Positions 1 to 64,000 of a DNA stretch of 64,000 bases are shown one piece after another (within the stretch, counting starts at the first letter, position 1; every line of letters begins with the position of its first letter). Made by a program: the position numbers and the translations under genes. The notes beneath the pieces are model-generated. The model saw nothing but the letters and a program-made list of their open reading frames with translations. It was not told the origin of the DNA and did no database searches. The DNA comes from Trichosphaerium sp. ATCC 40318 (taxonomy: Eukaryota; Protista; Tubulinea), in NCBI GenBank assembly GCA_038496445.1, contig JALMLS010000143.1:310001-374000 (forward strand). Reading direction: 5' to 3'.

Positions 1-322
1 ACTATGATTTCCATCACTGGTATTTGTTTGTACTGTCAATGCTCGTTAGCGATTTTTGGTTGTGCTATTTGATGTTTGGTACCTCAAACAGCCCAAAGTA
101 TACGCAAGACCATAGACCAACGAAGGTGAAAGCAAAATGGACGACAGATAGTGTCGTGCCTAAAAAAGTGCCATGTTAGCCAAAACAGCAACAAAAAGAG
201 CATTCAGTACCGAATTTAAAGCCGTGCCACTTGAAAAGCATTTTGTTGCAGAATACTATAGACACGGAAGAAAAGTAATTCGCACACATGTAGAAAGTGC
301 CCCATGAGAAAGGCGTGCTCAT
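1..322 (-). CDS. SLC35E/triose-phosphate-translocator family transporter, 5' part (runs off window edge)
   Basis: Spliced translation MSTPFSWGTFYMCANYFSSVSIVFCNKMLFKWHGFKF|GTTLSVVHFAFT..; closely matches the paralog at 21506 with the same intron positions. Confidence 0.85.
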
Positions 323-594
323 TGTGTGGATTCAATTATAAGATTTTGTTTAAAAACAGTATTTGACCAATCAATGGCTTTCTATACGCCAATACAAGCT
401 ACCAAATAATTGTCAACGTGGTTGACACAAGCAGACTTATTAAATTGCTTGTTTTTTGCTTACGGTTAGGTTACCTGTTTATTTTTGGTGCTAAAGCTAT
501 CTGGAATGCTTCTAAAGGTTATTATGACGTTTATGTAGCTTAATACGGTCAGCGTGAATTCTTGTCAAAATTTGGCAATAAACTCGAGGATACC

Positions 595-3036
595 ATGTAT
601 TTGTTGGCGGTGATAGTCGTTACTGCTTTAATCCTCGTAAACCTCCTTTGGATACGCCGTATAAAGGTAACTAGTCTGAAGTTTGTTAAAAACCACTTTA
701 ATCATATCTACAGATTCGATCAAACGCGCCAGGTGCGTCAAAATAGCTGTAGAAATTAAAAAGTTCGTTGTACAAATACAACTCACGTGAGACGCCAAAA
801 AAGGCGTTATTAGGCAATTGAATATTGCTTCACGGTGCAGTTTGCTTTCTCAGATACAACGACAGGTGAAACTGCGAAAATTTTTAACTGTCTTCAACAG
901 GGCCTTTTATTCCAATCGCTTTCTTTGGACCTTTATTTCATGAGTTATTTTTCTGGTGGTATGACTCTGCATCATTTATGACGAAGAGGAAGACTAATTT
1001 TCGTGTAGGTCATACAAAAATGAAGGACCATACGAACTTGCTATGAGATGGACGAAACAGGCAAGTCTCAACTTGATATTTTGGCTATTTTACTTATACA
1101 AACAAAGTATGGTCAAACTTTTCTTGTAAATGGAGCCACACAAGACAGCATGATGATCGTAGCTGACCCTGACTGCATCCGTCACATACTAAAGGACAAC
1201 TTCAAGAATTACATCAAAGGTAGTAATTTTTTGGCTTAGATCGTCATGATTACTTGATTAATTGATGTTGATCAAGGTCATCATTTCACATCTTCTATGA
1301 AAATATTCCTTGGTGAGGGTATATTCAACGTTAATCATGGTCTATGGCGTCAACAGCGCAAGACAGCAAGTCACTTATTCAAAACAAGAGAAATTCGAAA
1401 AATGTTTGAAATCTTTCATCAAAATGGAAACAAGGTAGACTATCTCGCAATGTGCACCTCACTAAATATTATACTTGAATAGGTTATGGCCATTCTAGAT
1501 AAGAGTGCTACAAGTGCTGAAACGGTCAATATTTCAGAATTGTTGTCTCGCTTCACTTTAGACTCCATAGGCGAAATTGCATTTGGTGTCCAATTGGTAA
1601 CAATCGTAGTACCTTTGTTTTTGTTTAATGATGTATTTCTAGGATAGCTTAAAACCAGGTACACTGCCAAACTTTGCTGTAGCTTTCAACGAAGCGACCA
1701 GGCTATGTGGAGAGTTATGGGTATCTCCTGTATTTATGGTATGAAATATTGAAAGTAACTTTGGCATTCATACAATCTTTTTCAGATGACAGGAACAGGA
1801 TGGTTGTCCGATTATTTGGTACCAGAAGTTCCAATAATAAAGAAGCACATGGCTGTACTTGATCAAACAGTATATAGAATTATTGAAGAGCGTAAACACG
1901 CTAAAGATATTGATCAACGAAGTGTGAGTTTTTTCGTTTGAAGGATCCCTCTAAAACCACGTGATAATACCAATAATATTTTCGCGGATGTTTATTGGTA
2001 GAGTGCACTCTGACCAACTCATTTACTAGGACTTGTTGTCTGGATTTTTGAACCTTGAAAAAAAGACTGGCGAGAGTTTTAGTGATAAGTACCTTAGAGA
2101 TATAACTTTGAACTTTATGTAAGAGCCAACGCAAATTCCCAGCTGTTAATAATGCATTTAGGTTGGCTGGACGCGATACAATATCGGTAGCCTTAGGCTT
2201 CTTGTTTTACGAACTTGCAAGAAATGAAGCCAAGATGAAATTGCTTCAAGCAGAAGTAGACCAAGTACTAAGCCAAAACCTACCAGACTATGATATTGTA
2301 AAAGACTTGCCATACACAAAGGTAATTGTATATCTTAGCATAGTATCTTATAATAATAGGCTTGCATCGACGAGGCATTGAGGCTTTATCCACCAGTTCC
2401 ATTTGACCCAAAACAAGCTGTTGAAGATGACGTACTACCTAATGGAATACGTGTACCAGCAGGTGTACGTTGACTCTCCTGTGACAGTATTGTATTAACA
2501 ACATTGCTTTTTAGACAGAAGTAATATGGTCAGCTATGGCACAAGGAAGGAGTCCGCACTGGAAGAATCCAGAAAAATTTGAACCTGAAAGGAACGCATG
2601 ACGTTGATTTAACTCTTTGTAATTTACTTTAGGTTTCTTAACAGAGAAAAACAAGGACTTAAACCTATTCACCCGTACTTATTCGTACCATTCCAAGCGG
2701 GACCACGTGTATGTCTTGGGAAGATGATGGTACGAGAGGCCTTTTCAAATATGAAACGCCTTGCTTATTCTTTTAGGCGTATCAAGAAATGTTGTCATTG
2801 ACTTCAATGATTGCTCAAAAATTTAATGTACACACAGTACGTTATAATAACATTTCTGTAAAACTGGTTGTACACACTCAAACTACGCACTAGGTACCAG
2901 GAGAACAAGAAGTCACATTCGCTGGCGGGATTACACTAAGTGCAGCTGTAAGTCTTGTTTTCTTACATTCCAAAAAAATCCCATTAATTTTTTTGTGCAG
3001 GGTGGCATCAAATTACAGTTTTCTCATCGTAGTTAG
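595..3036 (+). CDS. Cytochrome P450 (CYP86/CYP704-like), multi-exon
   Basis: N-terminal [26 protein letters not shown]-helix, [20 protein letters not shown] heme motif. Confidence 0.95.
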
Positions 3037-3444
3037 AATGTATACCGTTATGTTCTGTACACAACGGGACGTAGTAAATTTGCGTATTTGTATGCAGTGT
3101 ATTGGTAGTGTTTTGTGGAGTTAGGTGTTATTAAATGAAGCGAAAATACATTCTTATTGCTGTTAACGTAATTGTATGAACTTTACTCTACTAAAGGACA
3201 CTGAGGAGCGTTTTTCCGATGCGTTTGTATTGAGTGCTAGTGTTTCGGACATGAAATCTCCGGTTACCATTATATTTAACGGTCGGGGTACTCTGCACGT
3301 ATAGAGGTAGTAGAGAGAGCAATATGGGCGTGGACAAAAAATACCAAGTCCACCGTGTTCTTCGGAGCAAGTGTTTTTAACGCTCCATATTATTGACTAG
3401 CAAGGTTGACCACTACTGGAGAGCGTATGTGGTAACAAAAGTCA

Positions 3445-6317
3445 ATGTCCTTGGAAAGCCGATTTCTACAGACGCTACAGAACTCTAAAGCAAAAGAAAA
3501 GTTCCGTTCTTTCCTTCGTGGTGAATATAATGACGAAACACTCGGTATGCACAGATCTGTTAGAAGTACAATTATGCTCATTATTTGTAGCGTTTTATGA
3601 AGAAATTCAGTCGTATGAGCAGATTGACGGTTCTGATGAAAGACGAACGCGGTACAATCACAAACAACCATTTTTAATTGTCAAACGCATGCCATTAGTC
3701 TGTTTATGCATTAAATGACCTTTAAACCCATAACGCCTGCTTACCACCTTTAGCGCTGCAAAAATGTTTGAAACGTATTTAACAGAGTTTTCGCCACGCT
3801 CTGTTAACGTTGGTCCTCGATCTATACAAGCTATGCAAGAAAAGCTGACACAAAAAAATAAAACGCTTGAAACAAACATATGGGACGACATTAAGCGCGT
3901 ACGCACTTTTAGATACAGTCTATACTCATTTTGGGCAGTGTTGCCATAAAAAACCTGAATAAACACCACCTTTAGGAAGTCTTTGTTCTTATGGCAAACG
4001 ATCCGTTTACACGATTCATGGCCTCAAAGGAGACGAAGAGTAAAAGTAACAACAACAAAAACAAAACATTTACTGCAGATCAAATCATATCAAATACCTT
4101 CGTAAAAGCGTTCCACACATCATGTGATAAAACAGATGGTAAGCAAAACGTCTTCAAAAAAAAACTCAGACACAGAATGCCAGAAAACAAACTACAAAAA
4201 AAAAATACAACACGCTCCGCTCGTATTTTTATAATGTTGTTTGATTAGATCTAAATGACTTTTGTAGATGTAGGATGGGTCTACAATGGTGAAAAAAGAA
4301 ATATAAAGCTTTACACTAAAGACTGTAATTCAAGTACTGCATATGCGTGCAAGGTAAGTACAGTAGAGATGTTTTTTCTTGATTTGAAAAAAAAATCCAT
4401 AAAAATGATTTGTAATTTCTTTCGTTCCTAAAGGGTCTATCTAAGCGTTAATATTTTTAGGGCGTTGGTGTTGTTGATGCATCACCTGAAGAAGTAAGTT
4501 TAACATCAATAGATCTTTTTTGGTGACATTTGTTGATGTTTTTTTTTTCACAGTTGGTTTTTGCTTTATCCCTCTAATAAGTCATTCTAGGTTGCAGACA
4601 ATTTTATGGCGTTAGATGATAGAAGAAAGAAACGTGATGCTCATTTTGTAGAAGTAAGTCATGACTCATGAATCATTTAAGAGCTTGTACCAAGCTTCAT
4701 GCTTTGGTCGTTTGTTACTTTGTTATTTATGTTGTGTAGGGTTGGGTGCTGGAGAAGCTATCCCGATCGGATGATGTAGTATACCAACACTTTAAATTAA
4801 GTGCTACATTATTTAGCAAACCACTAAGACGCGATTTTGTGCTTGCGCGTTGTCATAGGGTTGAGCAAGACGGTACACACATTATTGTATGTCGTGATAC
4901 AACTCATGAAGATGCTCCAGCTCCACCTAAGGTACGTATAATACGTAAAATGAGTTCAAGAACTAGAAACTATGGTTGTAGTGTTGTACAATTTTATTTT
5001 ATTTTATTACCTCCAAACGCTTAAAACAATGTGTACAAAGTTAATTTTTTTTCTAGGGTTGTTCTAGAGCAATTTGTACATTGGTGGGATATAAAATAAG
5101 TCCAATGAGGTATTGATTTATCAAGGTATTCTACTTCTCTTTATTCACCTTCTTTTTCTTCTTTAGGGGTAAGGCTCAGTCATCTTTAGTATATTCTATA
5201 CATGAGTATGATCTTGGATCGGGTAAAGAGATTACACCCAAAGTTTTAAGAGAAATGGGTGAGTCACGTGCCATGTTTTTGATTAATTTTTTTTCGAGTA
5301 TAACATCTTTGTTGCTTGTTTTTCTTTGCTGTAATGTATCAAATTTGAAGGAACATTTATATCTAAATCATCGTTTAGAAGCTACAAGGCCTTTAGTGAT
5401 AAATAAGTTGCAAAAAGCGCTCAGAAAATCTGTAGACGTAAGTTTGTTGTACTTTCCCTTCTGCGACCTACTTTGTTTGTCAATGATGTCTAATGCCGTT
5501 TATAGTCTGATATTGATGATGACTTCAAGAGTAGAGATTCTGTGTCACCTAAAAATTCGGGTTACAAGGGTGCTAAGTCTAAAGCAGGCATCTTCGATTT
5601 TGTGAAACGTATGTATTAGAATTTATTTGTTTTTGTTGTTTGCTGTACTGATAATCGAATTAAGATCGTAACAGAAAGTCTGAGCCAAAACGTAGACTTG
5701 CAAGATCACCTGGCGTTGAACGTTTCCGTACTACACGTGATATTTATGTAAAACTAATGCAAACAAGTAGAACGAACTCAATCCTTGGAAGAGATAGATA
5801 CAAAACTGATGGCTAGTGATGAGTCTCCAATTCACAGTATGTTTCTTGATTTTATTATTATATCTAGACCTTTTTTCGTGATGCTGATGTGTTACTCTAT
5901 AGGTGGTAAAGTGGCTGTGCTTAAGCGTAAGAGGTCACAAACAAGTATGTCAACAAGAGTGTTAATTAGATTTTTCATGCTAAATGCTTTGCTTAGTTGA
6001 TGTATCTGATATTGAGGAACAAGCTCAAGTAGCTTCTGCTCCAAGAGGATTTTTAGACTATATAACTCCAATTAGAGAAGAACCAGAATATAAATCAGCA
6101 CCAGCCTCAGTTAAAATAAGACGTGAGTGACATTCTTCTACACCTTTTTTTTTCTCGTTTTTTTCTTCTTTTGCGCTAATTTTGTTGTCACGCAGGAAAA
6201 AAGCGTATTGATAAAATAAGAACACCTAAAACACCTAAGACACCAAAGACACCCAAAACGTCTAAAACGCCGAAGAGCCCACCGATGATAAAAGTGAGTC
6301 AGGCTAGTAATGCGTGA
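3445..6317 (+). CDS. RGS domain + START lipid-binding domain protein with basic Ser/Pro-rich tail
   Basis: FRSFLRGEYNDETL|AFYEEI..MFETYLTEFSPRSVNV..LMANDPFTRF (RGS); GWVYNGEKRNIKLY..KPLRRDFVLAR (START); KTP repeats. The 3' end is ambiguous (TGA 6315-17 versus a GTGAGT donor). Confidence 0.8.
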
Positions 6318-6558
6318 GTGCTGTGCATGACTATGTAAATTAAAAAAATGAAGTACAAAAATAAACTGTAAATTATTATCGAAAAAAAAAAAGGTCTGTT
6401 ACAATACTTGTATGTTCACGCAGACTGCAAAGTGAGCTATTTTTAATGTTGTAGTTATTTAATTAACTTTGTTGGTATTGTTTGGTTGTTGGTTTCCATC
6501 ATTTCTCAGCAATTAGCAGTTTCTATTGATAAACAAACGTCATAGTATTCATTGTTAG

Positions 6559-6815
6559 GCGATTACTTACTTGGAAATGTGAGGTAGTTGCTAGAATGAC
6601 TCACAGGTTGTAGCTGTTCAAGCTATGACTAAAATAGGAGGTAACGTTTGGGTTGGATGTCGTGATGGTATGGTTCATGTATTCAATGCTGTGGTAAGTG
6701 ATTATTCTTTGGTTTTTATATTGACTGATTTTTTCTCTTAGCATAAACACCTAGATCCTGCCAAAGGTGGCACATGTAAAATTATTTGGCTGGAGCTAAT
6801 GGACAAATAAATGTT
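6559..6815 (+). pseudogene. Frameshifted WD40/beta-propeller-like exons
   Basis: VAVQAMTKIGGNVWVGCRDGMVHVFNAV then a GTAAGT intron; two apparent 1-nt frameshifts. Confidence 0.45.
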
Positions 6816-6873
6816 CAAAACTGACAACCTGTAGCCAATGTTTGTCAAAAGTACTAAACGTGTAAAAATTAGC

Positions 6874-9800
6874 ATGCATCACGTGGAAAGATATAACACT
6901 GAATCGAACATCAGTTTCGCCTTTAATCAAAGGTAATGCGTAAATCGTAATTTAAGCCTCTAAAAGCCATCGTAGCGCCAAACCGAATATTTTAGTACTA
7001 CCTACAGAGATTCTAGCACATATATTACAATTTACAACAACAGCTCGATTTGCAGCTTGCCAGACATGCCACAGCTTCTCTTCAATTGTTCATGACCTTA
7101 TTGGATATGATAATGTTACACTAAATACAATTGAGCAAGCGAACTGTCTGTTAAAACATGCCAGTTTTCTCCGCCGCACCAAAATCACGATAAGCTCGAG
7201 ATTTCCTGTAGGCTTTGTTAAAAATTTGGCTGGTGTTTATTGTATTAACCTCAGCAATACCAAAGTAACAGATGATGATATTAACATGCTGGCTGGCGTT
7301 CATACTATTGACCTTAAAAACACTTTGGTAACTAATAAAGGTATTAAAGCACTTGCTGGAGTTCATACTATTTACCTCAATGGCACTTCAATAACAGATG
7401 AAGGTATAAAAGCGCTTGTTGGAGTTCATATGATTGGCCTTTATCGTACCTCAGTAACAGATGAAGGTGTAAAGGCACTTGCTGGAGTTCATACTATTTA
7501 TCTTGATGGCACTCCAGTAACAGATGGAGGCGTAAAAACACTGGCTGGCGTTCATACTATTGACCTTGCACATACCACAGTGACAGATGAAGGCATTAAA
7601 GCGCTTTCAGGTGTTCACACAATTGATCTTTGCAGTTGTAGAAATATTTCTGATGTAGGTATCAAGAAGCTTACTGGTGTTTATGATATTTGTCTTATCA
7701 ATACCAACGTAACTGATGAGGGTATAAAAGCACTTGCCGGTAACGTTCTCAAACTCCGAATATTTGCAGTTTTGAATATACCACTTTGAATACAAAAAAG
7801 ATTTGAATTTTATTCAAATAAAAGTCACGTGATATCACGTGTTACATGGGTTCTACGTCTATAATTATCTGTTGACGTAGTAGTGATAAGTTATTTACAA
7901 GTTTGTGTGATAACCTATTTCTGTCCGGTGTTATCATTCTCCCTGTAAATGAGAAGGTTCGTTCTGTCATTGCTTGAGAAGCTGGTATTGCCAAATACTG
8001 TTGAGCTAGCTTTGCCATGGTAGGATACATTACTTTGTGTTTTTTCCACCATGAAAGTGCTGTGAAGTCATCAGAATCAAGAGCTTCAAGTTTTTTGTAC
8101 TCTTTAAATTCATCCACCACCACAACCTTACGTCTTTTACGTCTATGACTGTAAACAACGTTAATACTGCACAAGAAAAAAGCAAAATATGTACTTTCTA
8201 AGATCCTCAAATGCATTAGTTTCACGTTTTCGCTTCTTTGGCTGTGTCATTTCAGGTTCATCTACATGCAATGTGTTTTCTGGCGGATTCACTGTCACCT
8301 AAAAAAAAATAAACCACACAATAAAATAATTTAAGATAACGCACTTGCTCTGTTCTTTTGACCTCTTTGTCATAAAGTTCTTTGAGTACTTCCCATGCTT
8401 CAACTGTATCACCTGGTTCCAAGTGTTTAGCGTCTCTAAACACAGGATGTAGAATGGTAGCCAATGATGTGACCACTGGCAAATTATCCCACATTACACG
8501 AATTTCATCCAAAAATTCTTGATAAATGGTTGTTAATTTTAGTTTTGCATTTCTTCGTTGTTTACTGCATACAGCTGACTTCTCAGAAGCTTAAATAGTA
8601 TTTAATTGAATTACTGGAGTGTTAGTAACACGTACATGGTTTGAGCTTGTCCTCAATTGTACTTTCAAGCATTTCAAGCATTGCTAAGATAAGTGCTTGA
8701 GTTGGTTGTTTTTCGGCTTCTAGCGCCCGTATAACCTTTACAGTGGAAGAAAAGGTCTCAATGATATCATCAATAATTGTCCAATGGTATGTAGTAAAGT
8801 CAGGGATGTTCTTTAAAAACTAAATGCGTATCAGTGCTCTGAGCGTTTACTATAAAAAAAAGTACCTTTTTCTCCACTTCTTTCGTTAATAGCTTTAACT
8901 CTTCTTGTACTGCTTTAAAGGAGGAAAGCATACTAATTTTGGAGCTCCATCGAGTGACAACATCACGTTTTACTTTTTTAGCTTTGCCACCACATACTTT
9001 AATCCATGCTAGATACATGTTGTTGGATGTATTTAATCCAGTAATGAATTGTCGAATGGGCACAAAAATAGGGTTTTCCAGATCCTCTAACACATGTGAC
9101 ATTGCATTGTTCAACATGTGACACACACAGCGAAGATCTTCGACAGTTCTACAAAAGTAAGTAAATACTCCTCAAAAAGAAAAAAAAAAACATATGCTGG
9201 ATCAATTTCAAGATCTTCGTCGTCATCAAATTCCTCTCCGCGTAGGATACTATATTAGAACAAGTAAAAATTAATTGCTTTGAATGTTATTTTTTGTGTT
9301 AATTTAGTACGTACGCATAAGTATACTTGATAGAAGCTACTTCACCACCATCTGTGACACCTGCGACAGGCATGACTTTGTCACCCAACCACGATTCACC
9401 TGAGCTATCAGCTTCGCCTGTAATGACACTTGCGACCAATCTACCAATTGTTGTGGCTGTAATAAACATAAATTAAATAAATTAAGTAATGAACGCTATG
9501 ATGCACCTTTATGGTTACCTTCAACGTATGGTAACCCAATGAGAGCTCGTCTTGGTTTAAAATCATCTGTTAGCCAATGCAGTGTTACTGCACAATAATA
9601 ATCCTTTGTTTGACTACATTTCCAAAGATCGGCAGCAAATGTAGGGTATTTGGCTCTTTGTGTTTCTTTTTTTAAGTCTCGCATTGTGCTCTTGTACTTT
9701 TCGTCAATTATGCCTCTCATGGTATTTGGACAAGGTAATGTGTAGCCTGCACTCAGCTCCCTCATCAAGTCAACAAATTGAGGGTTTTGCACCAAGTTTA

Positions 9801-11079
9801 GTGGTAAGTTACCAACCACAATCAGCTTTGTCACGAGTTCATCAATGTGCTAAAAAAAGAAAGTAAATATAGGGAAGGAAGGAGTAAATGAGCGTGTGCA
9901 CCTTTTGTTTCTTTTTTGATACGGGTATAACACTTTTGTTACCAAAAAAGTCTTCCATTACTTGAGCTTGTTTAGTTTTTCCATGCCATGGAAATTCGTC
10001 TTCTTTACTTTTGTATCCGTGATCTTTGCACAAATGCTTGAGCTGGTTGGAAGTGGTGTCATGTTGAGGAGGAACAAATGTCTGACAAAACACACATTTA
10101 TTGTCTGTGTAGTACTTGTGAACGTTGGATCTTTGCTTGTAGTGCCTTTTTTGGTGCACGATGTTGCTTGCCTGAAGTTGCATTTTGGTGTTCTAAAAAT
10201 ATTCAAATATTCAACAGAAAGATTCAAATTCGCTATTTTTGGTGTGTATTCAAATATTCAAATTCAAATATTCAGAGTTTGAGAACGTTACTTGCCGGAG
10301 TACATACTATTGATATTAGCAGTTGTCAATGTATTTCAGATGAAGGTGTTAAGACACTTGCTGGCGTACATACTATTCACCTTGGAGGTTGTAGATACAT
10401 ATCAGATGAATCCATCAAGCATCTCGCTGGTGTACATAGCATCTATCTTTGGAACTGTCGATACATATCGGATGAAGGTATAAAAGCGCTTGCTGGAGTA
10501 CATACTATTGATATCAGTGATTGCCAAGATATATCAGATGAAGGTGTTAAGGCACTTGCTGGAGTACATACTATTCACCTTGCAGGCTGTTGTGAGATTT
10601 CAGATGCATCCATCAAGGAGCTTGCTGGAGTTCATTTTATTGATCTTAGTCACACCGGTGTGACAGATGAAGGCATGAAGTGGCTTGCTGGAGTTCATTT
10701 TATTAAACTTACATGTACACGTGTATCAGATGAAGGCATTAAAGAGCTTGCTGGAGTTCACACCATTGATCTTTGTCACACTTCAGTAACAGATAAAGGT
10801 ATAAAAGCACTTGCTGGAGTTCATGCCATTGGCCTTTCACATTGTTATCACATTACGGATGAAAGCCTTAAATCACTTTCTGGAGTTCATACCATTGATC
10901 TTCGTGGTTGTAGAAACATAACAGATGAAAGCATCAAATTTCTAACTCACGTTGTTGCAGTTTATCTACATGGTACTTCAGTAACAGACAAAGGCATCAA
11001 AGCATTATCTAGCGTACTTACTGTTAGTTTTGAAGCTTATTTTACCATAGACTGTATTTACAAATCGGGTAATAAATAG
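6874..11079 (+). CDS. F-box-like + ~19 LRR protein, interrupted by a hAT transposon
   Basis: Short exon 1, putative intron 6933-6975, ILVLPTEILAHIL F-box, 21/22-aa repeats LAGVHTIxLxxTxVTDEGIKA; removing the element plus one TSD restores the frame (LAG|VHTID). Confidence 0.9.
7741..10290 (-). mobile_element. hAT-superfamily DNA transposon, 2550 bp, full length
   Basis: TIRs TAACGTTCTCAAACTC(C/T)GAATATTTG at 7741-7766 and 10265-10290 (25/26 match, YARNG start); perfect 8-bp TSD CTTGCCGG at 7733-7740 and 10291-10298; ATTCAAA subterminal repeats. Confidence 0.97.
7842..10183 (-). CDS. hAT transposase, ~653 aa, 8 introns
   Basis: BED finger (CVFC..HLCKDH), FAADLW, VTDGG, CVCH, TRWSS, and C-terminal WWKKH..LAIPASQAMTERTFS; exons sum to 1962 nt. 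Confidence 0.93.
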
Positions 11080-11318
11080 AAGTCTAGTTGTAATTAGGGG
11101 AAGAAGTAAGTTTATTAAACTAAAGCAAGAGTTGTTAAGAATTAACAACCTCTGGTGTGGTCCCTCCACTTAGTTTTTAATAAACTCATGTGCACAGGTC
11201 CCAAGTATGCTTTTATTGTGTTTCAAAATTAAGGCTTGCGCCTTTAAGTTATGTCACTCAATCAATAGAAACAACATTTTTCATTTAGGTACTTAAAATC
11301 AAGTAAACATTTTTTTTA

Positions 11319-12229
11319 TTAAACTTTCAAGAATCTTGCTGTTCTCCAATTAATTGTTATCATTGCTCCGTCTGTTATATTTACTTGAGTTACGGTTTTG
11401 CCGGTATTTTTGTCTACCATCGGCATAGATATACGCTCAATTAATGTGTGCAAGTTACATTCAATTCCAAGAGAAACCAACTTCGATACTAGTAAACGGA
11501 CATTCTCTTGATAGATGAGAGTCCTCTCTCGTACAAAAAAGATTGGCGAATCTTCTTTGTTTTGTTGTCTATAGCCATTGTAGTTTAAAAGCGCTTGTTC
11601 TGATTTCTCGCCGATAATAACAATCTGCAAGTTAAGTTAAGATTAAGCGAACATCCTCAAACAAAATCCAAGAGATGACGTACCTTAGCGCTGTAGCATG
11701 CTCTTTTCGCTGTCAGCTTTAAGTACTCGCATATCTCGTTGCTAACACGCTCTATTACTGGACTCGCGGATTCTCTGGCTATCTCGGCTAGTTCATGAAG
11801 AACGCTCTCCCAAACCCAGTTCTTTTCGGGAACAGTAATACCTACAGGATTTGTGAGCAGTTTGTTGATCATGTCATTCTACTCACCCCAAAAATCAAGC
11901 TCTGCCTTTAGTTCTGTCTTGCTAGCATCTACCGGTACGTAAAGCTCTCCTGTAACCATGTAGTTGTGAATAAGGCGAAAGTAGAAAGGATCTCTTTCAA
12001 AAACCGCTTTATCATCGCTCCATCTACCGGAAGCTATCGCCTCGAGTGGAGATCCTTTATATCTGTTACAATAGCTATGAGGCACCTTGAATTTCTCAAC
12101 TAAACCCACTTCCACCTCTACGAAAGGCTTTGAATCCAGTAGAGCCTCATATGCTTTTTGTTTGCCTTCTGATTTTTTCTTGGTTATTGTCTTTTGTTGT
12201 TTACGCTTTGGTTTTGATTTGCCAAACAT
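11319..12229 (-). CDS. BTB/POZ (KCTD-like) domain protein, 3 exons
   Basis: VFERDPFYFRLIHNY..ELKAELDFWG. Confidence 0.8.
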
Positions 12230-12507
12230 GGTGTAAAGGGGTTTATAAATGAGGTTGACCTAGCAGTTTGTTATTCTCTGAAAAGTTGCTTTTTCAACGC
12301 AAAGTAAATTTGGATATTTTTCAGCATTAGAACAGTATCCGTTCAAGTAATGTTCATTGTTTGTCGGCTAAAACATTCGTTCTTTCATCCATGTCAATTG
12401 AAAAGATGTACACTTCTATATTGATGCATAAAAAAATGTCAATTTTCGCACGTGTGCACGTATGGTAAATCTTTACTTTTTCTACACTTTTTATTATTCG
12501 TTACATT

Positions 12508-14499
12508 TTACTTTGTTGTTAAGCTCTCCATGTGACGTTCAATAGTATCTTTTGCTATCCATAATAAGGCTAAATCATTTCTTTTAAGTATAAGATAGTT
12601 TTTTGTTTGATCAAATCCAAATCCCATAGTCTTTAAAGCATCAACGGCCTTAGGAAACCTTCCAATTGTCTTTGAGAACTTTTTATTCTTTAATGGGATC
12701 TTCTTATACTTTTGATCACTTGGGTGTTGTCTAATATTATTAACAACAAGAGACATTGTCTCAAGAGCCAATCTAGCATTATCCCTTGTTGAATCTCTAA
12801 CAAAGAGACTCAATGATTTGTCAATTCTTCCTCCCAAAGAGTCAACAGATCTTTGTACTCCTTCAAGACCTGCATCTTTAGCAATAAAACCCAAATCTAC
12901 TGGCTTGTTTGGCGGTTTTCTTGGGTTTGATGATGAGATTGAGTTTTGTTTTGATTCTTGCTTTTTGCTTTGTTCTTTTGCTAGAGTTTTTTGAGTTTCT
13001 GCTTTGTGTTGAGAACTTTTTTCTGAGTTACTGTTGGCTTTTACGTCTGCTACTTTGATAGCTTCCCTCACCTTTTCAGAGTGGCAGTCACAATCTGTAT
13101 GTAATTCAGAGTGGTGTTTACTTCTTTCCAGTGCGGCTTTCTCAGCAAGATTCCTTTTATCTTGAAATTTATATGTTACATTATTAGGATCTAATTGTTT
13201 TGGTTGTTCATCAACGTCCATGTCATCTACATATTGTTAGCCTTGAAATAAATTTAAACTTAAGTACCAAATTCATCATCTAGAACTGCAATATTTGCAG
13301 CTCTATCACCTCCAAGAACATGGCCAGTATTTGTCCAATCAAGAGAAATAACTTCCTTTGTTAGCTTTCTGTACAGTGTCCAAAACTCCTCGTTATGATC
13401 TGAATGACGGTTGTGACACAGCTCATGTAGCACTAATTGAGTATTAAATTAAATACATACTATTTAATTTATGCACTCATCTTGCCACTTACTTGTGTTA
13501 AGAATTGTTTGGAATTTTCTAAAACCTTTCAAGTTATCTGTACGCAAACGTAAGGCTACAGCTTGTCCACGGTTCTTTAGTTATCATTAGTTTAATGCCT
13601 CAAACTTCTAATATATGTACCTGGTTGTAACCAAGAACACATCTTTCATTACCGACAGAACCTTCAGGTGGCATTTCTTTCCTAAGAGCGTCAAATAATG
13701 TTAAGCAAAAAACGCGAAAAAAATGAGAATCTTCTTCAAACGAAGCTCTTGGTATAATATATCAAAACGTATACTTACAATGTGCCTATCCGCCAATCAT
13801 ACTTTTTCATAATACCGATAATTCCAGGATGATTAGCAATCTACAAAGCTTGTAAAGGCAAATATTCTAACAGACTTGAATACCTTTAATAAAAGACGAT
13901 GAGCAAATTTAGATGGTGGCGTTTGGAATTGCTGTAATACTTCATAGTTGCCTATACGACCATTTTTGACACGGTCTGCAGCATTGGGATCACCAACTAG
14001 TGGTTTTTAGTAAAGATTCGTAATCCTTTTGCGGACAATAGCCGCAAATAGTGTCTAGACGTACGCTTGCGCCGTTTTTCGCGCCGTAACTCCTCATCAA
14101 AGCCAAGTATGAGTTTGTCCTCCTTGGCGTTAACAACATCGTTGACGTCCTTTACTACGCGTCATTGTGTGGTCAGGAGAGTTACCAATGACGTACAGCC
14201 TGTGTACTTCCAACTACTAATACTTTATCACCAGATGTCAAACCAGCCTCCCCAAGGGTCTGTAGCGCGTTAATAAAGTAATTACAGCTTAAATTAGTGC
14301 TTACACGCTCGTCTTTTGCTCGTAGTGTAAAAGTCCCGTTATTATTTTTAAAAATGAGCTTTACTGTTTCCAGCGATACATCCGTGTACAGAACAATGTA
14401 TTCGCAAAGTTCTCGTACAGAATTGCTCTTTGGCAGTTTAACTGGATAACTCTTATTCTTAAACTTTAAAGAGAATGCAAGAGATGACGTTTCTTCCAT
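12508..14499 (-). CDS. Ubiquitin-like + WLM (Wss1-like) metalloprotease + PUB domain protein
   Basis: N-terminal UBL, LGYNQNRGQ..LRLRTD..MLHELCHN zinc motif, C-terminal NIRQHPSDQKYKKIPLKN..LKTMGF. Confidence 0.9.
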
Positions 14500-14709
14500 G
14501 TGCTCCGCTTTAAATTCCGCTTTTTACGCTAAGTCATACCATTTCAGAAAAAATCATAAAATGGCTTGAGACTTTTTCTCGGCACCTTTGCGGAACATCG
14601 TCCTCAACTACTGTTATGGGATAACACATGAAACAAAGGCACATGTTATGTCATTTAAGGGTGCCACGCACATGTTGTTTATAGTACAAAAATCGTTACA
14701 GTGTTACAT

Positions 14710-16683
14710 TCACTTGAGGTTCTTAATCTCCTCAATAGGAAAGGTGCGTTGTACTGTAAAATACTGCATCAAGTCCTTAGTTTCACCAATGACAACCCAT
14801 AGTTGTTCCTCGGCTACGTCATCAGCAAACATAACAGTTTGTATCTGTTTGTTTTGTTGGTAATAACGCCGAAGTTTTTCTTTTGGAAATCCTTGGTTTG
14901 TAGCAAAGTAACTTTGAAAAACGTTTACAGTAGGCTATTTAAAAGAGTTATTTAAACCATATAAACATAAAGCAACGAACTACAAATGTACTGGCGAATA
15001 TGACAGGTGATATTCTGTGAAAACAAAGGTTCGCTGAAACATAAACAAAAAAAACCTGATTGGTTTGACGTACATCTTCGGATACTATTATCCACTTTCC
15101 ATCACCATAAGCCATTGTTTGAATACGCTTATGGTCTTTCCAATAGGCTTCTAATTGTTGTTGAGGAAACTCTGTAGCTATAGAGTATACTTGTTTAGGT
15201 CCAGGTGTCTCCCAACGTTCACAAAGCAATATCCAAACACCTTGATCTGAAAACAAAAAAAAAACGTCAGAAAAGTATTACATGCAATCCAGACAGTATT
15301 CTAGCTCTACTTTTATTTCAAGCACGCTGGATAGATACCATTTCGTAAAATAAATGTAAAAAGAGTACGTACAAAAGGCTACTGATGTAACTCTAAATCC
15401 CTTATCCCAAAAAATTTGAATATCAGCGGTTGGTAGTTTTCCAGTCGTTTTAAGAGACTGGTAAGGCATTTTATACTCCTCCTTCCATTTCTCAGTTACG
15501 AGAATCCACCTACTTTCTACAAAACTCAACTAAACATCATTAGCTTTACGTCAACAATGATGGGTCCGAATAATCGTCCACAAGCCTTAATTAAACAACG
15601 GCAATACTAAATACCTCTCTAATGTTTTCACCTCTACTATAACGTTCTTGCACTACTTTTAGAGGGAATTTTCCATCAACGTAGTACAAAAATTGATAAT
15701 CTATTTTCTCATCAACTTGGGTGATAAGTACCCATTCACGCCTTGCTTTGAAGAACCTGCTTATGAATACATCACCCTACACAAATGATTCAGTAATCAA
15801 TCCATTACTATTTGTGTATTTCTCCGGTTTTAAGCGCTCACCTTTATGATTTTTTGGAATCGTGTTGTTTGGCTCTTTAATGACTTTGTTGGTGTTTCTT
15901 GAATTTCTGGTGGCTATTAAATTAAAAAGTAAGCACGTTGCAACGAAAAAAAATCAAAAAAAAAACCTGGCATGGATTTTTGTTCAATTTGGGTTTGTCG
16001 TTTGTAACCGATTCGCTTGCTATACTTGGACGTCTATTCGCATCTGGGGACCCAGACCAATCACTTGTCCATGCTGACTTGGCTGCAGGACGTGCTTTAA
16101 AAGAATTGGAAGGGCCATGAGATGCAGCATCCGAAGCCATAGCAGAAGGAAGCTGAGACCTTCTCCATGTGGATTTATCACCTATACTTTTTCGGTCTAT
16201 GTAATCGAATGTCAGTTTGGCTGGTTGCCATAAATACACTTTTAACGCACGTAGTTTTGGGTCCTCTGCTTCAAACAATGGTTCAGGAAATGGTGCTGGA
16301 GCCCCATCACTCCCTACTGGCTGCTCTGCCCCTGAATTACGGCTATATTTGCGATTAGAACCCCAAACGCTTTTGGCAAACCCATTTTTGCAAATTTGGT
16401 TGTAGTGTAACTCACCTGCTTATTGTATCGCTCCTACGCCAAGACCAATCAAAAAATTCGTCAGCCTAGTTATTTTCAGACACTTTTGAAAACCGTTTTT
16501 ACTAACCTCCTCGCTGGACAGTGTGTTGTCCACTCGTGGGTCTTGGTGAGCATTCGGTTCTCTGTTTGATACAGAAATACGCTATTTTATGTTAAAACCC
16601 ACATACGCGCTTCAGTGGCGTACGTGTCCAAAATCTTTCAACAATTGGTCGAAATCGCCTTGGTTGTAGCTTTTGTTGCTCAT
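14710..16683 (-). CDS. Protein with C-terminal DUF7477-like repeats (FP..I...W..G..I..xAYG.G.W)
   Basis: About 4 repeats, e.g. EFPQQQLEAYWKDHKRIQTMAYGDGKWIIVS; 5' exons unresolved. Confidence 0.6.
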
Positions 16684-16829
16684 TACCTTAATAACAGTTC
16701 TAACATGCGATACCTTCCTTGCAGGCGAGTAATGAACCTGTTGTACTTAAAAAATACATTAAGGCACTAAAATCTGCTCTGTCGTATTTCCTTCAATTAC
16801 AAAAGCTCCCACTATTCTCATAACGTAAC

Positions 16830-18222
16830 ATGTCGAGTGAAAACGATCAAACTACAATTATTGATGAAGAGAGCAAAGTACGCGATCAACATTCGCTGAG
16901 AGTGTACTAATAAATCAAAGGAGCATGATACAAAGATTTTAGAAGAAGAACTGGATCTAGAGGACGATGTGGAAAGTAAAGTTCATGAGGACGACGATTT
17001 GGGTCCAGAAGAGGAGGTACAGCAATATTAATAGTTATTTTATATTTTATACGCGAGTGTATTGAATACGCTACGAATATTCTCTCGGTGCTCAATTGAG
17101 CGTCGCCAATCACCACTGGAACGCAAACCCTCGCTGCGTGGACATTTGGACAGTATTCACTCACATCTCCACAATGACACCGCAATGACTAGTGTCTACG
17201 GACTTCTGTCTCAGACCTCAGACGACATTTGTTTTAAACCGTCACTGACGGGTTGGTTGCTTACGCGTCTTTTAGAAGGAACAAGCTGAAATAGAGGATA
17301 TGAAGCTTAAGCTTCAACAATTGGAAGCTGAGACAAAGCAACTAGAAAAGATGCAAAGCGAAGTACAAACCAATTCTAAAACAGCGTCTGTCAACAGTGA
17401 AGACACTGACGATCGATCTGTGTGGGTAGGAAACGTACGCCAAAACCACTATCTTTTTTATCGGCTAGTCATAATGAGGGCCATGATTTTTAATTGATAT
17501 TGGGCGCAGGTTGACTACAGTACTACTCCAGAAGAGCTACAGGTAATTTTGATTGTTTTTAGTGAAGTAAAAATTTGACATTTCGAGTTTAAAATTTGGG
17601 CGTCAGCACATTTTAGTCACTAATTGTACTGTACGACGAATGCTAACTGAAACTATAGAAACATTTTTCAGCGTGTGGGTCAATAAACAGGGTAACCATT
17701 CTTTGTAATAAGTGGACAGGACATCCAAAAGGGTACGCGCAATATTTTGGAACGAGTACCGCTTAGATAAATCTTTATCCAATATTGAACCGGTAAAAAT
17801 ACCAACCTGTGAGGATAGTATTCGCTCCGAGCCGGTTCAGTTAATCGTAAATGATTCCGTGGTGTAGTTGGTTATCACATCTGCTTTACACGCAGAAGGT
17901 CTTGGGTTCGATCCCCAACGGAATCATGTCTTTTTGCAATTTTTGTTTTTGCCTATCAACTGATGTCAAAATGTAGTTATGCGTACCTGGAATTCGGTAC
18001 CAAGGAAGCTGTTGCTAACGCCATGGAACTAAACGAATCAAGCTTTAAGAACAGGCAATTAAAGGTAACACGATCGCAATTGCGCCCGTTTAATTGTTCT
18101 ATTAGGTGGGCCAAAAGCGCACCAATGTGCCAGGATACGGTAGTAGAGGTAGGCGCCGATATCGTCCACGTAGATTCCGTCAATTTCGTAGCAGACGGGC
18201 TTTTTTCCATCCTTACAGTTAA
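16830..18222 (+). CDS. PABPN1: Nuclear poly(A)-binding protein 2
   Basis: Acidic N-term, coiled coil, RRM ([25 protein letters not shown]), Arg-rich tail ending FHPYS. Confidence 0.95.
17853..17926 (+). tRNA. tRNA-Val(TAC), inside PABPN1 intron 17733-17976
   Basis: GATTCCG/CGGAATC acceptor stem, TCTGC-TTTACAC-GCAGA anticodon arm, GGTTCGATCC T-loop, downstream T-run. Confidence 0.97.
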
Positions 18223-18440
18223 AAATCATAAAGCAACTATAATAATAAAAAATAAAACGTGTATGTTCTTAAACAAGTACTGTGTTGGTACAACAATCAA
18301 TCCAAGGCCCAGCAAGCAACCAATGATTCTCGCTGAAACAGCGAGTAAACGCGTAGACAAATCAATGACAACGGTGATTGAAAACCCGGAACAATACCTT
18401 ATCACGTGCTGGCTTAATCCAGATCCGCTAGGTTTTCACT

Positions 18441-21285
18441 ATGACCACTTTTAAAGTCGGAATATACGACGAATGGACTTCGCAAACAAAAGAAGCAATC
18501 TTGGAGGCTATAGAAGCTAATTTGAAGCCCCTTAATGATTTAGAATTTTCTATCATACCACATGACGGAGGCATAGCGAAAAAAGAAGGCAAGCCATCCA
18601 ACAAAGCAAATTAGAAAAATTTTCCGTTACACAAAAAAAAAAACAACCACGCGATGCTTCTAGGCCAAACATTTCAGGCGTTGACAATTTACTTTTGAAA
18701 TATTTGTCTTAATTGTATCCCACGTGCTACCGTTACACCTATTTTTTGTTCGCTAAGATACTTTAAACAGTTTTTTTTATTTTACAATTAGTGATTGACC
18801 AATACGACGCACTACTTATACTGGGATACAAGTTTCCTACAGAATGTTTTGACGGTTTAAAAAGACTTAAATGCATCGCCAGATGGGGTGTAGGATTCGA
18901 TAAAATAGACACTAAAGCAGCAACTGAAGCAGTACGCTTTACCAACCAAGACAAAAGTTAATCTTTTAAAAGGGTGTCGCTGTTGCTATAACTATACCTT
19001 CAGTCCAAAGACCTGTTGCTGAGGTACTTATACACGAAAAAGAACTCTTCGCATTTATATTTGTAGGGTATAATCGCAATGATAATGTCCATCGCAAAAA
19101 CCATACCAAAACTAGATAAATTTACTAGAAACGGAAACTGGCGTGAAGGAGACTGGAAATCAAGTACTGTGTCTAGTGCCACATATATTTTACAGTATGC
19201 TTAGCGAGTATTGATATACAAGGATACACTCTTGGTACAATAGGTGTCGGTAATATTGGATCAGAAGCATGCAGGATAGCAAAAGTATGCAATTGTTTTT
19301 TGATGTGTTGTTTGACAAAAATAGGCGATAGGTTTTGCACGTGTATTGGCCTACGATCCTTTTGTAAAAGAATCGACTGCCGATACTCTTGAGGTACGAC
19401 TGCGATCATTTACTGGACTTACAGTACTGTAACTTTAGGTTGAGCTGACAACCATCGAAAAAGTTCTGTCTGAGAGCGACTTTGTTATGATTAATGTGCC
19501 TCTAAATAAGCACACTAAAGGTTACTTCCCATTAAGCCAAGACAAAAATATTAATGGTATTGTACTACAGGAATGATTGGCGAAAAAGAAATCGGCATGA
19601 TGAAAAAAACTGCGTATTTGGTGAACACATCTAGAGGTAAAAACAAATCATAACATAACTTTTTTGACATACCTTTGTTTAGGTCCAGTAGTTCAAGAAG
19701 CACCTCTAGTAGCTGCCTTAAAATCTGTATGTAGTATAATTTGTAGTGTTATTATACTTACAACTTGTAGGGTAAGATCGCGGGTGCTGCTCTTGACGTA
19801 TTTGAAGAAGAACCTCCAAAGAAAGATAATTCTTTATTCCAACTTGATAATGTAATTGTTGCTCCCCATGCAGTTGCATGGACAAAGCAACTCATTGAGT
19901 ATGCAATTGTTATTATTACCTCTTGTTATTTACGTACTAACTTGTTATCAATAGAGGAAATTCTAGACTAGCATGCGAGAACATTGTCGAGATTTACAAA
20001 GTATTTTTTTTTGGCGAATCTCATTGTTTAGCGTTGCTTAAGTGTATGTAGGGTTTTGTTCCTAAGTATCTCGCAAACAGAGAAGTTGCAAAAAGTCCAA
20101 AACTCCTTGAGAGGCTTATGTATGTAATCGTCCAATCCACCAATTCTCATAAAATTATCAACAGACAACGTGATTGCTCGAAAAAAGCCGACAATTCAAA
20201 GAAGTATCCAAATAAGTTCAAAGCTGCAGTGCATAACGGAAAGCCAATTTATGGCCATATGCTCACTGAATTTGCTACCAAAGGCATAGCTTGTATTCTA
20301 GAAGTACGTATTATTGTAACCCTCAACAATGAAGTGCTAAACAATCGCGTGCAGTCTGTTAATGGCTTAGATTTCGTTTTGATAGATATGGAGCATAGTG
20401 GCATTGGGTTTGATCGTGTCAGCGAATTATTAGTCCACTTTGTAGACAAGGATATCTTGGCAATAGTGAGAGTCCCGAACGCATCGCTGGCCAAGCTATG
20501 GATACCACGCTTGTTAGATGCAGGTACTTTTGTCTTTTTTCCACGTTTTTTTTTGAAAGAACTAAGGAGCTGATGGTATCATGCTACCAAATGTGAAAAG
20601 TGCTGATGAAGCAAGAGAAGCCGTTTCTTACATGAAGTATCCACCTGATGGTACGTTATAGAGTAATGTGCAATACTTGTCTGTTAAAATATCACGTGTT
20701 TTTTTAAGTTATTGTTTGTTAATATTTGTATCAAAGGTGTGAGAGGAGTAGGTCTCACAGCTGCGCATACATCATGGAAAGGAACAAAAAATGCAAGTGA
20801 TTTCATAAAAGAGAGAAACTCTCACACAATATTAATCTGTATGATCGAGAGTCAAGTCGTACGTCAACACAAACAGAACAATTGTTTTCAGAAGTTGTTT
20901 TTGTAATTAAACGTCTCTTTCAAGGGCGTCAAAGCCGCTGAAGATATTGCCGCAGTTGATGGTGTCGATTGTTTGTGGGTAGGACATTACGACTTGAGTT
21001 GTGACCTAGGAGTCATTGCAGATTTTTATCACGACAAATTCAAAGCCGAACTACAAAAAATTATTGATGCAGCAAAGAAACAAAACATACCGATAGGCAT
21101 TCAACAAGGTACCATCAAACCGCTCTAAGTGTGAACACAGGTATCGTAGCTGACACTTTGTATTAGGCACACCGTTCTTAATAGACAAGTATAGAAAACT
21201 TGGGTTTACCATTTTGTCTTATGGCACAGATGTTCGGACTTACAAGAATTGTCTCGAAGAGGCATTCAAGAAAATCACTCAATAG
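18441..21285 (+). CDS. Fusion: D-2-hydroxyacid (phosphoglycerate-like) dehydrogenase + HpcH/HpaI aldolase
   Basis: [41 protein letters not shown]; continues without a stop into [33 protein letters not shown]. Confidence 0.9.
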
Positions 21286-21505
21286 CTAAAACCACGCTAC
21301 CAAAACAAAAGCAGGTTAAATCACATAGATAACACGTAAATTGGAGCATCACTCGTACCCAATAATCAATCAGTACAACTTCAAAAAAGGTGTCTTGTTA
21401 TTTTCAATTAAAACTCCTGAGGTGAAAAATTTTCGGCATAAAAATCTCGAGTGTACCTCAGTCATAAATAGTAGGAGATCTATCTCTTATTGTTTTACAT
21501 CAACA

Positions 21506-23186
21506 ATGGGTGGCATATTCTCATGGGGGACGCTATATATGAGCGCAAACTTCCTTTCTTCGGTGTCAATAGTATTTTGTAATAAAATGCTTTTCAAATG
21601 GTTTGGCTTCACTTTTGGTACTACATAGAGCGTAGTGTCATCTACGCTATAAAAAAAAATTATATCTTCTCACCACCATTAGGTGCGACACTTTCTACGT
21701 TCCATTTCGCTATTACATTCATTGGTCTATGCGGATGCGTATATTTTAAGCTATTTGAGGTAACTAGTGCCCACGTGGCTTATTTTTTTTTCTGACTGTC
21801 GGTTTAGTACAAGAAGATTGATTACACGCATGTATTGCTTTTATCACTCGCTTACGCACTATCTGTACCTTTCTGTAATTTATCTATTCGTTACAACTCT
21901 CTTGGGTTTTATCAGGTACACGAAAATCACGTGGATACCACGCTGTCAAGTTAAGAACGCTTTCAAACGAGATTTTGAAAGTTTCCATTTTGATAGCGTT
22001 AATATTTCTCTAAAATTCTCGAAATCTTTTGTGCTTTTGTTGTTGCTAATAGCGTGTATGATAGATTTCGAAGGTTACTATTATACCTGTAACTATTGCT
22101 GTCATGTATCTATTTTATAAAGGAAAGATACACTGGTTGCAACTTTTATACGTCTTACCTATACTCGGTGGTGCTATTATTGCTGCGAAGACAGATATTG
22201 ATACAAGCATGGTTGGTGTTTTAATGGCTGGATTATGTGTTACAACGTCATGTATTGCACAAATTGTAAGTTCTGGAAGAGTTGACATTTTTCATTCAAG
22301 TTTTTTCTTTGATTTTTTTTGTGGCGTTGGTTTTGTTTAAACTGACTCGAGGGATGTATAGTGGATTGGTCGAAAACAGAAAGAACTTGAAATGACTGGA
22401 CAACAATTGATGTTATATATTATACCAATAAGTATTGTCATACAAGGTATCTTCATTCCAGCTTTCGATGATGTCTCATCAGAAAAAGGTTCGAATATTA
22501 CAATGTATTGCAAAATGTTAACGTTTCTGCTTTCAATAGGTCTATTTAACTTTGAATTTACCCCTCAATCAATGGTACACACTCCATCTATTATATCACC
22601 AATCTACCTAAAAATAATGTTACTACACTCCACGTGTTGTATTACTACAAAACTTTTTCGTTAATTACATTTTTTCTTTTGTTGTAGACGTTTTTGACAT
22701 TATCTATAGATGTTGATTACACTCTCCGGCATACTTGCATTTTCAGTAAACTTGACAATATTCCTTACACTACGAAATGTATCACCTGTAACATATCAAA
22801 TCCTTGGACAAGCAAAATCAGTTACAGTAGTTTTGGCATCATTTGTAATATTCGGTCAACCTATTGATCCTGTGAATATAGTAGGCATGTCATTGACAAT
22901 GGTATGCAGTTTTTTTAAAATCTACCATATACTAATAATATGCTATAAGCTTGGCGTATTCTACTACACATGGACTAAGGTACAATACACACAAAAGTAG
23001 CAAAACAACTTTGTATTTTTTGAAAAACCAAAAATAACTGAGTAATATTCCTCTCCATCTTGCCTAGTTGAACCATTAACAACCTTATATGACACTCACT
23101 CTTTTTACTAGATTGATGCTATGATCAATAAACCAATTCAAAATGAAGAAGATGTTGAAGACCGTGAAAAGCTAACAAATAAATAA
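21506..23186 (+). CDS. SLC35E/TPT-family nucleotide-sugar transporter
   Basis: SVSIVFCNK, NLSIRYNSLGFYQISK, SPVTYQILGQAK. Confidence 0.9.
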
Positions 23187-23237
23187 AAATCACACAAAGC
23201 ACTTTATTTTTCTGAAGTTTTTTTTGAATTACATGTT

Positions 23238-24127
23238 TTATTGTATTCTCCTCACTGTGTATAATGGGACCAAGGCATTACGTGATGCTGTATCATATAT
23301 GCCTGTGTTCTCTATTTTATGTGCAAAAATAGGTAGAACATAGTCATCCAAGTCATCAAGAAGCCCATACCTTATTTCATTTTTCTTGATTGCTTTCTCG
23401 ATACTCCTCAGGCCATGTTTAATAACAGGTCTCCATATCACGGAATCAATATTTTCATAGCAAGAACCAGGCAGATAGTCCCTTGCGCTACGACATAGAC
23501 TCTTCACTTTCTGAGCAAATTCCACATAATGAGCTTTTTCTTCTTCGTTTTTGCACAAGTCATCAATCGTGTATGTGTCGTCATACTCATCAGAAAATTG
23601 TTCTAAAAACGATGTCTTGTCTTCTATTGAACAGAATGGAGGCTTCGATAGTGCTTTGTTAATGACTCTATAATCCCTTGATTTTCTCAAGAGAAGTATA
23701 TAGATCTCCTCTATTGTTATACGAGCTTTCTCCCTACCTCGTCTTGGTCGAGAGGCATATTCTGAAGCTACAAAAAATGTCAACAAAAAAAAAGTGAAGA
23801 AACAAAAAAAAAGGATTTACCACGTGTTTACAACCTCGTGTACAACCTTTAAGAAACCGCATTAAATGTAGCATGCTGCGTACTTGGGATTTTTGCTTTA
23901 TAGGTGAACTTGTTATCAACACAAGTGAGATATTCAGTAAAGTTGATGTATGGGTACAATCGGAAAAATGTTTTTGACCACAAATATTTCTTATTGTTGA
24001 TGTAGAGATCGCGTATAAACTTATTCACGCCACTGATGTGTATCACTGTTTCAATTGGCGCTGTTTCCATACATAAAACAAGTATTTCTGGTGGTAATGC
24101 CGTAATAATAAGATTCGGATGGTCCAT
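23238..24127 (-). CDS. F-box protein with unknown C-terminal domain
   Basis: ITALPPEILVLCM..ISGVNKFIRDL..LW. Confidence 0.7.
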
Positions 24128-24625
24128 TGATAGTTTTAATAGTGTTCTAAGGCGTATTATAAGATTTACAACGCTAAAGCGAGTCGTTAACACTAAAGTT
24201 TGACTAGGCTTTATCTTTTCGTGGTTGTAGGTTACGGTACGCTCTTTTGAATCCGTAAGTACTGTATATTCTACTTTTAAGGCAAAACTTCCAACAAGTG
24301 CCGCCTTACGCGTTTGTGATCACCGTGCACAAAGAATAACGCACAAAAAAAATGAGACTCGTGCAAAGGTTGTTTTTAGTACAGCCACTGAATCACTGCT
24401 ACCACAACCAACTGGTGCCTACTCTAGTACTACAAATCGTTTGCATGATTTAAATAACAGCGTTTAACGCGCTAGTTTAAAACAAAAACAGAGATAGCGT
24501 ATTGATATCAAGAGAAGAGGCGTGGGCATCCTAACCTAGGGTTCCAATGGTAACCCAAACCGAAAATGACTTTCCGAATTCGTAAAATACTTTCTTTTTT
24601 GGTCATTTACAAACTAACAGCAAAC

Positions 24626-25219
24626 ATGTTGAAGCTCATCTGTTTGTTTGCACTATTCGCTATTGTAGCTTCACAAGGCTTCTTTAGAAGAACAACAACA
24701 AGGCAATACAACTGTCCCTCAGGCAAAATTCCGGTTACCATAGGAAGCAAAGTATACTGTGGTGCACCAGTTAACCACGTATGCGAACCTAAAACACAAG
24801 AAAGAGAGGAACCTCGTTATGAAGAAGAACCTCGTTACGAAGAAGAACGTCGTGAAGATAGATTCCAAACGTCCAGACGCACACCTTGCCTAAGAGAAGA
24901 CAAAAAATACCAAAACACAGCAAGACAAGCTATCGAGGACCTATACGATACACCAGGCCAGCGCGGCGTAAAAATTGGCTTTATTCACGGATTTATGCAT
25001 GGTATAACAACCACCAGCCACTGTTACAGACAAGACGGTGAGATTGTCTTTAGTGCGAAATCCTACCACCACAAAGATTTTTGTTGGTTGGATTACATGA
25101 ACTACTACACAGTTACCATTGGTGAAAGGACAGGAAAAGCTACAAGACAGCCTTTGGCACAACGTGAGAAAAACGTACAATTTAGAAACTACAGCACTTG
25201 TCAACGCGAGTTCGCATAA
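24626..25219 (+). CDS. Intronless secreted Cys-containing protein of unknown function
   Basis: Signal peptide MLKLICLFALFAIVASQG; EEPRYE tandem repeat. Confidence 0.7.
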   Translation: MLKLICLFALFAIVASQGFFRRTTTRQYNCPSGKIPVTIGSKVYCGAPVNHVCEPKTQEREEPRYEEEPRYEEERREDRFQTSRRTPCLREDKKYQNTARQAIEDLYDTPGQRGVKIGFIHGFMHGITTTSHCYRQDGEIVFSAKSYHHKDFCWLDYMNYYTVTIGERTGKATRQPLAQREKNVQFRNYSTCQREFA

Positions 25220-25385
25220 AAACGTAATCTCCTATAATAAAGTTATCACAAACAACAAAATTGCTCCATTATTTTTGTTTATAACACCTTAACAAAAAAC
25301 TTCTGTGAATCAAGGTAGTGAAATTGCTCTGTTACTTTGATTTTATGTTTAGCGTTTCCTTTATTACCATCGAAGATTATTGTTA

Positions 25386-28017
25386 TTACATGCGGAATAT
25401 ACCATAGTTGTTATGCTCTGGTGGAGGAGCACATTCTGCTGCTTGTAATCCTAGACCTAGAACATCACGAGTCTCTAAAATGAAGCGTTAAATCTAATAA
25501 TAGTTGTTTTTTCAAGTTTACCTGAAGGTAATATAACACCGTCATCCCATAAACGCGCAGAAGCATAGTGAGGATGCCCTTCTTTATCGTATTTATCAAA
25601 AATACCTTTCTAAATATTATATCAGTACAACCTCAGAATACAATCTTTCTACCTTAAATGCTTCCTCTTTCTTTCCATCGGCATCATCCTTAAACTTTGT
25701 GACAACTGCAAGTGTTCCGGCTGCTTCCTTTCCTCCCATAACACTAATACGGGCATTTGGCCACATCCACATGAACCTAATAGCAACATATTAGCGAACA
25801 AAAACCAGTTGCGAAAGCATACCGTGGACTATAAGCACGACCGCACATTCCATAGTTACCAGCACCAAAACTGCCTCCAACGACAACTGTGAACTTTGGA
25901 ACTGTAGCACAAGCTACAGCTGTTACCATTTTAGCACCATGCTTAGCGATACCGCCGGCTTCAGCAGCTTTACCAACCATAAATCCTGTAATAAAAATCA
26001 ACAAAAAACAAAATACTTCCTTCTTTTTCAGCCCCAACTAAAAGGGTTGTACAACTCAAAAGATAATTTTGAAATAAAAATAGTAAAATTCAAGACAAGA
26101 GAGAACTAGAGTACCAATTGTTAGACATACCTGAGATGTTTTGCAAGAAAACTAGAGGAATTTTTCTTTGATTACATAATTGAACAAAGTGCGCTCCTTT
26201 TTGTGCGCTTTCGCCAAATAATGGTCCGTCATTAGCTAGGATACCGACTGGGTATCCCCAAATATGTGCAAAGCCTGTAATGAGAGTTTGACCATATGTT
26301 TTTTTGAATTCCGTAAATTTACTGCCATCTACGATTCTAGCGATAATTTTCTTGATATTGAATGATTCACCGATAAGTGTCTTTGGTATATGAGTATCTA
26401 ATGTACTTGTAGGGTACAAAGGCTCTTCTGGTTCACGTTTTTTCTACAAGAGTCAGAAATGGTTTTTCTTTCTTTTCTACTAAGTTTATACGTACCCATG
26501 AATACTGTGGCATGTTGAGTTGTCCTACAATATCTCTCAATGTAGCAATAGCGTGATGGTCATCAGAAGCAAAGTGATCAGTCACACCAGACTTGAAACA
26601 ATGCATACGAGCTCCGCCGAGTTCCTCTGCAGTTACTACTTCTCCTGTAGCAGCTTTTACGAGCGGTGGGCCTGCCAAAAAGATAGTGCCAGTTTTATCA
26701 ACAATGACAGATTCATCAGACATTGCTGGTACGTATGCACCGCCAGCTGTACAGGATCCCATTACAGCAGATACTTGAGGTATACCCATACGAGATAGAT
26801 TTGCTTGGTTGTAGAAAATACGACCGAAGTGATTCTAAACGTGTTTAAGTGCGTTAAAAGACGTTAAACTTTTTTTAATTTGAACAAAAAAATAAAACGT
26901 ACTACATCCGGAAATACGTCATCTTGACGTGGTAAATTAGCGCCACCACTGTCTACGAGATAGATACAAGGTAAGTGGTTATCTCTTGCGATTTCTTGAG
27001 CGCGCAAGTGCTTTTTAACCTAACAAACAATGAGTTTTATATCGAAAACGTTGACATTAAATAAAAGCGTTGTATGTACAAAGACAACGAAAAATCGCTA
27101 CGCACAGTGATAGGGTAATATGTTCCTGCTTTTACTGTAGCGTCGTTTGCGACAATAACGCAGAGTTGTCTAGTAAATGTGAGAATATACACTCAATGGA
27201 TTTTTATGCTTAAAAAGCCCACAAGAAAGAAAAACATAGATGCGGAGTAAAGTGCTTTGGCCTACAACTCTTTTGAAAAAGTTTTTCCGTTTTTTTCTTT
27301 CAAGTGCCTAACAGCGGTTTCGAAGTGCTACGTACCCGCTTACACGACCAACGCCAGTAATAATACCACCAGCTGGTAAATAGTCGTCATAAAGGTTGTG
27401 ACCTGCCAGAGTTGATAACTCGAGGAAAGGAGAGCTTACAAGCGTTAACGGCGTAAATGAATTATAAAACAGAAAATAAAATGCCCATTTGGTTTAAAAT
27501 GCGTAAAAGATCTGTACAAGCGCTTACTTTGGATCAATAAGCTCGTTTATACGTTCTCTCGCCAACAATTTGTTTCTTGACTTATGTCTTGTTTTATTGA
27601 ACTCTGAACCACCTGTAATACTCGTGAGCGTGAATAGTGGTAAATTGATAAAGTATTTACAAAAAAGGATGACATGCGCCTGTATTGCGCGTAGTTCTGT
27701 CCACAGTATCGCACGCACGCACCTTGTTGGATCTTAGCGATTAAATCTTTGTGTTCCTTGATGATAGAACGCATCTCAGCTGCATTTTCCTATTTATCGT
27801 TAACCTACCGCTGCAGCGTCTTCCGTGTGCGACGGAGTACCTTGAAGGCGTCTGAGCTACTTTCTAGTTTACCATCAAGTACACTTATTTGATTGCATCG
27901 TAGCACTGTACTACGTGCGAATGAACGTTTAACTTGTGTTGTAGCCCCAGTACGCCTAGAGCGTAATTTTAAACTGGTAACACATGGTTGTGTAGTGCGC
28001 AGTGCCTTTAGGAACAT
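25386..28017 (-). CDS. MCCC2: Methylcrotonoyl-CoA carboxylase beta chain, mitochondrial
   Basis: [42 protein letters not shown], ends GIFRM. Confidence 0.96.
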
Positions 28018-28173
28018 GCTAGTCAATTTGTATTAGCAATGAAGGGTTAAGTTGATCAGCAGTCTGAAATTTGCCTAAATAAGTGTACTGTTCAAAAGTG
28101 CTTCTCAAACATGTGACTACGAGTCAGTTTTCGCGTTTACGTGTACGTGGAGTGAATAAAACGGTATTTTCTT

Positions 28174-30850
28174 TTATTCTTGTTTATTGGCGTCTTTGAT
28201 AACAAGCTTCTCACGCAAAGCCATAGCGCCTAGGTACTGATTCTTTGCTTTAGCTGTCATTACAGAATTAGATTCACGTGGTACAACAGTACGACATAGT
28301 AGCAAAAAGCCAAGTACAATATTTTCAGCAACGAAAATAATAATGGCTGTAGCTGGTTTGGACGCTGCAGGAATAGTTTCGAAGGTTATTAAACATAACT
28401 AAAGTAGATCATTAGGTTGCGATGTAAGCTTAAGATCAAACTCGTACGCCAATGTTTGTGAAAATGCACAAGACACCAATAGCAAGAAAAATGTGTCGCC
28501 AAATTCCTTTAAAAAGATTAACAGAAATAGCTTTTTTATGTTAAATACCAATAGATGTTGTCTTGAACGGGATAGCTCTCCTATTGCCAAATAGAAGGAG
28601 CAATGCTGACGCTTTTATGCGGAAGTAGTTACCAATCTAGGATAGCTGTCAGCTACAAAGTAAAAAATTATTTCTCACCATTGTAAGAATTGAAGCTAAT
28701 GGAAAGGCTGCAGCAAAGAGAAGCATGTACCCGTATTGGAGTGCTACAATAAGTTAGATAATGTTATATTGAATGTATTAAACTTTCCTGCTTCATGAAG
28801 TAAGGCTCCTGTGCCCTTAAAGGCAGGAAGGAGATGTTGAATATAAGCTTCAGACATTTTCTTATCTTTGAACTCTGAATTCCTTACAGTAGTGCCTTTG
28901 ATTAACAGTCCTGTAAAGATAAATCTATGCATATGATTAAATAATAAGTGATACAACTCGCTATAGTAGCAATGAAAAGAAAAGAGTACTTACGGAACAA
29001 AATACTCCTGGAAAATATGTTGAACTTCCGCCCTAGAAAATAAAATTACAAGTTGGGCTTTCAGGCGTGCTGCATCTCTCTAAAAGCATTCTATATTAAT
29101 ATCACACCATATTTATGATTTATACCATGATGAAGGCGTAGTGGAAGAGAATAAGATAGTTGTTTGTTATTGTAATAAAGAATATTTTGGCTGCATATTG
29201 ATTTTCCCATTCTGCATAAGTCCGATAATTCTCCCAATCTGTGAGCTTTTCTGCAACACGTATGAACACCTTAAAATCCCATCACGTCAACGATTTATAA
29301 ACCCAGTGCGTGTACCTTTGTTGTTAAAGTTACTACAAGAGCATGTATGATAGGTGGTAATAGACCCAATAAAAATCCATCATCAGGTGAAAAATAACCT
29401 TGGAGAATAGGGAAATATAAAGCACTATCTTCATTTACTAATCCTTGAAGATTTAGAGAAGCAACGATACTTAGCAAAGAAGCAACCAACTATAAAAGTA
29501 AGTAATTAGGAGATTCAGTAATTAATCGTTGTACCATTAGACCAAGGACAGGTATACTCACACAATACTTAAGTGCTCGCTTCCAAGTTGGATAATAAAG
29601 TTCACATCTCTAAACAGAATAATCAACAAAACGTTGGATCGGTATAGTCTTGTAAGTATCATACATTTGTTACTGGGCTTATACGAGATGTTCCATAGAA
29701 TTGTGGTCTAACATGGTTGTGTAATACTTTAGAACTGACACCCCATCTGTGAACTTGCGTTGCGTTCTTTCTACGCCAAAAAATATTTGCCAAGATTGCT
29801 AACCTTACAGTGAATACAACAATACAATACACATGATATACCCCAAAAGGAAACAAATAGCGCAAAGACAAATACAAGAGGATCCTGAGCTCGACACCTA
29901 TCAGGTTTAAGTAAAAGGTGACTATGAAAACCGTACACAGCTGATACGTCCCAATCTGCAACATGTTGATCAAAACGATGACCTAGGGAACACAAGAAGT
30001 GACGCAGTGGGCCTTGGCCTACATCAAAGTAGTTCATTACAGTATACGCCGACGATCCAAGGGAAAGCCACATTAACCACCAAACATAGAACTCTAAAAT
30101 AGATGTCATTGACGTTTATGTAATTCACAATCGCTCGTACGTAGCCAAGTAAAAAAATACGCAACACGCTCACCAAAGTACTGTACAAAACGTTAGTATC
30201 AAAACTTCATTGGTCAACACTTTTGTAAATATCTTAACATACATCTTTGAGAGAGTCGATATCTAGTTTTCTGTCGGTTACAACTTTTTTTAGAAGCTGT
30301 TTTCTGTACTCAAAACTACCGTGTAAAGGGAAGTAACTCTGAATGTACCCTTTCTTTGCGTATTGAGGCACTAATTGTATTTTTCAATAACGCGCAATAG
30401 TAACAAGTATTCGTACGGAGTGGTTCGTAGTCCTTTAGTTTGCGCAATGATGTATCTGTCTTGCGTAATCGAATACGCTGTAGAATAGAAATTATGACGA
30501 GAACGCTTTCACTGGAGGTTAGAGGCTTCCTGTAAGATGGGGCAAGCACATTAGATGCTCCCTAATGCTTTTTAGCTATGCATACTTACTACAACTTTGA
30601 GTACATCACAGAGAATGTGACGCTCTTTATAAAAGGTCTCTGAATCCGTTGTTAGCTGCCAAACACTGTATTTGTTGTCAACTGTAACCGTTTTGTTGAT
30701 AATGAGCCGTTGCTCTACTAGGCGCTCTTCCAGATACTGCAAATATGTTTTTAGTTTTGTGGGCGATATATTACTCCCAAACGCTTTGTTAGTTCCCGTT
30801 TTTATCAAGATCGCGAAAAAGCACTCCTGCGCAGTGTTCTCCTGTTTCAT
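28174..30850 (-). CDS. Anoctamin/TMEM16 family protein
   Basis: YFPLH, DYFGERVAYFFTWL, LTDWENYRT, QYGYMLLFAAAFPLA, IGIWR; start approximate. Confidence 0.9.
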
Positions 30851-31393
30851 TGCGTACAATGTAATTTTTGACTTACAGAGTACTTGTTGGACTAATTTAT
30901 ATACAAAGTCCGAAATACAGGTTGCCTTGAGTATTGTCAAAGTGGTATGTGTGAAACAAAAGGAGTTTAGGCTGCATACTGTACGAAAATGCCAGACATT
31001 CCCATAAAATGTGCCACTGCGTTAAAATAACGTATGACGCTTATAGGTACAACTAACTTTCCTTCCTATCGCTTAAGATATTAGAAAATACGTGACTACA
31101 GCCAAATCGCCGCCTGAACTATTACGCGAGTGGTTACAAACATAACAGGTCTAAAACCAGCATATACAGGTTATATGTCCGAACGTAATCAGCATACAGA
31201 ATAACGTTGGTTAACATTGTTGTACGTAACCGTAAAGCGTAGTGGTGTGCCTGCAGCCTCACTTTTACGTGTAGTGCGTTCGAAAGTGTTTTTGTGACAT
31301 TGTTTAGCTAGAGCTTTCGCACTACTGTACACCCTACTATACAGCGTCCAGTTCGTATCCACTTGTACAACAACTTATCTCGTATTATTTCTC

Positions 31394-34300
31394 ATGGATC
31401 GTCCCCTGTATCAACGTCTCGGCGATTTCGAGACCTCTGGTGACGCCGAAGATAGGTGCGGAAAACTAAAAAAAACATTGTTTGCCTTTTGTGTATTTAC
31501 CATTTTATGCTAATATTAAACTCCCTTGTAGAGCCCTAAGCTTTCTCGCGCGAAATTGGTACCTTTACTTTTCTCAAACGCTTTATTCCCAAACAACTCC
31601 CAAAGGAGTAGAATCAACGCGTAATTACTCACTAATTGGTAGGCAATCAGTACAAGATCATTTGGAGCAATCACTTCCATTCGCTGCACGCGAATTTGGA
31701 AAAGAAGTATACTTTTGTTTCAGTGGCTTGCAACTCGTTGTTCAACTAGGCGAATACAAACAATTACAAGCTCTTCAACTATCAACAATAACGCAATTTT
31801 GTCAACTGCTCGTAGACGCTCGTATTGTTAGAGCTGTTACAGAGGCTACAATCTTTGCAAACTCGGACACTCATTACTTTTAGTATGTAATATCGCAACT
31901 ATTTGTTGAAAAATGAGAAAACAAACTCTAGGCCATTTTTTTACCTCCTTTGGGCGTATATCATTTTTCTTTCAGTACTTACAATGCCAAAGCTTCGGTC
32001 TATCGGTGGATCCTGTTGCTGAGATGAAAGCAATACCTCTACCTATAAATATTAAAGAAGAACACAAGAGAAGAGAAAGTACTGCTAGTGATAACATTGC
32101 TTGGTGGCGTGATGTCCCAACAGCACAGGATTCAGGATCAGATGAACCTGAGGAATCTTATGGGGACATGACAAAGTCCAGGTCGCATTTAACAACAGAT
32201 TCCTTCGGATGTACGATACTTATTTTAAAATCCATAGACCTGTTAAAATCAAAATTAATTGTACTAACTGAATGTGTATAGCAATGTTAGAAGGTAGTCA
32301 AAACACAAGCCAAGCATCTATGTCTGCGTGTGAACTACGCAAGGTACAATTACGACTTCTTCATAATGGTATAGAACAATGATACTGATTTTTTAAAAAG
32401 GGAGGCATAGCTTTAAAAAAGGAATTGGAGCACTATTCTGCTGGAGTGAATAGAATTCTACAGGCTATTAATAATGTCACTACAGAGGATAGAATGCATT
32501 TGATATCATGGAAGCTATTAGAGTTCCGTCAAGTTGCTCAAGCACTCGTAGATTGCACGTCATTTCCTTTTTTTTTTCTGTTCATTTTTTTATGCACTTA
32601 AGATAAAACGAGTACCAACCTTTTTGCACTTCAAACTAATAGTATTATAATAGGCCCTACTGAAGCAAATTTTACTTATTATGATTCACCTTGTACAGAC
32701 CCTACAATTAGCTCTTTTCGAGCAAGAAATGGCCGTTTATTGTCTACCCTCATATCAAAATTTAAAGTGCTTATCGAGAGATATGATGACGGAGATGGTG
32801 CGTTATTATGATGACTGAATTTTTGTAGAAAGCCTCAACAATCAACTTGATTATTTCGCTTACTTGCAGCTAGAATCGTCAAATATGTGGCTGAAAGTGG
32901 AAGACGTTTTGTCTCAGCATACATTAATACCTAAAAAGAGAGGATGGTCTCTTCTTGACCCTGTAACACCTGCTGTTGATTATTTAAAGTACAACAGGTA
33001 TTGGTATCAAGATTACTTTATTGGTAGAGGTACAACCCATTTATTCTTTTGGGCTTGTTTCGTGAAGGAACTGTGTTTATTGACTTTGTTCTTAGAGCAT
33101 TACAATTTTATAAGTGTTGGTGACTCTAGTCCTGTAATAGCGTCTTTGATTGTAGAACGAAAAAAACCACCAGATAATAGGCCAGTTATCGCAAGAGATG
33201 AGAGTGTAAGCTTTCTTTTTCTTTTATGTTTTTCGTGTCACAAAAAATTTGACTGTATTCGATTTGTTTGGCTTGTTGCTTGAATTTTATTAATATTAAT
33301 AGTGGCCTGGTGCAGTTGTGCGTGGGATTATTCGATCTCGGTTGGTAAGTATTGGATCTAGATAAGGAGAAAAACTAACTGTTGCTTTGCAGGGAAATGT
33401 TAAAGTTGAGCTTCCTTCGTCGAAGTTTGGTAAAGTCATCTTGTCTTGTTTACAGGATAACTATAAACATATAATTGAGACTATGCAACCTCGGTTAAAG
33501 TAATCATTAGTAGTGATAATTGGTCATTGTTTATTTATCTTTTTTTTTTAGGAACACTGAGATTGTACATCGTGATTCTCCTGAACTGGTTGGAAAGCTT
33601 CTGTACTATGAAAGTCGTGATCCACGTGTTACCAATACATTTAAATTTGGTCTACTTCTATGCAAAGAAGGTCAAACAACTGAAGAAGAAATGTTTTGCA
33701 ATACAAGTGTGCGTACTTTTTTATTATTTACAATCATGACTTTTTCTAACTTTGCTATTAGGGTAGCGAAGCTTATGATGCATTTTTACGATTGATGGGT
33801 GACAATGTCCTTCTTGCAAAGCACACTGGATTTTCTGGAGGTTTAGATACCAAAGGAGGTACAAATACTTGTTGCAGTCATTTTATCCGCTCACCATTGT
33901 CTCAGAGAATGCTACTGGTACTCACTCTGTATACACAATGTGGTATGATTATGAGATAATGTTTCATGTATCCTCGTTACTTCCACAGTCCGATCAAAAT
34001 ACACAACAATTACATAAGAAACGTCATATTGGCAACGATATTGTTTTGGTTGTTTTTCAAGAATATGGTGCTCCACCATATGACCCTGCTTGTATTAAAT
34101 CAAACTATATAACTGTCGTTGTTGTAGTAAGAAGCTTGACACCTCATGAGTACGTATCTATTACGAGTTATAGTTCTTTTTCTAAATGTTTTCATCTTTG
34201 CTTCTTTTTTTTGTTTATGTCACTGATTAACTACTCAGGCCATACGAATTTGAAGTCGCTGTTGCAAGACACGCCGATGTCCCTGATTTCGGACCCAAGT

Positions 34301-37300
34301 ACGAACACTGGCTCAAACATTTCACATTTTTTTACAAACATGTTATTCTTTTGTTTTGTTTTATTTGTTGCTTACACAAAGCCTTTAGGATCCCTCTACC
34401 TTGTATTTTTAGTTTAACACCGGAATTCAGAGAATGGCTACTGTATCTACGTGCGTAATACATTGATGATTTTGTTTATTTGGGGATTTTGCTTTCCTTT
34501 TTTGGATTGGTTTGTGCTCTCGGCTGACTGGATTGTATAGTGATCAACTCTGAACTTGCTGCTTACAAAAGTAAAAGCTTTGAGTTCCAGTTTAGGTCTA
34601 CTTATGAGACTATGTTGAACGAACTTGTAGACGAGTTTAAAGGAAAGAAGAAATTATCAAAATACAAAGCAAAAAAGAAGCAAAAGTCTAAAGCTATAAG
34701 GTCATCTAATGATAATATGAGGAGCTTAAAAAGTATTGCTGGTAGAGCTAGAAAAAAATCAAAAAGTTACCTTCAACTAAGCAAGCATTCTCGTGTTAAC
34801 TCTGACTCTGCTCTCGTACGTTTTTTGACATTCTTATCAATTTGTTGTTTCCTTTTTAGCTTTTTTGTTGTACTCATTCTAAAAACAATTGTTTTTAGGC
34901 TGCTCAAAAGGAGATTAATCGTCGGGCTCAAGAAAAGAATGTAAAGCTAAAGTTTGGTGAAACAAGATCAGACTCTATAGACCTTTCAGAACCTCCTGTT
35001 TTAAAGGAGTCTGTTAGTTCCAGACGCCCAGTTGTTAAAACGCGGTCAAGTAGGATTACTTCCTCAGTTGGCCTTAGTAACACCAGAGTGCCTGGATCCA
35101 TAATGCAAGCATCTCCAGGAAGACATAGAGATTCATTGACTATCTATAAGTCTACTGAGCAATCACCAGTCAAGAGTCACAAGAAGTTGAGTTATCTTAT
35201 TAAAGAAATGAGTCCTTTGGAGGACGTTATACTCTCTTTGACTTCTGTTGATGGATACCTTAAGATTGCTCGAGGATGTGACTTGCTTAGTCGCGTTGCT
35301 GTTGTTCTTGAGGATGAGCTTCCAGAGGTACTCAAAAATAGTTAAACACTTCGCTTACTATGTTGTTAGGCTAACTATGTTAATCTACTGGACGAAGATG
35401 AAGATGAAGCAGACGACTACCTAATGGTGCTTCAGCGAAGAGTACTAGGTATAGTTGGTGAGACTATCTCAAAACTTAAAAACTTAAAGAAACGAGTCAA
35501 GGCATGTATTTAGTTTTGTCTGTTATGTAAACGTGTTGTTCTAATTAATTATTTACAGGAGAGTAAAAGCAAGGTAGAAATGGAGCATTTGCGTAGCCTG
35601 GTAGATGATATTGATGCATTAAACATCAATAAGCAACTTGTTCTTTTATCATCTAAATGGTGTGCTAAAGGTCCTAAAGATAGGGTTCGTCAGTGTTTAC
35701 GTCTTTGGCAATTCTAATTTTTCGAAAAAGGACATTGATTTCATGAGCAAGAACTGCTTTTGGTATGATAAGTTCTTCTATAACAGACAGCATTGCAATT
35801 TATTGTCACAATCTTCTGCGCCACCTTGTATAGTGTCTTTAGTAATGGACCATATTAATGGTACCAACCACGTGCGAGCGATCGTGCGTAGTGGAGACGT
35901 ACGGATTGATTATTCAACACTCAATTTTTGTGATAATGACAGTAACCAGTTTTTAAATTAATTCTTTCAATCTAGGGCACAGATAAGTTCTTGTTATCAG
36001 TGAAACAGCTCGGTATAAAATCAGACAGCAGTATTCATGAAAACTGGAAGTTGATTTTAGAAAAGATGCCTCTTCGTAATATAAACCCTGAAGCATTTGA
36101 TATTTGCTTCCACGGAGGCGCTGCTTCTAAACTCCATGATTATGAACGAAAAGATGTCACGGTGTGTAATTACTTGCTAAGTTTTTCTCGTTTTATTCTT
36201 ATTTATTTTTTTTAGGTTGTTAATCGCTATCAGTTTGGCGTTACATTGAGCTTACCAGATCAACGGACATTAGCCGAATTTTATAGTAATACAGAGCCTA
36301 CAAGCACATTCGAGGCTTTCCTAGACTTTATGGGCGAAAAGGTCTCTTTACAAGACCACGAGGGATTCATGGGTGGCCTTGAGAATTCAAGTACTTACAT
36401 ATTCTTCTCTTTCTTTTTTAAAGTGTTTTTCACTCAAAATACTGTTTTAGAATGTGAGGAGTCTTACTATACGAGATATAATGACGGTGAAGTTATGTTT
36501 CATGTCAGCACACTTCTATCACAAGAAGATGGCGGGCGACGGTATATAGGTATTTTGTTTAGTTAGATTATGTATAAATGTAAAGTTTGCTAACTGTTTT
36601 CGTAAAGGGAATGATTTCGTTATAGTTATATTCCAAGAAGTCGGTAGTCTTCCAATCGATACATCTTTACTTAGCTCGAGAGGTAATTATACGGTATTCA
36701 TTGTCCTGCGAAGCCTTCAAACCTGGTCTGGAGAGTACGTTTCGTATTTTTTCTTTAAACAGTTGCCGGTGCTAAATCAACTTTTTAGAGCAATGGTAGA
36801 AGCCCAAGTATTTTCTAGACGTGGCGTGCCATTTTTTAAACCATGTACGTTGTATCATGGGACGCATTATTATTTACACCTTGTCATATAGCTTACGCTG
36901 AAACGCCTGTATTTCGTTTTGATAATGAATTTCGAACATGGCTATTCACAACAAGTACGAAACTATTTTTTATGGAGATGTAAAGATAATAACCATATTT
37001 TGTTCCATAGTGATGAACGCTGAGCTTGCTGCTTTTAAGAGTGAGAGATGGATTAATGCAAATAAACAAGCTACTATCATACTACTCAAAGACCTACACA
37101 AAGAATTAGATTCTCGTACGCTTTACAATTAAGTTGATTTTTTTAAAGTCTTACTTAATTGTATTTAAGGTTCTCCAGGCGGTAAAGGACAACGAAGAAA
37201 GCCTCATACTTTGAGAGTCAAGAAGAAGAATATTGTGAGCCAAAGTATGGGTGAACTCCCTACTATGCCGGTGAATAAGCAAGTGATAAAACGTGGCGCA

Positions 37301-38155
37301 TCTTTTGATGAAAATCAGTTGAAAGACAAGAATATTACGGTTAAGCCGGTAAACAAAATGTACGTTTAAGCCATTCATTGTTGACAATCACTTTCCATTT
37401 GCTCGAAACGCTCTGATAGCAACTATTACTTACCATTGTCATTAGAAAAAAAGAGTACAGTGATAGTAAACGGACGCGATCCAGATCTCAGTCCTCTGCA
37501 AGCCCTAGATCTAGATCAACACGTTCTTCACCGCGATCTCCGCGAAAAATAACTACGCGATCGCGATCTCGTACGCGATTGATGCCCTCGGTTAACAGAT
37601 CACCAGACCTTGAGAAAAAACACTCTCGAAAGAAACTTGATTTTGTAGATCGAGTTGGACGTGGTTCACCTTCTCCTCGTCGGAAACCAAAAGTGACACG
37701 ATTCAAGTCAACTACGAGCTTTACATCTCAGAGTAGTCTTTCTGAGCGTAAACCTTTACGTAAAACTGCTTCAGAGACAAAAGTTGTTAGATATGTCCAA
37801 TTAGATAGACCAAGTGATTGGACAGTTTCTCAAGTTCAATCGTGGTTGATAGAATGTGGACACAGTAAATTTTGCAATCTTTTTTCGTACGCGTAGCGAG
37901 AGGAACCTGTTTTTTGTAGTTTGTTTACATTTTTTTTTGTAGAGAGCATGAAATCGACGGCGAGACGCTACTTGGCATGTCTAAAGATGACTTTGCTGAC
38001 CTTAACATCGGCGCAAGTACGTTTCTCTTTTTTCTTGTAGTCTGTGCACTTTTATGCTCTTCTTTACTTGGAGGTTATCTATGTACTCATAAGACTAATA
38101 CTTTTTAGGTTTACGCTCTAAAATCAAAAAACTCAGAAAAAAATCTCTGAGATGA
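31394..38155 (+). CDS. DEP + two Rap/Ran-GAP domains + C-terminal SAM
   Basis: CFSGLQLV..CQLLVD (DEP); FKFGLL..EIMFHVS..KKRHIGND; second copy EVMFHVS..RRYIGND; WTVSQVQSWL..EHEIDGETLL (SAM). One apparent 1-nt frame problem near 31880. Confidence 0.85.
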
Positions 38156-39173
38156 TAAGACAGTTGAGAAGCGTGTAACAGTTTTAAGAAGGAAAAAAGC
38201 CGTGTACTTTATTGTAAATGAAAAAAAACTCCCATTAATGTATTTAACCAAACAAAAAAAAGCAAACAAACTTAGTAACCTTATTGATTCTCCAAAATCC
38301 CATAATGTACTTCGGTTTCAAGAAGTGTTAAAATGAAAGACTAGGGATGTTATGGCAAAACAATATTCTGAAAAAATCACATGTTGCACTTTATTGCAGG
38401 ATTTACGTTTCCAAAAGTCTGAACCCTTTTTCAGACTCTATGGTCCTTGCAGAGTAATAAAAAAGACGCTACTGCAAACTCATAAAATTTTACGCAGCAA
38501 TTTTTGAAGAAATTATCACTTCTCCACATTATCTCTATTCACGTTCGTTCAGCTGTGGTAATGGAAATGGCCTAGGAGCGTTAGCAATTTTTTTCATCAT
38601 AGTCGGATCAATAATAGGATGTTGTTGCCTTGCAGGTACTACCTAGTTTGTAAATATGTGCAATAAGTTGTGTACTGACAAATGTAACTAGGTATATCTG
38701 TGTTTGTTGTCTATTCCTTTTATCGCAAAAGAGGACAGACTATTCTGAAATTTAAGAATTCGCAAACGGAACAAATAAAAATTCATCAGGTTGAGCCAAA
38801 GCTTTGTTTTTTTAAGGTTTGGTTTGTGGTTGAAAAAAGTAATTGCCAGAACTTTTCTTTCAAATTATGCTATATTCAAGTACAGAATTGACTTTGCTTA
38901 TGGTGGCGAGAAAAAGTGTAGCCTGTTTAGTTTGTCAAGTTTGCGAAAATGATTTTGAAGGTGAATATCCTGAGTTTCCAGGCAGAACTTAGTATTCCAA
39001 AATGTACCATCACCATATTCGATTTTCGAAATACCCACAGCCACTTCGTCACTTAGACACTCTTTTGTTTTTTTAGATTTAAACTTTGTTAGGCTAATGC
39101 TGTTTTCATTTGACACTCGATTCAGCTAATACAAAGTTGTCTCTTTTTCAGCCTAAAACAGCAAATAACACGC

Positions 39174-40732
39174 ATGTCAGCAACAAAAAAAGATAAGAAG
39201 CGGTCTAAATCAAAAAAACAAGCTAAAGGCTCCAAGAGTAAGCAACCTACAAAGGCAGCAAAACAAGTTGTAGTATTTGATGGCAACAAAATGCATAACT
39301 GGGTTGAAATGTTCGAGGGGTACGCTATTAACGTTTACTAGCGTCGAAACAATTAACAACCATTTTAGATGTACATTAAAAGACGGAAGTCCTATACGCG
39401 TTGTACAAGCTTCTTGGATGGAAGTGGACTGTACTGTATACCCTAGCGGTTGTATTTTGGCCGTTGCTCCTATACGCGAAAGCGAGGGTAACTGTGTACG
39501 GCCTAGTACTTTAACCGTAAAACCAGGTGCGTTTTGACGCTATTCTCACTCAGTGAGCCTTAAACTGCTTGTGTAGACTTTATAATCGTAAGAAACCAAC
39601 CTCGCGGACCAACACCCACTCAGGATAAACGAAACGTACTATTCAGCTTGATGTGTGCTAACATACCAGCGATTAATTCATTGAACTCTATTTATATGCA
39701 ACTTGAGAGGCCAGTACGTTTTTTTTTCTTCTTTTTGATCTCTTAAGTTTTGATTGTACTATTTTTGGCTTACAGGATCTCTTTTTTTTGTTGTAGATAA
39801 TGATAGGCGCTTTACGTGAGATTTCAAAGAGATGTGGTGATAAGTTCCCGCTTATTCCTTTAACACATTATGCAAGTTGTAATCAAATGGTGATTGCACC
39901 TGAATTTCCTTGTGTCATGAAAGTATCTCATGCTCACGCTGGTATGGGCAAGGTACTCATGAAAGGTATGTTTAAAGAATCAAATAATAACTAGTGCAAG
40001 CACAAACATGTCATTAAGTTTCGTACATGAGTTTTCTGTCACGTGACAGCTCACTAAACTAAAAGGGTTGAAAAAAAGAGTAGCATTTTATTTTTTCATC
40101 ATTTCACGTGCTAACCGTCTGTGATTAGAGAAGCAAGTTTTCGATGATATGCGTACTGTCCTCGCTTTGGAAGATCAGTACTGCAGTGCTGAGCCATATA
40201 TTGATACTGCTTTTGGTATTCGTGTTCAAAAGGTAGGACCATCGTACAGAGCTTACAAAAAAGTACATACTGGAAGTGGTTGGAAGTCGCAGTTTGGCGG
40301 TGCTGGTCTTGAAACTATCGAAGTAACTGCTGAGTATAAGGTACACAAAATTGCAGTTTATAATTATAAAGAAATTGGTGCTAATATTATTTAGTTTTGG
40401 GTAGACGAGGTAAGACAGGACACTTTGTTCTTTCTGTGAAAATGGAATCTCAAAAACAAGATTTAATAACGCTTGCTTCTAGTGTGCTAAGGCTTTTGGC
40501 GGACTTGATATTCTCGCTGTTGATGCTGTCGTTGGTAAAGATGGCAAACATCACATCATTGAATTAAACGGCACTGCCATCGGTAAGTCTAGTTGCAACT
40601 TTTTTTGGTTCTTCTTGAGATTGTTATAACCAAGCACTAGGTATACAACCAAAACACTGGCAAGAAGATTCTGAGGTTATAAGAGACATGGCTTTAGATA
40701 GGCTAAACGACATTTTCCCACCTAAACAATAA
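39174..40732 (+). CDS. Synapsin-like ATP-grasp protein
   Basis: PDFIIVRN, NSLNSIY, FPCVMKVSHAHAGMGK, IRVQKVG, WK, WVDECAKAFGGLDILAVDA. Confidence 0.88.
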
Positions 40733-40981
40733 GAACAAAAAGAAATACAAAAAAATACAGTAACATTAAATATTCGGTTAGTACAATTACCACTGCCTCA
40801 AAAGGTTTTTTTGAGGTTATTAAATAGAAAATGTCAACAAAATTGATTCGGTCTAAGGTTGGAATACGACTTTTTTCAGAAAAGAGCTCACGTGAAAAAG
40901 AAGCTCTTTTTTCGTTGTTTTCGTGTGATCAAAAAAAAAAAAGTATTTTACAACTACAGTTTTTATTGTCTTTCTCTGGCT

Positions 40982-41988
40982 CTATCTTTTTTCGTATTTT
41001 AGAATGAAGTGTATTACCCCAACGATAATACAAGGACTTGACAAAACATACATTCCAACAATAACCCATTTTGAAATAGTGATATAAGCACATGCCAAAA
41101 ACAATGACTTTTGTACGTTCTCACAAGATCTACTTCGAGATACGCCTACTGTACCAATACCAAGAAGTGACAGTAGTATTACTGATACAGGTAGAAACAA
41201 GCATCCCATAGCCCATCTCAATCCTATCTTACTATATTTACAAGGGAATGAAGCCAATATAAAGAGTTGAGAAGCAATTAAAATTGAAAAGAAAGTATAA
41301 AAGCCATCCACAATAAGCCACGTGTTGAGTCCCATCACTAATACTTGCGTTATTTTCGTAATATTTCTGGATAGATGTCAGCTTTTAACAAGCGCGTACC
41401 AGAGTTATCGTCACACTTCAAATCTCCTTTGTGATTCATACCTATTGAAATCTCCGCAACTGAAATAATGTACCTATTTTTTTCAAAAAATGTTAGCGAC
41501 CACGTGCAATCTAATGGTTAAAAAACGTGTCTTCGTACAATACTGCGAATAGTAAAAAAGCAATCAGTTGACTCCACGCATTTTTACGACAGTAATAACG
41601 TATTTTTTCTCTCCTCTTCAACTTCTTCAACCTCCGTATCTCCTGAAGCCGTTCAAGTTTTTTTTTTTTCACAACTCGAACTACTTTTAAAGAATCACTA
41701 TGCCAGTTAGTCCATAGTTTTTCATCTTCAAATATCTCATTCCATCGCTTTGATACGCTCCGAGAAGCGTGTGCGCTTTCCTTTTTTAACAAAATAAAAA
41801 CGGCCCAAAGCAATTCAGCAGGAAGATCACCAAAACTTGTTTGTTGGCTACTATAGAATAACAAAACTGTTAGTAACATTTTAGGCTTAAAAATATCTCA
41901 TCACGTGCTTCAAGCTTGCTAAAGAAACTAACGACAGTTGACTGCTGGTTATTTCCGTTTCATCTAAAGAAAGCGTGTCTCGGCTCAT
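40982..41988 (-). CDS. F-box protein with C-terminal multi-pass membrane domain
   Basis: FGDLPAELLWAVF..VSKRWNEIFEDEKLW followed by about 4 hydrophobic segments. Confidence 0.75.
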
Positions 41989-42221
41989 TTGGAGTGTTTG
42001 GACAAAGGAAGTTCTGGACCAATTGTTATTTTATCTTTTATTTCGGTTACCCAAGCAGGAATCTCAGATTATTCTATAATTCTAAACCGTTGTTACCTTG
42101 TTGGTTAAGAAATAAAGATAAAAACGAAAAAAAATTTACCCAAAAAGTCAAAGAAAGTAATTTGTCAAATAGCAGCAAAAGTTTTTCTATTGTAGACGTT
42201 TCAAAATAGGAGCGGTTTCTT

Positions 42222-44591
42222 ATGCGTTTTATTGCATTTTTAGTTGCTTTTTGCACATTAGCAACGCTTTCTCACGCCTTGGGTTGTAACTATTTATTCG
42301 TTCCAGGCACAGACGAACCAAGTATGTTTAGATACTTTATCTCTGATTGGAGCGCTTTCTTAACAATTTGTCATTAGTTGGCACCGGACTATGCGTCCAA
42401 GCGCGCGCCAACGGCGTAATGTCTTCTCGACGATACTTATGCACTTCCACAGGTGCGAATTTACGTTTGAAATGTTCTTTCCACCCGCCTTTTCTCAAAA
42501 CGGCACACTAACACCATATTCGCTGTGTAATGCCATACAAAACCCGTACAATACTCTTTTGTTCAATTTCTAAAAACAACTTTCGCGCAATCAGCATCAA
42601 TAACGACAGGAAACGTCCGCTTTCTATATTCTATCACCATTCCCATACATCCAACGAATACTAAAACCAAAATAGGGGTAACGCTTCACAATTACGCTAA
42701 TGAGGACTGTTCTGGCGAAGGCACAGTATCTGCAACCTATGACTCTTCAACTACAACGATAGAATGCAGTAAAACGCAACACGCATCTTGTAGTTTTATT
42801 CTCCGCGTTTTTTCAAAAACCGACTGCAAATCAACTCAAGAGGACTCTGATGACTTTGAGGAAATACCTGTTGCTGTAAGTGTAGCAAAGGACGATAAAA
42901 CATACACATGCAACGAAGATATGATGATAACAAAGAATAACACTGCTGATACAAAATCAGTTGATGCATTTTGTCTTCATGACGGTCCAAATGCAAGAAC
43001 AGCATTGACCAGCGTAAGAAATTGCTACGGTGCAGTTGGAGATACTTGTTCTAATAAGGAACAGTACCCAGCATCCGCTTCACACGATCAGCATACTACT
43101 GCGTGCAAATTTCTTCAAATTGACGACGATACACCTCCAGGTAAACCGAAAAAAACTTCCACGTGCCTATTCCAGACAAAACAAAAACTTTGATTGTCAA
43201 CCATTCTAACCACTGTGATAGTGTCTCCAGATGTCTGTCAAGGATCTCGGGGTTATACTCGTAAATCCTCTAAGTACGTATGTACTGAGTCTGGTGATGT
43301 TGAGTATCGTGAATACAATGCGGCAGGCTGTGAAGGCGAATTTGTTGTTTTAAGCACTTACGCAAAAGCAACGCATAATGTTCATTGCTCTGGTGTCTCA
43401 TGTGGTGTATTGTTTAGAAACTACAAGTTCAGCAATACATTCAATATTGGTACAAGCTTATTTAAGGAAACTGCTGTAGTACAACGTACTTGTCTTGCAA
43501 ATATTGCAGGTGGCACGTCTTCCTATTATGACTGCGATGGAGCAGTTCAAATCAAAAAAGAATTCGCCGGTGTCACGTGCGATGGTGTTCCAACCAATAC
43601 TTTATGGTGGTATGGTTCGTATAATAGTACTAATCAAGATGAAATACCTGAGTACCATGAAGCACTCAACTGCCCTGTGTCTCGCTGTGTACGAACAACT
43701 GCCACCTTTAACTCTTTTTTTTTTATTGACTCCTTCTTTAGCCAGTTGTAGCCACACCAACACCATCTGGGCATCATCTAACCAATGCTCCTACTGAATC
43801 TAACCGTATTGTAAACCCTGATTATGATTATGGTGAAATTTTCAGTATGATATTGACACTTCAAACCCGGTACTGGCCGCTTACTGTTGACGATTTGGAT
43901 AAAATATGCGGTATCGTACAAGACACGATTGGCTTCAAAGGCAATACCGATTGTTTTTTGAGAAATACAAAACGTAGTGCTGAAGCCACAGGTAAGGTTG
44001 ACACTGTATTATATGGGGAGGGTTCTACTGCTATAGGTCAAAAGCTAATTAAAGATTTTGATTTACATCACGAAGTTGATGTTGCTTTAAAGACAGGAGT
44101 TCGTGTCAGTTTGGTACGATGCTTTCAATTGTATTTTGTTCTATTCTCATATTAAACATTTAGTTACATGTTGTACAAGATGGTACTTCTCAACCTGGTG
44201 CCTCCAATGAGTCAAGTGGATCACACCTGGGTACGTTTTTTTTTTGTTGGATATGAGTTTTATTGTTTTTGTTGTTTGTTGTTTTTGACGTTACATAGTG
44301 TACATTATTGGTATTCCTCTCTTCGTTGTCATTGTATTATTGGTTTTCTTGAATCTTTTCTTATGGAGAGTTGCCACTGGACGTAAGGAAAAGGATAATA
44401 ACAATAATGTAGATAATGAGCTTGAGCTTGTTATTCCATCTCCAAGAAGACTTAATGACCCAGATGTTGGTGGAACTGGAGCTACTTTACTTCAAGAGTT
44501 ACCTGATGGTACTATGTCTCCAAGAAACTTAGATGCTACAATAGTTACATTAAGCCCTCGAGATGGCTCTGATGGAGACGAAGAGTTGTAA
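42222..44591 (+). CDS. Type I membrane protein with Cys-rich repeated ectodomain
   Basis: Signal peptide MRFIAFLVAF.., repeated Y.C......Y....C.G units, single TM (YIIGIPLFVVIVLLVFL), acidic tail. Confidence 0.75.
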
Positions 44592-44838
44592 AAAGAAAGC
44601 AAAAAAAACTTGATAAAAAAATTACTATTTGGAACAAACACACTCCTGTTGAGTATTATGAAAACATTTATTGCTACAAGCAATGTGAGTAAACTAGTTG
44701 AATTACGGTGGTTGAGCGTATTCAAGTTTCGTATTTAGGTCGTAGTACGTTGGCTTTGTTCTTGACATGAAATCAGTGAATGTTAGCAAAGGCATTGTTG
44801 TCAACGCTGTTCAAATTTAATGTGAGTTCACAAGCGCG

Positions 44839-45864
44839 ATGCCTGCCTTTATACCGGTTATACTCGGAAGTTTGTAAGTCGTTTTAAACTGCTTTTTCTG
44901 ACATAATGTCAGAACATTCCTTGGGAAAGTGGCGTATGTCACAAAGGTACCGGATTTATTCAAATTCGGGCGTAAGATGTGGCTGGGGCGTTCTGAGTGG
45001 GTTCAATTGGTACGAACACTTCCAAACATCTTATTGATAGCATAAAAGAACGTTGGTGGGTCTAAATATGTCACACAAGAAGTTACACTACGAAAAAAGC
45101 CATCAGTCTTTAAATTCATGCTAGACATGGTAAGGCGCACGCATTAATCTCAAAAGAACCTTAATTGATGCTCTAAAGGAAAATAGAAAGCTACGGAAAA
45201 AAATACTTGAGGTACTCCTTGTACTACGTTCTTTCGCTAACTCATACGCGCAGGAAATGCCTGAGGTGGAATTCGAACGGCACAACTCAAAATATAGCAG
45301 AAGCTTTACAAACGGGGACTTTCGTTTCGACAGAGACGCTAAACACTTTATACACGGTATGCATTGACATTTGACACCTCAAGAAAAAAAAAAGCGAGTG
45401 ACACTTTTTTTGTTTTAGTCTTGAACTACCTTCGTTATGATCGGATATTGATGAAAGATCCTTCAATGTGGGATTTGGAGCGTATACGCGAAGAAGCTGT
45501 GTTTTATGAGATGACAGGTGAGCAACAAAAAAAAATGAGATACTCGGAAAACAACATGGTTTTTTTTGGAAATAATTACTCTCGTGACCAAGTATGACCT
45601 ATTATGTTATTAGATTTGGTTAAAATGATCGATAAGAGGATAGATCTTGTTACAGAAGATGTTTGGAAGACATTAAAGGCGAAGGGGATCGTAGAAAAAG
45701 ACATTGCTGCCATCCAAAGTTCACATTTTTGGAAGGTTGACAAAAGCAAAGCAATGCTTGAAGGATTGCTAACAAAAACTGATTCTGAACTAGAATCAGA
45801 ACAAAAGAAGTCAGACCAAGAGTCAGAACAACTGATACCAGAACAGAGCACAGAAAAAAAATAA
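44839..45864 (+). CDS. BTB/POZ (KCTD-like) protein
   Basis: WVQLNVGGSKYVT, FDRDAKHF, VLNYLR, REEAVFY. Confidence 0.85.
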
Positions 45865-46231
45865 ACACCATTTGTACAACATGGGAAGCACGTGGAAATT
45901 TCTTTTATTTTTTTTGAAATATTACTGGAATTGTAATTGGTGCACCTTTGTTCAACGCATAAAACAACTCACTATTCACAGGAAACTGTCAATATATTCA
46001 CTCAGTTTTAGAGAATTTTCCCTTATGCTGAGACCATAATTTAACACAACTATCCCATTGGTACACTCCATTACGTTCATCATTGGTATAATTACAGTTT
46101 GATGCCAATTAATTATTTCCATACCAGCTATTGTTAAATCAATTTGCGCATCTTTGCAAATAAGTCAGTTTAGAAAGCTGCTGTACTTAGCTGTAAACTT
46201 TAAGTACAGTTAAACGACAAACCAACAAAGC

Positions 46232-47721
46232 ATGGAATTTAGTGGCTTTTCAGTTGAGCAAGCGATCACATACTACAGCAAGAACCACACTGAACAATTC
46301 AGTGTAATTATTGCAAAACAGCGTGAAATGTTCATAAAACAGCTTGAAACCATCTTAAACGTTGCCAATGCAAACCTTGCACAACAACTTGACCAATATC
46401 TCTTCACAAACGCGGGTATCAACGCTGATGGTGTATCAAAGCACCTAGTACATCCTGGAGATGTACAGACTAGTGTGCAATCTGAATATGAGGAAATAGA
46501 GGTATTAAAGCGCAAACAAACGAGAGAGTAAGTTAACAACAGATTTACTACTGACTGTGCTAATAAGCAATAAGAACTCAGACAATGACATGTGCAGCGT
46601 CAAACATACTCAATTTTCCTCCAGAGGTTATTGCAACTATTTTACATCATACAGAAGCAAAATCTAGATTCTCTGTTTCTCAGTCATGTCGGCTGATGGC
46701 CGAGATCATCCACCAAGTTGTTGGATATAAAAAGATTTACATTTATGATATTCCATCTATTCTAAAGGTCAGAAAGTACAAGGGTGTCATGAATAACACT
46801 GTGATTGTTATGAATGTAGAAAACAATAGTTTATACTCGTTGATGTCTGGATGCCGTATCCTGGATACGAACTTTATTAGAAGTTCATCAGAGTTGTGGG
46901 ATAAAAGTAGTGTTATCAATGACTATGATCTGAAAGAACTCAAAGGAATCCATTCCATTTGTCTAGAGAATTGCAAATACATTACAGACGAAGGAATCAA
47001 AGCATTGCAAGGTGTTCATACAATTGCCCTTCCCCGAACTTCAGTATCAGATAGAGGTATCTCAGCACTAAAAGGTGTACATTCTATTGATCTCCGTAAT
47101 TGTCCAAATGTAACAGATGAGGGTATCAAGTCGTTGAAAGGATGTCATACTATTTATCTTTCTCGCACTGAGGTGACGGACAATGGTATCAAAGCACTAA
47201 AAGGAGTTCATGCAATCTACCTTGGTCACACGTCAGTTACAGACGAGGGTATTAAGACTCTCGCTGGTATTCATACAATTTACCTTAATGCTACTGCAGT
47301 GACAGACAAAGGTATAAAAGCTCTCGCAGGTGTTAGTATAATCCATCTTGGAAGCACTCAAGTAACAGATGAAGGTATTAAAGCACTTAAAGGCGTTCAC
47401 GCTATTGACCTTTCTCGCACGTCAGTGACAGATGAAGGTATTAAGACGCTCAAAGGTGTCCATGCCATTAACCTTCAAGGTACTTCAGTTACAAATCAAG
47501 GTATCAAAGCTCTTGCAGGTGTTCATACTATTGGAATTAAAAACTGTAAACATGTGACAAAGAGAGGTATCGAAGCTGTTCCGGGTCTCTATGCTGTAGA
47601 TATATATTATCGTCACTCAGACAAGTTTTTCAATACAGAGTTAAAAGTTGAAAAAGTTGATCATTGTTATCAGTTTATTGAATTTTGTTTGGCAGGTCCT
47701 AACGGATATACCTGGTATTAA
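46232..47721 (+). CDS. F-box-like + ~10 LRR protein, paralog of 6874-11079
   Basis: 99-codon exon 1, phase-compatible intron 46528-46574, ILNFPPEVIATIL, repeats LKGVHAIxLxxTxVTDEGIK. Confidence 0.9.
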
Positions 47722-47846
47722 AGAATACAAAGCATAAATAGCAGTGGCGTTAGATTACTAATCACCACTTAAATGCTTTGTTTATCAATAAAAATAGAGT
47801 TTCAATTTCGAACAAGCTATTTATTTAAGTAATGAACATTAAGTTG

Positions 47847-48831
47847 CTACTGATCTACTCTTTTATCATTTTTGTAGTAAGAAACCTTTCTACCATTGCC
47901 ACCATACACTATGAGCACTCCATCACGCTTGCCATCCTTAAAATCGCACTCAAGCTGCATGCGACCACCAGTATTCCACTCTTTGTACAATCCGGTTTTC
48001 TTACCATCTTTCATATTGAAAGTTGCTTTTCTTTGGCCGTTTTTGTAAAATACGGTGCACTGCCCTTCTAAAATACCACGAGCGTAGGTCTCCTCCTTTA
48101 ACAATACTCCGCTGTCAGACCATTCCTTGAAGTCTCCTTCAATCAGCCCGTTCACATACGTACATTGTACTTGCACTTGAGCATTTTGGTGCCACTTGGT
48201 ATAGCCTCCGTGGTATTTATTATGTACGTACTGACTTTGGTATTCTTTTTGGCCGTTCTCGTACCAACAAATGTGAGTACCTTCCTTACTTTTCTCAACA
48301 TATGTGCATACTTCATCTAATTGACCGTTTTTGAACCACCATTTGTACTCCCCATGTAGATTTCCATTCACGAAGTGACATACGTTTTCCAACTGCCCAT
48401 TTTTAAACCATTGTCTGTACTCTCCCTCTTGATGGTTGTTGGCATAGCGACAAATGATGTTCAGTTCTCCGGTGGGGAACCAAACCTTGCTCTCGCCATG
48501 TAATTTACCAGAAGCGAAAACTGTTTGCTCTTTTAGGTTTCCATTTTTTCCCCAACGCTTCCAAACTCCGTCTTTTTGTAAGTGTTTATTGAACCGAGTT
48601 TTGGTTGCCGTGTAATAACTGATCAATGGCCAATTTTTGTAGAGGCTATGGCTTTTGTCTTGATCGATTATTTCCTCTTGAATTTCGAAGGGGAGATGTA
48701 GCAGACGGAAAGTGTGGGTCCTGTTCTTGTGTACTGCTTTTTTAATCTATTGTGAGCTTTGTTAGACTTTTACTTGTTTGTTTGGTTAGAAGTTGTGGTA
48801 CCCTTTTAAATCGAGCTTCCATACTTGACAT
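47847..48831 (-). CDS. F-box-like + MORN-variant (YwqK-like) repeat protein
   Basis: MSSMEARFKR|intron|..LLHLPFEIQEEII; 24-aa repeats GEYRQWFKNGQLENVCHFVNGNLH. Confidence 0.85.
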
Positions 48832-49039
48832 AAGATGTACTAGGTGTTGCTTTCGTGTTTTTTAATGTCAAGTTGTTGAATAAATAAGAAGTACAATCTC
48901 AGCTTTTTTTTTTTTGAACGATAACTTTTCAATCAAGTACTCAAGCAATCGATTCTACCTAGTATCTAGGTTTATGAGACAATTATAACGAACGTGCTGT
49001 GATGTCTTTGAATAATCTAGTATCCAATGACAGCTGTTC

Positions 49040-49881
49040 GGATGAACCACGCTCCAGGAAGGCACAGCCTGTTATAAATATGATAGATAACTTCCTAAAT
49101 TCTTGAAGAAGTTGAATAAGAACCGGAAATAGCATTTAATCATGGACTTAATAATGATAAAATCACGTGTATTTAAGGTTAATTGCTGTACAATGGATGT
49201 ACACATTCCTACATTTTACCCTTTTCAAGGATATCATAGAAATCTAATGCTTGTTTTGGTTTGGACCCCTTAGCACCCTCAAGCCATCTAACAGCTGTCT
49301 TTACATTTTTCCACGTAGTATTGTCTGCTGGACCGGCCAGGGTGAGTACACCATCACCACCTATAGGAAACGCTTGGAGGCTATGATTTGGATGAACTGA
49401 GTATGTTCTAGTGAATGAACTTGAAGATAGAGTGAAGGTGACTACAAACAAAAGTTAGTTTGCTTTTTTTTTGTAAAGACTTTTTCATAGAAATCCAAAG
49501 CCGTGTACCTGAATCCTGCGATGTTATATCAGTTGATGTTACTGTAATATCACCAGTATTATCTCCTGCCTAGTAATATGTTTGAGTCTACTTTTCACAG
49601 TGTTTTGTAGTTTAGGTACCAGAAACTTATTAATACATTCAGTGTCGCTTGTAATCATCTCATCAATACCAAGAGAAATTTGACTTTGATTTTTAGAACT
49701 ACTATTTTTCGCTGTCAAGAAACTGTTAGAGGAGTTGAATGGAAAGAACACATGGATTAACAGTACATAGTATAGCTTCTTCTGCGATGTGTTTGTAACT
49801 TGCTTTATTCACTGGTACAAAAGTATTAGAATATTGTGAGAAACCTTCTCAGGTCTTGTTTTTTTTCGTACCTCTTTGCAT
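49040..49881 (-). CDS. Hypothetical multi-exon protein, boundaries uncertain
   Basis: Open exon-like segments with GT/AG ends; no recognised motif. Confidence 0.3.
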
Positions 49882-50544
49882 GTTAATGTTGCGTTGTTGT
49901 TGGTTATATGTATAATAATAGTCAGGCAGATTCAAATAAACGGTTTTGGCAGTTTTTAAACAGGTTTTGCTGAACAGTAATTGGCGACAAAAACGCTGAG
50001 AAGCGACGTATTATAGCATCATGCTTCTCAGCAGTTTCTTTATGGCCCACAATTCATACCTAGGGCGTGTTTGTTATGCAATATGTTTCGCCAACCCTCG
50101 TATTTATGGCGCTAAAGCACCATTCAAATAATAGTAATCGTCACGTGATCAATAACAGGTAAACTCCAAAGCAAACGATGTTTGTCGTTTACCTTTGCTA
50201 CACTATTGCTGTTGTTCAGAATGAGTTTAAACTGCCCAAGAAGTCGATGATAATCAACCAGCATAATTGTCCTGAGACACTTATTGTTTCCTTGTATCTT
50301 TAAGACAACAGTTGGTTTAGCGTTTATTAGTTCTAACCACAGCCTGTATCTGTTAGCTGGCTATAACCAACTGTGTCCGCGATATCAATAAAAGTAATAG
50401 CTGACAATTATGCTACCACTTTACTACTACTATACCTTACCAACAATCCATGGGCACTTGAACTCTAGGTCCTTTCTGATACTACCCTTTCACAACGGTA
50501 TTTACCATCAACCTGCAGAGCTTGTAGTACAATTTTTATTGATT

Positions 50545-51974
50545 TTACAAGAGTTTTTGCCAAAACTTCTTATGCTCTTTTACTTGTTTATTGCCAATAT
50601 ATTGGAGATGTCGTCTCAACCGCCCATTGGATCGCCACTCTTTAAACTCTCCTTCTAAACTACCGTTTTTATATTGATAATGTTTATGTATCTTTCCATT
50701 CTGATACCAAAGCTTGTACTCTCCATCTAATTTATCATTGACATAAAAACAATGCTCCTGCAATGTTCTATTTGAATACCAACTCTTATACTCCCCTTCT
50801 CGTTTACCATTAACACTGTAGCAATGTTCCTTTAATTTCCCATTTTCGTACCATTTCTTTGACTCTCCTAAATCACCTTTGACGTATAGATACTGCTCTT
50901 TAGGTACACCAGTATCATACCACTCTTTGTATTCTCCTTCTTGTTTGTCATTAACATATTTACATTCTTCCTTTAAGAAGCCATTACCATACCAACGCTT
51001 ACACTTTCCTTCGAGGTTACCTTTAACATAGTGATAATGCTCATATAATTGACCTGTAGCAAACCAATACTTATATTCTCCTTCTTTCATGTCATTGACA
51101 TAGTTACACTTCATACGCAATATACCAGTTTCATACCACTCATTTGCCTCTCCTTCTTTTTTACCTTTGACATATTGACAGTCTTCCTGTAATTTACCAT
51201 ACATTGAAAAATGTTTGTAATACCCCTCACGCCCACCATTAACATAATTACAATTTTTCTTTAATTGTCCATTTTTATACCATTCATTGTACTCTCCTTG
51301 TATTTTACCTTGTACATAGCCACAATGTATTTCCAAGTTGCCATTTGAATGCCAACGTTTATATTCTCCGTCTTGAATACCATTTATATACTTACAAGTC
51401 TCCCATAATTGACCATTAAAGTACCACTTCTTGTACTCTCCGTCAAGTTCATTTTGTACATAATTACAATGAAGCTCTATTAGAGATTCTCCATCGCCGT
51501 ACCACTTTTTATACTCACCTTCTCGCTCATCATTAACATAATAACATAACTCTACTAAATGACCAGCAAAGTTCCAAAGCTTATACTCTTTCTTATCTCC
51601 AGTAACATACTTAAGTTGCTCTTTAAGATTATTTGTTCTGAACCGTGAACTATACTCTTCTTTTTTACCATGCACCCATTTTTCTTCATACGCAATTGGT
51701 GTTATTGCAAGCATTTGTTTATTTTTGTACTTTTTTATCCATTTCCCTTGTTTTTCTAAGTCATAATCAAACCTTGTTGACATTGCCATTCCTTTTGATA
51801 AAATTGGCATCTTTGTGTATACCTCAAAGTCTAAGTCTGTTATATCAAGGAGAATTTCAATTGGGAGTTGTAGTATAAAGCAGAGACGGCGTTTCGAAGA
51901 CTTCTATTTAAATGTTGTTAGTAGCTTTAAACAAGGCAAGAACAGCTTTAAAAAACCTTTTTCTTGCTTGACAT
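50545..51974 (-). CDS. F-box-like + MORN-variant repeat protein (~14 repeats)
   Basis: MSSKKK|intron|..ILQLPIEILLDI; 24-aa repeats GEYKKWYFNGQLWETCKYINGIQD. Confidence 0.88.
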
Positions 51975-52498
51975 CACGATAACCCCTATTTCGCGTTTGT
52001 TAACGTTTGTTCCAACCGATCGTATTCTATTAGGCTAACGCTTCAATAATTATTTCGGTTATTTAAAACAGTATCTACCATCACGTACGTGCTGCGAATA
52101 CGACCAATTTAATTCCCTTTTGTTGACTTTATTTGATTTAGGATAAAAACCACCCATTGTTGTCCGAATTGTACAATTCTGAGGCAATATATCATTTCAC
52201 TCTTTTCCTGACCTTTTAAACAATTACAATTCATCACTATCGCACGTGCACGTCAAAAAATGAACCCATGTACTAGGAGTATTGATGAATGATTCGTATC
52301 AAGGAGAACAAGTTATCAACATGCAAAAGCATACATCAATCAGCCTCACCTTTCGTAAGGTGTCCTAAATGAAGGGTTTGTGTGGAGAACAATTGTGGAT
52401 ATAATGGTGAATTAGCTTGTTATCAAATAGGATATATTTACATTATAATACAAGTAAGCGTTGTGGATTTTTTTGTAATTACTTCGCTTCTGTATGTG

Positions 52499-54086
52499 TT
52501 ACACTGATTTGGGCTGGCTGTGATCTCCTATAGCTATACCCATGGCTCTTGCAACGTATTTTTTTACAGGAGATAATGTAGGAAGCAAAGAAGCGACTGA
52601 AAGAATAAGAAAAAATGCGACAGTTTTCCATTGAAAAATATCTGTAACGTTGTTCAGTGTAGACAGCGACATTCCTGCCTTTACAGCCAGTGATGTCTGT
52701 GGTATTGTACCTATAAATATTATAAGTTACAGAAAGTCAACAAGACCAATTTGTGAGTCAAAAACAAACTTGTACAAAGTTGATAGTAAAACAACTTGTT
52801 TAAAATAGTGTAATTTGCACGCACCAAACAATGTTCCAAAGAAGAAAATATGGAATGGTATTGAGAATACACCAGATGCAAGGTTTACAAACCAATTCTA
52901 GAATAAAAGAAGATTAATCAGAGGCACTACTAAAAAGATAACGTACAGGAAAAAAAGGACTGAGGCGAAGGAAAAGAATGTAATTCCATATTTTGCCTTT
53001 GTGGTTTGCTACAGTTTCTCCAAAATGTTTTAAATGACCTGGTGCCACCAAATCTAGTTGAATTAGGTTAGTTTTTAGACAATTGATAGGGTCAGTATAA
53101 AACAACGGTAAGATTAAATTGATCTTTTATTAGCACGTGTACTGAAGCGTTGGGAGGTTCGTACCTAACAATGCTCTGCCAAAAAAATAACTCAACCCAT
53201 AAGATGTCGATGCGCCTAAGGATGGTCAACCTACATGGTCACAAACACTTTTTGAAGAGGCCAAAAGAGCTAAAAAAAAAACACTCAAAATTATAAGATA
53301 TTTTTGTACCTATTGTACCAATGCAACATACTAACGGTACACCCCACCAGCCGAATAATGAGCCACCCAAGAATGATAAAAATACAGATCCAGGTATTGA
53401 AAACGCTTGGACACTAAACAACAAAACGTCAGAAGCCACCAAAAACGAGCAAAGCCGAAAAGCTAAAAGCGTTTAAAGAACCAAAAAAAAAAAAAGATTG
53501 CTAGAATGTTATCACATGTTGAATTCTTATTTGTGACGTCCTACAAAGCAACGACATGCATTGCGCAATGGCTTAGATGCGTACAAGATGTAAATTAATG
53601 CATAACCCAATATAACTGTAGGCATGAATTCTGTCGTGTACTACAACGCGTCAGAACATATTAAAAAGTGTTGAACAGAAAAAAGTGACCGTTCACGAAC
53701 GAAAATAAATGACGTCGGATTACCTGTTGTATAACCATGCTAGCTTCTTTAACCTTTTGAAGCGATGTGGGTAGACTGTAAAGCTTCGCTCGATCCGATA
53801 CGCTTAAAGCGGGGAAGTTTGCAAAAATAAAGCATAGAGCAGCGAAAGTAGACGCAAACGCTACAGCAAAGATTGCCAAACCCTTTTTCCAGTCTATACA
53901 TACAGTTAGCTACTGTAAACGAAAAAAAGTCCTATTGTAACCAAAAACATGCGACTTGGCGACTTGGAACTCCGTAAATGCTTTTAAAACAGTCCAAAAC
54001 AGTTCTTTTACTACTTCAACAGTACGTTTACTTAACGCACTTGTTTTTACTTTAATCGGCTCTTCGTCGTGCTTCTCTTGTAGCAT
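52499..54086 (-). CDS. TMEM41: TMEM41/VTT (DedA) family membrane protein
   Basis: QAFSIPGSVFLSFLGGSLFG, YILFLRLSPFFPNWFVNLAS. Confidence 0.9.
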
Positions 54087-54323
54087 TTTTTGTGTATGTA
54101 TTGATGAACTGGAATTGTATTTCGCTGGATCGCGTGGTGTAGTCAAAATGGAAAATTTGTTGACCAGTGTGTTTTTGTTTTTTCTTTTTTCGGATAACGC
54201 TCCGTGGTAACCTCCTTAGTTTTATAATAGTACAACCAACAAAAGCGAAGAAACAAAGTAAAAGACAGTGTGAGTATAATTGGATGAGGGATTTTTTTTA
54301 TTACTTCACAGTAACATAAAAAC

Positions 54324-55440
54324 TTAAGCGTAGATCCATTTTTCGCTGTGGGAAGCGTAGTCGAAGATCTAAAATGACATTAGATAAATACATCTCAAGA
54401 AAAAAAAGCCAGAAAACAAAAAATAGGTTTGCAGTTGTGCAAGCTTTTTTGTACCTCGTTTTGCTTGAACCACATGCTGATTTCGTGTTGGGCACTAGCT
54501 GGAGCATCACTTCCGTGGATGATGTTACGGCCAACATCAAGGCAGAGGTCACCACGAATGGAACCTTAAAAGTATTTTTAGTAAAGATAGAAAAAAGTAT
54601 TTTTGAAATTAAATTTTAATAAAGCACAAGCGTATACCTGGCTCAGAGTCATCAGGGTTGGTGGCACCAACTAGTTTACGACCACCAGCGATAGCTTTTC
54701 TACCTTCCCAAACCTATCAAGCTGAATAAGCACCAGTACAAATAAATTTTGTGTGGGTTTTTGAACAGACAAAAAAAAAGCGTACCATAGCGACGACTGG
54801 GCCGGAGCTAAAGTATTTGACGAGACCTGGGAAGAAAGGCTTCTTGCTGAGGTCTTGGTAGTGCTGGGAAGCGAAAGAAACGGTTGGGTGAACCATCTTA
54901 AGACCTAAAAGGATTGTGAGTCACAAAGAACGTACAGATAGGTTGCTTGTTGGCGAATTTTTTTTAGCGGATAAAGGAGGTAAAGTCGTACCAACAAGTT
55001 TGTAACCCTTTTGTTCGAATCTGGTCATGATAGAACCAACCATAGCACGTTGTACACCGTCCTAAGTAGGTTTTTAGCGCCAATTATCGAACGAGATTAA
55101 CTGAGCGAAAGTTTTTTGTGCTAGCACGTACAGGTTTTACAGCAATGAATGTGCGCTCCTTGTTTGTACCCTAATGTCATGTGAGAACAAAAGATCGATA
55201 GCGCAATATCCACGTTCGTAGATAATAAGAAAGGGGTGTGGGAGACAAGAAGACGCGAAAAAAGTGTGATTGTGGCGCTAGAACAACCTAACGTACAGGC
55301 AAACCGTAGACAGGGCACTCCTCGGCAGTGATGGTACCAATGTTGAGCATACCAGCAAGAATACCGGATCCAACACCCCATTGAGCGGCGCGGCTAGTGG
55401 CGAATTTGTAGGCAGCGGAAGTAGCAGTTCTGGACAACAT
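54324..55440 (-). CDS. NDK: Nucleoside diphosphate kinase with mitochondrial-type presequence
   Basis: [13 protein letters not shown].., [29 protein letters not shown]. Confidence 0.96.
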
Positions 55441-55657
55441 TGTTGAGATAAACAGACAATAAACACCCTAAAAACTTAACGGATTCGTTTAAGTACACGT
55501 TGCAAATGAAGGATTCAAAGCGATGCACTCAAAAATACAACTAATACACATAAAACATTGTGTTATATTAAAACAGGTGTAGTCTATTGACATTACAATT
55601 GAGAGGTTTTAATTTAACCTATATTGCGTAACCGTACCAGCGTCCTGGATTTTAAAC

Positions 55658-56193
55658 TTACTTCTTATCAGCGAGAGGGTTCTTGATAACGAGAATAACG
55701 CTATCCCCACGCAAAAACATTTTAGGGATGAATCTGTCCTTTGTGATGGGTTTGCCGTTCTTTCCTTTAGGTATCTCGGTCCACATTTCCCGTACGTTTT
55801 CAAGTACCATATTACAATGTCTATCAAAAGCCTTGACGCGTCCCAATAACTTTTTGTTGTTGCGGCAATTTATCAAAACAGGCGTTTGGTTCTCGACTGC
55901 TTGTGTTAGGAGTGACAAAGGGCCATGTTCGAAAGCTTCTTGCTCTTCTCTCTCCTATGGCTAGTGTGAGTAAAATATAGTGTTGTTAGACGCTTGTAGA
56001 CGCTGATTTTTGATTGGAAACAATGTTTTTTTTTAATTTAAATTCATTTGTTGTTAATATGGACGTACACGCTCTTCGTCAGTTTTCTCTGGTGCGTTTT
56101 TATCTTTTCCTCTCCTACGGAAGCATTAGTTTGTATTTAACCACAAAAACAAGCATTGAGTAAACATGAAAAACCGCATTCGTACCTGGACAT
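55658..56193 (-). CDS. SNRPD2: Small nuclear ribonucleoprotein Sm D2
   Basis: [42 protein letters not shown]. Confidence 0.97.
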
Positions 56194-56300
56194 CGTTGTG
56201 TTTACAATACAGTGGATTGGTCAAAGAAAAAGCAAGGTTTTCAACGCCATTCTTTGATGCTAAGTGTGCTTGTTAAGGACGTTTACTCCATTGTGCCAAC

Positions 56301-59242
56301 ATGTCAAAGGCAACTGAAGCCGCCAAAGGGGGGAGCACAACTTCGTCGTCACCAATGGCTACAGGAAATGACATTGTAATGACCGAAGCTACACCAACCG
56401 CTGTCCCTGTAACTGATGCAATGGAAGAAGACACCACTACTACGCCAGAACCACAGATATCAGCGTCTGCAGAATCTTCGTACCCCATTGCGAAGCATTT
56501 GCTTGAAAATGGTATTAAAAGCGTACTTATTGCGTAATATAATATTGTAAAGGGTTTTGGCAGACAAATTTACCGCCTGAAGAATTTGAGATAGTGCAGG
56601 CATCACTAGCCTCTCTTGAAGCTTGGAACCAGTTTTTTTGTCTCAACGTACGTTAAAAAGCCTAATTAACACCTTTACTAATCGTTTAAATAGACCACAA
56701 CAAAAACGAACGGAAAACAAGAAAACAAAAGCGCAAGCGCATCTACAGGCGATAGCAGTATGTCTCAACACATTTACTGTAAATATTGCAAAAAAAACGT
56801 AACCGCATTTTATAGATTCTCAATTCCCATTAACAACAATCAACGTGGCTGCGTCTGATGTATTAAATCTACGCGTCAGAGGATTTTTATATACTTGTAA
56901 CTTACCATCACACCTACCAATCATTGACACTTTAGAAGATGACAACGAATTGAAGGTATATAAAAAATTACGCGCAAAAAACAAATCACAGAAATATTTT
57001 TATTTAAATCTCTGACTTGTCAACTAAAAATGGATTAGGATGTAATGCCTGATCTAAATTATCAAGTTGAAATTATGGGCAAAACATACCCACAGAATGA
57101 ACAATCAGCTATGGATATTGACACGCCGTCAATAACACGACCACCATGGGCTATTACATTGACAGCACCTACTAGTATTGATCTAGGTGTTATATTTGAT
57201 CAGTTAGCAAATGTCTTGACTCAATTGAATACGTACAAGGTACGCGCCTTCAATGAAAAATGTCCGACGAGTCAGTTTGAAAAAGTAGACTCTTATGTTA
57301 ACTTTTTGAATAAGAAAGCAAATATTCCTGAAGACAAGACAGAAGGTGACACAGATCCACTGAACTTTGAGGACGCTCAGCAGAAATTACAGAACTTTGG
57401 CTACTCATCCAAAGCTTCATTTGCAACACAATTAAAGACGCTTTTTGACAACTGTAGAACCTTTACAGTACGTTCAATAACAGTGGCGCATTTTCCCATG
57501 TGACTCATATTTTAAATTAGTCTGGAGACCGTGCAACCAAGATTGATGCAATAGACAAGCACGCAACAGAACTCTTGGCGAGCGTGACCGAATTTGACTT
57601 TTCCAGCGACCACGAAAAACTTCGTGAAGCACTCACACGTAAAGGCCTTTTATCTACAGCGAATAACGCAAACGGACGGGCTAAATTTTATACTGAGCAT
57701 CCTTTATGCACGCATGAGCCAGCAATTAAAACAGGCGACAACATGACAGATGAAGATGGCCTACCTAAAGCTGCAAAGCCAATGTTTTTAGACGCCAAAA
57801 CGCATACAGCATCAATGACCCAAGTTACAAATATGAATAGGTGCGATTTTCTTTCGCGTGTAGCGATAACCGTTTACGCGCTAAGAAAACTTAAACTAAC
57901 GTTTGTATTCAAGGCAAGAAGCAAAGAATAGAAACTTGGACATGTTACACCGCATCTATCCTTCTCTTACGTCCAAAGGAAAACAAAAACAGAACACCGA
58001 GGAGTCTAATTTTGATGGTTGCGAGGATAAGTTCATTCGCGATGCTGTAGCTCTTCATCTCGCTTTACATAGATTTCAAGGTATTCTCAACCAAATACGT
58101 TAACGTTGTTCTGATATACTTTACAGGAGTTGCTCAAGACGCTTTAGCAGCATTTACAGAGGCAGTAACGGATTTTATAATGAAGATGGGCGCTGGAATG
58201 CATCGCATGACAGACAATCCAAATCTCGCTCCACAAAAGCCTAATGTACATTAGAATCAATCTATCATCTCATCCCCTTACTTATTTGTTTGTAGCATAT
58301 ACTCAGCTGTATAGTAGCAGAGATGTGTGGATCAGGTACTTAATTCTTTTATTGTTAAACCTGAATGTTTCTAACACGTCTGTAAGGCGCTCAAAACTCT
58401 AATACTTCTGGTTTGAATGCTTTAAAACATTATGTTGCTTCGACTATCACTAGAGGAAACAAATTACTTGCCATTGATGCTGAGGACTCTCAAAAGTTTT
58501 TAGTAGCTTGTAGAGCTGTACGTCTAATTTTTTTGTAAAAAGTGGTTCCTTATGTCTTTGGTAGGATCCAAGAAAGGTCGATGCGCTGGCACATAGGACT
58601 CATCCAAACTTTTCTTATACAGTGCCATTTGTCAAAAGAGAAGAAAATGAAACTACTGTTGCAACTCAAGAATCGAAGAAAAACTATTCGAAACTCAATA
58701 CACAGTAAGAAACGAGGAACTTTCTCAACCTAACAGATTTTTATAGATTTTCAGCAGCTAAAGGTGGTCAAGACGCACAAGGACATCTACGTTATACCAC
58801 GAGATCATCTACTGCCGTTGTAAAAACAGCAAGCAGTATGTCAGTTTTCCCTTCGTTTTTTTGTTTGTGATACCGTCTTCTCTTGCTGCGCGTGATACTA
58901 AACGTATTATCTTAGATAAAAGATCAAGAGCTAAAGCAAAAGTAGATGAAAAAGATGAAGAATATTTAATTGATCAACCAACAAGAACAAAGAGAACACG
59001 ATCATCTCGATCAAAACGACGTGCAGCATCACAAAATAACTTTTCCTCATACTCTTTTGAAGAAGATCCACCTTATAAAGAAGGAGAAGAGAGAATAGAG
59101 GAGACAACAAAAGGGGTACGCCATAATCTAGATTTTTCAAAAAAACCTCTGTCAAAAAAAAAAATTGTTGTCCGTTTTCTCATTTTGTTGTTTGTAGAAA
59201 CGAAAACGCACTACAAGGCGCACATCATCTCGAAAGCTCTAA
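56301..59242 (+). CDS. Degenerate bromodomain + BTP histone-fold protein (SAGA Spt7-like)
   Basis: PLNFEDAQQKL..YSSKASF..LFDNCRTF; AVALHLALHRFQGVAQDALAAFTEAV. Confidence 0.7.
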
Positions 59243-59326
59243 AATTATTTCGTTTATTTTAAGTACACTACAAAGCTTGCGTTTAAGTTAGCACCTAATA
59301 AATTGTAAATTATAAGTTATGACGTG

Positions 59327-60062
59327 TTATTTTTGTTCATCAAAACCAAAAAAAAATATGTGGTTAGCGTGCCTTAGTTCTCCTGAAGCTAGTTGAGTCT
59401 TAGCAATTGTCATGAAGTGCTTGCTCAACCATCCGTGAAGTTCACGTTTATGCGTAGCATTTGCTTTTTGGTTACCCTCCCAAGTCATCATGGCGTATGT
59501 CCTGATTCCTTGTTGTACTGCTAGTAGCAAGAATTGCACTAAATGTGTTAAATAATGTACATCTCACAAGAACTACCTTTGTTATCTTCCAAGTCGTTTG
59601 CTACCGCCATTGGTGGCATGCCCATACCTTTTAGAAGTGAGTTAAAGCAAAAATAACGCAAATAGCCACAGTTGTCACGTTAAACCGCTATGTTGGCGCG
59701 TACCTTTGCCCTTCTTGGTCATTGAAATCGTGTTAGCGTTGGTGTAATCGAGCAAGATCCTATTAGTAATTTTAGGCTATTCAGCAGTAATACGCAGTGT
59801 TGTGAGTAAATTTGGTTTTGTCAGTTAATAATGTAAACGCACCAATCGCAGTTTCCTCCTCTCTCCGTCGTTAAATCAGTAATAGCTTGTACTAGCGCTC
59901 CCTCATTTGCAAAAGACACCGAAGACAACGTTTGGGGAGCTCCTACCTGTGTACGAACAGGTGCACCTATGCCTGTTAGCGCTATAACATAACGTACGCA
60001 CCAGCACGCGTTTTGCTGTAGGTTTGACTACTGCCAGCCATTTGCGCTAGCGTTTCATTCAT
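59327..60062 (-). CDS. ADF-homology (coactosin-like) protein
   Basis: DWILLDY..KGKG..LEDNKVQF..YAMMTWEG. Confidence 0.6.
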
Positions 60063-60232
60063 GTCCTTCTTTTCGAAGCCCTTACTTAGATAAGCGTTAC
60101 TCATAGCTGTTCCGTTGTTAAATGTCAGAAATTGCTACCCAAAAAAAAATTTCACAGACAAAAAAGCTCGCACTGATTTAACTTGACCTTCGTTTCTTTT
60201 TCTCAGTCAGAAAGGTACGACATAGATCCATC

Positions 60233-60938
60233 ATGGCCAATCTTGTTATGCAAAAGGAGCTGGCTGCAAAGATACTAAAATGCGGTAAAAAGCGCGTTTG
60301 GCTCGACCCTCACGAAGGAAGCGAGATTTCTCTAGCCAACTCTCGTAAGCTCTATTCTCGCTCAAACCAACGCCATATTAACACCACAAAGGTAACGGTA
60401 TCCGTAAGCTCGTTAAAGATGGTTTTATCATCAGAAAGCCTGTAAAGACAAAATCCCGAGCAAGAACACGCCTTCGATATGAACAAAAGCGTAGAGGTCG
60501 CCATAGTGGTCCTGGTTGCCGTGAAGGTACGGCTAATGCTCGTATGCCTCGCAAAACTCTATGGAAACAGCGACAACGTGTCCTTCGTCGCCTTCTCAGG
60601 AAATACAGAAGACAAAACAAATTGGATCGCACACTGTACGCACTGCAACCTTTTTCTCATTTTCCATCAAAATACAACGCTCTTTGCGCTTATTATACGA
60701 TATCTATTACTTTTACCTAATTGTTTCTCAACTTAGTTACCGCGATATGTATTTGCGCGCAAAAGGTAATCAATTCAAGAACAAAAAGGCCTTGATGGAA
60801 CACATCTGGAAAACTCGTGCTGAGATGGAACGTAAAAGAGTTTTGGAAGAACAACAAGCTGCCATTAAAGCATCAAAGACATCCAAATGGACCCTTGCTA
60901 AGAAGGACGAAACAGAAGAGACTCCTGCTGAAGAGTAA
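60233..60938 (+). CDS. RPL19: 60S ribosomal protein L19 (eL19)
   Basis: [29 protein letters not shown]. Confidence 0.98.
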
Positions 60939-61473
60939 ATGTATCAATATAACGCTCCTCGCAACCAATTTTTATTGTTCTTTTAAACCGTTTTTGTTTT
61001 TATTGCCTTCTTTTACATTTCTCCTTTTTGGAGATGTATGCATGTGTTTTCTTGTCAGCTGTCGGTATGTTTCGCGTTAATGGGTTGTTTACATTGCGTA
61101 TAGCACGAATATCTTGAATTGCTGTTTGACCATTTTAGTAAAAATAATGTCCACTGAGGTTTATTGCAAGCGTATGAGTGAAGCGAAAATTGAAACTATA
61201 TCGAACTACAATACGTACCTAAAGCCGTGTTTGTTTTGTCTGGCTCAGAATTCCAGTAGCGTTTGCAATGTCTAAGGCGACTAGTGTCATTTGTTGTCGG
61301 ATTTGCTGATTGTGAGACAGGACGTCCTAATTAAGCATCTCAACAGTTTGATTCTTGTTTGAAACTGTGCTTAGCTTGGCATTGAGCCATGAGTGTTAAT
61401 TCTAGTCGACGGATTAAGAGCTGTTTACCAAGCGTTGAAAACTTAAGTTTACAGTTTGACACAAAATTAGTGC

Positions 61474-63444
61474 ATGGAAAATCCAGAGGAGCGAAAGGGC
61501 GTATCAGGCAAGGTATGGCGATTTAAAAAGATAATAGGATATTACTAACATCTATAAAGCCAGTAGAAGGCGATGGAGCAAACAACCCTCGAATTGACGT
61601 TATCTCTGATCTCCCAGAGAAAAAACAAGCGACAAGACAACAAATTCAACATGCTCATCGTACTTTCCAGCAAGCTTATGACGCGGAGGACTGGTATGGC
61701 GTAAAGGAGTGTTGTACCATCTGTACTTACGTGTATTAAAGGCAAACCGCTGGATTGATTGCAGATAATTTGCTTGGATACGGTGTCGGTACGTAACACG
61801 TGATTTTTTAAAACTAGTACATGAACCTTACAGTGGTGGCTGTTCCTTTCGGCAGTCAAAGGCGTTACCGTCGAATAGCGATTTTTGATTAGTTTCGAGA
61901 GAAACGTTAATTTTTGAATTGCGATCGCTGTACTAGCGTCACTGCCGGCGTTTGTTTATGAAAGCCTTTGGTTTTTGTTTTTATTATTATAGCTTTTAGC
62001 TTATGGGTGTTGATACGCTTTTAGATGAACAGATTGGACGGCTAATTGGTTATAACATGGCCTGTGTTCAAGCAATGGTAATACTTTAGTGTACATTGGT
62101 AGTGTAAACCTTACAATATTGTCTAGGAAGGAGATCACTTGGTACTGTTGTGATATTGTAAAGTACGTCACCTACACTACTAAGATTTTGGCTTTACTTT
62201 GCGCATTTGTTTTTTCCCCTCTTCCTCATTAGATAAGTCACGTGCTAATATTTATTGTAGGTGTTGTGTATCATAACAGGTGCAATAGGAGTGTTCTAGG
62301 TGCTTAGAAGATGCTACTTCGACAGGATGCTTCCTAGTTGAAGCAGAGGGAGAGGAATCAAGTAAGATGAAAAGAATTCTTATTCCATGGGAAAGAGATG
62401 AGGGTAAGGATATCGAAGGTACTAAATAAAAACTTTTGTCAAGAATTCGGGTTTTTTGCTCATCCTTTTTTAAACAGAGGCTGAGGCAGCTGAGATTTTA
62501 TCGAGAACGTATTTCAGGTGCGTTTTTTTATTAATAAAGTGATATAAACCCATTTCAGTTTTTTTATTTTTGGATTTTTGAAGTTATTGTTTTAACGTTA
62601 GAATCTGGAATGTATTCATACTTGTATGCTTTTATTTTAACTTTATACTATAGAATGAGTGAGTTGATGGACGTAGTTGATGAAGAGGGTATGTGAATTA
62701 ATCGGTTTCTTTTTTGAAGAACAAGAAAAAACCCGATTTATTCTTTTGTTTAGTTAGCGCCAAACGTGATATACACCTTACTGAAGAGCATATGAATGCT
62801 CTATCTGCTTTATTAGATGGTACTAGTTCAATTGATTACGAAAAATTTCTAGAGGTACGCTAGCCATGGAAGCTTTTTATTTTTTTGTTGTTGCTCGTCT
62901 ATTTCTGTTTAACCAGAATTAGCTTCTTGCTTCTCTTCATGTATCAGAAGAACAATTACAAGAGCTTGTTGCAATTGATGAGGAAACAGGCGAAGGTGGT
63001 ATAGGCACGTGATTATAAAAAATAAAATCTATTTTTAACCCGACGCTGGTGTGGGTACGTTTTTTTAATCAGAAACTAATTGTTTTTAAAGACTTGGATC
63101 AGTTTTCTTTGTTTTTAGACAGTCACTTGTCAGGTACGACCATGAACTTTATTATTGAATCTATCTCACAATTATTAGAGCTTATGCTATGTTTATCTGC
63201 ATTGGTATACTCTGAAATAAACATAATGAGGACCATAAAACAAGCACCTGGTTCGTAGACTTTTTTTCTTTTTTCTTCTTTTTCCTCAGCATGTGTTTGT
63301 TTTATTGACGTATTATTTTAAATAGTCGAAGAAGATATTGATACAGGCGGCAACAAGGACGATTTCTCTACTATAGATTAAGACCTAATCACAAAAAACG
63401 CCAACTTTTTTGTGAATCTCCTAGAAGAAAAATTAATAGAATAA
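61474..63444 (+). CDS. Hypothetical multi-exon protein with TPR-like (YNMAC) and EF-hand-like segments
   Basis: Phase-consistent exon chain; IDYEKFLE, IDLDQF. Confidence 0.55.
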
Positions 63445-63479
63445 AAACAAACTCCCTTTGTTGATTCAAGCGTCAGTGG

Positions 63480-63941
63480 GTACTACCGCCAAAAATTTCT
63501 TTCATAAACACTTCTTATTCTCAGATTATGTTGATTCAACATAATCGTTTGTCTTGAGCTCCAGCATACTATCACTGGAACCCGAGACAACATGACGAAA
63601 TCATCCTTTTTTTCCCTTTTCAATCATACGTTTTTTGGCGTCAATTGCAATACAATGCCGTAATCCCCAGTGTAATCGCGAACTAGCGGTAGTTTAGGAG
63701 TTAGTTGCTTAAGCAGTTTTAACTATTCTTTAGCCCCTTGGTACATAGAAATACTGTTAGCCCGAACACAAGCGCATAACTTGCAACTATCGGTGTTTTA
63801 TTGGCCCAAAGACCGAAATGAAGTATAAACCCTTTCAAGTTCCTCAATACTTTGTTAACAACGTAATACCATCAAACAAGCGACCTTCAAATAGAGGGAA
63901 AAACCACCCGATTTGGTTTACGTTTTTGGAAAGAGTCGTTC
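63480..63941 (-). CDS. 3' exons of a hydrophobic membrane protein entering from the window edge
   Basis: Hydrophobic exon-like segments with GT/AG ends; product not identified. Confidence 0.3.
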
Positions 63942-64000
63942 TGTTTTGGTAAACATACACTATTTCTCACCACACACCTCGCACCTTATCCCCAGCTTAC

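Follow-up and report, generated by a model that had tools for sequence, protein, structure and literature searches.

A 41-nucleotide intron with GA-AG ends, absent from the mRNA of a cytochrome P450 gene in Trichosphaerium sp. ATCC 40318 and probably removed by the major spliceosome

The dinucleotide at the 5' end of an intron is near-universally GT. GA-AG introns are nevertheless known in several lineages (PMC7072748), which agrees with an earlier prediction made for the DNA studied here (hereafter, the original prediction), where such introns were called rare and known from few lineages. Short U2-type introns of the form GA...AG, preceded by a conserved exonic AG and with an A in position +3, have been described from a copepod, Eurytemora affinis, and a tunicate, Oikopleura dioica (PMC7072748, Frey and Pucker 2020, and works cited there). 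In these animals GA-AG introns outnumber GC-AG introns and make up a few percent of all introns (PMC7072748). The intron described in the present study resembles them in its short length, its probable type and its flanks. It differs from them in its host, an amoeba-like protist, and in the remainder of its donor, which suits a variant U1 (ACGUAC).

Another known case is the GA donor of human FGFR genes (Brackenridge et al., via PMC7072748), which is used efficiently at an essential coding position, as appears to be the case here. According to PMC7072748, that donor relies on a canonical GT located six nucleotides in front of it, whereas at the present locus no GT in a usable phase lies within about 60 nt upstream; a rescue of the FGFR type by a nearby GT was therefore rejected. 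GC-AG introns, which are the major non-canonical U2-type class and are frequent in this genome, are alike in that strong pairing elsewhere makes up for a U1 mismatch at +2, and one of them lies in the same gene as the intron studied here. They differ from it in having C, not A, at +2. The closest parallel to the U1 of this organism is found in Mastigamoeba balamuthi, for which a U1 with ACGUAC (G at position 5) and a preferred donor GUACGU have been described (Roy and Bowser 2022, bioRxiv 10.1101/2022.06.08.495308). Unlike that case, the genome here is AT-rich (37% GC) and retains one U1 gene with a canonical ACUUAC end. GA-AG introns are not dealt with in the passages of the preprint consulted, and our literature search found no published account of GA-AG introns in amoebae.

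The P450 gene and the sequence of intron 13

The DNA analyzed is a window of 64,000 nucleotides of contig JALMLS010000143.1 (310,001 to 374,000 of the forward strand), and the positions given below are those of the window unless another sequence is named. The window is AT-rich (GC about 37%), and short introns are densely packed in it. Positions 595-3036 of its + strand contain a gene that is divided into 17 exons by 16 introns and has a CDS of 1497 nt (498 codons). The introns measure 38-168 nt (intron 10, for example, occupies 2119-2161 (+) in the gene model), and the frame of the spliced CDS, which we joined locally, runs without a stop over the 498 codons.

The exons were compared with Pfam one by one, not as a joined protein. 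Exons 6, 7, 11, 12 and 14 matched PF00067, and the matched profile positions were colinear, namely 74-122, 127-161, 272-325, 326-360 and 391-416, respectively. The bit scores of exon 11 (37.1) and exon 12 (23.4) were both above the cut-off of 22.8, and those of exons 6, 7 and 14 were 16.8-21.9. Exon 11 also matched PDB chains of P450 BM3-like and CYP3A proteins. The spliced frame carries the P450 motifs, that is, LAGRDT of the I-helix (AGxxT), EALR (ExxR), PERF and the heme-binding FxxGxRxCxG. Judged from these sequence features, the gene is a cytochrome P450 gene (PF00067), and its family is not in doubt.

Intron 13 of this gene lies at 2592-2632 (+), is 41 nt long, and reads GAACGCATGACGTTGATTTAACTCTTTGTAATTTACTTTAG. 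Both of its terminal dinucleotides, the 5' GA and the 3' AG, were read from the 70.3-Mb assembly, in which the locus is single copy. Exon 13 (2515-2591, +) ends with AAA TTT GAA CCT GAA AG, that is, KFEPE and the two leading bases of an Arg codon. Exon 14 (2633-2729, +) begins with G TTT CTT AAC, of which the first G belongs to the same Arg codon, and contains the heme-binding Cys loop. Joining 2591 to 2633 yields KFEPERFLNRE followed by the heme-binding motif; the intron is thus in phase 2 and interrupts the Arg codon of FEPERF immediately 5' of the heme-binding exon. When the intron is read through, the frame continues as AGG AAC GCA TGA and meets a stop at 2599-2601 (+). Upstream of 2592 there is only one GT in phase 2, at 2529, the use of which would remove 21 codons, and only one GC in phase 2, at 2556, the use of which would remove 12 codons. 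The PF00067 match of exon 12 reaches profile position 360 and that of exon 14 starts at 391 with its residue 4, leaving 30 profile positions, for which the model gives 29 residues. This comparison indicates that nothing is lost or gained at the joint of exons 13 and 14.

The donor of intron 13 is GAACGC (2592-2597, +) in the assembly sequence, and it is preceded by the exonic AAG. The original prediction had stated that the PERF motif requires a GA-AG intron at 2592-2632, that reading through it hits a TGA, that the lone upstream GT in phase 2 would be destructive, and that an exonic AG precedes the donor; our analysis reproduced all of these points. A TTAAC at 2609-2613 (+), about 20 nt 5' of the 3' splice site, is the likely branch site. 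Among 487 predicted introns of this organism, the motifs TTAAC, CTAAC and CTAAT were enriched 3.8-4.8 fold in the 3' part. The acceptor is a T-rich TTTAG, and both the branch motif and the 3' end resemble those of the organism's other introns.

We looked for other genomic sequences with which base 2593 could be compared. No second copy or haplotig of the region was found in the 70.3-Mb assembly, and a metagenome scan in which base 2593 of the genomic donor was set to N yielded 0 matches. As for paralogues, the genome contains at least nine other P450 heme-loop exons (L011-L019). Four of them have no intron at the PERF position and read straight through PERW, and five have an intron about 4 nt upstream of the position of intron 13, with the canonical donor GTACAA in L017 and L018. 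Because none of the nine shares the position of intron 13, conservation is unusable as evidence.

Absence of intron 13 from the mRNA

Contigs of three public RNA runs were aligned to positions 1-6000. Runs X1 and X3 come from one sample of study P1, and run X2 comes from study P2. The runs contained 0.30-0.47 of the words sampled from 500-3200, which is about the share of spliced mRNA. In all three runs, spliced contigs were obtained that lack exactly the 41 nt of intron 13. The cut at 2591/2633 was inferred from the coordinates and the depth of the contigs, not read off directly, as follows.

Contig 5 of X2 is 1588 nt long. Its record 1-145 lies on 3001-3145 and its record 434-540 lies on 2358-2464, so that 288 nt are left for 2465-3000. 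This is the length of exons 13 to 16 (77+97+60+54), and the five introns removed between 2465 and 3000 total 248 nt (50+41+47+57+53). The covered bases per 200-nt bin were then calculated as depth divided by contig depth. In the bin 2401-2600, 139 bases were covered in each of X1, X2 and X3, where a retained intron would give 150. In the bin 2601-2800, 123 bases were covered in X1 and in X2, where retention would give 153, and 49 in X3, the contig of which ends at 2679. The values of 139 and 123 are exactly those predicted by the spliced model when the joint is placed leftmost (2589>2631), and the aligner placed the other joints leftmost in the same manner ('cut +2'). No contig retaining the intron added depth over intron 13, whereas X1 has unspliced contigs over introns 6-9.

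Because of a 3-nt ambiguity, cuts of the types AG..TT, GG..TA, GA..AG and AA..GG all yield an identical mRNA. It is only with the GA..AG cut that an AG acceptor stands behind a T-rich tract. Taken together, the coordinates and depth of the contigs of X1, X2 and X3 demonstrate that the 41-nt segment is missing from the mature mRNA.

The same kind of calculation bears on other parts of the gene. Intron 4 (1061-1107, +) is a GC-AG intron with the donor cag|GCAAGT and the 3' end ACAAAG, and X2 covered 146 bases of the bin 1001-1200, compared with 145 expected if it is spliced. A micro-exon of 19 nt (ATTCGATCAAACGCGCCAG) lies at 714-732 (+) between introns of 47 and 168 nt; its use fits X2, in which 70 bases of the bin 601-800 were covered, the value expected if the micro-exon is used. 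In X3, a SMART template-switch oligo abuts position 567, which identifies this run as cDNA and places the 5' end of the cDNA near 568, 27 nt before the ATG at 595. In the adjacent gene (3392-5944, +), RNA supports 14 GT-AG introns, which measure 40-129 nt and are on average longer than those of the P450 gene.

The RNA samples also contain sequence differences. X3 differs from X1 at 1167 and 1836, where it carries T at both positions, and further differences occur at 609 and 612. Together with the intron differences of X1 given below, these sites indicate that the culture contains at least two haplotypes, and a T at 2593 in an expressed haplotype is therefore possible. The X2 contig equals the assembly in all of the exon pieces listed, save two bases of the 3' UTR. 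The unspliced contigs of X1 cover 1274-1737 (introns 6-8) and 1895-2059 (intron 9) of the + strand, and the differences of X1 from the assembly within introns are C>T at 1448, an insertion of GTA after 1605, T>G at 1616 and a 1-nt deletion at 1979. In the contigs of a further run, X4, eight C>T differences are clustered in about 110 nt (3744-3851, +), which has the look of a conversion-type library or a divergent strain.

Frequency of GA donors and their pairing with U1

A census of donor dinucleotides based on an open frame on both sides was dropped, because it had a background of about 30% for every dinucleotide. It was replaced by a self-trained gene and intron finder using dynamic programming, in which all 16 donor dinucleotides were allowed and the non-G classes served as negative controls. 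The census covered the window and 200 kb of contig C8, that is, 264 kb, and was ab initio, not RNA-based. The finder recovered exactly 23 of the 30 RNA-supported introns, and its long non-GT calls resembled noise.

The finder predicted 733 introns, with GT in 690, GC in 22, GA in 4 and each other class in 0-4. Two of the four GA calls were longer than 200 nt and noise-like. The other two, both in the window, were short and credible: they are intron 13 of the P450 gene and a predicted intron of an anoctamin gene, and they correspond to 2 among about 506 short predicted introns of the 264 kb. In the unbiased 200-kb sample of C8, none of 379 short introns was of the GA-AG type, which places the share of GA-AG below about 0.8%. 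GC-AG introns made up about 2.6% of short introns and were roughly ten times commoner than GA-AG introns (22 versus 2 credible). GA-AG is therefore rare here, unlike in Oikopleura and Eurytemora. Outside the window, GA calls did not rise above the noise of the census, in which the control classes had 0-4 calls each. GA-AG is not pervasive in this genome.

The commonest donors among the 690 GT introns were GTACGT (121), GTACGC (48), GTGCGT (37), GTATGT (36) and GTAAGT (33). The original prediction had regarded the donor of intron 13 as the local consensus GTACGC with A at +2. This was close, but GTACGC ranks second (48/690) and GTACGT first (121/690). As judged with a position weight matrix, the context of exonic AG, +3A and +5G is present in about 1 in 6 GT donors and in both GA donors of the window.

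The second candidate GA-AG intron, in the anoctamin gene, is 44 nt long, lies at 28744-28787 of the - strand and has the form cag|GAAAGT...TTGTAG. The exon downstream of it matches positions 334-353 of PF04547 (Anoctamin).

The genome contains at least ten U1 genes, as judged from Rfam matches, and 5' ends were read for the ten matches except C39:222248. In all four copies over the Rfam cut-off, and in most of the others, the 5' end is UUACGUACCUG, in which position 5 is G where the canonical end has U, and the Sm site is normal. The genes with this variant end are L002 1501-1664 (G000:C122:19165-19328), L003-L005, L008 and L009. A pattern count gave nine U1-like copies of the form ACGTACCTG...CTGTGATCA, and in the pattern search the U1 match C13:182234 began with ACGTACCTG. 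One copy, L006 1501-1660 (G000:C289:12258-12417; 63.5 bits), has the end UUACUUACCUGG with the canonical ACUUAC. The prevailing U1 end is thus ACGUAC, compared with the canonical ACUUAC, and the dominant donor GTACGT matches it. The box of U6 is the canonical ACAGAGA.

The donor AAG|GAACGC pairs with the U1 end ACGUACCUG at -2A:U, -1G:C, +1G:C, +3A:U, +4C:G and +5G:C, and four of these pairs are G:C. The exonic AG, +3A, +4C and +5G have been kept, and the donor therefore pairs with the organism's own U1 (ACGUAC). The predicted duplex has an energy of -6.4 kcal/mol and is stronger than those of 23% of the predicted GT donors; with T at +2, the predicted value is -11.1 kcal/mol. The anoctamin donor cag|GAAAGT suits the canonical U1 isoform better, with a predicted value of -8.7 kcal/mol and pairing at 8 of 9 positions. 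A search for a compensating U1, in which U at position 7 would pair with +2A, gave 4 pattern matches compared with 5 in a reversed control, and none of them was U1-like.

The consensus of U12-type donors is RTATCCTT. The donor GAACGCAT of intron 13 lacks this box and is therefore not U12-type. The search for U1 and U6 variants thus found a U1 that is mostly ACGUAC, a canonical U6 and no change that compensates for +2A, and these results fit the view of the original prediction that the spliceosome of this organism tolerates A at +2. The genome also contains a U6atac gene (L045, G000:C20:307774-307894), which exceeds the Rfam cut-off with 51.9 bits. A candidate for U12 (L044, G000:C49:145161-145303) is weak, with 39.2 bits, under the cut-off. 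A minor spliceosome is probably present.

Explanations of the GA donor and its significance

We consider it highly likely that intron 13 is a genuine U2-type intron, removed by the major spliceosome, with GA in place of GT. Its removal can be pictured as follows. The intron would be recognized as a short, intron-defined unit of 41 nt with an ordinary branch site (TTAAC) and acceptor (TTTAG). The donor AAG|GAACGC would retain each of the other strong contacts with U1 (-2, -1, +1, +3, +4 and +5), and because these contacts are kept despite the A.A mismatch at +2, U1 would still mark the site. The catalytic core would then accept the A at +2. Splicing would restore FEPER|F and the heme-binding loop, where translation would otherwise end at the TGA of 2599. 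The pairing of the flanks with U1 seems to rescue the +2A site, TTAAC presumably acts as the branch point, splicing appears to be efficient, and the expressed allele presumably carries the A at 2593.

The last point matters for the main competing explanation, according to which intron 13 is an ordinary GT-AG intron with the donor GTACGC. On this view, the A at 2593 would reflect either a mistake of the assembly or consensus or a T>A variant that makes the assembled haplotype a null allele, and an allele with T would be the source of the spliced mRNA. One T>A substitution in the second commonest donor of this genome does yield the exact sequence observed, and the RNA samples contain at least two haplotypes (sites 609, 612, 1167 and 1836 and the GTA behind 1605). 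The A is the base of an assembly in which the region is single copy and to which the metagenome scan added no match, and none of the unspliced RNA contigs reaches 2593. This explanation has to account, however, for a second GA donor within the same 64 kb, and two independent T>A hits at +2 are improbable. It must also account for the full strong context in which both GA donors stand, and for an X2 contig that is spliced and still agrees with the assembly in its exon pieces apart from the 3' UTR. In view of the second GA donor of strong context, and of the share of GT donors that have this context, we regard this explanation as unlikely.

It could also be argued that the gap in the contigs is not the work of the major spliceosome, being caused either by a template switch of reverse transcriptase between the AGG repeats at 2590-2592 and 2631-2633 or by a U12-type event. 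The 3-nt ambiguity of the joint suits the former, and the U6atac gene and the weak U12 candidate suit the latter. The gapped form is, however, the sole form assembled in the three runs of two studies, and it restores a conserved motif in frame. In its length, its branch motif and its T-rich end with AG, the 41-nt segment resembles the other introns, and the donor is without the U12-type box; we therefore consider this explanation very improbable. Still less credible is the idea of a decaying pseudogene with an apparent intron by coincidence. The non-canonical dinucleotide is the only feature that speaks for it, and the gene has an open frame of 498 codons after splicing and all of its P450 motifs intact, and several runs show it to be expressed, with complete splicing.

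On the preferred explanation, that of a U2-type intron with a GA donor, we can only speculate about why such introns exist in this organism. By changing to ACGUAC, U1 gained a further G:C pair, at +4 beside the one at +5, and this may relax the need for U at +2. GC-AG introns, at a few percent, and GA-AG introns would then persist and spread, for example, via gene families, and donors of the GAACG type and of the GAAAGT type may each be served by a different U1 isoform (ACGUAC and ACUUAC, respectively). We think of this as a tentative idea that is more doubtful than probable. If it is true, the organism would be a natural system in which recognition of +2 can be split between U1 and the catalytic core.

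GA-AG is a rare but known kind of intron, and we see no new splicing system here; a lone rare GA-AG intron would not surprise a splicing specialist. The practical consequence concerns annotation. Gene finders limited to GT and GC donors truncate or mis-join the P450 gene before its heme-binding loop, and the same holds for the anoctamin gene. For the biology of splicing, the present finding adds, beyond animals and dinoflagellates, a lineage whose major spliceosome very probably removes a GA-AG intron. It does so alongside a U1 that has co-evolved, at its 5' end, with the consensus of the donors, and the rules of +2 recognition thus become testable in a protist.
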